Source: Phallusia mammillata (Eukaryota). Taken from it: a DNA stretch of 64,000 bases. The notes beneath the pieces were generated by a model. It did no database searches, was not told where the DNA came from, and saw nothing but the letters and a program-made list of their open reading frames with translations. Positions 1 to 64,000 of the stretch are shown in pieces; positions within the stretch are counted from its first letter, which is position 1; the number at the start of each line of letters is the position of its first letter. The translations under genes and the position numbers were made by a program. The stretch spans positions 5,022,001-5,086,000 of the forward strand of contig OZ281500.1 in NCBI GenBank assembly GCA_965637545.1, written 5' to 3'.

Positions 1-619
1 AGCTTTGTAGTTTTCTGATTTCGCCGCTGCTATCTAGCTTACTCAGCCAAACTGCAACTGCAAAATAAGCGTGACTGTCAGGTAATCAAAATCGTTGCTT
101 AAAAAAACAGGGTCCAATTTCTAAAGAACTAAATCTCTTGCTGAAGCGGTAATCCTACTGTTAAGTTGCGCAAAGTCACGAATGCACTAAAGGTGGTAAC
201 TGCAGAAGGCATAAATTGTGCCTGGCAAGTAACAAATTACCCTAATAACATAACTCGATTTACATCGATCTAATGTTTTTGACAAACTATTACGTGTTTG
301 GCGGATCAAAGCAACACAACATTACACGTTTTTAACACTTTTACATTGTTCAAATGCAAAAACAGTTTGATATGTTGCACTTAGTGCTGTTACCATTTAG
401 CAAGAAACTGCTATCAGCGTCCTAGCCGGAACGTAACTTTCCGATTGTTAGCGCATAAACCTCCTTATTAAACCCTTGTTACGTCACAATTGGCGATTAG
501 ATAACAAGCGAATACAAGAGACTGAAGGCTCACGTCTTTGAGATAACGACTCCCTGTTATCACGCAGTGGTAAACGGAACGATTTTGGCCTATTTAATTT
601 ACGCACAACTTTTTGAAAA

Positions 620-679
620 GGGGGGGGGGTCCGGACCCCCAACCCCCCCCCCCCCCCCCCCCCCTTGGATACGCCACTG
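620..679 (-). mobile_element. MITE terminus with poly-G/poly-C tracts (CAGTGGCGTATCC-type end)
   Basis: Reverse strand reads CAGTGGCGTATCCAAGG-(G)n-TTGGGGGTCCGGACCCCCCC, a common invertebrate hAT-like non-autonomous element end; partner end and TSD not located. Confidence 0.4.
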
Positions 680-2007
680 GGTGGTACACAGTAAGAGTGC
701 TTGAGAACCACTGCCTTACCTAAAATCACTCAGTACATTGCCCGCTAAACAGATATAGGTAAACGTAAACCGTGAAGTTAAGTATGCAACTATTTTTGTT
801 AAAAACGTCTTATTGTACTTTGTTAAACCCTTGGTTATTGCACTTTCAAATTAATTTTGAAACTGCCGTCGTTTTGTGAAATATGTCTTTCTTTGTGCGT
901 TGACTTCTTTTAGATGTTATCTATTAGCCAACTTGTCGCGTATGAATCTTGCTCAACAGGTTAACGTTTCGTGTCAAGGCTTTTAAAGGGCACAACGTCA
1001 TTTTTGCGAAGTTTGTGTCTAAAATTTTACATTTCCGACTTCAACCAAAACTTGCATGTCGAAAGGGTAAAATGGATACTCATTGGAAAAAGTATTTAGA
1101 TTTTATGTCTGGGAACAACGTTCTTTGCTATCTGTGATAATTGCTCATGATACTATTGGCAAGATTCCTTACTATTAATATACCATGAAATTCCAACACA
1201 ACCTGCGATACTATCATAGAGGAACGTCGTATATCATATAACCACGGCTATACCCCGTGCAAATTGCCTGGTTCACAACCTTGTCTTGTTTATTACTACC
1301 TTTGTGCACTTAAAAGCGTGTGAACGAGCCCTACAGTGCTGCACATTCTTATCTTATTCCCTCGCAGTAGCAAAGGCTCTTGTGCGGGCATTTCTAGGTG
1401 TGTCATTTCGAAAACCGCAGACAAGTTCGGAAAGGCTTGGACTTTATTGTTGCGCTAAGCACCGCTTTGAACAAAACCTCACCGCAGCACGCATTGGTAT
1501 AAAGATCCTTTTAAAGGTTTAAAGGACACGCAGCGAGCGTTTGTGTGGATTTGGCGAAAGTTCATTTTCTTTTACCAAGCTCCTTGATAGTAACCAGAGC
1601 GTAATTTGGAACGTAACTGCCCGAGAACGCTTTAACTATCCCTGTTACAATTTTAAACGTTCATATTAAAATATTTACTTTAAACCTGTATATTAGGTGA
1701 TTTTTTCGTACACTAGGTTGGGAAAAGGTCTTTACAAATGAAACGAAAAGAATAATTCCTAAATTATTTCACACACGAAAGAAAATATCTTTCTAACTGT
1801 CTTATTTATGCTAATGATTATGTCGTCAAACTGTTTACGTATAGTTTGTTTAAATTGGTAGTCTTATAGTGAATCGGTGTCACAAGTTTCGCCGTACTAT
1901 TGCACGAGATAAGTGTGGTTGAGGTAAGGTTCGAACCCACGATCTTACAAGAACGTGGACGGTTGCGTTTCGATTTATTTGACAAATTTGTTGTTCAACT
2001 GGTGATG

Positions 2008-2699
2008 CTAATAGTTGTTTTTTGCGAAGTTTTTTCCAGAACGGAAATGCTTTTTCAGAGCAATAAATTGAAATATTTCAAACACAAGCGAAAACTCGTT
2101 CCCACAAGTTCTTGAAAAAGAATTAATATGTTGTTTAGCACCACACCAGTTAAACGACAAATTTAGTAAATATGCAACCATGTGGACGAAACGCTTGTTC
2201 GGTATTTTTAGTATTAACAGCTATTAGCGTCGGAGCCCACACTTTTATTAAATGCTTGTATTACACAGCAAAAAATACAGTGAAACGACACAGTTTACCT
2301 GTTGCCTTGTTCAAGATAGTGGTCATTAGTCTTCGCGTTTCGTTTACGTCTGAAAAACTGTACAGTCTCCATCGTTTCGTCGCCGTTCGTGATATTCAGC
2401 GCAAAAACGTCGTTGGTACGTTTCCTTGTCACCGTGAAGGCATAAAAACCGTCAAGTGGGACAACAAACTCACCACAGACGCGACTGTGAGATTTTACGA
2501 TGAGCTTAGTGCTGTATCCGTCTCCTGTAGCAACGTCCATAGCCAAAACACTTCCAACGGTCTTTCGAGTTTTTGTTAAATTTCGGCCAGGATTTGATGC
2601 TGGAATTGCGGCTGATTGATCAGAAAATTCCCCAAGTCCGTGAACAAAAGTCAAGGCTGTTGCGAACAAACACAACTTCAAGTGGATACTTCTCCACAT
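2008..2699 (-). CDS. Orphan secreted protein (~167 aa), two exons, weak C1q/TNF-like motif
   Basis: Exon 1 2699-2299 (ATG, signal-peptide-like MWRSIHLKLCLFATALTFVHG, donor CAG|GTAAAC); exon 2 2110-2008 (acceptor TTTTTCAAG|, phase-compatible, RTCGNEFSLVFEIFQFIAL...NNY*). Motif FVVPLDGFYAFTV resembles the C1q F-x-x-P-x-x-G-x-Y-x-F strand. Exon 2 is less certain than exon 1. Confidence 0.5.
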
Positions 2700-4880
2700 T
2701 GTGTAACCCTAAGCGTTAGTTTATTCGCGCGGGTTTGTACAGCTGCGGAAAAAGGCTACTGATTATTACTTTGACAAACACATGTCATCAAACATAGTTC
2801 ACAAAACATGCAACATAATACTTGCCACTTGTCAATGATTACCAGAAGTTAGTTACAAAACATGTGTCAAATGCTAACTACGCTTATTACGTTTATGGCA
2901 TCCAAAAGATGCCTATGACTGTGCACGTGCGCCAAGTGGAATTAACGCCTATACCAAATCACGTTCATCATCACAAGGCTTTTAAAAACTTGACTTTTAT
3001 CCATATTTATCCCCAAGCAATGCGAAATTGGCCTCTTTTTACCCCGGTTGAGACCTATGCTTTAAAGTTTAAACTAACTGGGGACTAATGCTGTATGAAC
3101 TGAGTTAAACAAGGGATTCATACATTGAACATCTGTGATAACCTAACAACATTCTCGCTTTTTAACTGTTCACAAAGCTACGAAAGTTTTCCAAACATAC
3201 TCTGTAGCTTTTTGTAAAGTTGTCAGTCTATCTACCCAAGAAAAATCATTTGTGAACATGTTTTGAACTGACTAGTGAAATATTGGTCAACTGTAAGACG
3301 GTACAACATTTAAACTGTAAATTTATGCTTTGTCATTTAAAAAAATGTCAGACGCGACAAACTGTTTCTTTGCTTACTTGCCCTTTATCATCAAAAATCG
3401 TTTTATTGCACCCTCTGTAAGCACTCGTAACCTCTAGTAGCCAGCACTCTGCCAAATCGCTAGACATACTTTCTCTCATGGGCGTGACCCTTTAGGCCGA
3501 ACTTGGCGGTATACCATCGCCCATAGAGTTATTTATGGCCGACTGTCCCGTCGCCTTAATACACATATTCGCAAGATTTACTGATGTCTATGTTTGCTCG
3601 CACAGTATGAGCAAGGACAGTCTTCAAACTCAAACGCTACTTCAAATATATCTCCGTTATGGCAAAATCCTTTACACGGTATGAGGCATGCCGTTCACAG
3701 TTGGTGCTGTTGTCCCGCTGGTTATGTTGATTGTGGTATGGTTTACAGTACAACACCAAGGCAACCCGTTAAATATGCCTAATATTTTGTCTGGTTAAAA
3801 ACGTGCCAAATTTCCCATTTAATTGATTGTATAAGATTAGTATGAACGATTTTTTGTGGTAGTGGATTTATATCTTATTAACAACAGGATATAACGTTTA
3901 ATGTAATTTAATGTTTGTTTGAAATACTGCTGGGTTATGCACACAGAGATAAGAATCAAATCTTTTAATCTAACTTCCTACCAACAGATGAAAGCAAAGG
4001 CGATACATTGTTGCCACGTTAACCTTTGGACCTTGTAGTATAAATAAGGCTCAAAACGACTTAGCAACGTTAATTGCTTTTTTAGCCAGCTTTGTACAGT
4101 CAACAACAAAAACATATATTGTAATTGCAAAACGCAAAGAAGCAATGTTTTCGCAGACTAAAAATTTTTATTTTTAGCAATCAAGGCTAATTTGTTTGTA
4201 CATTGCTGGTGACCAAAAGCTCTCATTGCTCGTTTTCACTGTCTAACTATAAATAAAAGGACAGTCTTGTTTTTATCTAAAACCTGCAAACGCATAACTT
4301 GCTCTAAAACTAAAAGAAAATGCTACGTTTAACTGTCTGAAACTGATCTCCAAACGTTCTTTAAACGTTCTAAATTCCACTTACACTTGCAGCTGTCATG
4401 AAGCTGGAACAGTAACTAAATATTCTTAAGTAAAACCAGTTACCGGTATCCCAACCATTTGTTTGTTCGTCGATTGCGTAACCTACGCGCGTTCGCGGCG
4501 GATTGTGACGCCAGAGCCTTTGTGATGCAAGTGTCGATGACCCGGTTTTGGCCAAAGGAGGGAAGTGCCTGTTGCCATATTACGTGAACTTGTTCGGTTT
4601 GTTGCTATAACAACGCCCCACTTGTGTATTGGACTATTGGTTCTGTGGTATTAGTTTTGTAAAGGCGACAGATATGGCTAAGAAGTGCCACGTTGGTGGG
4701 CTTTGCTTGTCCTTGCCGCAGTTTGACCTTTTTATGACTTTGTCGTGACGCAGTTAGTTGGTTGTGGTTATAGTCACAAAAACTGTAACTTCAAATTGTA
4801 CTGTTGTACACATTTTTTATTCTTTTAAGGATTTTGTAGCATAAAGGCATTAAGGCAATAAATGATTAGCAGCAGACAGT

Positions 4881-4994
4881 GCACACTGTTTCGACATACA
4901 ATGTCTCACAAGTGCAGCTAGTTACAAGAGATAGCTTGCCTTTTCTCTTGTCACTAGCTGCATTGATGAGAACTTATAGGTCGAAACAGTGTGC
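4881..4994. repeat. ~114-bp imperfect palindrome (fold-back element)
   Basis: Outer arms GCACACTGTTTCGAC / GTCGAAACAGTGTGC (15/15); inner arms TGCAGCTAGT.ACAAGAGA / TCTCTTGT.ACTAGCTGCA. Confidence 0.8.
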
Positions 4995-7490
4995 GCCGAT
5001 TTTATAATGGTCATTGCAATTTTCAAGGCAAAAAAGGAAACCTTTCAAAACGAAATCAATAGGAGTATTTATAAATCGTTCACAGCGTCCACATATTAGC
5101 ATATACAACTTCACGTCGATACCTTGTACTTGAACTCAACAAACTGAGCTCTCAAGATCAGTAGTTTCGCTTGAAAAAACGTTAAGGATGTTTATTCTTC
5201 TACACAAACTTGCTTTGTCTTGTTCAAGCACCTACTCTCTATGCTGTGTATATACGCTACTCGTCTACATGCAAATACTCCATTTGTTTGTACGGTACTC
5301 CGTAACACTCTTCAGCTACTAAATACCCAGCATGTTTAGTAGGGATAGGAATTTGTTAACATAACTATTTCTGTATTAGGAGTTTTAAACACGTGTTGGA
5401 CATATATTGCCCGGTTTAGATACAGGAATGAATGCATGATTTCTTGTTCGGTCAAATTTTAAAAGCTTTAACATGAAGAGCATTAGGAAAGTAAACACTT
5501 ATCGAGTTGAAATGATTCATACTGGTTTGTAAAAGAATTAATCGACTGATTTGGACTTTTGAGGCACTTTTGAAAGACGTAAAAAGCCTCTACATTTACA
5601 ACACCAATATATTTGCAGTTTTTAAAAAAATATTGGAGACTTTAAAAAAATTGACACCTTGACTTAAATGCTTGTTCCAGTTTCTGTGTACAAGATCTTT
5701 TGAAAAGGCTCTTTCTACAACGACTTTTTTAATATTAAAAAGAATGCTAAATTCTGCATCTAACTGTTTTGTCAATTCAATTTTCATGAATGCGTCAACA
5801 TTTAACTAAACTTCATTAAAAAAAACGGACGATCATAGACGATTTTCACTTGCTTGGTTGTTGGCATTTTGGTTACCCAGGATTGGTGTAACTTACAGAT
5901 ACACTAAACCATCGCGTTAACAAGGAACAGTAGCTTATCCTGATCACTGATCCCGAAAATCTGTGACTTTGTATTATATACAGGCTTACATCCCTTTATA
6001 TGTTGAAAGATTTGCCATAAACGATCGGTTTCGGATTTAGTAGGTTTACGGAAATGCTTTACCTATAGTGCGAGAAATGAATACACTGGTTTAAGTTAAG
6101 ATGTGCATAAATTCTATACAGCACGTACACTCACATACAAATTATAGTACATTAGACCCATTGAAGGCGTTATACCGAATAAACCGGTCACCCAGCATTC
6201 CCACATTTAATGTTTTTTTACCCACTAACGTTCTCATGTATTTTAAATGGTATATTTTGTTTAAACTACTTTTCCCAATTGTTTATTGCCACTGATTCGT
6301 AACACAAACATCTGAAACTTTGTCAACACGGAAACTAGACAATAAGCGCAGCGATCCGTTTGAAACCTCACTTAAGTTTCCACAAATTGGAGTAGGTAGG
6401 GAAAACATGGGCCTCAGTGTGCTAATTACTTATCAACGGCGTACCCTAAAATTCTTGTTTTCTATTGAATATCAGCGTGTATTTGTAATTTATACTGACA
6501 TAAAAAAACGTTTGTACTGTTTTACGCCAAATTTACATTAACCAATTTTTTTCGTGTTGTCTTTTTACACACAAAAAGTTTACTGCATTGTAATGCGAAC
6601 CTTGCTTTGCTGGTAAATGTAAGAGTCACGTTACTGCTTGGTTTTACTATCTGTCAATGTCGTATCCCCGACACTATGTCAAAAATCTGATCTAATCAGC
6701 TGAAAGAAAAACACTATGCTTGGTATAATGGACTTTTGTTCTCTTTCACAAACAGAGGTTTCATCTGCGTTAAAGTAAATGTCTGTGGCTTACAGACTCG
6801 TTGTTTGGGCAAAGACTCTCATTGTGAAATCCTGGGCTACTGATTAGGAAATAGATAACAGGAGATCAGGCGGCTGTAAGAACTGACAATACGGTTTTTC
6901 GCATTAAGATCAATTAAATTCTGGTTTTTGTCCATGTTATCGATCAATACACTTGTGGTTTTTGAGCGTGTCGTAACATTAACAAGTTTTGCATCGAAGA
7001 ACAATTGTAAATATTATCAAGGGCCTGCGCCTGCCATTAATTGTTTAGTTGTAAACATAAAATGGTTTAGAAAGTTGATTTAAATTAAAATTACAAAAAT
7101 TTAGGGCTGAGGTTGTCTTTGCTTAGTTAACTTGTATATTTCTCGAAGATTTCCAAGTGTATAGTAACTTAAAAAGCAGGTTCCAAAACTTCTAAAAAAA
7201 GCAAATATTTCGAAGAAGCCCTTTTTTGCAGTGTAATGCACATTTAAAAACCTGTTTCAAGCCCCAAAATAATAAGATTATATTTCAGAAAACTTGTACA
7301 TTCAGTACAGAGGTCAACAGAATTTTAACGGCTATAACAAAACCCCTTCAATGTCCAAAATAGAATGTGTTTGAATCCAATTTCTAGATCATTAAATCGC
7401 GTTTCAAATAGAAAACCAATACCTACCGAGCAAAAGTTTGATCAAGCTGGCAATCAAATAAAGCTGTAAAGTTAACAGCACCATTTATAG

Positions 7491-7600
7491 CACTGGTTCT
7501 CAACCTGTGGTACGCGAACCAGTAGCGATACATCGGAACTTTGCGTTGGTACGCGAGTAGCTTTCTAACCCAACTGATATGCCCTGATTTGGGACAAAAT
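7491..7600 (+). mobile_element. hAT-type MITE fragment (same family as 47550-47697)
   Basis: Starts CACTGGTTCTCAACCTGTGGTACGCG...GGTACGCGAGTAGCTTTCT; matches the reverse complement of 47550-47697. Confidence 0.65.
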
Positions 7601-8239
7601 TTATGTTTTAGACATTTTTCTGAAGCTGTAAAACTTGCTGGTTTCAGAATTATGCTGGCCTGGTTGATCAAAACAGGCCAATATCATGGTCCACCCGTTG
7701 AAAAAGGGTTTTGGTGGTATTCAGCAATAGAAAAAATACGCGATCAGTTTAAGGTTGATGACCTTTGATTTATTTCATGTATAAATACCCGAAATTACGA
7801 AGTGTTTAAACTAGATTTTCTCCCACTTAAGTATCAAACATACTTCGCATAATTTAACACTCCCGACAGGGGACAAACATTCTCGATAATAAACTACCTG
7901 CACCTGACCCAGCCCTAACCACACCCACTTGGTCTTTGTTACGTCATTGACCTCGTGACTTCTCGTGTCAACACTGGCATTTTTTATCCCACAGTCAATG
8001 TATAAGTGTTTCCTTTGTGTAACTGTTCAGCATCTGAAACACCTTGGGCATTGCGTTTCGCAATGTGTGTTTACGTTCCGCCAGAAAATGTGACGAAAGT
8101 AACACTTAAGCATATATTTTTCGTGTTAGTAACTTTCGTATATATTTAGACGTATTTTGTTTATACGGCAATCTATTTAACATTTTTATCACTATGTATT
8201 TTGTTTTTACCTCTTACTAACATATATATCTTGTAATAG

Positions 8240-11200
8240 GTGCAAAGCATTGAGTGGCGGCCGAACGACACCACGTGCTTGCTCAGCGGGGCGTGCGACG
8301 GGTAAGTCACGTGTTTGATAAATTATTGACGTCACCAGTGTTTTTTTAAGGTGTTTTGGGTGCCAAATTTCTCCAGCGGTTTCCCAAAATTAAATATGGC
8401 TAATTTTTGGTATTTAAATGAAACACTTGCGGTCTCTTAAAACTACTTAGCGGTCACCCAAACCAAACCTTAAAAAAAACCTGGACGTCACCATTGGTAA
8501 AGTAAGTTTTGATGTATTTTTTACACGTAGCATGCGATATGAGATAGCAAGGCCATAAAACTATTTTTGACTGTCACCACTGACTATCCTTAAATTTGCC
8601 CACGCATAACAAAGCGACCCATAGCGTTAAAAGATTTAAGATACACTGACATTCCGACAATGTCAGCACTTTTGGCCAAAAATGTAAGGGTAATTGTCCT
8701 GTGTTAAGCTACATCCTATTACTGAAGCGCTAATAAGAATTACAGTTTTAAGGAGAATAACATATATTTTGTATTCCATGTTGTTAACGTTTGTGGTGCT
8801 TATTTAAACTTATTTATGCTAGCAGTCTTGAGAATTAAAAAAATGCAAAAAGTGCTTGCTCTTTCAAATAAAGTCATGTGTGTGCTAATGCTATTTTATA
8901 AACACCATTTGATCACTATCGATGAAAATTACTATTTTAAGACTTTTCTTTTACGTATTATTTGAGCTATGAAGTGATCAGAAATCCTCTTTTAGCGTCT
9001 TGACATTAATCCTTGAGTGACACCATTCTTTGTGTACAAATTCCACTTAATTTGTTAACTGGGACGTTTTATGACAATCTTAACCTGATATAACACCCAC
9101 AATAAACACATAAACACGTCCATTTTTTTCACGAAAAAAATTCAAAAAAAAACTGTGTTACAACCCAGGGGGGAATATCGAAAACGTATTCGCAGTGCCA
9201 GCAAATTTATAACATATGGTATTTAGAGGTAATAATATGTGCCTTTTCTGTGTTAATTCATTTTGTTGTGTACTTACAACAATCTAAAAATTGTCACAAC
9301 AGACCAGCAGCCCAATACAACCAACAAGCAACACATTGGTTAACCAAAAGTCCTACGTCTTGCTATGCAAAGTCATTGTATTCACAATGTAGTGGGCTCT
9401 AATCCCCACACGTTTGTCTACGTTGACAAGCCTATTAGCGTTGGTCATGGTTTAGAATGAAGCTTTAGCTGTATTGCAACGAACTGATAACATATACAAC
9501 CTTGATAAAACAAACCAACATATCAACAAGTCTATCAAATACCACGACTTGATTCAATGCTAACAACCTTTTTTGGCTGTAAAAGTGGCATCATACTCGT
9601 TTTTAAATATTCTCTGCAAAAACCACAAGGTAATATCCCTGTATAGAAAAAATCATGACGTTTCGACAAATCATCATTACCCAGTAAAACGCAAGTTAAC
9701 TATGACTTATATGTTGACTTTTTCTGTCTTTCAATAAAAGCAAAACGCTAATGTAACATTTTCCCAATGCAGCACTTTCCTTTTTACTCCACTTAAACTG
9801 TGGCGTCGGTTAAAACACACGAAGGCTGCATTTCCAGGCCAAACTACTTGCACCGTCTTATTGCTGCAAGTGAAAATGCCTTTTACCTACTTTTCATCTT
9901 CCGCTAAAACGGTTTTGGTCGACGCGGTTTTAGTCGTGTGGCGAAACTTCAGCGAAGACAGATCGCTCGTGCAGTCATTCTGGCTCTGTTTGGCCTCCCT
10001 CAAAACCAGGTCGCCCTTTTTTCAGTCCACTTTACGCAAAACTGAAAAGCAATTACTGCGCCTTTTTTTCTATATTTGTACGCCAACCAACCGAATTTTG
10101 ACTTGCTAGGTTTGTTCATGTATATACAGTATATGTACTAACAACTTTTTTAACATTTTTCAATTTTTTTGCTAAAATGTCTGTTTGAAGACGGAATTTG
10201 CCAGTAAATTTAGTGGTGTTTGATTTTTCTTCATATTTCTGTAGTGTACGTTATAACGCCCAGAGAAAGCCATACAAAGAACAATTTCAAAATCTAAGAC
10301 CACCTGTAAACTGCTTTGTAAGTCTCGCAAAAGTTTTTCGTCTATGACGTCACAATAGAAACAAATTGACGTATTTTCAAAAACATGGTGTATATTCGAA
10401 GTAAATAATTGTTGGCGACTAGTTTAGAACGAAAATAATTTTGGGTAATTTTGGTGGCATGGGAAAAAGTAGGAACCTGTCCAGTAGTGTAAACCGGAAG
10501 TAAATGACGGAAAAAAAGTTCAAATCAGCTTTATAAGTCGTTTGCTCCACCACTTGATCCAATTGGAGAACTGCCTGTTCTCAAAATACCCCTACATGTA
10601 AATGTCGTATTTAACCACTAAACAGGCCGGTATATTTTGTTTTAATCTTTCTAGCCAAACCGGTAATTTAATTTTGTCGGTGGAAGCAATACAGGACGTC
10701 TACTAGTGCCAAACAGGGTGAATTGTTAACATTTGGTGCTGATATGGATTTAACCTAATTTCAACGCGATTGATTGCTGGGTATTTGGCATTTGACGAAA
10801 AGAGAAATTTCGTTTCACTTGAGGGGGTACGTGCAAGTAACTTACATATGTAAGTAACTTACATACCAAACATATGTTATGGGGAGAAACATTGCACCCA
10901 TTGCCTTCTGCTATTTCGGCAACAACAGGTGCGGCCCAGAAATTTGGCAAAGATACTGTTTCTGGATTGTAGACCTGAATACTTTCCTGCAAGCCATATA
11001 GGCTATAGATGCATTGTAGCATTTATATTCACTGATGTTTCGGAAAGGGTTTCGTCTTTGGCAAGCTTACGGTGTTTGGTGCCGTGTTTAATGAAACTCA
11101 ATTTGTTAACCCAATAACGAGACAGAACTTTATTTTTTTCACGACTCGTATTGATTTGTTGGACGAAAACCTTACATTCCATGGATTTTCATAATGTATA

Positions 11201-14200
11201 GGCTTGTCTAATTGGACAATTTGGCCACTTAACCATTGAGCCTAATTTAGAGGCCCAAATCCCTTTTTCGGGTGCAAGTTGTGTTGACCCTAAATATAGG
11301 CCCCGATTACTATTGTGATAACTGACCATATATGTTGTGTCGATTGCTCTGACGTCATTTCGCTGTAACGAGCTTGAGGGTGTAGCATTTCAACCTATAG
11401 TTTACAATACACCTTCCCATAACATAGAGTGTTCCATGCACAAACATAAGGCCATGGTTAAGTAATGGAGTTAGCCCAATGAAGCGAAAACGGCACGCGT
11501 CATAGGGCCCAGATTCATGTTTGGTTAACCCGGGTATTAACAACTTAAACCGGGGATTAGTTTCACTCTTGCGGCCGCCTCCGGTACGCATAGTTGCACA
11601 CCGTAACCTCATTGGATTTTTGCGGATAATTAACATAATCCCCTAACCAGGTCCACGTTGAGGCACAAATAGGGTTAGGTGGTTTGTTTGTTTGTTTTAT
11701 TACATTACTGAACGCTAGGCTTGCAAATTTTGCAAGTTCAAACATGTAGCTGTTTTCGACTAAACCATGTTTCTATGCCGGGGTTTGAACCTGCGATCTT
11801 GGAGAAAACCAAACATTCGAAATTTTCTAGCCAATGCCTTGTTGCTGCGTGTAAGCCTTTGAACAGATATATTTGCTACTGTGTAACCTTTTTACCTTAA
11901 AAATGCCATAATGCCAGGCCTGCGGAAATGTTTTAATAATAAACACGCGTTGTATATTACAAACGATGACGTTTTTTGTCGACATTTATATGGAGTCGCT
12001 TATCATTTTGTCCGAGTGGGCTTAAAAGTTATAGAATTACATTACTTTTACATTACATTGCAAACCTACCATTCACACGCCTTTAGAGTTTAAGATCAAC
12101 ATAAAATGCACATCTTGGATCAGCCCTGAAGCGCCTATGTCCATTTAGCATTTAGGCCATTAACAAAGGTGGCAGTAATAAAACTGACAAGGCGGTTCGT
12201 TAAAGTTTGGTTGTAAATCATACCAATGCGAACCTAAACCTGATGTTAAACACGTGTGTTGCCGACCTTGAAAGCATAAGCTTACTCTGTAAATACTTGG
12301 TGGCTATTCGTCATAAAGGGCGTACGGAATGGAATGTGAAAAATATTGCTTGCAGGCAAATGTCCTATTGTGATGGGAACACGCCATGTCGTGACTTATA
12401 CCAAAACTATTGTCTAATACATGTTTGGTTTCCCTTAACGTTACGGCCCCCACAGCGACTGATGACTAAAAATCAACTTTGGCGTTGTCTGGTTGTATGG
12501 AATGAAAATACACTGGTTGGGACGATATTGGAGTGCTGAGGCACCACAGCTAAAGTTGACAATTGTGATCAACAAACACCACATCACTGCAAGCAGTCTC
12601 GAGACATGCCCTACCTAGTTTGGCGGTTTCTCGCTCTTTTGGGCTGCTTTTCGACACCAGGTTGCGGTTTTTAGGGCAAAGCCTTCTCTGTTCAAAACAG
12701 TTAACATGTAATCATATGTCCCGTTAAAAGTTGTCATATTTTGGGGCTATTTTTTGCGGCTTGGCGTTTTTTAAATATTTGACTTGGCAACTCGGTCCAT
12801 CGTACTGAAAACTCATTTGCTTGTTTGCCCATAGTCAGTTCACAGTGAGCTTGTTGCTATTAACCGTAACAAACAGTTAAAGCTTCTTTGAAGCCAAACC
12901 ATGCTTACGACTAATGTATTCACGTTATTTATACGTTTCTTGATGATCTCAGGCCACACATATTTTGCTTCCAAAACCGTTTTATGCGTTAACAAGCCAA
13001 AACTACAACAAATTGAATGAGATTTCATGCTAACGTTACAAGCACTCAATTCCACTTAACCGGTTCCTTTCTGTTAAAATGAGTGATTACTCACTGACGG
13101 CCTGTTTGCACTGCACAGCACAGAATTGCAAAGGCTTAGTGGCTGTTGAAACCCAACTTCAACGAGCGACCAGCCATCAATAGGTTATTTGTATTGATGA
13201 ACATTCTATGCATGCCCCTAATGCATTACCGCAGCTACTCTACCTCTATAGGTACGTGCCAAATGCACTGAAGGATTAGGTCGGATTTCGTTGCTAAGTA
13301 GGTTTTGGAGGTTCTAAAAGTCTTTGGAATGTGTTCTTGATTACTGTATCTAGATTCTATGCAGGAGGTCTGCATTGGTTTTAAACGTTTTGTTCTGCAA
13401 TGGTGTACCAAGTAGGTTTCGTACGAATGACAAAATCATTACCGCAAAGTGATAAATAAACGGGACTGGTTTCTTTAAAATTACCCCCTACTTACTAAAT
13501 CGTACTACGACAGGCGTACTGAGGCGTTATTCCGAATAAGCCGGTCCTCAAGTATTCCTAAATGACAAGGCGTATGCTAGCAAAAAGGGTGCCTACTGAA
13601 TTTTCAACGCTATTTTGAGACTTGCTGCCCTAACCAGTGTTGAGTTTTATCTTGTTTCTATAAACCTTAAACCAAGTATGGATCCACAATCTAAAACGCA
13701 CTAAATTGTACTTGGTTAAAACAATGTGGTATAACAGATACTTGCGATCTTTCAAATTGCATAAAAAAATTAGCAAAGAAAAGTGTTGCCCTGATGGGGA
13801 TGTTTCGTATAAAATGTCCAAATGTTGGTATATCTGACAGAAAATTTGATTTTGGTAATGAAAGTATCGAACATGTTATCATATGATCAGTAAACCGGAT
13901 CAACTCAAAGTTCGTGACTAGACACATTGCTGTATTACACGTCAACGTGGGTGTTATTCGTGGGAAATAACAAACATTTAAAGCCTATTTGGTGGTTTTA
14001 GGGATTAATAAATGCTGTGTTTCGTCGTCAATCCGGTCTAACATCTGATAGAATTTCTAGTACAAAGTGCACTATTTCCTTTTCTTAGATTTTTCAATTG
14101 CACAAGCATAACAAACCTAATCCTACACAAAAGAGTATTTATTATGTAATTGAATAAATGTGTGGAAAATGGATTTTTGGGACAGACTTACCTAATGCTC

Positions 14201-17200
14201 AACAGAACAATTTTGTTTAACTGTTAAATTATGCTCATAGCAGCTCAACAAGAATATATCATTTGTTTCAACTAATCATTATAAGCTTATGAATCATATT
14301 TTTTATTGTATTTTTCACTGTTTGAGAATAACAATTTTGGAAGCGCATTGTTTATTAAGTCAATAGATTACAAAACTTTACAAACATTTGCAATGGAATT
14401 CATTTTTGTTACGAACATAATTGCCATAAAAACCCATAAACGGTAGACATTCGACGTTATGACCAAAATGTGATTATCTTTAATAAAGTAACATTAAAAG
14501 CACAACTTTTGAACAAAAATGCCTACGTTTTTTGCTACAATGACAGTAAGGTGCTTAGTAAAGCTACTTTTTTGTCTTGTGCGCCAGTGAAACACACTTG
14601 AAAAGGAAATTAAACGTGTACAGGGCAAGCCACAGAGTCCGGATAAACGCTGTAGTGTTTATTGCAGCTGTTTAAAGATGCGCCGCGATTAACATCCGTC
14701 AGAAGTTAGAAGGCCCAAACAAATAGGTACGGTTTTACCATAACCGGTATCTGCTATCTGTTTACGTTTAAACTGTTTCTTGTGTGTTCGCCGATGTTGG
14801 GAGAAAAAATCGATAAACGCTTAGCGGGGCGCAAAAAGTTTTCATTGGTTGTATGAGATTTTGTCAATCGCTAAAAATGTAATATTTATTTTATAGTCAT
14901 CAGGGCAAAAAATCAACTGATTTAGTTTAACTAATGTGTACCACATTTTTGTCGTCCAAAAGGGTAATGCACGAAGTAACCAAGTGATATATTAGCACTG
15001 TTGCTGTGTTGTGAATTTTTGTACCTTTTGATACACTAGTTACAGTCCATAAGCTGTGCTTAGTGATTAAAGAAGCGAGTGTGGATAGTGACATTTGGCG
15101 TGTATAGGTCCAAAATAAAACACATTTTTTTCCAATGCGTAAACATATTTTACAGCATTTGGCCTTTTATTGACTTTGAAACTGCAAAATATTGTTTGGA
15201 CAATTGAATTTTAGTGTGGGCAAAGCAGAAATATTTTTATTTTATTTTACAACTCTTACTTAAACAGGTTTCTTCTGTCTTTGTGTATCAAACCGCCTGT
15301 ACTTCATCTTTTTAGGAAATTGGACAATTGATTGCTAAACTCGCTGTGCTTATCCTATTTCTAAAAACCGGTAAAGATTGCGGTTTGAACACCGACCAAC
15401 AAAAGTAGTGTGATGCTCTTAATCGGCGATCCAGGCTTAAGGCAGGTCACAGGTTAAGTTAAATGCACCTGTGTTATCTCTATGTTATAGCGGCGTTCGC
15501 AGAGGCGAATTAACATAACTCTCTCCAGGACCGATTGACATTTGTGTGTTAGGAACTATGTAACTGAAAACGTAATCTCGTAAATATCAGTAAGTATAAG
15601 TTAGTAATTGTATTTTATGAGTTAAAGACAGTGCTGGATTAACCATTAGGCAAATTAGGCACGTGCCTACAGGCTAGTCAAAAATCCAGGCAATGCACCA
15701 TACACAATGATTTGGCAACACTGATAATTCTAATTTTTTAGTTGGCAACCCTGATTTTCGGGCCACTTACAAAATGTGCCTACAGGCCAGCAGACCCTTA
15801 ATCCGGAACTGGTTACAGAACGTTTTTTCTTCTTCCTTTCATAATTTTAAGGTCATATAAGTAGATAATTATGATAGATGTATAACTGTGATAATTGCTA
15901 TAGTAGAGACAATTATATAGCCATTTATACCACTACCTTATCTCGCTTAAAACGAAGTAGGAGAGGCGAATTTTCACTTTTTCGCTAGGAATGCCCTAAG
16001 CAGTCGGTTGCATAGGAATACCTAAACAGAATCTAATACAAATTCGTCGTTTGGGTATTGATACATGAAACTTGCCAACACCTGTAAAAAATACTTGGTA
16101 AAACGTATCACTATTTTTGATGCAGACGAGTGATAGCACTCGATATGCGAGAAGAAAAGAAACCAACTGGGAAATGGAAGGTGGATAGTGAAATCGAGAG
16201 GTTAGCGTGGAATCCTGATGACACTTCATACTTTGCAGTAAGTTAATAATAACATCATACAAGAGTCTGCACAAAACATTTTGGACACCCTTACATTTTA
16301 GGGTGTATATTGCATGAACCATAAAGCATGCGCATGGATGTGGTACGACATACTAATTCGACGATTTCGCAGAGCTTTTATGTTCAGTTTTTGTCATTTT
16401 TTTCTGTGGTAATATTCGCTTATTTCAACCAAATAGATAATAAAAGTTTGGATGGACTAACAAACGTTTTCGACCGTTTCATAACCATTAGCAGACGTTA
16501 TGAAATTCTACAATAATAAAAACAGTGTGGTGTTAGTCATGAGGTAGTCACGGGCTCACGAAAATGTTTCACGGACGTGAGGTTGAAAAACATCAGACTA
16601 AACTGGGTTTGTTTTTAGGCCAGTACAGACTCCGGGTCCATATACTACTGTGATTTACGGAAGCCACGAGCGCCGCTTTACATTTGGCAAGCTCACGAAA
16701 AAGCGATCCCGTCGTTGACCATTTCGTCCGGACTACTCTATAGCGCTTCAAGTGACGGACTACTGAAAACTTGGAGGTTGCAAGAGGAAAGTGCCGTCGA
16801 AGTTATGGAAAAAGATTTAAAAATGGTAATAACAACCAGCTAAACAAATACGGTTCAAGGCCCTGTTCAGCTTTAAATCTACGGGTAACATTTTACACAC
16901 ATTGGCACTGTAAACAAAGTGCCTGCACTGCCTTAAATGTTTATTTATTCATTTACCGACCGAAAGCCACGTGTGGTATTGCCGATCAGGCATTTGGCCA
17001 CCGAAAAGTGTCTGCTAATTTGGAAGGCTACTGGAAAACATAACTTTTTACTTGGATGGGCAAAAGTAGCACTAAATAAATAAATTCTAACGTTTGGACA
17101 AAGTACCTAATGTCTTTATTGCCTGGTTTTGTATAACCAACAATGTACACAGGGGATGGTGCATTGTTTCCATACAAATCCTGATGTCACTGGAATGCTT

Positions 17201-17557
17201 GCTATTGGTGGAGAAAAGGGCGGGGTCCGCTTGTGGAACGCCTCCTCGTACGAAGAAAGTTAGTTGCACTTGTTTTGGGTTTAGTTCGCATAATCACTAT
17301 GTTTATCAATTAAATGTTTTTTAGTTTCAAAATATCTTGGAGACGATGACGTCACAGAGGAAAGTGGTTGTGACGTAACGATTAAAAAGGAAGTGAATGG
17401 AATTGAAGCAAGTACCGTTAAGAAAAATAAAACAAACTCTGAGACTTTTTCAAAGTCAAGAGGTCCAAAACTTGCTCAGCCGAAGTCAAAAAAGTTGAAA
17501 AAGCGACATCTGAATTCAAAACGAAAGCAGATGCGCGCTCTTTTATACAACTCTTGA
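8240..17557 (+). CDS. PWP1: Periodic tryptophan protein 1 homolog (WD40), 3' five exons
   Basis: Exons 8240-8301 (VQSIEWRPNDTTCLLSGACDG), 16126-16237 (RVIALDMR...EIERLAWNPDDTSYFA), 16619-16825 (ASTDSGSIYYCDLR...AHEKAI...SASSDGLLKTW...KDLKM), 17153-17258 (GMVHCFHTNPD...GGEKGGVRLWN), 17325-17557 (stop). All GT-AG and phase-compatible; they match the order of human PWP1 C-terminal WD repeats. 5' exons not found in the window. Confidence 0.85.
15629..15811. mobile_element. hAT-like MITE (CAGTGCTGGATTAA TIR family)
   Basis: TIRs CAGTGCTGGATTAA / TTAATCCGGAACTG; flanking 8-mers GTTAAAGA / GTTACAGA (7/8 TSD). Confidence 0.8.
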
Positions 17558-18347
17558 TGTTTTTGTGAGCTATTTGTTGAGTTTACAAGTCGGGTTGAGT
17601 GTTCCGAAAGTGCTTTGGGCGTTCATCCGTCTGTGCAGCCACATTACTGATGGACCAAATACAACATTATTAGACCGCGATCCCTCCTTTATAAAACTTT
17701 ACAGTGCGTGAAAGCAAACAAGCTACCCGCAAAATGATTTTAACCGAATTGTCAGGCCGCAATAAATAGCAACACATTTGGCTCTTAGAAACTGAAGGTA
17801 ATTTAAATCTCTCGCCAGCACTCCATTAAAATAGTATAGCAAGCCACACTTCATATAAAATTTAAACGTATCCGGGGGCAGAATAAGCCTTAATTAATGG
17901 CCCGCGGGACGCACGCCTCTGGTAGAAATCAAAAGTTTTCTATGCGTGGTTCGCTAAATTTCGAGATTGAGGATGAATTCGTTCACGTTTTGTGTGATAA
18001 AGACCAGCACACCTAATCATAAAGACCAGCACACCTAATGATAATTCTGAGATCTTGACCTGATCGTTCGTTTCCATCACTTATTATTTTTTATCCACAT
18101 GAACTATGTTCTATTAAACTGTATTAATCTAACATTTTGGTGTTAAAGTTTTTGTACCCAGACTATACTTGAATTTAGCCTAATCTGACTGCCATGGTTA
18201 ATTACATCTGTAGTTGCATTTTGAGTCTTTAAATTAATGCTGATTTCTGTGCTAGAACCAGGACCATACTTCAGATAGGTTTAATGTTATGTACCACACA
18301 TTACATTTAATAAAAACAAAAGTTTATTTACACCACAAAAGTAAAAG

Positions 18348-20739
18348 CTATTTCAACCGCACTCGATCTTTGGCAACAATAAACTTTGGGTTTTTGTTGA
18401 CTTTCTTTAGGAACAGCACTTTCAAATCATTTTCAGATTTTATGCGTTGGTCTGCCTCATATGTTGAGTATTCAGCAAGCACCTACCAAATGTTTTGGTT
18501 AAAAAATGATTCGGTTCACAGACAATACATTTCAACGAATTTCAAACCTTTTTCCGCAGCTTTTTGATTGACATTTCCTTGTCAGGTGAGTTCTTTAGGC
18601 ACAAGCGGATTGTTTTGTTCCAAGGAAATTTCTTTGCATTTTCAGTTTGAACAGTCAAGTTTTCGTCTGAGAAAATTAACAGTCTGTTTAGTATGGTTAG
18701 TGATGTCAGGGGTTGCATAAGATATACATAGTTTTAAATCTAAATCATCTACACCAGTGGTTCTTAACCTTTTTTCCTTGCTGCACCCCTTTCAAATCAC
18801 TAACCAATTTTCGCACCCCCTTTCAAATCACTAACCAATTTTAGCTCCCCCTTCTGTAATTGCTTAAATAGAATAGACCTAACCAACCTTAATGATTCAG
18901 CATCCCCGCACCCCCTAGGAACAGTTCTCGCACCCCTTGGGGGTGCGTGCACCCCAGGTTAAGAACCCCTGATCTACACACAGAGAAAAATATTTGTCTT
19001 TTTTGCCGTTGCAGCTACATTTGTATCTGCTAGTGCAATCAACTTTGCAGTGACACACTTTTATAGTTTGTCATGCAAAACAATCCTCAGTGATTTTTGT
19101 AGGGCAAATACTTGTGCAGCCCTGTAAATTATTAACGTTGCCATGGGTTCAAATTCTGATACATGCTACAATTGCCTAAACTTTAAGTGATACATGTAAG
19201 TTTAGGCTTTCTCCAAAGGCATCAAGTAAAACTTTCGACTAGGTAATTATCATTATCTCTTTCATCTGAGTTAGTTACCCTGATCTTCTGTTTCAACATA
19301 AGATTTTTTAGCTGCAGTTTCTTCCCCATTTTCTTCATGCTTTCTCTTTTTGCTTTTCTTTTTCTGTAAAGGTTCTTCTTCAATAGATTTGACATTTTCT
19401 ACAAAACAAAAAGTTTCAATAGACTTGTTGGGTTGTGGCACATTTGCATAGTTGGATTTTTTTGCAAATCCTGTTATTCGCATAATCAGCCTTTTACATA
19501 TTTTTAATAGGGAACATAGAACATTAGCCTATAACTCGTATAAAAAGTCATCCACTTAGGTGCACAACCCAGTTAATAACACAAAATACTTGGCAAATCA
19601 TCTATGCAATAAACTGAAGTCAACTGTAATATAAGTTTTACATCATAATCACACCATATTTAATTTACCTTTGGTTTCAAGTACTGCCGGTTTGTTTGCT
19701 GATGAAAAAATCTCCCAGACATCTTCTGTCAGCTTTGAATCTCTGATTTTTAAACTATTTTTCAAGAAGTTCTGTAACAGTCACAATTAATTGGATTATT
19801 TGTTAAGATATAACTGGGATCCGCCCTGAAGCATCTCGGAAGACAAGCAATACCGTCATATATAGGTGGCGGGCTGATTTGGTATGGCGCCATTAATGGG
19901 CTTGGCGTACTGTGATTAATTAGAATATGTTTTATTTGATGCCACCAACATCAACATTGGCTATCATGACTTGATTAAAATCTTTTGATAAACTGAAGTT
20001 AATTCTTTATTTATTATCCTAGCACGAAATTTGTACAGTTATTGAAATGTTTGAAATACTTACCAAGAACTTTCCTCTCTTTCTTGGAATGTTACTGTAT
20101 TCTTGCAGTTTTTCAAGAAGTTCCTTAACCTTCGGATTGCTTGAACCACATGAAACTGATGCTTGTTCAATCTTCAAAAAATACGTAAGATATTAACCTC
20201 CAAAACCTTATTTGTCCAAGCTCTGTTTTAAATCATGACTTTTTAATTTGCAGATTTATATCAAAAGGTAGATTTAAGCTTCAAATAAGAACCATAAGCT
20301 GTTGCTGCCAGGCATATTGATGTCTTTTAATAACCTTTCAAGAATTGAAAAGGCCATATGACTTCGAAAACAAAGTGGTTCCTAACCCTTTTTATCCAGT
20401 CTTTCTGTTTCTCTTCTCCTTTGTTGGGTTTTGCTTTGAATCCAGAAGCAGAATACTTTTCAACTTCTGATATGCAACTTGTATGGGATTTGTAATCATC
20501 ACCCCTGTGGAAATAAAAAGTAAAAAAAGGTTTATGCTTTACCATAAACACAGTTTAAGAGTGAAACTGTAACAGACTAATTACGGAAAAAAAGAAAATA
20601 TTTTATGGAATACTTACCAAAAGTCTTTTGAACAATCAATGCATGTCAAATATTCACAATTTCTGCATCCACTTGCGTGCTTGTCGACTTTGTTTTTCTT
20701 TAAAGATTCCCCGCAGCCATTACAAGTAAAGAACACCAT
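18348..20739 (-). CDS. LYAR: Cell growth-regulating nucleolar protein LYAR (~274 aa, 7 exons)
   Basis: Exons 20739-20618, 20504-20387, 20171-20064, 19771-19669, 19398-19279, 18666-18548, 18482-18348. N-terminal MVFFTCNGCGESLKKNKVDKH...CIDCSKDFWGDDYKSHTSCISE zinc finger; C-terminal KFPWNKTIRLCLKNSPDKEMSIKKLRKKVLAEY...NKNPKF. Confidence 0.95.
18755..18971. mobile_element. hAT (Charlie-like) MITE in LYAR intron
   Basis: TIRs CAGTGGTTCTTAACC / GGTTAAGAACCCCTG; perfect 8-bp TSD ATCTACAC. Confidence 0.92.
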
Positions 20740-21119
20740 GTTTTTTATTTGAATATTGTTAATGCAAATACAAACGCTTGCCAATTTAACTCGAACACGT
20801 GGGTTATCACCATTAGGGGATTTTTTTACAAACACGTTTTTACTGTTCGATTTTTTGTTTTATGATGGTTATTTTTCTGTTTCAACAAAAAGAAAATGAA
20901 TTATTTATAAACATGCCAAACGTAAGTAATATAATAACAGGTAGTTTGAACAGTAAAACAAAACTTTCAGAAACACTTTCGAAATGTGGCTGTGTTGTTG
21001 AGGATTGGTAACTACCACCATCCAATGAGAACAATGTTTATGCGCGGCCCTTGGTTGTTTGTTGATTGATTGTTAATTGTCGTTGCGTGCGCACTTTACA
21101 TTATCTTTGTTTGTTAAAT

Positions 21120-22375
21120 ATGGTCACCACCTCCACGGTACCGATACATTGGAATTCAGAAACTGAAGTATGTTTGTTTTATGCAATGCGTGGCCAAAAA
21201 CCAGTAGGTAAGTTTCTCAACAAAAATGCACACATGCACACGACGCGGATTGTAGATTAGAAAATTGTTAGGCAAGACAGTAATAAACAAAACTAAAACC
21301 AAGTGTCTGTAAATCTTTATTAAAATACGATGTTTATATTGTTACTTGGTCTCATTAAGGCATCAACAAACACTTTCACATGATGTGTATTCATCGCAAA
21401 TTTTGTGAATCTATTGGACAATCTGTCTCAAGTGAACAACTTTGGGAACATCTTGGAACAATGTACAACCTAAAAGCCCTGGTAAACTATTCATTTCTTT
21501 TGTTACAGTGATTTTACAAACAATTGCTTAGTTTTCACACCTTGTTGTTGTTAGTAATGGGACGAGTATACTTGGTACTCTATATCTAATGATTTCAGTG
21601 GCATCGATATTCGTACTCGGTATTGGTACTCACTTGAAAATCTGGTATCGTCCCATCACTACTAGTTGTTGTTTTTTGACATGACTTGTAACTATTTATG
21701 TGGCCCTCACTAGCTTTATGAAGTAAGCCAATGTTGTATACTTGTTACTTTCAAATTGAAGGAAGTTGTTATTTGCACTGTATCGTTGGCAATTTTGACA
21801 TCGGATTATAAAATAAAATTTACGTTAAACTTTTGCCTTCACACAAACCCACGGACCCTTGAGGTTGAGGGGAGCGGAAAACAAAGTTTGGAATTAACTG
21901 CAATAAGTGAATTTTATATCAAACTGGATGTATCAGTTTATTAACAGGCCCACAGCATGATTATATATGTAAATTGCGGTCCATTGGGATAAAAAGATAT
22001 ATCCCCTTGTCTAAGCCATACAAGCAGTAACTGCAAATTTGTGAACCATACTTTTGCAGGATGAATCAGAGGCTACTCCTTTTAAAAACACAAGATCAGA
22101 ATTTAGATTGCCTCCCGAAATATTGAATTGCAAGAAAGCACAATCCAAATCCACAGTAGATGAAAATGTTGAAGAAGATGAGGGTATGTTTTTCTTTCCT
22201 AGGGCAACTGTTTTCACAAAGCAATTGTTATTTTTTTTATATTTACTAACAATTTTCAGGTCCCCCAGTAAAGGTTCCTACAAAATCAAATCGCAAAAGA
22301 TCGAGACAATCTGCCCCATCAACACCAAACCCATCCAGTCCTGCTGTGCCAACTGTGAAGCGACGAAGGCAATGA
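21120..22375 (+). CDS. MRGBP: MRG/MORF4L-binding protein (NuA4/TIP60 subunit, ~149 aa, 4 exons)
   Basis: Exons 21120-21207, 21360-21481, 22060-22183, 22260-22375. [30 protein letters not shown]...LWEHLGTMYNLKALDESE and C-terminal NPSSP...KRRR match the MRGBP/Eaf7 family. Confidence 0.93.
21552..21661. mobile_element. Short TA-flanked MITE in MRGBP intron 2
   Basis: Ends TAGTAATGGGACGA / TCGTCCCATCACTA (inverted, TA termini). Confidence 0.7.
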
Positions 22376-22814
22376 GCTTCTGATAGGGAATTTGTGAATG
22401 ACTACATTTATGTGATATGTGCTGTCATGTAAATATGGCTGGGCTATCGGATTTGAGTTTTGCACATTGGCTGCATAAAACTAAAACTGACAGTAGTTAC
22501 CATTGCAGGAGCAGGCAGGACTGTTACACACATTGATCCTTCATTTGACTGTGCAACACAATTAAAAACTACAAATAGAATACATAAATTTTCACATACT
22601 GTGTGTGGACTTCGCCTATCATTTTATTTGTTTTATTGCCATAAACATTGGCAAGTAAAATACCTATGAGAAGTTTTTGCCTTTTCAACAACAAACGTCG
22701 GATATTTGCTGTTCTGTTGCACAAGGAAATATAAATCAATACATAACTTTATAAGTGTAATGTATTTATTTCAACATAAACAGGAACTGCAGACTTCATT
22801 GCAGTGTTTTAAAT

Positions 22815-24208
22815 TTAACCGGAACCAGTTATCTGCTGTCTTTGTTGCATTAGGGGTGCAAAAAGTTTTTCCAAGAACTCATCATCAACAACTACACCCA
22901 TCATAATTGCCCTGGAATTGGGCTCAACCCCATAAATTCGTTTCAGCACTAATTTGGCAGCATCTGTTTCAGCTAGCTCTATACTCTCACCAGCGCCTTC
23001 AGTCAAAAACTCTTTTCCAGAATACAAAGCAATGAAAAATACAGGCAATGTTGAGCTTATGCCAGATTGGCGAACAAGCCTAGCTTCAGGTCCTGGTTTG
23101 CCTTGATTCTGCAACTCTTGGGTCAAAATCTTCATTGGGTTCTGTGGTTTCCATATGTCATGCAAAATGTCCTTTCCTATCAGTTGTGGTATAATGAAGT
23201 CCAATATAAACTTTCCAGCAGCAACTGGCCCACCGCTACCCTTGGCAATTGCTTCAATGCTTGCTTGAAATGATTCAGCAAATACTTCACTTGAAGGAGG
23301 AAAGGGACTACATTGTATAAAGTCTTTGTAACCCAAGTTGAAAGCAATGTGGGTCAACTGTTTGGTACTGCACAGATAGTCTAGGATCGCGGATTTTCCC
23401 TCATCACACAGTTTGGGGAAGGATAAGTTAATGTAGTGCTTTACAAATTCATGGATTAAGATATTGCCTTTTGTACACAGACTACTGTAATCAACAACAT
23501 CATCTCTTTCAGGAAGTGGCTGAGTGAATGCTGCTCGAAGATCATCATCAGCAACATCTATTTGAAGGCGCAACCTGGGAAAAATAATAATGTTACAGTG
23601 TCAGGAACTAAATCCTTGAGTGCAGTAGATTTAACAATTTGTTTTAATAATAGTTTCATACTGTGTCTCTCTCACAAACAAGCCTCTCCTATTGCAGAAG
23701 AATTGAAAATAAACTTAATGATAGACTGGCCTCTAACATGCAATCTACTCATGTAAAACATTTAAAAATGTTGATGGTCAGGGTGAGGGTTTGTAATAAC
23801 ATTTTGGGCCAATATTCTTGGGTCTGTGAATAGCCCTAACCAGCAGCATTTTAATAATTTTTTTAGCAGTTAGAATGGATTGCAGGTACCTCTTTTTATG
23901 CAACATGCTGCAGCTTTTCGTCACAAAATTTGAACTTACTTAAATGCAGCAAACTCTGCTTCGTAATTCCAATTTTCTCTCGTAGATCTTGGTTGTTCTG
24001 GTTCCTCTCCTTCTATGTTTTTTTTACGAGCCATGGACAAATACCAATGTTTTTTCCATCTTGCAAACATGATTGAATTTTTGTTAACTGGTTCAAGTTG
24101 AGGATTGCCTGGTTTGGATGTGTATTTTCGTGTACCTTGGGTAGGAGAAGCAAGCATTTGCTTACACAATGGAAATTGCAGCCTTATTATTCGCCGCATG
24201 TTTAACAT
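22815..24208 (-). CDS. MRPL44: Mitochondrial ribosomal protein mL44 (~342 aa, 2 exons)
   Basis: Exon 1 24208-23940 (basic presequence, NWNYEAEFAAF, donor AA|GTAAGT); exon 2 23574-22815 (RNase III-like and dsRBD-like: NPMKILTQEL...PEARLVRQSG...LPVFFIALYSGKEFLTEGAGESIELAETDAAK). Confidence 0.95.
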
Positions 24209-24215
24209 TTTTTGT

Positions 24216-24539
24216 TCACTTTGCGCTGTCTTTCACTTTGTCCAGTTCTTTTTTGAAGCCTGAACAACAAACTTGATTCAGGTATTTGTACTTTTCACAG
24301 CACTTAATTAGATCCGCTATTTCGTTTTGACATTGACTTTCTTGGTACTTGTTTCCTAAAAATAAAAATAAAATTTTTAGACACTTACAATTTACGCATT
24401 TAGCCATTTACTAATTCACATAACAGTTGTTTGCTGCAACTTAATGTGTTATTTTTCAAAGTTTATTTAAATATTACTTACTTTGAAGACAATCTTGGAT
24501 TCTACAGGCGAATGGCAAGCACGGCTCAGTTTTCGGCAT
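24216..24539 (-). CDS. CMC4: Twin Cx9C motif protein CMC4/p8MTCP1 (65 aa, 2 exons)
   Basis: Exon 1 24539-24482 (MPKTEPCLPFACRIQDCLQ, donor A|GTAAG); exon 2 24355-24216 (RNKYQESQCQNEIADLIKCCEKY...VCCSGFKKE...*). Cys spacing and sequence match human CMC4 (MPQKDPCQKQACEIQKCLQANSYMESKCQ...CC...CSGF). Confidence 0.92.
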
Positions 24540-24869
24540 CGCCCAACATTTTTTTCTTGCAAAATCAAAACATGCCTGATGAATTTACGCATCGCTGCAC
24601 ATGTTAGGAATTCGAATACGAGCTGCGTTAATTTTCGGAAAAAATATTATCTAAAACTTAACATTTATTTTGTTATTTGTTACCAAACGCTTGTGCCATA
24701 TAGCTTTCAATTTTTTTCTTTGTGTCTAGATACATTTTTAAGTGATCAAATTGGTACAAAAATATGTCTTAAAAATAAGTTGTCACGTTGCCACAGTAAC
24801 GACGTCGAGAGCAGAAATCGAAAGAACCGGTAGATAGAGTTTGCCGCCGTTTGTAACATTGTTTTTTCT

Positions 24870-24878
24870 CGCCATTTT
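24870..24878 (-). promoter_or_regulatory. YY1-like motif (AAAATGGCG) upstream of CMC4
   Basis: CGCCATTTT in the divergent intergenic region ~330 bp upstream of the CMC4 ATG; short motif, no functional data. Confidence 0.3.
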
Positions 24879-25055
24879 AAGCCGCATTCATGTTTTAAAG
24901 ACCTTTGATAATTTTAGCCTAATTGCTTGTGTGGTTTAGTAGCTGTTCTCCAAAGTGTCAACTTTTCAACATAATGAAATATGACCACTGTGTACAAATG
25001 TCAGAAAATGAGATAAATTTAGTTCACCAGTTATTGAATTTCTGGAAAATTGAAG

Positions 25056-25453
25056 CGGTCACGTCTACAACTGCGGGCCCACTTGGATCACTTGGCTCGC
25101 TTGGCCCAGCACTTGGCTCGCTTCATGCAATTAAAAAACTGCGGGCCCGCTTGGCACGCTTCTCGCAAGTATAAAAACTGCGGACCCACTATATCTAGTG
25201 CTTGGCCCACCTCTCGCAGGGAAAAAACGCGGGCCCACTATATCTAGTGCTTGTCGCGTCTCTCGCAAGGAAAAACTCCGGGCCCACTATATCCAGTGCT
25301 TGTCGCATCTCTCGCAGGGAAAAACCGCGGGCCTATTATATCCAGTGCTTGTCACGTCTCTCGCAAGTATAAAAACTGTGGGCCTGCAGTTTTTTCTATT
25401 GCATGGGGCGGGGCAAGTGCTGGGCCTAGCGGCCGCAGTTTTAGACGTGACTG
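25056..25453. mobile_element. TIR element carrying an internal ~49-bp tandem array
   Basis: Ends C(G/A)GTCACGTCTA(C/A)AACTGCGG inverted; four near-complete units (GCGGGCCCACTATATCYAGTGCTTGTCGCRTCTCTCGCARG..AAAA) plus degenerate copies; no TSD found. Confidence 0.75.
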
Positions 25454-25692
25454 TCTAAGAAGTGCTCAGAATAGGCAATAACACAACTATGCTCCACTGT
25501 TGTGTTATGTTTACTGTTACAATTGCCTGACAGTGCCACTTGTCACACTTTTTTGGTGGTCTGTTTTGCGATTTAAATATAAGTTTCAAAGCTGTTCCTT
25601 TATGGGTAAATGTACAACTTTGCTGCTTAGGAAATCTTGCCCTTAATTTTAATTTCTACTGATATGATATTTGTTCCTGTGTGTTCATCAAA

Positions 25693-28600
25693 ATGATGAA
25701 ATCAAAGAAACCAATGATTAACTTGGATGACACAGAAGATGAAGAGGAGGATGCCATGTTTGAAGCAGAAGAAGCAAGAATAAAAGCTGCACAACTTGAG
25801 AAGGAGCTTGAAGAACAAAATAAATTCGACTGTCTCTGTGATGGTAAAAGTTGATATAATTAAAGTAAAATATATTCACAAACCTTAAGTATTAATATCC
25901 CTGCAAACTATTTCTGCTTTACTGAATTGCCCATTTCATACAATTGCCCGGTGTCATGCAAACACATCTATTCAAATCATTCAATCTGTTATTAAGTACA
26001 CAATTAAAAAAAGATAGTAAGTAAGGTAAATTTTGTATTACATTTTCTGTAGTAGAGTGTTGATTATATTGCATTTACACGAAGTCTGGTCATTATGCAG
26101 TATATTTCTAGCCAAAGATCGCACATTTTAGGGTAGGCTATCAGCACCATACTTTGCATGTCATAATTGGATTATTTGTTAACATAACGTATTTCTGTTT
26201 ATGGCTGAAATTTGTCTTAAAAATATGTAATGTTGAACATCCATCTTTGTATACTAAGTTATATATAATTACACAACGAAACTTTGCAAACAAATTTAGC
26301 TTGCACAACATTTTTGTGGCTCAACTTACACCATATTGTCATAATCTACCTTTTGACTCAATTCCATTAATGTAATTTAATGTTTCTTCAGGGGTAATGA
26401 ACTGTTTATCATTGGTTGATACTTCATTCAACGAGTTACTTGAGCTGAAGGATGAGCTTCTTCAACATGACCTGCCTCCTAGTTTGCAGGTTGCAATAAC
26501 ACTCAGCATGGGAAAAATGTTCAGAACGTAAAAAAATGTTGTTGCCATTGTTTGTAAGCAATGTTAAATGATGTGTATGTATAATACATGTAGGATTACT
26601 GACCTGCACACACCCATTCAGGAGTTAACACGGCTGGTCAATATCTATTCAATACCTTGGGAACAAAGAAGTGAAGCATTGAAAAAATTACATACTGGTA
26701 CGGTCCCATAAAAAAGGGAAAACATCATTTATGTATATATACCTGCATGGTTACTGATATTACTTTTAATATGCAAAATTGAATTTGGTTTGGCAAAGGC
26801 TGCTTTTTAAACAAAACCTGACAAATAAAATAGGATTTAATGATGAATATTCTGGCCCAAATAGGTGTAAAAAGTGACATGCTATATTATTCAACACTTT
26901 TGACAAATGCTCATTTCATCATTAGCTGTTATATTCATTATTAAACTTGAACATATTTGTGTAAGTGTTCAAAATATAATTTGTCTTTAATTTTTTCCTC
27001 TTTGTAGATTATGAAAGCAAACAGAGGCAGTTGAACATAGCAATTCGCCGACTACAGTTGATAGATGCTCACACCAAAAGGCTTGACATGGAAAAGAGAG
27101 TGATGAATTGGGAGAAAGCATTTGCAAAAGTAAGTTCAAGTGTGCTGACCTAGAATGTTCAACATCACATTTCACAATTTAAAAATTATTTGTGTAAATC
27201 TAAGACAGTTAAAATATGTAGTATTGTGAAATTTCTGTTAAAGGCAATTTTATATAATTTGTTTTTCTTCAGATTACCAGTGCAAAGTCACATGGAAGAA
27301 GATGGAAATTCATGATCGAGGCATTCAAAAAGAAAATTAAGGAGGGGTAAGTTTGCACTCTATTTGCCTACATGCTAATTTTATATATTCTCCCGGTGTA
27401 CCTCAATAATCCATTAAATGCACTTTGAATGTTTGCTAAAAGTGTGCTCTGTGTAACAGTATTTTATCCCATAAAATGTTATTGTCATTCCCTGTAAAGT
27501 AACACTCAAATCTCCTCTGCTCAGTTGTAAAATCATAGAGAATAAAGGCTTACTAGCCACTAGAGTGCCCAACATGGTGATTTAGACTGTTCAAAAGTTT
27601 GTTTGCTGTTTTATTTATTTCAGGGTGTTCCTTGTAAAGCCTACACTTGTGATCCCATGTAAACACTGCATAGCACTTCTCAAAAGCTGCAACATTTTTA
27701 ACTTTTAGCCCTTTTAGGATACAAGTGGCCTAGTTGTTAGAAGTATTTTATATGGAAGTATTCTGTGAACATTTTACAAAAAAAACTTATGTATGTTTTA
27801 GGATCAACATGAATGATTTAGATGTTGAACTTAGTGATGATGAAGATGACCTTGATCAAGGTGTGTTTTAATGTGGATGTTATGTTTGCTTAGTTAACAT
27901 TAATCGATTATGATGTGTTGACCTAATAACAATGGCTCCTCCACAATTTTGAATTAAATATTTTTCTGACATGATTTTGTACAAAAAAAGTCAAAGTAGA
28001 TACCTTTTTGGATTGTATTAATTTTTTAATCATAAACAATCAAATTCCAAATCCAAAAATATAAATTTATTTGATTTGGTTGTATCAGGTGAAGATGACA
28101 ATGTGGAACAAGATGATGGAGTTTCAGAAAAGCAGAGATTCATGCTTTCAGTAATTGCTGCATCACCACCTGCTGAGGATGATGGTAAATGATTTGTTAA
28201 GACATTAGCAAGATCTATAATTGTAATGTGTTTGGATGCCGAAACATTTGTTTGTAGAATGTAAACTTTAAAAATTCTGAGGTCATCCACCATTTTTTTA
28301 GGATATGTATTTTTAGTAACTAAAAGCACAAAGAACCACTATTTGTAGCAGGAAAATTGTAAGCAATACACAATATGGAAAGAAGGCTATAAAAGTAACA
28401 GTCAGTAAAGTTGGTTTGGACTTAAGACCTTCAGTTTGCCAACCAAAACACTACAGTGAAAGCCCGCAAAAATTCAACAACACATAAAAGTGCAAAACTC
28501 CAAGACATGTGACAGGAAAGCGGGTGAGAACACTGGATGGAGACAGGACAATATGATATAATTGTTTACAAAAGATAATAATTGTTTACAAAGAAATGTT

Positions 28601-31600
28601 CAATGATTTACTGTTGGATGATTTTACAAAATGATTTTTTTTGAAAGAAAGTGTTCAATCAGCAGTTTAAACTCTCATTCATCATTATGTTCTTGATAAG
28701 TTTGTGGATGTGCCTGATGGTCTAAATAAAGTATAATAGTTTGACACTTGCTTAGTTCAGTCTATTTCTACCCTGTATGAACCGTAAAAAACAATCCTCG
28801 GCATCAATAAATACGTGTGTTGTGTAGGCACTCCCCAAGCTGGTTCAGACATTGGAAGTGAAGGTGACGGGGTCCCTTCTGAGATTTCTGACAGCTCTGC
28901 AAATGTTGAAGATGCATCCCCAGATATAAAAGTATGGTTTTTATAACTTTGTTTAAGTTGAAGTTTTAACTCAAGAACTAAAATTTAATTACTGAATTTA
29001 TTTGTTTGCAAGCACTGATACACAAAGTTGTTTATATTTTATATATGATGAGTATATATTTTAATGCCGTACTGATTTTTTTTTTTTTTGTGTGTGTTCA
29101 CTTATCCATTGTACTGTGTGCTAACTGAAATTATATTGTGTGAAATTTTCTATTTTACAAGAAATAAGATGGTACCAGGATATATTGCATAAAAATTAGT
29201 TAAACATTGCATTAAATCTGAAGCAGGTTCTATGTCATCAAATTTTACACCACACAAGCAGCTTACTTTTGAATTGGCATATAATAACATAAGTGCAGTA
29301 TTAAAAAAATTGTTTCAGCAGCGTCGAGGTGTGAGCTTTGGCTCTCAGGTGGAGGAAGTACATGAGGTTGCAGTGGAAATGAAACCTGAAATGGAAGATA
29401 GGGGAATATGGACACATGAACCTGAATATGACACACAATTAGCTGTTAGGCTTTTTAGGCCACTGACTCTGAAAGGTATATATATCTGCCTTATTGTGAG
29501 CCCTTTATTCATGGGTAGAGCTACTAACACAGGAACTCACAGCACACAGATTAGCCAGGTGGTGCATGCAAATATTTGAATGCAATTTGTGAAAAAAGGC
29601 TGACGGTTTGGGCTATGCAGGGTTTCATATTAAAAATAACAACAAAATCAAAATATCTTTATGTTAACTTTAATCTCTAACCCTATTCAAGCATCACTGT
29701 TAATTTAAATAACTGCACCCTTTATGGCATCTATCGGTATTCAACAAACCTTGTGTGCTCTGAGTTCCTGTGTTAGTAGCTCTACCTTATTCTCAAGGCT
29801 TGCTAAGACGTATTCCATACTCATACTCGTTATAAATTTACACATCAAGCTAGAACTTAACCTGATTGCATAAACCAGTGGTTCTCAAACATTGATACAA
29901 CAACAAAAAGCCACGAAACCGAACTATTCTGCAATGCCCTTGAAAAATTAAAATGACGCACCTGGGCGTCGCGACGCACAGTCTGAGAACCACTGGCATA
30001 AACTATTGACATGTGGATTCGGGTATCCTGTTGAATTTGCTTAATTATAATAAGCTTGTTTCACTAATTGGAACTATAACTTACTAAAGCTCTTTTATTT
30101 CAGATGATGATGGGTCTGATGTATCTTGTACAGTCAGTTTTGCTGGAATTACCACAAAGACTTCGGCACTGCCATCAGGAAATGTATCAACACAGCCAGA
30201 TTCGCAACCAATAGTCGATGAATCAGAAATGGTAACATAACTAAAAGCTTGTTTTAGTGTACCACACAGATTTTTGACTTAACTGTTTCATTGTATAGGG
30301 TTTGACAACCTATGCTGTTTATGCTGGTTCAAAAAAATTATATGTTTTTGCACAAAAAGTAAGTTGCGTAAGTAGTAAAGGTCACTTTTTGCGAAAGTGC
30401 GATAGCGGAAATAGCAAAAAAATGTGCATTAAAATTTTTGTTTTCTCAACTATCTCAATGCTATTAGGGTGAAGCAAAGGTGAAGGGTAAAGGTAAAGCT
30501 GGAAGAAGAAAATCAATTGGATTTGCCAGCAGACCAACAAGCCCACCAGGTAGATCAAACTGTTTTTAAAAATCTGATTTGAATCTAATGCATGTTTACA
30601 AAGCCCTGTTTTTTGACACTTTAGTTTACTTTTTGGTCAGGCTATTTTTTAAGTCGATATCCAAGTGTTTATAATGGTCTATGTTTAAAAAGGTTTCTTT
30701 CACAGCTATGTCCAGCCCATCAAAGAGCATGCTCAAGTCAAAACCAAGCAGCATTTTAAAGAAAGTCAAATCAGGTGAAGATGAGCCTGAACCTGAAAAG
30801 GAAAAAGAAAAAGAAAAGGTTAATCGCAGTAAATTTGAAGAAGTGCTTTTCGATGTTCCTCCAAACTCTTCTGAACCAGTAAGTCTTGTTCAGTTTATCT
30901 TTCAAAGGGATTCATTGTATATTTAGATTCAAATATAGGCAAAAGCCAACAAAACCTTTAAAGTTAGATGACAGTGCTGTTTCAATGAAGCACATACAAT
31001 GGTTTTTGCCAAGTTGGCTGAGTGGTTAGCAACATCACCTTGTGTTCATAAAGATGTGGGTTGTTATATTCCTATCCTTGTCACTTGTTGTTCTCTGAGC
31101 AAAAAAATTGAGCTGCATTTCTCCAACCTGGTTGTTTCCAATAAAATGAACTAAATTGAGGTCACCAACTGCCCAAGTGAAAAAAATTTAATAAAAGTGA
31201 TTTAAAAGACTTGCAAAAAACAAACAACTGAAAACAACATATTGAATGTACAATTTGCCATATTCGTTTGTTTTAAAACTTCCGTTAAAAAAATCCTCTC
31301 AATTTACAGATCAGAATAGCTGTACACCAGGGAGAACAGGAAAAAATGGTTGCCATGGTTACTGTCACGTGGGATGACCTACAGACCAAGGTAGATACAC
31401 TTGCAAAATACATTGTTAAATTGTCCTGACTATAGTAGTATATGCTACCAATGTAATGTCACCAGCTGCACTAATGAGACCTAGTATCTTGAAACAGTGT
31501 GAACAATGTGTAGTTTAAATGTGCCCTGTTTTTTAATTTGTTCTCTAGGAATTTGCTACAAAATTGATTGCTGTGAAACCTGATCTCGACCACAAACCCG

Positions 31601-34600
31601 AGGATAAGAAGGAGAAAGAAAGAGAAAAAGAAGAAGAAGTGAGAGCGGAGAGTCCTCCTCAAGAGATGGAGGAAACGGATACAAGGGAGTTTGAAGAGGA
31701 ATTGTCCAATCAAGAGATTATGATGGTTCAACTGCAAGGAATCAAGTTAGGAATAGGTTGGTTGTGTACTTGAGTTATCAAAAAAACACCTTGAATCAGC
31801 AAATTAAGTACCGTTTTATAGGAAGCTTATATCTGAATGCCCATATATATTCCCATAATATCTGAAAATGCATTTTACTTTATATCCTGCAAATCCCAAA
31901 ATACTGCAACATTGAAAGACAGGCTTGTGTTAAAACACTAAGAATTTTAAATATTTTTTTGTAAATTAAGCATATTTATAAATATATATGTTAACATTTT
32001 AGTCAAGAGAACCAACAGCGTGTTTTGATCAGCCCCATATTTCGTTTTGTTATTATTTTTCAGGCGGCCACAGCCACGGTATAATCGGGGAACTACCTCT
32101 TCTTTTCTATTGGATAAAGCGTGAGAAACCACGTGTTCTAAATGCTGATGTCAACACTGTCGGTGTCCGTGAACTTATCTTGGAAATTACAGGTTTGTAG
32201 AATGTGCTTCTGAAAGAACAGTGATATAAAGACGTTTTTAGTGGGCTATAATGGGTTGAACTCTCCTGTTTTTGTACGCTTTTTTAACTTTGAGGCTATA
32301 TACAAACGTTCCAGACCAAGTGAGGTATGTAAAGCAATAATGTAAACGGTAGATACTTAAACACCAAAAACTAGCGGCACTGGAGTCCGGTTCACTTGAG
32401 GTCAAGAAGGTAACGTCAGGTCAAATGTTTGGAAAATGCTTGTTTTCAACGTTATTAATGATTTTATACCTTCACCTGACCCAAATAGCACTAACCGCCG
32501 GCATTACTACAAGTCTGCGAAAAAAGACAAAAAAAAATAAATTAATAAAATTATTTGACATTTGACCTCAAATGAACCGGACTCCAGTGCCGCTAGTTTT
32601 TGGTGTTTAAGTATCTACCCAAGTAAACAATACCCAAAAATATCATTATGTTGTGTTTTGTTAAGGTGTGGATGTTGACCACGTGACAAAAGATGAGATT
32701 GTCGAGATGCTGGGACGCGAATATCACGACGTATCTACGTCAGCAATGTCGTTTGTTTCGTCATCATCCCACAAATCGGTAAATACGTACTTTTTTTGAC
32801 AAAATCGACATCGACATGCACGATTTCAAAACCGATACCAATCAATCAGTTTGCATGTTTTTCCCACTTACGAATGTGTTTTCTGTTGTAACACAACCGA
32901 AAAACATACCAATATAAATTGCTTGTGTGTAAGGATGTGCCAAAACTGCAAATGTTCTGTTTGGCCGAGCACGCTCGGTGCATTGTGACGTCACAAAAAA
33001 ATCCCCTTTCTACGTTTCAGCTCTACAAGGCCTCTTACGTCACCGGCGGTGTTTAATTAAGCTGTACATGCCCATAAAGTGCGCGTTTTTCCACCATCTA
33101 GTAAATTTGAAAAATCATTCGTGTTTGTTCATAGACAACTTTTAGAACACTAGTTAGGCTACATACGTTAGCAGGGGATGAATATGCAAATTTAGTGCTC
33201 GGGTCAGTTTGTGCAACTGCTCGGCCGAACACCGAGCATCAAAAACAGCGATGCTCGGTACCGAGTACTCGGGTTCTGGCTCGGCTCGGCCCATCCCTAC
33301 TTGTGTGTATGGTGGACATAAAATAGTTTTTTGTTTCAATAGTTTCAAAAGCTTATTGTGAGTAAAATTGATTTATCTTATTTTTATTTGTTTTTATCCG
33401 AATTTGAGTGTTTCAGTTTAAAAATTTCATGATTTAATTTTTTCGCAGGGTTACATTCCACTGGAGGAGCTAGAGGTTATACGGGAGCAACATGATTTAG
33501 AAGTAAAAAATATTCAAGATGAATATGAAGCCAAACTTCAGCAGTTATTAAGCGAAGTCGGAAAACTACAAACCGCACAACCTACACAGGTAGTCACTAA
33601 CGACGAACGGTTAAGCCTTCACAAAACATATTGTCTGTTTGTTTGTTTGTATCTTTCTTTTTAGTCGATAGCCGATAAAAGGTATTGGTACATGAGTCCC
33701 TTACATCTCATGATTCCCAAAAGGTGATGTTAATGGCTCACAAACCAAAAGACACTTGTGTCGGGCTTTGAAAACTAATGACTTATGGTCACTTAGGGCC
33801 TAAGTCTTAGGCCAATGGTTTTTGGCGTTTAGTCCGTTCTAAGCTTTCCAAACGGTCATAAAAATAAAATGCATTATTACCCAATAGAATCCTCTGCCCC
33901 AACCCCGTAAAACATAAGTCGATAAATTGGTACCACCAAGCCACAGCTTTGTGTGTCTACTCAGTTTTGCGTTTCCCGAGCTCCTTGCCCGCAGCAAAAC
34001 CCGTGGGTTTGACCTATGCAGTATTTAATTGGATTGTGTGAGTTTTATACCTATTAGCCAATTCACGTATTAAATTTCACAGCAAACCTCTTCCCAACCG
34101 CGCCCTGAAGTGACGTTCAGTGACACGAACACGTTCGTGCGACCTCCTCCTTTGCCAGGTAGGTACTTAAACATGTGAATATACTCATAAACAAAACGGC
34201 AACGTTTTAGTGTTTAGTTGTTGTTTATTGGTAAGTTAAATATTGACTCTGGTCAAATCAGCTAATTTGAGCTACTCCAAGAGTTGAAAATATTTGGGTT
34301 TTTAATCTAAAATGCTAATCCAGTGAATTGCAAATCGCCAAGTTTTTTTGTGCGACCAACTGGATTATGCGATAAAGTGGACGAATCTATTAACGACTAT
34401 AGTTTCACGATTTCTCTGCAAATAAGAGAATTTATCGAGTAGGCGGTACGATTCAACCAAAATTGCCCGCAGAGTATATGTCCAGAAAACAGCTATAGGG
34501 TGAAAAAATGTTCCAGCTATAACGTGTTGTGGAAATTTAACTCTTTAGATTGCATGGCAAGAAGTTAATATTTACATATTTTTGCAGAGATTTCTCGGCA

Positions 34601-37133
34601 AGAAATGGAAAGGCCCCATTCCGGTGGAGGTAATTGGCGACCCCCGAAAATTCCCCAGCTTCCAGACTGGGGCGCACATTTGCCCAAAAACGTAAGTCAG
34701 TTTATAAAAAAAACATTGGACAGTAGAAACATAAAGTAGATAAATGCAACACTTTTTATTTTATACGCTTTAGCAAGCATTTGTGTCATAGTAAGTACAC
34801 ATTAAAATCAGACACAGACCGTGCTGACGTGGTTAACAACACACTACTGTAATCGTGATAGTAATTTGTTTGAAGATATAAACGGCGGAATGACAACCAT
34901 GTAAGGCAATAGCTTCAAAAACTATAATATGTAAGGCTAGCTAACGCCAAGTGAATGTGGTTTTTGGCAAAACAGCAACTAATTAAAACGTATATAGCGC
35001 GAGTCCCCAAAAGACTCTTGTCGTGGATTTGATCCCACCGCAGACTAGACTTGACTTTTCTAGTCTTGACCTTGCCATATGAGAGAAATGCTTAACGACT
35101 GCCTGATTGGGTAATCGGCATAACGCATTCAATGGGTCTGGCGTACTATGATTTATATAAGAATGTGCCGTGATCGCTGGTCTGCATAAAGGCTAGTTGT
35201 GAAATTATGTCTATCTTAACCAATTAAAAACGCTTTTAAGTACGGGTGTTTCCACTCTTTTACGAACGTCTTTGCATTGAACAAACATCTCTGTTTAGGT
35301 GTGGGAGCGCATGAAGTTGCTCACTGAGGAGATGATTGCTAAGAGACAGCAGCTGGATCAACGCATTCGACATCACATTGCGGCTAATATTGAAAAGAAA
35401 CTCGCTTCCCAATACAAGTAACGTTTTTTCCACACTAACGCAAAAGCTTTAATTCTGTTTTCAAATCGTGGCTTTGAGGCAATTGTTCATCACCTGATGT
35501 AGCGAAAGTCCTTCAATTTAAAAAGTAAGCGTGGCGTTTTAATATGAAGGCTCAATTTGACCAAAAATGCCATATTTGTACTATTCAAGGAGCACATACC
35601 TGCCGTAATGACTTATGAAAGCAATTAAAGATGGACCTCGCCATGTAGTGCGTGGTATATAAGTTCTCATGTCCAATACCAACCGTCTGACATTATCATT
35701 TTGTCTACACAGTTTTTCGAGTTTTCATTGTCAGTCGGTACTAAGTAAGTGGGCTAAATGGCAAATCTCAGTGCCAACAGTTCCTCTGTGTTGTGTTGAA
35801 TTATTTGTTTATTTGTAATAAAAAAAAATATTTTCATGTATTCATCAGGCTCCAGCGAGCGGACACAACAGTTCGTGGTCCTTTGCAAGACGTCAGTTTG
35901 CCTGCCATCTTCATGCCTTCACGTGTCGGAAATGTTTACAATCCTCGAGCACATCAGTATTTCCATCCAACTGGCACAAGTGGAGATCTGAGACTGACTC
36001 AGCCTCCATCCATTTTTCAATTACCACCTTTACCTGATAAAGCTGTATCCTTTTACTCTACTTATATTTTTGGGAATAGTTTAAGTACATTGTGTCATTT
36101 CAAGGCTAAAGTTAAAACAAACCATTTTTACCCTCCAAAATGGAATTCAAAACAACGACATCCGTAGCTGCGTTAACTGAACAAACAATATTAACCTTAC
36201 ATAAATTATAACTGCCAGAATGATTAGTCTAGTTCAGTGGTTCTTAACCTTTTTCCTTGCTGCGCCCTTTTCAAATCACCAACCACTTTTCGTACACCCT
36301 TTTGTAATTGCTCAAATAACAAAACCATTGTAATTTAATTTTTATGAAAGCATCCCCGCACCCCCTAGGAACAGTTCTCGCACCCCTTGGGTGTGCATGC
36401 AGCCCTGGTTAAGAACCCCTGGTCTAGTTTATGCTGAGTTTTTTAAGCTTTTAGGTGTACGGTCTACATAGCCTTTTGTTTTTTCGAAATTTGGATCAAT
36501 TTTTTGTTTTCTAATTCCTGTTTAAACCGATTGGGAGGTCCGGCAGGAGGCAAAAAAACGACTGAAACCCGTTGGAAACTAGAGCTTTTTAGCAAAAACC
36601 CTATTAAAACTGTTTTTTTTTCAAATTTTTGACCCCTAAAAACCGAAAAAAGAAAAGGCTATAAAAGCTACAGTTTATTTTAGGAAATTGCATGTTATGC
36701 TTCTCAACAGTCGAAAGCGTTTCAAACCGTGGTAATTTTTTACATTTCCATTTTTAAAATGTTTATGTTCCAGACATCACAAAATATAGCACAAGTAACT
36801 CATATCTCAGTTAACAATCCATTACCCTAGTATGTTTTCTGAGAAAACAATTTATTGATTGAATGTCGTACAGAATAAGGTAATATAATTTTCGGCCCTT
36901 TAACATCACCTAGTAGGCTATTTTTTCTTAACATGTTTGGAAAACAGAAAATGTCTGTGGTCAACCTTTTTGAGTTGAGCAAGAATTTTGAAAATCCCAA
37001 TGCAGCGGATTGGTTGAATCGAATCGCTTCGGCCCACTCTCGGGGTTCCAGGGTCACAACAGCTGGATCCCGCCGGACTCCAAATACACCGGCCCCAACG
37101 GCCAACATGCAAGCTTCTGACGTTTATACATGA
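25693..37133 (+). CDS. Uncharacterised coiled-coil/low-complexity protein (~912 aa, 22 exons)
   Basis: Phase-compatible GT-AG exons: 25693-25843, 26392-26527, 26594-26697, 27008-27129, 27273-27346, 27802-27860, 28089-28184, 28828-28931, 29319-29475, 30104-30231, 30468-30549, 30706-30878, 31310-31390, 31549-31756, 32064-32192, 32666-32778, 33449-33589, 34083-34158, 34588-34691, 35299-35417, 35849-36044, 36948-37133. One open frame of 913 codons; family not recognised. Confidence 0.85.
29513..29787. mobile_element. MITE with ~35-bp TIRs (Harbinger-like)
   Basis: GGTAGAGCTACTAACACAGGAACTCA(C/G)AGCACACA inverted at both ends; superfamily inferred from the GG(G)TAGA start. Confidence 0.7.
29876..29995. 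mobile_element. 120-bp hAT MITE
   Basis: TIRs CAGTGGTTCTCA / TGAGAACCACTG; perfect TSD GCATAAAC. Confidence 0.9.
31011..31240 (+). mobile_element. Degenerate tRNA-derived SINE
   Basis: A-box-like TGGCTGAGTGG head; shares core AAATTG..TCACCAACTG.CCAAGT.GAAA with 62560-62850. Confidence 0.5.
32347..32620. mobile_element. MITE with ~58-bp near-perfect TIRs (Harbinger-like)
   Basis: GGTAGATACTTAAACACCAAAAACTAGCGGCACTGGAGTCCGGTTCA.TTGAGGTCAA present inverted at both ends. Confidence 0.85.
36235..36421. mobile_element. hAT MITE, same family as 18755-18971
   Basis: Same TIRs and body; perfect TSD GTCTAGTT. Confidence 0.92.
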
Positions 37134-37535
37134 TCTTTTTGAGTGTTATTTGTGTTGTGCAATGTTATTCGTTCACTGTGATTTTTATCATGTTCGACGT
37201 ACTGATTTCTTTTTTACTGTGTTTTTTGTTTACCTGTGATTTTTAGCTACTTGTGATCAAGTGTTTTTTTTGGTTTGTAGGCTACTCGTTAAAACATCGT
37301 GCTTTTTTTATTTTGGTAATGGTGGATACAAATTGAAATAAAATTACAACTGGAAATTAAATGCGCGAGGTAAAAAAATTGTAAAGGGAAACAGCTGGAT
37401 GTGATGTAGGCATACAAAGTTACTTTTATAGTATTGTTTTGCAGGTAGGTCACAGCTGCGTCGCTTGTTTTTTTTTACATCGAACGATTAAAGCAAAGAA
37501 CAGTGAACACCGATTAAAGCAAAGAACTCTATATA

Positions 37536-37879
37536 CCGTATTTGCTCGATTGTAAGCCGCCCTCGATTGTAAGCCGCATGTTGAGGCGTTAAAAAAATAA
37601 TGTAAGCCGCCCTCGATTGTAAGCCGCACGCTGGAATTTTAGATACGATTCTGTTAGTTACCATTTCTGTTAGTTACGTTGATAACTGTACCCAACAGAA
37701 CGTTTATCGACGTATGATCTGTACACGCATACATGTTTTGAACCCCAAAAAATTTAAAATGTTGGAGTGTAGAAATGATTTCGGTAAAAAATTAAACTAT
37801 AAGCCGCCCTCGATTATAAGCCGCACAAACGGCAGCTAAAAAACAATATAAGCCGCGGCTTATAATCGAGCAAATACGG
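37536..37879. mobile_element. Tc1/mariner (pogo/Tigger-like) MITE
   Basis: TIR CCGTATTTGCTCGATT(G/A)TAAGCCGC, TA target duplication, subterminal repeats TAAGCCGCCCTCGATT. Confidence 0.9.
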
Positions 37880-38224
37880 TAGGGTTCTTTGATTAAAGTC
37901 AACTCTGAAAGGGAGATCCCCGACTTGTGTGATTTCTATGGAGAAAATATTATATTATGCGTGTTTAAGTTGAGTCAGACGAGAATAAAAAAGCAAAAAA
38001 GTTCTCGTTCAAACAAGCTTGTAAAATGTAAACTGACTGCAAACGACTAAGGTCTGTGTATTGCGGTTCAATAACTGTGGAAAAGCAGGCAATTTAGCCA
38101 AGATATACTACGTCTACGATTTTGATTCGATAAGTTTTTTTCATGTTTTGCACTTTGTAGGATAAGTGTTGGAAATTTTGACAATTATTCACTGCTGTAT
38201 CGTTAATTTATACTGTGTTGCGTA

Positions 38225-38770
38225 ATGGATCTTGAAGACGAATTCTATATCAAGGAAAAATACATTGAAACAGCATCTGGCAACAAAGTTAGTCGACAAT
38301 CTGTCTTGTGCGGCAGCCAAAACATTGTACTAAATGGAAAAACAATCGTCCAATCTGAATGCATTATTCGTGGTGACCTTGCTAATGTAAGAATAGGCAG
38401 AAATTGTGTAATCAGAAAAAGAGCCGTGATCCGACCACCATTCAAGAAGTTCAACAAGGGGGTAGCCTTCTTTCCATGTATGATTGGTGACCATGTTTAT
38501 ATCGATGAAGACTCCATTGTAAATGCTGCACAAGTTGGTTCCTATGTCCACATTGGAAAGGACTGTGTGATTGGAAGAAGATGCATTCTTAAGGATTGCT
38601 CACAGATTGCAGATGGAACTGTTTTGCCTCCAGAGACAGTTGTTCCTCCATTTACACTTTGGGGTGGCTCTCCTGCAACTGTTATTGGTTATCTTCCGGA
38701 GTGCACAAAGTATCTAATGACAGACGCTACAAAACAATATTATGAACATTTTAAACCTGGTCCTGCATAA
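38225..38770 (+). CDS. DCTN5: Dynactin subunit 5 (p25), intronless, 181 aa
   Basis: [29 protein letters not shown]...[11 protein letters not shown]...RPPFKKF.KGVAFFP; near-identical to the human DCTN5 left-handed beta-helix. Confidence 0.98.
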
Positions 38771-39134
38771 AGTTTCATATGCATTTCTATCATTATATTA
38801 GTAAACATTGTTGTTTGTTCAATATGTAGTAAATTGCCTGTAATAATGTTCCAAATTAAACTTGTATGCATCACTTTGTTGAAATTGAAAACATGTAATG
38901 TTGTGTGTTATACAAACAAAGTACTTAAAATTTTGCTAACTAGTTCTAAATGTTGTTTCTGTATGGCCAACCAACACCCTGGTAATCATTTTAATTATGT
39001 TCATTAGGTTAACCGATTCTTAACATTTCATCGACAGTTTTTGCTGCTAGCAATTATAAAACACCTAATTCATTACTACAGAATTACCTAGTGCATGAAA
39101 AGATTTATTGTTTGTATCTATAGATACCCAAGTT

Positions 39135-42100
39135 ATGGAGGACAGGTTGTTTATAATTTTACTGATAGCTGTAACATTACTTCTTTATTTTAATTCACTT
39201 TTTTGTGGATTTGTGTTTGATGATGTGGCTGCAGTTGTCAACAACAAAGATGTCCAAGGTGAAACTCCAATCACGGATCTGCTTTATAATGACTTTTGGG
39301 GAACTTCTATGACAAAAGTAAGGAATTGGTGGTCATTGATCTATACATACATTTGCAGTCCAGCAAAAACCTGTTTCAGTTTGTTTTCAGATTTTGTTTT
39401 AAACTCTTATGTTTATTGCTCAGATTGTGTTTATTTGCTTACTAGTTAATTACATATTCCGTTTAAATACAAATGTACAGTAAATCCCACGTCTGACACA
39501 TAAATAAAAATCTTAGGTTGATTGTGCAGTCTTGTTAGTATTGACATGTAATTATCCAGAAACTCGACATGCAATTATCTAGATTTGTCTGTCATGTAGG
39601 AGTTGAGGTGAAAAGATTTTGACATATAGCTTTAATATAGTTTTGTTTAACCTGTAAAACCCATGCTAAAAAGTTTTATCTAAAGGAGTTTATTACCTTT
39701 TTATTTAGGGGTTATTTTTTGTGTTTCAGGAAGGAAGCCACAAGTCATATCGACCATTCACTGTGCTCACATTTCGCATCAACTATTTAATTTTTGGGAG
39801 TGCACCATGGTCTTATCATTTAGTAAACGTGCTTCTTCACGCTGTTGTGTGCTGTCTCGTTTACAAACTCAACAAGCTCCTTGTAAAAACTTGCTTTGAC
39901 TCCAAAATACCTTTGGTGACAAAACCTGCTGAAAAGCATCACAAGAAACAGAATTTAAACACCAGTGCTAATACTATTCCCAATGTTGCTGAAGTTGAGC
40001 AAAACTTTATTGCAAAAACTGCCACAGTACTGTTTTTGGTGCATCCTATCCATGTTGAAGCAGTAAGTATTGTAATTCGTACTGTTTGAATGTCGTTATA
40101 CATTTTGCTGTATTAAAGAAATTGCAATTTTCTTGGTTTATTTTGTAGGTGACTGGGGTGGTGGGAAGAGCAGAGCTGCTTTCTACAATATTTGTTGTGC
40201 TTTCCATTCTGTGTTATGCAAAATTCACTGTGAAACATGTGGTATGTATATCACAATTTAATAAATGTACCATTACTAGCTTTGTACTTTTAGTAGCCAT
40301 TGCTACAATATGCACATCCCCTAATGTTCTGTACATTTTTTATTAGGCAAAGTTCTTATTTTTCATAATGTTTTAGTGATTATCTCATATTTGTTTTTGT
40401 ATGGTAAATTTCTGGGGCCCTGTTTGTCATTATTTAGTTAAAAATATATTTACAAAATAAATTCAGTGTCAATGGCCAATTTTTCGTCATCAGCTGCACT
40501 GATAAAATATAATATATGGGTCAAAAATGTGCAGCTTGCTTGAATTCAAGGCCGCATTTTACTTTTTCAGGTTGCTTCTTTTTTGTTTTGTTCACTTGCA
40601 ATGGCCAGCAAAGAACAAGGAATCACTGTACTAGCTGTTTTTCTGGTTTTTGATATTTGTCTGTATCACAAGGTAAATAAATTTCCAACAATTTTAAGAG
40701 TGGTTGTTCTACACTTACCCATATTCTAACAAAGTTGGAAGTTTTCTTTAACGTTTCTATTTGTTTTTCTGAATTAAATTTGATTTTTTTAAGTTTGTAG
40801 ATTTGTGTTAAAAGTGTTGTTGCCAAGTTATAATGGTTTTGTTTATTTTTCAGTTGTCATTGGATGATTATTGTTTGTTACTTGTAATGTACATATCATC
40901 ATCAAAGAAGGTGCGCTACAAATCATTACTGTGGCGATCTTTTCTTGTCATTATGTTTGGTATATTTTTACTGTTTATGAGATTTTTTGCCATGGGAAAC
41001 AATCTCCCACATTTTGATAGTAAGTTTAAGTTTCATAAAAAAAATTTCAAACTTTTTTGACATTTTTTTCTGTTTTAGTTTTTGACAACCCTGCAGCTTC
41101 TGCCGAATTTCCTGCGCGCCACTTAACGTTGAACTACCTTTTACCTGTAAATACTTGGCTGTTGTTGAACCCAAGTAACCTTTTGTGTGATTGGACAATG
41201 GGCACAATACCTCTGATCACCAGTTTTACAGATGTTAGAAACATCGCCACAATCATGTTTTGGTTTATTTTTATAACTTTAGGTTTGTTACAGTTGTTTG
41301 TATCAGTCCTTGAAAGTGTTGTCATATGTTGTTGTATGTTAAACATACTGTCAACCTTCCCCAAAGAAGTCTTGCAGTTGTTGTATGGTTTGTTTCCACA
41401 AATTGGTCAAGAAATTGTGAATTAATCTTATTTGGTATTGCATACATTATACAAGCATTTGTGATAAGTTAAATGACAACAATAGTTATAAATGCCTCAT
41501 CAAAACAATAAACATCGTTATGGTCGATTATATTTAAGAGAAAATATATCTTTATAAATTAAACAAATATTTTTCTATTTATGTGTGTAGTTTTAAGTAG
41601 TAACCACCAGTAAATTACTTTTTAGGTGTGTTTTCATTTTTCGGAAATTCTCCTGTAAGCAAGCTTTCTTCTGTTGCTGTGGCGATGATAGTGTTTCCAT
41701 TTTTACCTGCTTCAAATCTCCTTTTCACTGTTGGCTTTGTTGTTGCTGAAAGGATTCTTTATATTCCAAGCATAGGCTTTACACTGCTGGTGGCAGTGGG
41801 ACTTCACAAACTTAGAAAAGCTGTGTAAGATTTTTTTTAATTGTTAGCGGGTGTCTAAAAATGTGGATAAATTTGAAACAAGTATTTATATTATTGTGTT
41901 CCCCCTCAGGGCCTATGTTAGCAATTTTTTGTCCAAATTTGTTTTTAATACTGAGTATGTGTATTATTTCGATAAAGTTTTTGTGGGTCCATCACCACCT
42001 TTTAAAACAGTTAATTCCTAATTTTTTCTATCAGACAAATTTATCAATTGTTTGTGCTGGAACAAAAGTATTACCAAAAAGGTGGTTCTTAACCTTTTTC

Positions 42101-45100
42101 TTTGTTGCACCGCTTTCAAATCACCAACTAGTACTAATTTGCTAATTTTGCACCCACTTTTGCAATTGCCCAAATTACAAGACCATTGTAATTTTATTTT
42201 TATACAAGTAATCCCCGCACATGATAGGAATAGAACCCCTGTACTAAATGTTTATCACCAGATTAAGGATTCTATATCTGCTTTTTATTGTGTAATTTAT
42301 ACCTTCAAAACATATTATTTTGAACACTTTTTTGGCAGTAAATGGGATAAACTGGTGTTCTCCTTTCTCACAATACTGATTGTTACACACGCTCTTAAAA
42401 CTGTGATTCGAAACTTTGATTGGAAAGATGAACAGACATTGTTTAAAAGTGCACTAAAGGTAAGAAAGAGAGGACTAGTCATTAAGTTCTGTTTGACAGT
42501 GTGAATTTTTAAGCATGCATAATGTGCAATGTAGCAATTTTTATGTTTTGTTAAGTCCAATGCCTATAATACATCTTTAAAGTACTTAATTTCAACATTC
42601 TAAACTTAATATTCACTTTAAATATTTAGTCCATCATTGGACATAATGACATTTTTTAACCAGAATGATAATTGGGCGCTGGCATAAATTGCAGACCAAT
42701 CTGAAAGGTTTTTTTTGCAGACTAAATCCATTGTTATATATTCAAGCAAACAAGTTTATTAAATCTGTGGACACACAATATGCACCCCTCAAAATGATTT
42801 ATTTTGTTTAGGTTACAAAAACGAATGCCAAGGTTTGGAACAACATTGGTCACACTTATGAGGACAAACGAAACTGGACAGAAGCGTTAAAATATTTTAG
42901 AAAGGTGGGTAACAATGTTGTAATGCCTTAGGTCAGTTCAAGTCATGTGTTTTGAAGACTTTGCCTAAAGATGATCAAGTTGTGTTAAAATATAGTTCAA
43001 TTATGTTTAGATGTATTGTGAGGTCATTATTTTCGATTGTTTGGTTTACTAGACTTATGACTTGCTTGGAAAGAAAAATCTCGCTTACAACATTTTCTGT
43101 GTACAGTTAATTTTGGTAACAATTTTAACTTTTGTGTTGTTCGAAATGTTTGTGCTAGAAAAACATAAATGTGTTTTACAACCCTTATGGTTTTAGGCAG
43201 CTGAAGTTCAACCTGATGATCTTGGAGCACTTATGAATGTTGGTGGTATGTTGGAAGCACTGGACAGACCCCAGGAAGCTGAGAACATTTACTGGCAAGC
43301 CAAGAAACTTTTTCCTCAGGTGACCTATGTGTTTGCTTTGTACATTTAAGTTTTTATATTCTAACTTTTGTTGTTTATACTTGGTTTTGGTGTTTAATAA
43401 ATTAACAAAGTAAAGACCTATACACCGTTCAATGTCTATAAATTATCTGTTAATACCAGAAACATTTTAGTTTGGGGTTCAGAAACTCACTTATTTTACT
43501 ATCATAGAAACAAATCCAGTTTAATCCACAAATCATTTGCCAACCTTTTCATGCAATTAACCAGATGATGTTATTTTTCTAACAAGTGATAGGCTGCAAT
43601 GCCGTGATCTCCATTTAATTATATGCACTTTATGATAAAAGAAAGTACAGACAAATCCGGTTAATCGCATGATCTGTTTAATTGCATCAGAATTAAAAAT
43701 CCCAAACTGTCGCCAAACATTTGTCAAGAAAATTGTCCGGTTATTCGCATACCGGTTTATCGCATAACTGGATAATTGCATCGATTGTGAAAAAATATGC
43801 CATGACAGTTAGGAAGCATGACATCATGTTCTGCGCTGTGTGAGCCAATCTAGTTTCACATAAGAGTACTTTTTTCATTCAACAAAATAGAAAAAATATC
43901 ACTCTGTAGTAGTAGTGAGTATCACTGCAGCTTTGTTTTAGTTGAGGAGTAATCATGAGCGCATCATACACTTGTAGTTTTGGTACAATGTTTTCATAAA
44001 CTGGATTTTTTTACACTAGAATTATCAATTACCTGCATCATCTGTTTGCAGGAATGTCACAAATTTACAACTGCTTAAATAGCACTTGATATGCATACTT
44101 GCTAATTAAAATAATAATCATGCTTGTCTTTTTTAGCCAATAGCTGGAAAGTCGTACACCGCCAGAGTGGTACCAAAAAGTTTAAAACTCTTCATGCGAC
44201 TAGGAAACATAATTAAGACAAATAAGTCAAGGTAAACTTGTAGATTAGTCAGCAACATTACTTTGATCCAATAACATTTACAGCTAATCAAAATAAAGGT
44301 GTTTGGCATACTGCATTGCAGAAGTGTGCAACCTTTAACACTGATAAGCCAAATACAGTTTACAAATTTAGACTGAGAACGACACCTTTATATTGTACAA
44401 ATTGATTTTAGTTTGTTGCTTACCAAACACACCTAAGTAAAGTGAACAACTCCCAGTGAAATTAAAGTAATTCTTGCCATTGTTGGATTATTCATATATT
44501 AAATAAGAATTAAATCCACTTGCTTGCACTGCGTTGAAGTGTTTTTGTATTTGGCATGAAAACCGCATATTGCATACGCTGTTGTAAAAGACAAAAATTT
44601 GTTTGTACGGTTTTAGCTGACATTACCAACTTATTACAAAATGTTTCATTTTAGAAACTCATTTAAAAATGCCAAAACATAGTTTTATTTGACTGACTTT
44701 TGTATGTTAATAACATCAAAAAGACTTAAAAAAGACAATCTCAATGCACTCCAATAAAAATGTGATTACCTGGAATGATATCTGAAAAAAATCAGTGAAT
44801 TTTGTGTCTTAACAGGCTCCATGAGGTTGATAAGCTGTACAAGGAAGTTATCCAAATGAAAGAAACATTTGTTGAAGCTTACATTAACAGGCAAGGAATT
44901 TGATTGTTCAATTTTTAGGCTGACCATGGGTATTGCTTAACAACGTATTTCTTTCGCTTTCAGAGGAGAGATTTTGGTGCTTTTGAAAAGGGAGAAAGAA
45001 GCGCTTGCAATGTTTGAAACTGCTCTTCAGCACACAAATAACAAATCTGATATATATTACAACATGGGTAATATTACATTCTGATTTCGTACATAACATG

Positions 45101-48100
45101 CTGCTAGCAAACTACTAGGATATCCAGTTATAACTAGGTCTAAGATGTCATCAACAAATGTATTTCCTAAAAACAGAACATTCTATTTTTAAGAATTGGT
45201 AACATCATCTTTCAGATCGGTTTAAACAGACAATTTTGGGTATATCCCACATTTAGTAAAGGAAATAATGCTTTTTGGTGTTCTGAAGAGGTTGTATGGA
45301 TGAAAAGAAAACCAAGCTTTTGTGTATAGTGCTCAACAAACCAGTACTCTATCTTTAAGTAACTTGTGAAACATACCACTACAACGTTGTTATGTATATT
45401 TGTAGGTGTGGTTCATGCAAGCTTGGGTAACAAAACAGGTGCCATCGAAGGATACACTCTTGCAATTTACCACAATCAAAATCATGTGAAAGCACTGTAT
45501 AATTCTGCAGTCATATTGCAGGTACTTTGTTACCAAATTTGAACCACAATAAATTTTAAATCAGTAAGATAATTTCTTTGATTAAAGGACTGTTTGGTCT
45601 ATTTGATGGTTTTTGTCGGCTTATTGTTTACGCCTGTACTGTTCTGCATAAAACTTGGTTTCCAAAAATGCAGGAACTCTATTAAGGTTTTATCGAAAGT
45701 TTTTCTGTTAATTAAAATTTACAGGTAGTGGTTGGATGTATTGTTACAAATACAAACCACTTTTATCCAACTACATACCATCAAATTATCAAGCATAAAA
45801 AAATCACCAAATATGTATATATGTGATTCATCTGTTCTCACAGGAAACAAGGGATAAGGATTTACTTCGCCGTGCCAAAATTCGCATTGAACATGTAATT
45901 AAATTGGAACCAGACAACCTCCTGGCCCAATCTTTGCTAGGGTCAATTCATATGGACTTACATGAATACAAGGATGCAATTAAATGTTGGGATGATGTCC
46001 TAAAGGTAAGTCTTCCTTTCTTTGCAAATAAACTTGTCTTTATTACAAACTGTTTGAACACAACTTATTATAAGTAAACTGCAGACAATACACACTGTTT
46101 CAACCTACCAATTATTATGGTAACAATATATACATATAGCTTTAACTCAGAATGTTAATTTGTTGGACAAAACATCTTCAAACTGGTTTGATACAATTTG
46201 ATGAACTGGTGTATTTAGATTTATTTCAAGCAATTCTTGATACTTCATGTTAGTTGTTTAATTATGTGTGGTTTTTAAACTCCAAACACTCTACTGTACC
46301 AGTCATATTTGTTCCAGCCCAATTCTAAATCAGTTAACTGCATAAAACGTATGGCAACTTGGTTATCAGATCGTCTGCATATTCCAAAATATTTTTTAAT
46401 TTGCAGCAAATGTTTAAGAGGTTATGGTTTATTTCCTTGTCAAAGTTACAATACAATATAGCAAAACCACTCTGTACTGTTTTGCAGGTTGAACCTAAAC
46501 AAAGAATAAGTTTATTCAACAAAGCTCTGCTGCTTTCCCGAATAGGTTTGTACATCTTTTATCGTGTTTTTACATCTTTTATCAATTTTACACATCTTTT
46601 ATCAACTTTTTTAACGAAAAGATTTAAAAGACAGACAAGAAAATACTGATAATAAATCTATATCAACACAACATGCTTTGAACAAACAACGGCTTCATGT
46701 AATTTTTAGAACAGTGGGCAACTATTGACAAATGTTTAACTTATTATTGAAAGAAACTTTTTTCTGCAAATATAAGAAAACATGTTTTCTAAAAACTTTT
46801 ATTTTTAGACAGTAAAAGTGGTACCTGTCTCCTGGCTATAAAGGAATTACTCAAATATTACCCAAACCACATAAAAGGATTGACATTGTATGGTGATGTG
46901 ATGTTAAATGTAGTAAAAGATGTCAAAGAGGCTCTCGCGTAAGTTACTATCATGCAAGCATACAATATGAATGTTAGTTTAGAACAATAAAGTATTTTGT
47001 TTAAAAACTAACAAATGACGGACTTTAACGATAAATTATTGCCTATTTACCAGTGAGGTTATGTTCAGTCTTGAACTGCTTGGCCCACATAATGTTTCAC
47101 CACCGAATAACTATTTTTGGTTTGGCGATTATTTCAGTGCAATTGTGCAGTCGTATCTTACTTAACTTGAGGTAATAATTAATTGTATTGGTGGGTGAAA
47201 TATGAACAAAACAACCTACAATAAGCGAATGTTTTTTGTTTGTTTTTTCATCAAACTTAGCTAAACTTAGCTGGTCAAAGCAGGGGTTTTAAAACACCAA
47301 ATATTATAGACGCAGTTGGTTATTTGCACAGGGATCGTGAAACCGTAGCCCACCACTAGTTGTAAGTCGTCCGCTTAACCCAGCGTTTCTCCATCTTACA
47401 CAGACCGCGGACCGCCTGACAACTTTCTCTTCGCTGCATACCACCTATCATAAACCTTGTTTGAATGGACAGACCTAAAAACATGTCCATTTTCTCGCCC
47501 TGACTAGCATGTTTAATAATTTCAGAAGACTGTACAAGACATGAGTTTCACCCAAACCAGGGCTAATCAGTTGGATCAGTTGAGTTGCAATTTTAGATCG
47601 GTATTGAATTAGGTATCACAGAAAGCTACTCGCGTACCACCTGAAAAGTTCTGGCGTACCCACTAGTGGTACGCGTACCACAGTTGGAAAACCACTGGCT
47701 TAACCGCATGAAATACTTGGCAAACTGCGTATGTGATTAACAGGATTAATGTGCACAAATTCATCACAGTTGTTTTACATCATGAAGTCCAAACATAAAG
47801 ACCAATATGTGTATTGCAATTTGAATGACATTTATGCCTTTCAGTTCTTATGTGCAAACAGAGTCTATCTATTAAACTATTTTTTTAGAATCTTTCAACG
47901 AATTATTGATCTTGAACCTGGAAACACACAAGCAAAACACAATTACTGTGTGGCGCTTGTTGAGGATGGCAGACTGAAAGAAGCCGAAAATTGTCTGGAG
48001 GAGGTTTCAATAGCTGCTCCAGACGAGCCTCACACAAAAGGTGGAGTAATTGATGCGAAAATATGTTCTTTAGTGAAAAAGTTTTCAAGGGAAGGCGACC

Positions 48101-49594
48101 TAAATGGGACGTTATAGCGTTAGTAAAAAACAATACATTTGCCGGAAGAGTTTTTTCAAATATGAAGTTAGGATTAAGTGACAAATTATTGAGGAATAAT
48201 TGTGTTGTTTTTTTAACAACAACAAAAAACCTTGACTTCAACGCAAATTGCGAGAGATTTAGTATGAAATAAGTACTAAATGAAACAAACGAATCAAGAA
48301 AAAAAATAATAGAAGTGTTGGTAAAAAATACGAATAAAGAAGTCTTAGTGATGTTTGGTCAGTTGAAAACTCCTTTAGCAACCTGCTTTCAGCGTTTTGG
48401 CTTGCAGAAAGAAAGAAATTCTTTACTTGAACATTATGTTTGTTTGTTTCATTTTTATCCTCGGTGGGCGGGCAACGCCTGAATTTGTTATGTTCAAATG
48501 AGTTCGCCGTCGAGCTGCCTTTTTTGTCCGTTGAATCATTGTTTATTTGTTTTGTTCGATTTCAAGTTAGTTTAACCCTTCGAGGAACACTGAGTAGGAG
48601 CAATGCCCCTCAAATTCTCGGCCAGTAGTTACCAACATAAAATGTGCGTGTTTTCAGAGAACTTGGCTATAGTGCGACATCGTCTTGCTTTAAAGGAAGT
48701 TCACAATCAACAAGCAAAAGAAGAAGGAGTGTTTGCCAAACAACAGTATGTCGAACATACAGTGCACAAAGACAATGCTGAAGAAACGCATAAGGTGTGG
48801 TTAATTGTGTTGTATCCCATATTCTGCTCAAGGTTGCCAGTTTAAATCCCGTTCTTGTAACAAAAGCCAAAACCCACAACGTTCCCTACAAGTTGCCGGA
48901 CAGGTTGATTTAAATTGTTTTTGTAAATCTTTTAATTAATAAATAAAAGTGGGTAAATCGTACCAAGATGTGGCTGTCCGATTAATTTCCTTGTAAAATA
49001 AAACAGATTAAAGGCAACTATAGTTGTATATATATATCTGTACATATAACTGCATTTTTTACTTTTGGATTCGATTTCTTAAGTTGGAAGTGCCTAACTA
49101 GCATAAGCAGTGACCCGGTCGTGTTTCATGCACATGGTTATCATATACCATCTTTTAAGTGTTGGGTTCTGTTTTAAATGAAAAAAAAACGAAAATATGA
49201 GCCAGATAAAGGACACAATAGCACAAGTGCCCTAATACATTCCAGCAAACTCGGAGTGCCACAACTATTTGTTAGGCGTAACGTGTTTGATATTTTTCCT
49301 AAGGTTGAAGTTGACGAGGAAATCTATATCGCAAAACCCGTTAAGCGAGCAGATGAAACATTGACGGAGCAAGCCGATAAAGTTGTGAAGAATCTTCGTC
49401 GTATGAAAACCGACCAAGTGATGGAGCAAAAACTCGCGCAAGCAAAAAGGGCAGTAGAAAAGCTCAAGCAAATCAAGTCTAAAGCTGATGAACAGACTAA
49501 AGATAAATGTAAAACTGAAGATAAAACAGTCGAAAAATTCGATTTACGAGAAAAAGCTTTAAAAGCGTTAGACGATTTGGAGGCGCAGTTATAA
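39135..49594 (+). CDS. TMTC3: Protein O-mannosyltransferase TMTC3 (TM + TPR), ~20 exons
   Basis: First exon 39135-39317 ([11 protein letters not shown]...NDFWGT), then [39 protein letters not shown]...[56 protein letters not shown] exons ([30 protein letters not shown]), last exon 49304-49594 ([16 protein letters not shown]). [11 protein letters not shown] and the C-terminus point to TMTC3 rather than its paralogs. Confidence 0.93.
42081..42241. mobile_element. Degenerate third copy of the 18755/36235 hAT MITE
   Basis: GTGGTTCTTAACCTTTTT...TTTCAAATCACCAAC...ATCCCCGCAC...GAACCCCTG. Confidence 0.7.
47550..47697 (-). mobile_element. hAT-type MITE end (family of 7491-7600)
   Basis: Reverse strand CAGTGGTTTTCCAACTGTGGTACGCGTACCACTAGTGGGTACGCC...GGTACGCGAGTAGCTTTCT. 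Confidence 0.65.
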
Positions 49595-50178
49595 ATAATT
49601 TTATTGGATGGAGGAGACGATTGGAATACAGTGGTGGCTCCGAGATGACCGTTGAGAAGATATGAATGGTAAAAGTGTTTTTTTAATATGTTGTGGCTAT
49701 GTCGCCAGTACTTGACAGTATTATCGACTTATATTTTCCAATAAAACTCCCGCGTGTTTATCGTACGTTTTTTGCCAAGTGAAGTTTACAGTCTAATGGA
49801 CAACCCACTATTTGCAATGCACAAGTAGTTCTGCTACCGAACGCACAATGCAGATAACAGTTGCTTGTTTCGAATCAGCGAAATCTGTAAGTGTGCTGTG
49901 TAAATTTACGATGTAACAGACCTTGGGTCCAGTGCTGGATTAACGTATAAGCACGTGCTTAGGGCATCAAGTAGAGGAGGGGCACCACAGAAATGGTTTC
50001 TAGGTAAATTATTAAATCTAACAAAAAACTACAACTATATTCAAAATGTAATGAAAATGAATAAGTTCTGTTTATAAAGCGAGAAAATAAAATAACTGAC
50101 AAAAGGGATTGATTGCGTGCTATATGACGTAACAACGTTGCGTTGCTCTGTTTGTTAAAACCTAAAACAGTCAAGACT

Positions 50179-50679
50179 CATGGGTGCCCAACCCGTCGAT
50201 CTCGGACTGATATCAAGTCGATCGCGAGGGAATCAGAAAACTATTTAAAATAGTTGTTTTGTAATGCGTTTTTAGGGAATGCTGCCCTACATAGATGACT
50301 TTATTGTGAAAGTTATTCATTAGGCTATGTTCACACCACAAATAGTCGACGCTTTACATCGCAAAAGTCACAAAAGTAATAGTTACATCACAAAAATAAT
50401 AGTTACAGTAGTAATGGTTACTTTGTGCTGGTACTTTTTGTATTATCAAGATTAGCTTCGGATGAATTATAAAAAAATAAGTTCAATGTAGTGCAAAAAC
50501 TCACACCCAAACCACGATAAAAAACGTAAAACAGGGCTCGGAAAATGCTAGTTTTCCTTTGGTAATACACACATAGTCTTGCATTATCTTGTTAGTTTGT
50601 ATTGGAATGGTAGGTCCCGAGAGTTAGACTACACTACCTCAAACGTCGATCTTGAGTCAAAAAAGATTGGGCACCGCTG
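50179..50679. mobile_element. Nested hAT MITE 1
   Basis: TIRs CATGGGTGCCCAACC / GATTGGGCACCGCTG; GTCAAGAC on both flanks (one extra T on the left). Confidence 0.8.
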
Positions 50680-50706
50680 GTCAAGACAGTAAGGCAATGT
50701 TTAGTT

Positions 50707-51288
50707 CAGGGGTGGGGAACCTGCGGCCTAAAGGCCGCATGCGGCCTTTTAGGGCACTAAGTGTGGCCTTCGATTTCAGAATACAATTTAGGATGTTGAT
50801 AATACACACTGCACCAGGCGCTAAAAACTAGACAGAAACGTATTTTTTTTACCTTTATTCCACATTACTATTTGATTGGTTCTAGGGCAGCGGTTTTGAT
50901 ATGTTTGCGTACTGGTACACAAAGCGATATCCGTAGAACTGCCAATAGACCAAGGTTCTACAATCTTACTTGTGTTGCAAAAGAACAATTGTTTGCGCAT
51001 AATCGAATGTCTTAAACTCGTCTGTGATGTCACAAGCTGCTCTTAGATTGATATTGATAAACAAGCGAGTTTCTATGTTAATAAAATCCTGAATGTTGTA
51101 GTGAGGGTGGAAATGTAGTGATGAATTTTATTTAGCTTGGACCGTTAGTCCAATAGCACATCAACCATTCTGTATATCAAAATGTTTGAATGCTACTGTC
51201 CTTGGCCTGAGAAATAGTCTGTGCGGCCTAAACGACTATTTATAAACCGTTTGGCGGCCTTCACAAACAAAAAGGTTCCCCACCCCTG
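50707..51288. mobile_element. Nested hAT MITE 2
   Basis: TIRs CAGGGGTGGGGAACCT / AGGTTCCCCACCCCTG; TSD GTTTAGTT / GCTTAGTT (7/8). Confidence 0.88.
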
Positions 51289-51879
51289 GCTTAGTTAATA
51301 GCATGGTGTTTGAAAACATATTCGCGCATGTGGCAAACGTAAATTAAACACGACGCTAATAGGCCTACTAGTATGTTTTACAATTGGGCAACAGTGCTGA
51401 GACTGGGGAAGGCAGCAGCAAAATTAGGCGTTTTTAATTGAGTTTTGGAATATTTCTGACATTCTGAAACAAATCTACAAGTTTAATATCAGCTAAGCTT
51501 ATAGTCTATTACCCTTGTTGTATATTATGTTAAAATCGAAATCTCGATGAAGAATTTTGTTTTTACGTTTATATTTTGAATTAAAAATGGTGCAAGGGGC
51601 ACCAAATTGTTTTAGTGCTTAGGGCCTCTAATGGTGTTAATCCGGCCCTGCTTGGGTCATTTGGTAAAAATGTCTGTAGTTTTTTTTTTACACGCTAGGG
51701 AGAATGTAAGATGTATTAGCTCAGTGCTTTTTAATCTTTTTTCGTTGTACACCTTTACAAATCCAACAAGTTTGTATACCTCAAAAATAGCAAATTTTTG
51801 TTTGACTTGTCACCACGACTCGAAAATCATCATTTGTACCAAGATATATTTTGTCAGGTCAGGTTTATACCTGCTACTG

Positions 51880-52040
51880 GTACCACGTAGCCCAGTACAA
51901 CCTGTCGCGGGTCGAGAAGCCGGCGACTAAACCGGCTCTCCCACTCGAGGCAACTCGGGTGAGGCGGGTGTGTGGACACCCCGCAGGACTAGAAACAAGA
52001 CCTTTCAAAAAGGGCGGATGAGCTGTTGAGAGCCAACGAC
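51880..52040 (+). mobile_element. GC-rich structured fragment resembling the 5' UTR of an RTE-clade non-LTR retrotransposon
   Basis: Several adjacent hairpins (see findings); family assignment rests on recalled similarity to invertebrate RTE 5' ends and is unverified. Confidence 0.45.
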
Positions 52041-53456
52041 CATACATATCTGGAAAAGAGATGGACACCACCAGGTTCTTTGTCACCTAGCATTCGGTAA
52101 ACTCACCAAAGTGCCAACACGGTCCCAGGATTACGGGAATGACTTGACTTGGACAAGATATCAATGACCTTTTTTGCGTAATTTTTATAGTCTGGAAACT
52201 TAAAGAAACCTCAGCAAATTTATAGAGCTCCTCTGGCAATTGTATTTATATTCCGACGTCGTATGCAGGTCGCCTCATCTGGGTAAATAACACTGAATGA
52301 GCGTAGCACAGTGCACGATAAACAAAGGAAACAATGAATTAAACGCAAGGTGTTACCTGACTAAAAACATCAACCAAAAGTCAGTGAGCCGTTTTCATTT
52401 ATAAGTAGTAGAAATAAGCATGTGTTCCTAATTTAATCGACTATTTCCCACACTGTCACGAGTACGGTTTACTCCATTCGACTTGTCCGGAGCCGAAGTT
52501 AGTACCGAATGCCAACACATTTTATCGATTCAGGAACATACTTTATTTGTGTTTCGGCAATCCACTTAGTTTCCTGGCCATAAAAGATAGCTGGTGGTGA
52601 AAGTGTTTGCAGGGCCTACTCTAGTCTACGTCTTTTCCAAGATCTTTTTAGCGCAACACAAAAATCCTACATGAAAGCTCTATATTCTTTTAAAATGTAG
52701 CTTGACAAAAATACTTATCCTGATAGACCCTGGACTTTTGCCATCTTTTGTAGGGTGCCTCAGTGTCTTACGTGGTTATCTCAAGGGAACCACAAGGCCT
52801 GAAAAGTTACTTTTTGGGAGCACTGTCTATGGAAAATTGAGAACCACTGCATTAAACAGTAAATCAATCTGCATTTTACTGTAAATCTCAATCGCCAACC
52901 GTCTGCCTGGTTTTACTGTGTTTTCTTATTAACGCACAATGCAACATAATTTGACTTTACTTATTTAACACACTTGGCATGTGTTGGTAATTATGGGGGC
53001 TAACGCGTATTTTTAAAATCGTCCCAGGTAACTATCAAATATATTTTGTGAAAAAAGTCGAATTATCCCTCCTTTTCTAGTACCTAACACACAGTGTAAA
53101 ACGTTTTTGTGTAAAAACTACGCAAAAAGTCACGAAAAACAAAACAATAGCGGAGAGATACGCACCAAAGCACTGCTAAGGGCAAAGCTTCGAAAGCCAG
53201 ATTGTACAAACAACACACGAATAATGTGATGAAATCTTCATAATACGTCGAACATCATTGGTGTTGTTGAAAACAGAACATAGTCATAGTATCGCTGTAC
53301 AGTGGTAAGTTATAAGTTACAATTTTTTGCGTGATGAAAAAAAAAAGTAATAGAAAATGGAAAAATATACACACATCTTGTGCAAAGGAGGTCCTGTCTG
53401 GTCAAATACGGGTGCAATTCTATGTTAGCGTGGATGTTCTGGTTGTAAAATTCCAA

Positions 53457-55964
53457 TCACAATATGCAAATATTTTCTTCATTTGTCAGATGAATCTTCA
53501 ACTTTAGAAAAAACTTGAACGCAAAATAATCTTTACACCGCACTCCGTTTGAGCGGAGTAATTCCATATTTTCATCCCACAGCTTTTGAAGAAAACTTTC
53601 TGCTTCTGGCGACCGACCAATCATTGACAAGGATTCAAATTTACATAAAGCAAAGTTGCGAATGTAAAATACATTTTCGTTTTCATTTAATAATTTGCAC
53701 GATTTGTCAAGGAAAACAAGAGCTTCTTTATATCGCTTCAAGCCACACAGACATACACCTCTTCCGAAATATGCCATACGTAACAAATGGTCGGTTTCCT
53801 CATGTAAACGCAATTTACGTCTTTGGGAAATCAATTCTTCATTTACCTCATAAGCATCCTGATAACAACCCAAGCCATAGAGGTACTCACTGTATTCAAG
53901 CATTAGTGCACAACACTCGCTTTCCTTGTTTGTTTTTTTCATTTCGTTGTATGCAATCTTGCAATGTTTCATTATCTCTGCAAGATTGTTCTTGAACATA
54001 TAACACCTTGCCATACATGTGCTAATCTGCAGTTCTGATACAAACATTATCCCATTGGAACGGTAATGTTTTAACTGTTCTGCATCTTTCAGTGCTTCAT
54101 CTTGCTTGTGTAATTCGGTAAGGCACAGGGAGCGTTGCAACAGGTAATAACTTTTCACATTCATTGTCAAATCACTACGTTTAAGTTCTTCTGTACATAC
54201 AGTAACAGACTTTTCATATTCTTTACAGTTGTACAAACTTATTGCCTGCAAAAGCTTTAAAAGCCATAGCTGATTTTGATTACTGACGTCCAGTACATTG
54301 CATTCATCTCTCAGTATTAGAGCAAATCTGAACAGACCTAATTCACATGCCAAAAATGCCGCTTTAACTGGTGAAGTCACAAACTCAATAGTTCTCTGTT
54401 CATCTTGTTCAGTTTCGTTCCTGACATCTTTAAAGCAGTCAATAACATACTTTTGAAGTGATGCAGTGGTATTTAAGCCGTCTACAAGTGCTCTGTTTCC
54501 CATGTGAATGCTTTCCAAACAAGATGGTTTACCAAAAAACTCTATGGGTTGATGCATTATGTCATTTTGACCTGACGTCTTGCAGTACAAGTTCAAACGC
54601 AATTCATACGCAACTGCCACAGAAAACTGTAGTTTATCGTACATAGTCCTGTCCATTATACTACGATCGCTCAACTCATCAAGAATGTCGAAACAAGAAA
54701 AAGCTTTGCATTTACGTAGACGACCCAGAGCTAAAATAAAGAGTGAACCAGTCCTTAATGCAATGCGCTTAATGTCTATTGTAGTTGGTAAAGTCAACGT
54801 CTTCATATTAAACGACTTGTAGTATTGTTTTATATTTCTTTCTAATCTCTCATTCTCCTGACCTATTTTATTAAGCCTTTTTTTCACTTCGTCTTGAAAG
54901 TTTTTATGTACACCATCATCACCGAACAAAAAACAAGTTGTTGTCAACATATCTGCTAAATGATATCCTTGTTTCAAATCCTCATCTCTTTCCAAGTACT
55001 TTACCATCTCACTGACAGGTTTGATTAGCTCAGTTGTCCATGGCTTATTCTGTGTCGTTGTTTGTCTTCCCGGTGGGTTTTTGCTCGCATGAGGAGCAAA
55101 TCCATCAGGAGAAATTCCACATGTAGTGCGTTCGTCATAAAACCAATCTTCTTCCTTGTTTAAGGGATTATTAAGACATGGAATGGCCAAAAAACTTAGC
55201 AAAGTTTCGCCCAGACGAACCAGAATCATTTGGTAAACTGTTGCAAACCATCGGAAATATTCCAAAATCTTTTCGTAATCAGGCTGTTCCTGAATTCCTT
55301 CCTTCAATACTATAATGCTCTCTAAATCAGAATATGGAGTAACCTCTTTTTTAGCCAAAGATCCCGTTCCTGCCAAAGCAAACTTACAGGGTGCTTGCCC
55401 TAATAAGTGAACAGTTTCTTTTGCAATAAATTTCATTATGCTCATGTATGTTTCAGTAACATAAACCTGTATATTTCTCACTTCTTTCACTCTTTTCCTC
55501 CGCATTGCATTAAGTGTTTTGCCATTCAAGTTATCGCACATTGGTTTCAGCTCACTAATTTTTTTATTTGTATTTTCACGAAAATCTTGAATTTCTTTTT
55601 TGATGTCTTTAACAGCTTTACTCACCAACTCTGCATGCGGATTTGCAGCGTTGGCCTCCGTCATGATATGAATGCACACGTTTTCGAGATCTTTTTCAAT
55701 GACATTAACATTTTCAGGCTCCCTTAACACAGCTGATGTCATTAAAGCAACACTTTGAATGAGACTGATCTTATCTGGACTCTTCTCTTTGTACTCGAGT
55801 CCCAACTGATGCAAAGTTTTTGCTGATTCCTTTGGATCTTTTTCCACACCATTGTCATAACATTGTTTATATCTCAACTTATTTGCCAAATCGTTGATGA
55901 CCACGTCTGTTATTATATCGTTCAAGCAATCGTACGAATCTAAGCATGCACACATTTTTAGCAT
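53457..55964 (-). CDS. Intronless 835-aa protein: GlnD/DUF294-like Pol-beta nucleotidyltransferase + helical domain + C-terminal TPR array
   Basis: ATG at 55964, uninterrupted ORF. Motif KFALAGTGSLAKKEVTPYSDLESIIVL (G201-S202, D213-x-E215) fits hG[GS]x9-13Dh[DE]h; candidate third acid D287 (GISPDG); DIKR...LSDRSIM...AYELRLNLY resembles the helical domain following GlnD/GlnE-type NTases; TPR-like helices from about aa 530 (e.g. AYFGRGVCLCGLKRYKEALVFLDKS). Confidence 0.85.
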   Translation of the reverse strand: MLKMCACLDSYDCLNDIITDVVINDLANKLRYKQCYDNGVEKDPKESAKTLHQLGLEYKEKSPDKISLIQSVALMTSAVLREPENVNVIEKDLENVCIHIMTEANAANPHAELVSKAVKDIKKEIQDFRENTNKKISELKPMCDNLNGKTLNAMRRKRVKEVRNIQVYVTETYMSIMKFIAKETVHLLGQAPCKFALAGTGSLAKKEVTPYSDLESIIVLKEGIQEQPDYEKILEYFRWFATVYQMILVRLGETLLSFLAIPCLNNPLNKEEDWFYDERTTCGISPDGFAPHASKNPPGRQTTTQNKPWTTELIKPVSEMVKYLERDEDLKQGYHLADMLTTTCFLFGDDGVHKNFQDEVKKRLNKIGQENERLERNIKQYYKSFNMKTLTLPTTIDIKRIALRTGSLFILALGRLRKCKAFSCFDILDELSDRSIMDRTMYDKLQFSVAVAYELRLNLYCKTSGQNDIMHQPIEFFGKPSCLESIHMGNRALVDGLNTTASLQKYVIDCFKDVRNETEQDEQRTIEFVTSPVKAAFLACELGLFRFALILRDECNVLDVSNQNQLWLLKLLQAISLYNCKEYEKSVTVCTEELKRSDLTMNVKSYYLLQRSLCLTELHKQDEALKDAEQLKHYRSNGIMFVSELQISTCMARCYMFKNNLAEIMKHCKIAYNEMKKTNKESECCALMLEYSEYLYGLGCYQDAYEVNEELISQRRKLRLHEETDHLLRMAYFGRGVCLCGLKRYKEALVFLDKSCKLLNENENVFYIRNFALCKFESLSMIGRSPEAESFLQKLWDENMELLRSNGVRCKDYFAFKFFLKLKIHLTNEENICIL

Positions 55965-58171
55965 TTTAATTTTTTTCCTGTATTAAAATCACAAGCACAT
56001 GTGAACCATTTTATACTGACCAATTTGTTTACCACCTCTTTTTTATTTGTATGTATAAATTTCTTCTATACTATGTCATCTTGATACGTGCTAACTTTTA
56101 ACATTGAACTAAGTAAGATTTGTTCTGCTATACTGTGACATTTTACGATGGCATTAAACGCTCCTTGTAAAAAGTAATGTTTACAATCTTTATCCAACCG
56201 CCTCTTCCTCGTCAGCTATCCCAAATCAAACTCCGTGGAGTTGGGCCAACAAAGGCGGAGGTTTCACCTGATACGCGTCTACATCGCTTCAAGCTTTTTC
56301 TCACAAATTAAAACAATCGCTCTCAAAAGGCGCTTATGTTCTCCCATGAATTCTGGCCATCTGATAGTGTACGAATGTGCTTGTGGCAACACGACTCCAC
56401 AGTGCACACTGAAAGAGCTTTGATTAAAACTTTAAACTGCTATTGTTGCGACAATAACGAGGGTATTTCCGTGTAAATGGGTTATATGTGCATAAATTTT
56501 TTAGAACAGTATTTCGAAATAATTGGGGTTAACAAGGTTTTTGTTCAACAAACAGCGAAATCATGTGTACTGGTTGTAAAAATTACTGATATATGCGGTA
56601 TACCGTTTCGGTTTACGTAAAATGAAACCACGCTAGATACGTTTTTTTTACCTGAGTTAATCTTTGTGCAAATAACTTTAAAGACCTTCAACAAAAGAGA
56701 CATATATACATTGATACTTTTGTCGCATAAAAAGTGTAGTTAATTTGTTAAACAACTTTTAGTCGGTTTCGTAAACCCCGTTCTTAACCGTATAAAAAGG
56801 CAAAAATTACGCTCGTTGAAAAAAAAATAAAAAAAAATATAATGTGTATTTAGCGCACTGGTTTTGCTTAAAATTCTACTGTCTTTCTGAAAACAAAACT
56901 TCATGGCGATAAGATAATTGCAATACATTTTTTTTCTAGCAGCCTAAAACAGTCGAGTGCCAGACGCAGACCTATGCCGTCCCTGTGTCTCTAAGGTCAA
57001 TCGTTGACGTCACATGGTTGCCAGGTAATGACGTGTTGAGGAGGTCGAAGACACTTTTTGAACTCGATTACGTTGCGAAAAACAAAACTTCGCAATGAGT
57101 AACTGTTTTAATGTGCCGGCGCACTTAACATAACAACTAGATCGATATTATTGTTGGAACTGAAATTGCGTAATTATTTTTTATACTCATAAATGTCCTT
57201 GATGTAACTTAAATGTTAACCGAACGTCAGGTGTCAATTTTTACAACATGTAGCCACAGCATCTTTTTTGTATGGCTCGCAAAAGGACGTTACAGTTAAA
57301 ATAACATCGCGTACCAAAAACACAGACCAAACGTAATATAATACCAGAGGTTTTTTCCCACGCCTCGCGGCCCCATTGTGTGAAAAAATTTTGTCAAATC
57401 CACGACTTCTTTTAAAACGTTTAAGGTTACCGGCTAAACACACAAACAACGTGCGGAGGTTTGTGTGCCTGCCTCGCAACACAAAGGCTGATAAAAGTGT
57501 TGGAAGTACCGTTGTTGTGCTTTTGTGTTTTAACCTGTTGAAACTAAACTACAGTGATGGAATGTTAATACACCAATTGACCATGCTTCGAAAGTTCGAC
57601 AAAACTTGGTGACACATCCCCAACTGGTAACAATGACAGACTTGTTCCAATTCGCAAGGGTACTCGAAAAAAACTTTGTAATGACATACAGAGGTTACAA
57701 AGGACGCAAACCTCGTTTTGTAATATGAAACTGTCTAATTTTAGATTTCGTAAAATGTTCATTTGTTTTCATGTTTTTGGGGACAGGCTTTTTTGGGATT
57801 TTGTTCTCGCACATGCAAATCATAAAATGCAATTGGTTTCCGTTAAAATTCATGCGGGCTACGCTTGATGTTGTGCAAACTACTTGTGTGTTGTTCATCG
57901 CATGTAACTTGGAATTATTTGATTGAGCTGTATCAGACCCTCTATAACAGGCAACATAATCATCGACGATCACTGTCTTTTTCAAGTATAACTTTAAATA
58001 TGAAAAAAGGTTTCCAAAGAAGCAGAATCAGTCGATAATACTTAATAAAATATATATTTCGCCCATTGACATCGTCAGTTTTTGTAAAACCATGGGTTAA
58101 AACAACAGTAAAATGAAGATAAATCAAGAATAAGATAAAACCAACGACATAGAACCTACACCACTTCACAG

Positions 58172-58572
58172 GTAAAAAAGCGCTGACTGTGCGCCTATGG
58201 GCCCGGCAAGCAGCGTTGCGTAAACCCGCACACCAATCGAGTATTATTAAAAAGTCTGTTGAAACGTGCCTAAGAAATCGTGCGGGTACAAAAAATAAAA
58301 TAAGAGGCGGTGGGAGGCGCAATGCTAAAACACCCTGCAAGAACAAAGATCAGAACAACAAAAACAAAAAGCATAGAGCACCAGACACGGCGTATTACCC
58401 TTGTGCAATATTTACAGTCTTCATTATTTGTTTAGTTTTTTTACTGACCAACACTGCTGTGTATTTTGCACTTATACAGCCTGAAAGCGTTACAGATACG
58501 GCCAATATATCGATACGTTTAGTAAAACCTTGTTGCAAACACATTTTGCATTTCTGGGTCCACCAAGCCTTG
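58172..58572 (+). other. Possible isolated exon: basic segment followed by one transmembrane helix
   Basis: Open frame bounded by CACAG| and TTG|GTAATG; contains YYPCAIFTVFIICLVFLLTNTAVYFALI. No ATG and no partner exons found. Confidence 0.25.
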
Positions 58573-59060
58573 GTAATGTGTTAGGTTCTCATGATTTTTT
58601 ATTTTAACTATTAACTATTTCAAATTTCGATTAGATTGACTTCGTAAAAATCACGGAACTTACTGAAGAATTTATTGTCATGCCGTTAAGGTTAAACAAG
58701 GCAACGGGTCATTTATATCCAGATAGCACTTCAACTTCATCTTACATTTTTTTTTGATCTAGTGCGTTTCAAAACCTTTGAAGGTTTTTGTTAGAATGCA
58801 TTAAGCAAAAAAAATGCGACCTACATTTTTGCTGATTTTTCACAATAATGGCTAAAACTGATGGATCACATATTGTAAATAAAAATCCTTCAACACGGCA
58901 CATTTTTGCAAACACACAGAACACAGCAACGATCATAAATTACCAACAAGTCAGCAAAGTTGTAACTTAAGTAGCAAGGCGTCAAAAACCCAGTGTAAGA
59001 AAAGCATAAAAATATAATGTAATAGGGTGCCATTTTCAGCCGTTTAGCTACGCAGTTTAG

Positions 59061-59265
59061 CTAAGCAACTGTAATGTTAAGCAAAGTGGTATCCAACTTT
59101 AAAGCCTTTGCCAAACCTAAAATGTGCAAACATACATCATCAAGATCTTTGCTGATAGCATCTGCATTGTCAGGCTGCTTTTCTTAACTTATTTGCTAAC
59201 TCGTTAAGTGTTACTTCTGTTATTATATCATTTAAGCAGTCGTACGATTCTTTACATGTCGACAT
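59061..59265 (-). pseudogene. Internally deleted 5' remnant of a paralog of the 53457-55964 gene
   Basis: MSTCKESYDCLNDIITEVTLNELANKLRK vs MCACLDSYDCLNDIITDVVINDLANKLRYK; then, in another frame, QPDNADAISKDLDDVCLHILGLAKA vs EPENVNVIEKDLENVCIHIMTEANA; ends in a stop. Confidence 0.88.
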
Positions 59266-59962
59266 TTTAGCGTTGTGTCTGCAACAAAACCGTTTAACAA
59301 AATTACTCGAAAATTGCGATTGTCTAGTAGCCTACTTAAGAATGTTTATAACTAAATGAACACCAAAAAGGCTAATATGCTTTCACTTTTCAACTCAAAA
59401 AGGACCTATCAGTTTGACCACAAGCAGTTGTAGTGTTGTTGCCTTTTTGACGCAACTGTTTGTAAAGTGTTTTAATGAATGTCTAATAAAACGGACATTA
59501 ATGTGTTTACATTACCAATTTGCACGTTTTGTTTGTTATTGGAAGGACTCGCGAATAATACCACAGTTCTACCCTGAGCTGTTTGCTAATAACAGTTCTA
59601 TGAAAGCATTCTTAGAAAAATTCATCTTGGCTATTTTGGTTTATTAAATCATCTCCACATTTTGTCTACTTCTTGGGAAACGAATAAAAAACGTTCGAAT
59701 TTTACCTGACAACGTAAAGTGACGGTTGGTTAACTTTAAAAACTAGTCTCTTTACAGCGTCGTGTGTTTGGTTACAATACATACTACTAATCATAGTAGT
59801 ATCCGGTTACGATTTCACACTACGATTCACAGAACGACCAAGCAACATACATATAAAGTTTCAAACCAACCGGTGCGCAATGTGTTTTTATTTCCTGAAT
59901 TAGATTTGAGTTTGGCTGCAGTTCCATTCGGTCACCATCAACCTTTACCAAAATCCTTCTCG

Positions 59963-60042
59963 CTTAGCCTTCATTTGTTTCTTGTTTCTTACTTAGCCTT
60001 CATTTGTTTCTTGTTTCTTACTTAGCCTTCATTTGTTTCTTA
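59963..60042. repeat. 29-bp tandem repeat (~2.7 copies)
   Basis: Unit CTTAGCCTTCATTTGTTTCTTGTTTCTTA. Confidence 0.85.
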
Positions 60043-61100
60043 ATGTTGGTACAGTTCAACTTCTCAAAAAACCTTGTGGTGTTGCATCTGCAATTCTTGG
60101 TGTTAAACTGCCTCAACCATGTCACATAAAGCCCATCCTTTGGCAATTGTTTTAAAAAGGGTGTATTCTTGCAGTACGGAACGCTTAAACCAGCCAAACG
60201 CCGACACCCTGTCTCTGACGACAGGTACATGTAGCGACGTGAATAAAATTACAATAGTTGGACAATTCGTAAACTCAAAACAGGTTACGTTTGCTTAGTT
60301 AGTCAAAAAGTGTTTTCCTTGTATGGTAACCTTTACCTACGTACAATATACAAAATGTTAGGATTTGTATTTGAGAACGTACCTGGTTAAATCTCGGTAT
60401 GACATTGTATGGATAAAGCGCGGTCCCAGTTGACGAGAGTGTGATTGCAACCGCCTGCATTTACGATATTTGTGGTCTACTGCGTCATCTAGTGACATAA
60501 GCCATTACTCATCAAGGTGGTTTATGTTTGCTATGAAACATCAGACTTTGCTATATTTTTCCATTTGAATTTTTTAAAACTATGAACTTTTTAGTGGTTT
60601 GCATAGTCGAAAAGTTGTAGCGATTACGACAGCTAAAACCGCAGAAACCAACTTGTATTGTGAGTATTGACATATGGGCTCATTATTACTCTATGTTGTT
60701 TTCGTATGAGACAAGCCCTGAGTGTTGGTTGCGCTTTGTAGTTTGAAGTTTACGCTTCACAAACCAACGAAAGGCACCCAAAAGCGAATGAATTTATGAA
60801 GTGCTTGCCGTTTTATTGGTTATAATCGTGATACTTTCCACTCTAGAGATAAAATATTGTGTTTTTTTCACACATATTTGAACACGCGTATGATATCCCT
60901 TGTCTTTTATGGTTAAGTTGATTATATTAAGTGTTTAGTACTTCTCGATTTTAACACAGATTTGCATAAAACATATGTTGCACTTTGCACCACAGCTACA
61001 CAAACCTGACGTTTTGTAGCTTAAGTTAACCATTTATTTATTTTTTATTTTCATGGATGCAAACAAAATTTGCAGGATTGTTTAAAACAAATTTTTTTTG

Positions 61101-61240
61101 CAGTCGACAGAACGGCACAGGGTTGGGTCAATTTCGGTGGTTGAAAACATCCCGATACGAGAAGCTAGTCGCGAAGGGCCTCTGAGCTATGCAATCACAG
61201 GATCGCCGTCAGGATGGCTGCCATGCCATTAAAAAAGTTC
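61101..61240 (-). pseudogene. Decayed duplicate of the C-type lectin terminal exon
   Basis: *WHGSHPDGDPVIA*L-RGPSRLASRIGMFSTTEID/(frameshift)NPVPFCRL aligns to QWHADYPNTNPCMAWLVSTGPGRVSPNIGMYTTRATDLNPVPFCRL at 61865-62047. Confidence 0.8.
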
Positions 61241-61864
61241 TGGAGATGTTGGCCAGTATAAAACTTCTCAGGGTTACCAAAATATTGCATCTTCTGTCTG
61301 GGCATTTTATTATGTAACATAATGTGGGTCTTTTTTTCGAAAACTTAGCTATAGTCCGACACCATCTTGCGCTAATGAGGCTCACGATTTTTATAAGAAG
61401 TCCTAATCTAGGTAACGTAACTTTAATGTTAATTGTTTAGAGGATGTTTAATCCCAGGATTGGCCAACTTGTTAGTCGTTAAGATCGACGAAAATTTTCG
61501 TATTTGTACACGATCGACTAATCAGTAATAATTTAGTGTGCCACTAACACAAAGCAATAACGCAAATTTCTGCATGAGATTGATTGACAATTACCACATA
61601 TTTATATTGATGAGTTTTATTGACAAGCATTATTTGGTTCTTAGCAAAAAAGCTGTCGCATACGTGTATATATTTTCATCAAAGTAGTCAGTGGGATGTT
61701 GGAGTCATCCTCTCGTTTACCAACTTTTTAAAATTGGGCGTTCATCCCGTTAAAAAGCGAGACAAAAGAAAGTAAAGAACGTGTATTGTTATTCGCGCAT
61801 TTCTCAAAAATGTTGTAAAAATTGTTGTGCGTTTGACAGAATTCAATTTTAAGATAATTAAGCT

Positions 61865-63250
61865 TCACAGGCGACAAAACGGTACAGGGTTTAAGTCAGT
61901 TGCACGAGTTGTGTACATCCCGATATTAGGCGAAACTCGTCCTGGTCCGGTCGACACAAGCCATGCCATACAAGGGTTTGTGTTAGGATAGTCCGCATGC
62001 CATTGTGTGTAAATATTTCCACCTCTAGAGTTTACCGCATTTTCATTCTAAAAGCAAAATGTATTAATAATCATCGCAACTTGAAAGTAGACTAGCTACA
62101 ACTATGTAATCATGTCCCAGCTTGTTTAATTTGTGGATATGAACATACTGTTTTAACGTGGCAAATACTTGGCAATAATTTACCGGCTTAAAGATAAGAG
62201 AATGTTTACCCGATATGTTGTAGCCAGCCATACTTTAACAAACTCGTATGTTGGATGATTAACGAATGCAATCCATGCCTCCTGAATGTAATTGTAGAGT
62301 ATATTATACATTTCTTCAGTTTCTATGTCAACCAATGTGGCTCCGTAGAAGTTACACAGACTCGCAGCATAGGACTTTCCTCGGTTACTACCGTATTTCG
62401 CAACGGTCCGCGGTAACCAGTAGCAATGACCTCTGTACTTGATACCCGCACAATTTCCTTTTTCTGCCAATGGAAAAAGTTCCAGAATAGTTGCAGCAGC
62501 AGTTTTTTAAAAAAAATGTAGAATAAATTTTTTAACATGCAGATAGTTTACACATGCGTCTAGATGACTGATTGGTCAGCGCAACCGCCTTTTGTTTACA
62601 AGGCTGTGGGTTTTAATCCTATCTCGGTCGCTTGTGTTTTCTAGGGCAAGAAACTTTAACAGCATTGCTTTTACCCTGTGATTCTCGTAGGTTAAATTAA
62701 ATTGTCAATTCACCAACTGTCCAAGTTGAAATGTCAAATAAAAACTGTTCAACGAACAGACAGCTCAACGGCGGACTCATTGCGAGCATAACGCATCCGT
62801 TGCCCACCCACCAAGGCTAAACCCAAACCAACAAACAAGCAACTACTTTTTTGTGATTTGATTTTTGGAAGTTTAAATTCTGGAAACATTAAAACAATTC
62901 CATTTTTGATCTCATGTGACTTTGTCTAATTGTCTTACCATTTATTATTTCATTTATACGATTGTCGATTTGAGTCCAATTCATCAATGGTAGAGGCCCA
63001 ATCGGACCGGGTCGGCCTTGCACACCCTGCTATCCTCTAGGTCCGCGTTTTCCAGGTCTGCCAGGGGGTCCCCTTCTTGTTGACTGATTTAAAGAGCTTG
63101 AAGGTTGTTGCTCAAACAAGGTGTCAAGCTGGCGACAAACCAAATAAGTTTTCTGATTACCATCGTGACCACGTGACGTACTAAAAACTGCCAGGACAAG
63201 ACGATATTGAATAAAACGAGCATTTCGCAGATCCAAAGCAACTGAATCAT
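61865..63250 (-). pseudogene. Collectin-like gene (signal peptide, 9 Gly-X-Y triplets, neck, C-type lectin domain) with frameshift and premature stop
   Basis: Exon 1 63250-62939 (donor G|GTAAG), exon 2 62463-62210 (EKGNCAGIKYRGHCYWL...LCNFYGATLVDIETEEMYNILYNYI...VWLATTYR), exon 3 62047-61865 (WHADYP...PCMAW...GM...PFCRL*). A 1-nt deletion near 63193 separates the ATG frame from the mature frame; TAG at 63032-63030 lies within GPRG*QGVQGRPG. Confidence 0.85.
62560..62850 (+). mobile_element. tRNA-derived SINE in lectin-gene intron 1
   Basis: A/B-box-like head, GTGTTTTCTAGGGCAAGAAACTTTAAC central motif typical of invertebrate SINE cores, core shared with 31011-31240, AAAC-rich tail. Confidence 0.55.
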
Positions 63251-63315
63251 GCTTGTTATTTGGAGTTATTTATAAACAGCAAAGGCAACACAGAAAAAAT
63301 GGTTACGCATTAACC

Positions 63316-63613
63316 GACCAAAACTAAACTGATGCAAATCTCGTAAAGTCCCGAATTTAAGCACCCATAACATTACACTGCAAAAACTTGTTGGCCTAGT
63401 GGTAAATAAAGTTTGCGGCCAAAGCTGAACTGATGCAAATCTCGTAAAGTCCCGAATTTAAGCAGCCATAACATTACAAAACTTGTTGACCTAATGGTAA
63501 ATAAAGTTTGCGGCCAAAGCTGAACTGATGCAAATCTCGTAAAGTCCCGAATTTAAGCAGCCATGACATTACACTGCAAAAACTTGTTGGCCTAGTGGTA
63601 AATAAAGTTTGCC
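63316..63613. repeat. ~95-101-bp tandem repeat (3 copies) upstream of the lectin gene
   Basis: Unit includes AACTGATGCAAATCTCGTAAAGTCCCGAATTTAAGCA.CCAT.ACATTAC...ACTTGTTG.CCTA.TGGTAAATAAAGTTTGC. Confidence 0.92.
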
Positions 63614-64000
63614 ACCGGACAGCACACTTTGCAAATGTTTGAAACGATTCTAGTCGTATTTTAAACATACCTCAAGCCTATTCATGTAAGTAACATATTA
63701 ATTGATTTAAACAATGATCAGGTTATATAGTTTTTAAATGAACTACTGGGCCAAATAAACTGTCTGAAATTAAAATCCAATCAGTCCCCTGTTGTCTGGA
63801 TTTTTAGACCGCGGGCAGACCAGCAAAACATGTTGAACTTGAAATTTGTGGGTAAACATATGTGAGGAGGGCGCCGCATCACACAATGACTGCTTTTACA
63901 ACAAAATATAAAGCGGTGATAAATGGTAACCGATGCAACGTTGTTTGGACAATCATTTGTTTATTTTTGTCACGAAATATCTGACTCTCGTTTAAGTGCA

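What the first reader, a model, noticed from the sequence alone, without database searches (positions are those of the whole stretch)
24199..24539. CMC4 stop codon only 7 nt before the MRPL44 start: candidate bicistronic mRNA for two mitochondrial proteins
Seen: same strand, ...GCA AAG TGA ACAAAAA ATG TTA AAC ATG CGG...; the 7-nt spacer has no AG acceptor and no room for a CMC4 3' UTR or poly(A) signal. Established: ascidian operons are resolved by SL trans-splicing with essentially no intercistronic DNA, and human CMC4 shares a locus and leader with MTCP1. Inference: either a true bicistronic mRNA with reinitiation or leaky scanning (CMC4 as a functional uORF coupling an IMS Cx9C protein to a mitoribosomal protein), or a trans-splice site inside the MRPL44 presequence (AATAAG| or TGTAAG|) that would force a later start (MLASP...) and shorten the targeting peptide.
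Basis: partly seen in the sequence, partly recalled or inferred. Interest (0 to 1): 0.7.

Follow-up and report, generated by a model that had tools for sequence, protein, structure and literature searches.

The report
Conserved tunicate CMC4–mL44 two-gene transcript
In the sea squirt Phallusia mammillata, and in at least five other tunicate lineages, the tiny mitochondrial protein CMC4 and the mitoribosomal protein mL44 lie on one spliced RNA with their stop and start codons overlapping or at most 13 bases apart, so they may be read from a single messenger, but this has not been shown directly.

Summary
On the minus strand, a two-exon CMC4 gene (24539-24216) ends 7 nt before the first ATG (24208) of the two-exon mL44/MRPL44 gene. 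The organism is Phallusia mammillata.

- **RNA evidence.** In four RNA data sets from four studies, one fully spliced contig covers both reading frames. One contig carries a template-switch oligo at 24566, with no spliced leader.
- **Conservation.** Every sampled 31-mer across the junction is present in 14 RNA-like runs. CMC4 sits directly upstream of mL44 in Ciona intestinalis and in five other tunicate data sets (one a close Phallusia relative). The stop-to-start distances are -4 (overlap), 2, 6, 7, 10, 12 and 13 nt. The linkage is absent near mL44 in amphioxus and starfish.
- **Hints of scanning.** ATG triplets are depleted in the CMC4 ORFs (8 seen, 14 expected, P about 0.002). They are not depleted in the mL44 ORFs. 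The mL44 AUG usually has the better context.

My best reading (about 0.45) is a mature bicistronic mRNA, with mL44 translated by leaky scanning or local reinitiation. The main rival (about 0.4) is partial SL trans-splicing, or mutually exclusive processing, of the same precursor. No read-level evidence on SL or poly(A) sites could be obtained.

The parts
24555..24600 (-). 5' end zone of the transcript. Contig ends fall at 24600, 24566, 24557 and 24555. A template-switch oligo abuts 24566, which marks a cDNA 5' end without a spliced leader.
   Evidence: tables 7 and 8. The oligo identity is from my own knowledge of SMART/Nextera sequences.
24526..24549 (-). 7-codon upstream ORF (MLGDAEN) with A at -3. 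It overlaps the CMC4 ATG out of frame. It was not seen in the leaders of the other species.
24482..24539 (-). CMC4 exon 1, from the ATG at 24539 (context gcgATGc).
24356..24481 (-). CMC4 intron, 126 nt, GT..AG. It is removed in all four RNA contigs. The intron position is the same in Ciona.
24216..24355 (-). CMC4 exon 2, including the TGA at 24218-24216. It contains only one internal ATG (24333, out of frame).
24209..24215 (-). 7-nt spacer ACAAAAA with no AG. The block CAAAAAATG is conserved in the close relative L005.
23940..24208 (-). mL44 exon 1. Its first ATG is at 24208 (context aaaATGt) and it encodes a presequence typical of mitochondrial targeting.
23575..23939 (-). mL44 intron, 365 nt. 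It is removed in all four contigs and retained at about 7% in run X1.
22815..23574 (-). mL44 exon 2, carrying the RM44 endonuclease-like and dsRBD domains. The stop TAA is at 22817-22815.
22765..22770 (-). The only canonical AATAAA of the unit. The contigs end 8-70 nt downstream of it (22757, 22734, 22695).

Best explanation
CMC4 and mL44 form one transcription unit that is old within tunicates. **Shown:** there is one 5' end zone near 24566-24600. There are two introns. The only canonical poly(A) signal lies after mL44. A spliced RNA that is continuous through both ORFs is the form assembled from RNA data. **Inferred:** this bicistronic RNA is a mature mRNA and both proteins are made from it. 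CMC4 would be read from a mediocre AUG (never A at -3 and never G at +4 in the five species compared). Ribosomes that pass it would scan about 200 nt of ATG-poor CMC4 sequence to the better-placed mL44 AUG. Ribosomes finishing CMC4 might also restart at the AUG that overlaps the stop or lies up to 13 nt beyond it. In P. mammillata, the 7-codon uORF that overlaps the CMC4 AUG could send further ribosomes past CMC4 to reinitiate at mL44. The result would be fixed-ratio co-expression of an intermembrane-space Cx9C protein and a mitoribosomal protein.
For: 1. In 4 of 4 RNA runs from 4 studies, a single contig with both introns removed runs from 24555-24600 to 22695-22757. In three of these runs the mean depth is only 14-16 and no intron words are seen, so the junction-spanning RNA is not a rare unspliced precursor.
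2. All 12 sampled junction words are present in 14 RNA-like runs.
3. A template-switch oligo lies directly on 24566 with no SL in between.
4. The same CMC4-to-mL44 order is found in Ciona (genome) and in L002, L003, L004, L005 and L012/L013. L002, L003 and L012 are spliced contigs that carry both whole ORFs. The stop-to-first-ATG distances are -4, 2, 6, 7, 10, 12 and 13 nt.
5. These sequences form a 100/100-supported tunicate clade in an mL44 tree.
6. In L012 the TGA and ATG overlap (AATGATG), so no single cut can yield two intact monocistronic mRNAs. In Phallusia and L005 there is no AG between stop and start.
7. There are 8 ATG triplets inside the CMC4 ORFs against 14.1-14.6 expected under synonymous-codon nulls (P = 0.002-0.005). 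Four 65-codon windows of mL44, and whole mL44 ORFs, show no depletion.
8. The mL44 AUG has A at -3 in 5 of 7 species. The CMC4 AUG has it in 0 of 5.
9. There is no AATAAA or ATTAAA between CMC4 and the end of mL44 exon 1.
10. Unresolved dicistronic cDNAs are rare for ordinary Ciona operons: about 11 operons in roughly 680,000 ESTs (PMC1488885).
Against: - Contigs cannot prove that single molecules span both ORFs. Short SL tips are clipped by assemblers, so the absence of SL means little.
- Nearly all tightly spaced same-strand ascidian gene pairs studied so far are SL-resolved operons (PMC1488885, PMC2760879).
- The Ciona junction (AATAAA in the CMC4 coding sequence, then TAG followed at once by TTTAAAATG) fits the classical rule that poly(A) is added at the G of the acceptor AG.
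- L003 has 4 ATGs inside CMC4, so the depletion is not universal. The test rests on 5 short ORFs and lacks a control from non-tunicate CMC4 genes.
- Reinitiation after a 65-codon ORF with a 7-nt gap is inefficient in standard models.
- The CMC4 stop lies 277 nt upstream of an exon junction, a layout that usually invites nonsense-mediated decay.
- One tunicate lineage (the P0007 cluster) has mL44 without CMC4 upstream.
Confidence: 0.45

Rival explanations
1. SL trans-splicing with either/or processing. The bicistronic RNA is in practice the CMC4 mRNA, with the mL44 ORF as a silent 3' part. mL44 is translated from a separate mRNA made when the spliced leader is joined to an AG just upstream of 24208. 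Candidates are AAG|TGA at 24220-24219, the T-rich CAG|G at 24261-24260, or the CMC4 exon 2 acceptor. The CMC4 part is then discarded as an outron. In Ciona, L002, L003 and L004 the classical form is possible, with two abutting monocistronic mRNAs.
For: Ascidian operons are common (about 20% of Ciona genes) and lack intercistronic DNA. 72% of their downstream genes have SL-tagged full-length ESTs (PMC2760879; PMC1488885). Trans-splicing often uses the first cis acceptor (PMC11155486). An AG lies 1-19 nt upstream of the mL44 ATG in every species, and Ciona has AATAAA followed by TAG|. The L013 contig starts within a base or so of the predicted start of CMC4 exon 2, as expected at a branch in the assembly graph.
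Against: No SL letters were seen at any contig end or as a loose end, and the Ciona SL was not found in the fetched contigs. In Phallusia, L005 and L012 the rule 'poly(A) at the acceptor G' would give a CMC4 mRNA without a stop codon. This model does not predict the ATG depletion in CMC4 or the conserved spacing of 13 nt or less. The sequence upstream of AAG|TGA is purine-rich, which makes a poor acceptor.
Confidence: 0.4
2. The trans-splice acceptor lies inside the annotated mL44 presequence (AATAAG| at 24184-24183 or TGTAAG| at 24162-24161). AATAAT at 24191 serves as a variant poly(A) signal for CMC4. mL44 then starts at M18 (24157, MLASP...).
For: AATAAT lies 25 nt before the G of TGTAAG, and the T-rich stretch TTTCCATTGTG precedes that AG. 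The block TAAGGCTGCAA is identical in L005.
Against: In L005 the M18 codon is missing and TGTAAG reads TATAAT. The first 17 codons keep both ATGs and show synonymous changes (L2, R6, L14) and only 3-nt indels, which indicates that they are translated. In all seven species the first in-frame ATG directly follows or overlaps the CMC4 stop and opens a basic, acid-free presequence.
Confidence: 0.06
3. Two independent transcripts. An internal promoter for mL44 lies inside the CMC4 gene, and a CMC4 3' UTR overlaps the start of mL44. The single contig is then only an assembly merge of two overlapping RNAs.
For: A contig across two genes does not prove a single molecule (caveat printed).
Against: There is no room for a promoter between ORFs that overlap or lie up to 13 nt apart in seven lineages. 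In X1 the two contigs have equal depth: 62 for CMC4 plus mL44 exon 1, and 60 for mL44 exon 2. No poly(A) signal is available for CMC4. The arrangement has been kept since at least the Ciona-Phallusia split, about 270 My ago (10.1101/371005).
Confidence: 0.06

Closest known systems
Ciona-type SL-resolved operons without intercistronic DNA (Satou et al. 2006, PMC1488885; 2008, PMC2760879)
   Same: These are same-strand, directly abutting genes in an ascidian with a single upstream promoter zone. Dicistronic RNA is detectable. The Ciona orthologue's junction (TAG directly before TTTAAAATG) fits the rule.
   Different: Here it is the coding regions, not only the mRNAs, that nearly touch or overlap. 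In Phallusia, L005 and L012 no AG lies between stop and start, so the classical cut would destroy one ORF. The dicistronic RNA is the form assembled in every run rather than a rarity. SL use was not shown.
C. elegans SL1-type operons (cited in PMC1488885 as operons with little or no intercistronic sequence)
   Same: There is no intercistronic space, so 3' end formation of the upstream mRNA and trans-splicing of the downstream one compete for the same precursor.
   Different: Those operons carry a canonical AAUAAA for the upstream gene and have ordinary UTRs. Here CMC4 in Phallusia has no such signal, and stop and start are 7 nt apart.
Vertebrate CMC4/MTCP1 locus (PMC8566464)
   Same: The same small Cx9C gene shares a transcription unit and a 5' leader with an unrelated second gene.
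   Different: In vertebrates the two ORFs are chosen by alternative splicing (MTCP1 lies in CMC4 intron 1), and the partner is not mitochondrial. In tunicates the two ORFs are in tandem on one spliced RNA and the partner is mL44.
Eukaryotic bicistronic mRNAs read by leaky scanning or reinitiation (examples from my own knowledge: MOCS2A/2B, SNURF-SNRPN, the MIEF1 upstream ORF protein of the mitoribosome, Drosophila dicistronic genes)
   Same: A short upstream ORF has a suboptimal AUG. Few AUGs lie before the second start. Both products act in one compartment.
   Different: None of these pairs CMC4 with mL44. No such conserved case in tunicates turned up in the papers searched. Translation was not tested here.
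Termination-reinitiation with overlapping stop/start, as in caliciviruses and influenza B segment 7 (own knowledge), and 80S-mediated reinitiation in yeast (PMC11952965)
   Same: Stop and restart codons overlap (ATGA in L012) or lie within 13 nt.
   Different: The TURBS motif 1 (UGGGA) is absent from the last 120 nt of CMC4 in 6 of 7 species.

Membership tests
CMC4 (Pfam PF08991, Cx9C motif-containing protein 4) | Profile match above the curated cut-off of 28.9 bits | tested here: met
   Phallusia exon 2 alone scores 29.2 bits. The whole ORFs of the orthologues score 56.9 (L003), 55.0 (L012) and 46.0 (L002) bits. The orthologues are 49-63% identical to the Phallusia protein.
mL44 / MRPL44 | RM44 endonuclease-like domain plus the MRPL44 dsRNA-binding domain | tested here: met
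   PF22935 scores 72.5 bits and PF22892 scores 31.3 bits. The protein is 98% identical to UniRef mL44 of Phallusia mammillata.
Ciona-type SL-resolved operon | Same-strand genes less than 100 bp apart under one upstream promoter | tested here: met
   The gap is 7 nt. A single 5' end zone lies upstream of CMC4.
Ciona-type SL-resolved operon | The downstream mRNA carries the 16-nt spliced leader at an AG acceptor | tested here: inconclusive
   Only assembled contigs were available, and they showed no SL loose end. Assemblers clip such short tips. No raw reads were served.
Ciona-type SL-resolved operon | Poly(A) of the upstream mRNA is added at the G of the acceptor AG, leaving both cistrons intact | tested here: not met
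   This is judged from sequence only. There is no AG between TGA and ATG in Phallusia or L005, and stop and start overlap in L012. The feature is met by sequence in Ciona (TAG|), L002, L003 and L004.
Bicistronic mRNA translated by leaky scanning | A mature spliced RNA contains both ORFs | tested here: inconclusive
   Spliced contigs span both ORFs in 4 of 4 runs and in 3 other species, and one carries a template-switch oligo at its 5' end. Single-molecule continuity and a poly(A) tail were not shown.
Bicistronic mRNA translated by leaky scanning | Suboptimal first AUG and a scarcity of AUGs before the second start | tested here: met
   The CMC4 AUG has G, T, C, G, G at -3 and never G at +4. 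There are 8 ATGs against about 14 expected (P = 0.002-0.005). The mL44 controls are not depleted. L003 is an exception.
Bicistronic mRNA translated by leaky scanning | The second protein is made from the bicistronic RNA | not testable with these tools
   This needs ribosome profiling or reporter assays.
TURBS-dependent termination-reinitiation | An 18S-complementary motif 1 (UGGGA) lies upstream of a stop/start overlap | tested here: not met
   TGGGA is absent from the last 120 nt of CMC4 in 6 of 7 species.

The most novel reading that the evidence does not exclude
This is a truly bicistronic chordate mRNA kept since before the Ciona-Phallusia split (about 270 My). One capped, spliced messenger yields both the intermembrane-space Cx9C protein CMC4 and the mitoribosomal protein mL44. 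Translation of mL44 relies on leaky scanning through an ATG-poor CMC4 ORF, on restart at a start codon that overlaps or nearly touches the CMC4 stop, or on both. It does not rely on the spliced-leader trans-splicing that resolves other ascidian operons.
Probability: 0.4. Interest if true: 0.75.

Novelty: new variant of a known kind. Interest (0 to 1): 0.58.

Why it matters
Ascidian operons are thought to be resolved into monocistronic mRNAs by spliced-leader trans-splicing. This pair has coding regions that overlap or lie within 13 nt in lineages spanning the tunicate clade sampled here. In three of the seven sequences the classical cut would destroy one ORF. This makes it a concrete test case for two questions. 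First, do chordate ribosomes translate a natural bicistronic mRNA? Second, how do operon processing and translation trade off? It would also link the supply of a small intermembrane-space protein to the supply of a mitoribosomal protein. On the practical side, CMC4 is missing from the NCBI gene calls at the Ciona locus. It is also missing from the Phallusia protein set, probably because only the longest ORF per transcript was annotated. Small upstream cistrons like this one are therefore likely to be under-annotated in tunicates.

Tried and rejected
- **Exact-protein look-up.** The look-up of the Phallusia mL44 in public assemblies found nothing on record. A word search with CMC4 exon 2 found no candidates. 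Phallusia transcript contigs could therefore not be fetched, and monocistronic CMC4 or SL-mL44 contigs could not be sought.
- **Spliced leader search.** The Ciona SL (ATTCTATTTGAATAAG, PMC7986045) has no match in the window with up to 2 mismatches. It is also absent from the fetched contigs.
- **Conserved acceptor in the Cys-Cys-x-Gly codons of CMC4.** Phallusia has TTGTTGTTCAG|G there. I rejected it as a general feature because Ciona and L003 use TCT for the serine, which gives no AG.
- **TURBS motif.** It is absent.
- **CMC4 near mL44 in outgroups.** Amphioxus and starfish give only chance-level hits. The best amphioxus hit has no Met, no splice donor and no second exon.
- **Supplementary operon tables of Satou 2006.** They are not held, so I could not check whether the Ciona pair is already listed as an operon.
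- **Run accessions.** A search for the run accessions in papers found nothing, so L002-L005 and L012 remain unnamed species. They are placed only by the mL44 tree.
- **In-frame readthrough fusion.** CMC4 and mL44 share a frame in Ciona and L002 only, so I rejected this as a general mechanism.

Full report
**What is at the coordinates.**
- On the minus strand there is a two-exon CMC4 gene. Its ATG is at 24539. Exon 1 is 24539-24482. A 126-nt GT..AG intron spans 24481-24356. Exon 2 is 24355-24216, with TGA at 24218-24216. The protein is 65 aa.
- Exon 2 alone reaches the Pfam CMC4 threshold. The whole-length orthologues score 46-57 bits.
- After the spacer ACAAAAA (24215-24209) comes the first ATG (24208) of a two-exon mL44/MRPL44 gene. 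Exon 1 is 24208-23940, the intron is 365 nt, and exon 2 is 23574-22815. The 342-aa protein has RM44_endonuclease and DSRM_MRPL44 domains.
- The protein is 98% identical to the UniRef mL44 of Phallusia mammillata, which starts at the same ATG. This names the organism.
- The spacer has no AG. There is no AATAAA or ATTAAA anywhere between the CMC4 intron and the end of mL44 exon 1. The only canonical signal of the unit is at 22770-22765, after the mL44 stop.

**RNA evidence.**
- Only assembled contigs of public runs were served, not raw reads. I laid four runs from four studies on 22600-25000.
- Each run gave one contig with both introns removed. The skipped segments end in GT..AG, so these runs are RNA. 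Each contig runs from 24555-24600 through CMC4, the spacer and mL44 to 22695-22757.
- In three of the runs the mean word depth is only 14-16 and no intron words are present. In the deepest run (X1) the mL44 intron is retained at about 7%. The junction-spanning RNA is therefore not a trace of unspliced precursor.
- In run X3 the contig continues beyond 24566 into 28 letters that I recognise as the end of a Nextera adapter plus a SMART template-switch oligo ending in GGG. That recognition rests on my own knowledge. It marks a cDNA 5' end 27 nt upstream of the CMC4 ATG, with no spliced leader in between.
- A second search with the 161-nt junction stretch found all 12 sampled 31-mers in 14 RNA-like runs of the same four studies.
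- The limits are real. A contig across two genes does not prove a single molecule. A 16-nt SL tip would be clipped by the assembler. Poly(A) ends were not captured even at the true 3' end.

**Comparison with other tunicates.**
- A full HMMER search with the Phallusia mL44 and exact look-ups yielded seven loci:
  - the Ciona intestinalis genomic locus (L001);
  - four transcript contigs from unnamed species (L002, L003, L004, L012);
  - a second contig of the L012 species (L013);
  - a genomic contig of a close Phallusia relative (L005).
- In an mL44 tree these sequences form a clade with Phallusia and Ciona at 100/100 support, apart from amphioxus, vertebrates, echinoderms and protostomes.
- In every one of them CMC4 lies directly upstream of mL44 on the same strand. 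L002, L003 and L012 carry both complete ORFs on one spliced contig.
- Taking the first in-frame ATG in each, the stop-to-start distances are:

| Sequence | Distance (nt) | Note |
|---|---|---|
| L012 | -4 | TGA and ATG share letters (AATGATG) |
| L004 | 2 | |
| Ciona | 6 | |
| Phallusia | 7 | |
| L005 | 10 | |
| L002 | 12 | |
| L003 | 13 | |

- Ciona and Phallusia diverged about 270 My ago (10.1101/371005).
- The CMC4 intron position is the same in Ciona. So is the downstream neighbourhood: an opposite-strand Eaf7-type gene and then LYAR.
- No CMC4 lies within 10 kb of mL44 in starfish or amphioxus.
- One tunicate lineage known only from marine metatranscriptomes (the P0007 cluster) has mL44 without CMC4 upstream.
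- The NCBI gene calls for Ciona do not include CMC4 at this locus.

**Where does mL44 start?**
- Phallusia and L005 are 79% identical in DNA across the junction.
- The first 17 codons keep both ATGs (M1 and M4). They show synonymous changes at L2, R6 and L14, conservative I-to-L changes, and only 3-nt indels.
- In all seven sequences the ORF opens at the first ATG after the CMC4 stop with a basic, acid-free presequence.
- The start at 24208, or at 24199, is therefore the likely one. The 5' end of whatever RNA is translated into mL44 must lie at or upstream of the CMC4 stop codon.

**How the two ORFs are expressed.**
- Ascidian biology sets a strong prior for SL trans-splicing. About 20% of Ciona genes lie in operons without intercistronic DNA. 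Poly(A) is added to the G of the acceptor AG (PMC1488885; PMC2760879).
- The Ciona junction fits this rule by sequence: AATAAA lies inside the last CMC4 codons, followed by TAG and then TTTAAAATG.
- In Phallusia and L005 the only nearby AG precedes the stop codon (AAG|TGA). In L012 stop and start overlap. The classical cut would leave CMC4 without a stop codon or mL44 without a start codon.
- Two models remain:
  - **(a)** The bicistronic RNA is a mature mRNA and both ORFs are translated from it.
  - **(b)** The bicistronic RNA serves CMC4 only. A fraction of precursors is trans-spliced at an AG in the 3' part of CMC4, which discards CMC4 as an outron and yields an SL-mL44 mRNA.
- Three indirect observations favour (a).
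  1. Unresolved dicistronic cDNAs are rare for ordinary Ciona operons. Here the bicistronic form is what every data set assembles.
  2. The stop-to-start spacing has stayed at or below 13 nt in seven sequences. Model (b) does not require this.
  3. ATG triplets inside the CMC4 ORFs are depleted.
     - 8 are observed in five species.
     - 14.6 are expected when synonymous codons are resampled (P = 0.005).
     - 14.1 are expected when synonymous codons are only permuted within each gene (P = 0.002).
     - The mL44 ORFs of the same transcripts are not depleted, either as a whole (80 observed against 65 expected) or in four 65-codon windows.
- The AUG contexts point the same way. The CMC4 AUG never has A at -3 or G at +4 in five species. 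The mL44 AUG has A at -3 in five of seven.
- These are the marks expected if scanning ribosomes must cross CMC4 to reach mL44.
- There are counterpoints:
  - L003 has four internal ATGs.
  - The sample is small.
  - I could not run the control on non-tunicate CMC4 genes.
  - The TURBS motif of viral termination-reinitiation is absent.
  - The CMC4 stop lies 277 nt upstream of an exon junction.

**Verdict.**
This is a conserved tunicate CMC4-mL44 transcription unit with nearly touching or overlapping ORFs.
- I put about 0.45 on translation of both proteins from the bicistronic mRNA, mainly by leaky scanning and possibly with local restart.
- I put about 0.4 on SL trans-splicing with either/or processing.
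- The library of papers searched holds nothing on this gene pair in tunicates.
- The decisive data are read-level SL and poly(A) junctions, long-read cDNA, ribosome profiling and reporter mRNAs.
- No N stretches occur in the window.

Noticed in passing
window 24526-24549 (-): A 7-codon upstream ORF (ATG at 24549, A at -3) overlaps the CMC4 ATG out of frame and ends 11 nt after it. After so short an ORF, ribosomes could bypass CMC4 and restart at mL44. No counterpart was seen in the L003 or L012 leaders.
   Followed up: partly
window 24556-24570 (-): The T-rich tract TTTTGATTTTGCAAG ends in an AG at 24557-24556. Two contigs end at 24557 and 24555. This could be a spliced-leader acceptor for the first cistron, but the oligo-marked 5' end at 24566 shows that at least some RNA is not trans-spliced.
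   Followed up: no
window 25112-25384: A tandem array of a 49-nt unit (about 4.7 copies, 83% matches) lies about 550-800 nt upstream of the CMC4 5' end, between this unit and a plus-strand ORF at 25681. Its function is unknown.
   Followed up: partly
window 19222-22383; L001:6610-10446: Microsynteny with Ciona is kept. After mL44 comes an opposite-strand gene with an Eaf7-like exon (window 21066-21260, which matches the Ciona Eaf7 gene region by tblastn). Then comes LYAR on the mL44 strand (zf-LYAR exons at 20835-20327).
   Followed up: partly
window 22600-22760: In run X1 one RNA contig runs from mL44 exon 2 past its poly(A) signal into the convergent plus-strand gene's 3' end. In the other three runs the contigs stop at 22757-22695, and a second contig starts at 22709-22638. 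The two genes' 3' ends overlap or nearly touch.
   Followed up: no
L001:4516-4994 (Ciona intestinalis AP043568.1): A complete two-exon CMC4 gene lies here but is absent from the gene calls listed for this NCBI assembly. Likewise, no Phallusia CMC4 protein exists in the searched protein collection. Small upstream cistrons seem to be missed by annotation.
   Followed up: partly
L013:1-10 (ERR6349557): The contig begins within a base or so of where CMC4 exon 2 should start, judging by the intron position in Ciona and Phallusia. This is what a fork in the assembly graph at that acceptor would give, caused either by intron retention or by a spliced leader joined to exon 2.
   Followed up: no
L008-L011 (marine metagenome and metatranscriptome contigs): An mL44 that groups inside the tunicate clade (the P0007 cluster) has no CMC4 in the 151-609 nt upstream. 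The linkage is therefore not universal in tunicates.
   Followed up: partly
window 24125-24285, study P6 runs: The four runs of study P6 hold only 9 of the 12 junction words. This is consistent with a single polymorphism, such as the I7M difference between the window and the UniRef protein, or with a break in their contigs. It was not resolved.
   Followed up: no

Follow-up and report, generated by a model that had tools for sequence, protein, structure and literature searches.

A single-exon gene of Phallusia mammillata from a tandemly amplified family, with a predicted DrrA/GlnE-type nucleotidyltransferase module and a TPR arm

Among the nucleotidyltransferases (NTases) closest to the protein described here, GlnE modifies glutamine synthetase, GlnD modifies PII and DrrA modifies Rab1. 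In a 2025 review of AMPylation, the only eukaryotic AMPylases named are FICD and SelO, and the adenylyltransferase type, with GlnE and Legionella SidM/DrrA, is treated as bacterial (PMC12409994); the motif that defines SidM/DrrA is G-X11-[D/E]-X-[D/E] (PMC12409994). The union of an NTase with TPR repeats has been described in Neochlamydia, where the NEX2 family has 50 members of the type F-box-DUF294-TPR (PMC4209131). Our literature search found no study of an animal NTase-TPR family; the Neochlamydia paper apart, it yielded nothing but general surveys of domains. We report here on such a gene in a tunicate, on its relatives in the same genome and elsewhere, and on what its product may do.

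The gene is a complete single-exon coding sequence of 835 codons plus a TGA stop, at 53457..55964 on the minus strand of the window, that is, of the whole 64,000-nucleotide stretch analysed (contig OZ281500.1, positions 5,022,001 to 5,086,000). A preliminary description, made from the sequence alone, had placed a single-exon 835-aa open reading frame (ORF) there, and the ORF listing bears out its coordinates exactly: the frame runs uninterrupted from an ATG to the stop. It is by far the longest ORF in the 64-kb window, the next being of 252 aa in DNA of 37% GC, so it is not a chance ORF. In a whole-genome search the gene recovered its own locus with 100% identity, in a single open frame of 841 codons. 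The absence of introns is not unique in the window, which also holds a complete single-exon dynactin subunit 5 gene at 38225-38770. The composition had been called host-like, and the GC content of the gene (0.37-0.38) does fall inside the range found across the window (0.32-0.40). Contamination or misassembly had been set beforehand as a test; in two DNA runs from another study (X2 and X3), the depth is even over the gene and both flanks and contigs span the stop codon, which argues that the segment is not a misassembled contaminant and confirms the assembly.

The catalytic half is a putative GlnE/DrrA-type adenylyltransferase module covering residues 71-519 (54408..55754, minus strand), recognised by its predicted fold and by the Pfam family DUF294 (PF03445), which matches residues 154-252 at 26.5 bits against a gathering score of 21; most homologs carry DUF294 too, according to precomputed family assignments. 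SidM_N gives a weak Pfam match. The module is preceded by an N-terminal helical hairpin, residues 1-70 (55755..55964, minus strand; AlphaFold2 helices 11-34 and 44-59), which lies outside the DrrA-aligned range 71-519 and is conserved among the tunicate paralogs, with an invariant E41. The catalytic motif G201-S202-X10-D213-X-E215 (55320..55364, minus strand) is recognised both in alignments and in a profile comparison with DrrA: G201 is followed by eleven residues and then by D213-L-E215, in agreement with G-X11-[D/E]-X-[D/E]. D287 (55104..55106, minus strand), invariant in both of our alignments, is the candidate third metal-binding carboxylate and presumably belongs to the active site. In the alignment of 47 tunicate, amphioxus and bacterial or metagenomic homologs, G201, S202, D213, E215 and D287 are all among the 25 invariant columns; in a second alignment of 80 tunicate-type sequences, the invariant columns include G201, E215 and D287, and conservation at S202 and D213 is 90% or more. 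Every residue of the Pol-beta NTase signature proposed at the outset (GS at 201-202, D213/E215 and candidate D287) is thus present and conserved. The whole protein gave nothing useful in a sequence search of the PDB, and the profile of the enzyme half was needed to reach DrrA, which is its best match (E 2.9e-4) and the only significant one at the sequence level; the profile alignment sets the catalytic motif on DrrA GSLAKAQATEYSDLD.

The NTase module and the TPR array account for the whole length of the protein. Pfam gave no match to CBS, cNMP, Cache, HD or ACT domains, to Mab-21 or OAS, to NACHT, NB-ARC or any other P-loop domain of the STAND/NLR kind, nor to the F-box or OTU of a NEX2-type N-terminus. 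The name given by the database, 'Protein-PII uridylyltransferase N-terminal domain-containing', denotes no more than a domain. We rejected identity with GlnD, as the NCBIfam equivalog models score far under their cut-offs (NF001265, 24.8 bits against 799; NF002895, 11.1 against 631) and its HD and ACT domains are lacking. The PADLOC defence models returned a single 16-bit match, at chance level, and so no tie to a known anti-phage system.

The predicted structures are of good quality (AlphaFold2; mean pLDDT 88.2 and pTM 0.88 for the whole model, 88.6 and 0.91 for a second, domain-only model). The predicted model of residues 60-525 was compared exhaustively with 48,161 chains, the best 50 of which all have Z of at least 4.4. 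DrrA/SidM comes first for the domain-only model (Z 27.4), followed by the two GlnE structures 1v4a (Z 22.0) and 3k7d (Z 20.5) and then by chains at about 8, and the whole model aligns 323 of 339 residues with DrrA 6yx5_B over its range 71-519 (Z 22.6). HEPN and KNTase_C chains are further matches, at Z 6-8, to residues from about 310 to 460 of the domain model. The predicted layout consists of leading helices, then a core of the Pol-beta NTase type, and finally a helical domain for substrate binding, KNTase_C/HEPN-like, at the C-terminal end. The Pol-beta fold that had been made a condition from the start is therefore present in the prediction, as are the helical domain and the roughly 300 aa of TPR-like helices said to follow the core. 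On this predicted fold and on the sequence profiles, the catalytic module is very probably of the GlnE/DrrA protein-adenylyltransferase type.

The preliminary description had offered both protein nucleotidylation and the synthesis of a nucleotide signal, and the fold favours the former. A synthase of the cGAS/OAS/CD-NTase kind, making a nucleotide second messenger or an oligonucleotide when a ligand binds the TPR arm, would likewise contain a Pol-beta NTase core with the common GS...D-x-[DE] signature, and the combination of a sensor with an NTase is known from cGAS and OAS. Against such a synthase, the best 50 of the 48,161 chains compared include none from cGAS, OAS or a CD-NTase, whereas DrrA and GlnE match at Z 20-27 over the whole module, helical substrate-binding domain included, and the context of the motif agrees with DrrA at the sequence level. 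We consider it very unlikely.

The rest of the protein, residues 528-835 (53460..54383, minus strand), is in its predicted fold a TPR superhelix of about 8 repeats and 15 helices, of the peptide-binding LGN/Rap/KLC kind. Its best fold match is LGN (4wnd_A, Z 22.7, 292 residues aligned), with NprR and Rap at Z 20-21 and KLC1 at 18.8; the Pfam TPR_12 score is 21.1 bits, under the cut-off of 30.1. Among the 12 paralogs on which our divergence statistics rest, the TPR half is the variable one, with a mean pairwise identity of 41% versus 80% in the enzyme half, and within it the A helices, which line the groove, are more variable than the B helices (entropy 1.87 versus 1.27 bits, p = 9e-9). A dN/dS ratio near 1 had been named beforehand as a warning sign, and the ratios found are under 1 everywhere, at 0.14-0.33 in the NTase part and at 0.25-0.77 in the TPR part, where such values are no demonstration of positive selection. 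The catalytic half may also be homogenised by gene conversion, as its low dS suggests.

A lineage expansion had been proposed, and the paralog count agrees with it. The P. mammillata genome contains at least 55 matching loci (146 first-look candidates), mostly single open frames and mostly in same-strand tandem arrays on one chromosome-scale contig; stops interrupt 13 of the 55 matches, and some of the rest are incomplete. This is a tandemly amplified birth-and-death family, traces of which are seen around the gene itself. Its 5' flank (55986..56343, minus strand), a candidate shared promoter or 5' UTR, was compared by blastn with 11 paralog loci and is partly common to three of them at 68-79% identity; a motif scan found a TATAAA 51 nt ahead of the ATG. 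The relic of another family member (59064..59268, minus strand) sits 3 kb upstream of the gene, detected as an 87-nt direct repeat at 77% identity and by tblastn with three paralogs (E 1e-7 to 6e-8); its pieces match residues 3-31 and about 76-118, the interior being gone.

The family is also found in Ciona and Clavelina, and in very large numbers in Branchiostoma, in agreement with the patchy occurrence in invertebrates proposed at the outset. The nearest non-animal sequences are NTase-TPR proteins of intracellular bacteria (Holosporaceae and Chlamydiota), and here too the preliminary description was correct: beside Neochlamydia NEX2, such proteins are carried by two Holosporaceae genomes (G001 and G002), with an F-box in one Holosporaceae paralog, and one Atlas cluster is mostly from Chlamydiota. 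In one Holosporaceae contig, giant ORFs of one strand lie close together next to an ankyrin plus RickCE-like gene, an arrangement that fits a Rickettsiales-type bacterium; on another, the neighbours had no family match and no tRNAs were found. For ten unnamed homologs a cluster look-up yielded neither names nor accessions. A metagenome contig with one of them has the look of eukaryotic DNA, its single long ORF being accompanied by short spurious ones, so these 'metagenome' matches are probably animal DNA. In the tree, the tunicate and amphioxus families stand together (SH-aLRT 94) and the bacterial ones apart, and Ciona, Clavelina and the P. mammillata genome form a deep tunicate clade (support 100) with amphioxus as its neighbour. 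The root depends on one very long outgroup branch, and a transfer might have run in either direction. A horizontal origin is plausible, and any transfer from bacteria would be old.

An enzyme of bacterial type, free of introns and present in many copies, could also be taken for a recent bacterial transfer, a contaminant or the cargo of a mobile element. This reading is extremely improbable given the host-like GC content and the even depth of the independent DNA runs through the gene and its flanks, the depth of the tunicate clade with amphioxus adjacent, and an identity of only 20-25% between the window protein and its bacterial relatives. Nor were any terminal repeats found to bracket the gene, and its flanks are not high-copy, except for a separate short repeat about 1.1 kb off; the copies stand in same-strand tandem arrays. 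The idea of a mobile element was dropped for want of bracketing repeats and for the patchy similarity of the flanks among paralogs.

Within the family, the window locus itself is an intact copy that is somewhat divergent and short at its C-terminus. Of the 12 paralogs compared it branches off first, and the nearest of the others shares only 64% identity with it in the NTase module. It retains 80 of the 89 columns with conservation of at least 90%, all the catalytic ones among them; the 9 departures from the family consensus include L298P, Y403L and C453Y. The C-terminus is 100-150 aa shorter than in most paralogs. With paralog C-termini as queries, no trace of the missing TPR repeats was found downstream of the stop, so the idea of a premature stop was rejected. 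One might therefore regard this copy as silent or decaying, a product of birth-and-death evolution whose frame is open but which is not expressed. Besides the short C-terminus, the departures at nine conserved columns, the interrupted and partial copies elsewhere in the genome and the adjoining relic, such a view could invoke the lack of an AATAAA or ATTAAA within about 750 nt after the stop (motif scan) and the lack of RNA support: none of the runs recorded as RNA contains the gene, and the runs guessed to be RNA gave no transcript of this copy, only (in two of them) paralog-like pieces of 30-120 nt with mismatches and diverging ends. On the other side, a frame of 835 codons has been kept open despite the earliest branching and the 64% identity, every catalytic residue is intact, and dN/dS of the enzyme part against the paralogs is 0.26-0.33, a pairwise value that also reflects the partner's lineage. 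Silence or decay of this copy is, in our judgement, improbable.

We favour, with moderate confidence, the view that the predicted architecture is that of a TPR-guided protein adenylyl- or nucleotidyltransferase, a cytosolic protein in two parts. The enzyme half would use a nucleoside triphosphate to attach AMP, or a different NMP, to a target protein at a side-chain hydroxyl, and the groove of the TPR arm would bind the target or an activating ligand and so set the specificity. That the protein is an active NMPylase seems reasonably likely; the direction of the reaction is presumed too, since the N-terminal domain of GlnE shares the fold and takes AMP off. A constant catalytic half joined to diversifying A helices would amount to an enzyme repertoire with many binding specificities, as might be expected for defence, for self/non-self recognition or for other conflict functions. 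This last step takes us furthest from the data, and we propose a conflict or immune role only tentatively.

It may be instead that the family consists of housekeeping or regulatory AMPylases or deAMPylases foreign to any conflict, whose copies tune everyday cellular functions, proteostasis or trafficking for instance, as FICD does in other animals. FICD likewise couples a TPR domain with an AMPylase domain (PMC12409994), the deadenylylating N-terminal domain of GlnE and its transferase domain match the model with close scores (Z 22.0 and 20.5), and dN/dS is under 1 everywhere. Such enzymes, however, seldom reach 55 or more tandem loci with pseudogenes and relics and seldom form species-specific clades, and a divergence centred on the helices of the TPR groove suggests changing partners. 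We regard a housekeeping role as unlikely, though worth keeping in mind. One might go further on the side of the TPR-guided transferase and speculate that, beside the Fic-type FICD and the pseudokinase SelO, a third class of animal protein AMPylase exists in invertebrate chordates: a DrrA/GlnE-type adenylyltransferase with a TPR groove diversified into a large germline repertoire of sensor-enzymes, which would mark non-self or microbial proteins, or host proteins once such a ligand is bound, and which would share ancestry with effector families of intracellular bacteria; this full scenario is a rather doubtful one.

Our data suggest that this third enzyme type is encoded by dozens to hundreds of genes in tunicates and amphioxus, each with a fused TPR arm in which the groove helices are the quickest to change. 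Should the proteins be active, they would represent a new enzyme class for post-translational signalling in animals, and a tractable system for the coupling of binding repertoires to an effector that modifies its targets covalently. They would also raise an evolutionary question on gene flow between animals and the intracellular bacteria that use the same architecture in effector-like proteins. The yield of the single window locus is more modest.

Among the known systems, the best match over the whole module is the N-terminal adenylyltransferase domain of Legionella pneumophila DrrA/SidM (PDB 6yx5 and 3nku; Z 27.4 over 323 of 339 residues, rmsd 3.7 A), with which the window protein shares G-X11-D-X-[D/E] in the context GSLA....T.YSD.[DE], and the helical domain that comes after it. 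The two are only about 15% identical, however, and DrrA is a secreted bacterial effector with a Rab GEF and a PI4P-binding domain after the enzyme, whereas the window protein is encoded in an animal chromosome and has a TPR array in that place. Both domains of E. coli GlnE (1v4a, 3k7d) have the same fold of NTase core and helical domain, with about 315-320 residues aligned at 10-12% identity, but GlnE has two modules, is controlled by PII and is without TPR, where the window protein has one module. The likeness to bacterial DUF294 proteins and to GlnD lies in a PF03445 match above the cut-off and in predicted folds that superpose at TM of about 0.6. The bacterial DUF294 proteins combine PF03445 and PF10335, usually with CBS, cNMP-binding or Cache sensors; the sensor part of the window protein is instead a TPR array, placed after the enzyme.

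Neochlamydia NEX2 and the Holosporaceae paralogs share with the P. mammillata family the order of an NTase and then a TPR_12/TPR_10-type array, and amplification within the genome (PMC4209131). These bacterial proteins are longer (1200-2200 aa), and many have F-box, ankyrin or Ulp1-like parts or are encoded next to Ank plus RickCE-like genes, as effectors are. FICD/HYPE, finally, is an animal protein that joins a TPR domain to an AMP-transferring domain (PMC12409994), and the logic may be analogous, but its fold is Fic and not Pol-beta NTase, and it is a single-copy, membrane-anchored protein of the ER in which the TPR domain precedes the enzyme.

The 835-residue protein encoded at 53457-55964 on the minus strand joins a DUF294-like Pol-beta nucleotidyltransferase (NTase) to a TPR array, as had been proposed from its sequence. 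Pfam DUF294 (PF03445) matched residues 154-252 with 26.5 bits (cut-off 21), and SidM_N matched more weakly; the Pfam TPR models near the C-terminus scored under their cut-offs, and the NCBIfam GlnD models, matching about 45 residues, far under theirs. An AlphaFold2 model of the whole protein, built with 80 homologs (mean pLDDT 88.2, pTM 0.88), retrieved the Legionella adenylyltransferase DrrA (SidM) as first Foldseek match, followed by E. coli GlnE; VIA-align gave Z 22.6 for DrrA across residues 71-519 and Z 22.7 for LGN-type TPR domains across residues 528-835. Residues 60-525 were also modelled separately (pLDDT 88.6, pTM 0.91), and this model was compared with all 48,161 PDB representatives. 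DrrA reached Z 27.4 (323/339 residues, rmsd 3.7 A) and the N-terminal and C-terminal domains of GlnE 22.0 and 20.5, below which Z falls to about 8, with aminoglycoside nucleotidyltransferases and HEPN domains. The preliminary description had also considered synthesis of a nucleotide signal by a cGAS/OAS-type enzyme; this is not supported, as no cGAS, OAS or CD-NTase chain is among the best 50 of the 48,161 representatives.

When 47 sequences from tunicates, amphioxus and bacteria were combined into a profile of the enzyme half, this profile had one significant match in the PDB, again DrrA (E 2.9e-4). In the profile alignment the GSLA....T.YSD.E of the family lines up with DrrA GSLAKAQATEYSDLD, the G-X11-D-X-D catalytic motif, of a type described for SidM/DrrA (PMC12409994). 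The predicted NTase signature is intact: G201, S202, D213, E215 and D287 are invariant in the 47-sequence alignment, along with 20 further columns. Of the 89 columns in which at least 90% of tunicate homologs agree, the window copy has the consensus at 80, and of the 45 conserved columns of the cross-kingdom alignment at 44; no catalytic residue is altered. These observations cover fold, motif and conservation; that the protein is catalytic, which nucleotide it uses, which residue it modifies and what the TPR arm does are inferred from the analogous enzymes GlnE, GlnD and DrrA. The best-supported reading is a protein nucleotidyltransferase that would transfer a nucleotidyl, probably adenylyl, group to a target protein, the TPR arm choosing either that target or an activating ligand.

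The gene is a single unbroken ORF that starts with ATG and runs for 835 codons to a TGA stop; the runner-up by length in the 64-kb window has 252 codons. It had been singled out as intronless among spliced genes; the single exon stands, but its rarity does not, since the complete gene of dynactin subunit 5 (DCTN5; 38225-38770, plus strand; Pfam PF21711, 308 bits, profile 1-178 of 182) is likewise one ORF, of 181 codons, and intron-free genes are thus not unusual here. Elsewhere in the window, short TPR-matching ORFs on the plus strand (45823-46077 and 47749-48117) are parts of one spliced TPR gene, consistent with the TMTC3 reported earlier, and a 252-codon MRPL44 exon (22815-23573, minus strand) carries endonuclease and dsRBD domains.

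Whole-genome search located the window at 5022001-5086000 of contig C7, the gene matching itself as one open frame. Its GC content (0.37-0.38 near the gene, 0.32-0.40 window-wide) is host-like, as first described, and its best named homologs come from Ciona intestinalis and Clavelina lepadiformis, so that the genome belongs to an ascidian-like tunicate. More than 90% of its sampled words were found in two DNA runs of a separate study; in both, contigs pass from the gene through its stop codon into flanking DNA (52709-54959) with zero differences, and depth is level over gene and intergenic stretches alike. Flank-spanning contigs and uniform depth thus identify real chromosomal DNA of the animal and dispose of a misassembled contaminant. 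About 1.1 kb 3' of the stop, a short element (52182-52372) has about 190x base depth in the two runs, and is therefore a high-copy repeat. The same runs contain a contig joint from 53044 to 52216 with 26 extra letters inserted, perhaps reflecting structural variation in the 3' flank. Neither AATAAA nor ATTAAA occurs within about 750 nt 3' of the stop. On the coding (minus) strand, within 55965-56015, a motif scan found TATAAA 51 nt 5' of the ATG, and ...TTTTAATACAG/G, 13 nt 5' of it, is a possible acceptor site for splicing or trans-splicing. Presumed-RNA runs yielded short pieces alone, at 55709-55835, whose mismatches and diverging ends look like paralog transcripts or paralog DNA; a transcript of the window copy was not found in the runs checked at the locus.

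The lineage expansion anticipated for this enzyme is evident in its own genome. In the 240 Mb assembly (312 contigs) the protein matches at least 55 places (146 first-look candidates), 42 of the 55 without internal stop, and most copies show near-complete query coverage in one open frame of 850-1180 codons. Contig C7 is their main site, with same-strand runs at about 2.31-2.47, 3.18-3.23, 4.71-4.77 and 5.07-5.13 Mb, the last of which begins with the window gene. Gene death in the array is seen directly 3 kb upstream, where the relic of another paralog (59064-59268, minus strand) retains parts of residues 3-31 and about 76-118. Three paralogs have flanks resembling some 350 nt of the 5' flank here, at 68-79% similarity, which fits segmental tandem duplication; no repeats bracketing the gene were found. 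Paralog C-termini run 100-150 residues past the end of the window copy and, used as queries, find no remnant of lost repeats 3' of its stop, so that this copy is simply shorter. The locus is one intact, somewhat atypical family member.

Among twelve full-length paralogs of this genome, mean pairwise identity is 78% in residues 1-145, 80% in the NTase core (146-350), 57% in the helical domain (351-520) and 41% in the TPR part (521-835). By the Nei-Gojobori method the core has dN/dS values of 0.14-0.33 and the TPR part 0.25-0.77; when the window copy is paired with three of its paralogs, the values are 0.26-0.33 and 0.54-0.57, respectively. In several pairs dS is 2-5x lower in the 5' half (first ~350 codons) than in the TPR half, as between paralog loci L002 and L003 (0.20-0.49 against 1.0-1.4). 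Together with a DNA depth of about 40x base level across 55620-55810, this low dS suggests that the enzyme half undergoes gene conversion or is very strongly constrained. Within the TPR array, its register set by the conserved Y..A(L) signature of B helices, each A helix varies more than the adjoining B helices (mean column entropy 1.87 against 1.27 bits; Mann-Whitney p 9e-9), with the same direction in the 80-sequence alignment (p 0.0015). In TPR structures the A helices line the concave ligand-binding groove, so variation is focused at the partner-binding face. Omega is below 1 throughout, and the pattern falls short of demonstrating positive selection.

In a tree of 82 enzyme modules (IQ-TREE quick, LG+C20), all tunicate sequences form one clade with a long stem (support 100), and the 12 paralogs of this genome their own (100), the window copy being sister to the other eleven. 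One clade (97) holds 24 of the 25 Branchiostoma sequences, and tunicates and Branchiostoma group together (SH-aLRT 94), away from bacterial and metagenomic sequences. Chordates appear nested within bacteria, but this is weak evidence, because the root, a single canonical DUF294 protein, hangs on one very long branch of just under 6 substitutions per site. The wider superfamily is overwhelmingly bacterial. Since two chordate subphyla share it, the animal family must be old. A horizontal acquisition, as first suggested, stays plausible as an old event, recent transfer being excluded; any such ancient passage of the fused architecture could have gone either way.

The preliminary description rightly placed this architecture in intracellular bacteria and, patchily, in invertebrates (here Ciona, Clavelina and Branchiostoma). 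Among 185,579 bacterial and archaeal genomes, a pattern scan gave one confirmed relative, in Holosporaceae bacterium 'Namur', whose 1.9 Mb genome has at least 12 giant NTase ORFs with TPR_12/TPR_10 arrays, one with an F-box; among 40 sampled neighbours, one close relative is similarly expanded and the rest are not. NTase-TPR genes of the Holosporaceae genome (L040, G001:C3, 1044-13618; L027, 313-4581) adjoin an ankyrin and RickCE-like (deubiquitinase-type) gene, on one contig among closely packed ORFs all on one strand. The bacterial-like metagenomic relative P0174 has a weak N-terminal Ulp1 protease match (19.5 bits, cut-off 20.7). This context looks like that of effectors against host ubiquitin-type pathways. 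Neochlamydia has F-box-DUF294-TPR proteins as a 50-member family (PMC4209131), and in one Atlas cluster of DUF294-TPR proteins most members come from Chlamydiota. The Holosporaceae enzyme region had 514 matches; nearly all of the 120 listed are from Branchiostoma (33-38% identity), so the family is very large in amphioxus too. Several very long Branchiostoma models (1500-2500 aa; P0156, P0157 and P0159) have two NTase modules with TPR arrays between, probably adjacent tandem genes joined by the gene predictor. Another Atlas cluster groups short (~290 aa) DUF294 proteins, most of them from Ciliophora, a group that hosts Holosporaceae, and may be relevant to the path that any transfer took.

The way the family evolves, with tandem amplification, pseudogenes, clades specific to one species and divergence focused on the groove, hints at a possible role in conflict or immunity. 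Members carry the automatic label 'Protein-PII uridylyltransferase N-terminal domain-containing protein', and literature searches on DUF294/NTase-TPR in chordates found no study of the animal family. In a 2025 review the AMPylases of eukaryotes are FICD and SelO, and the adenylyltransferase type is covered through GlnE and SidM/DrrA (PMC12409994).
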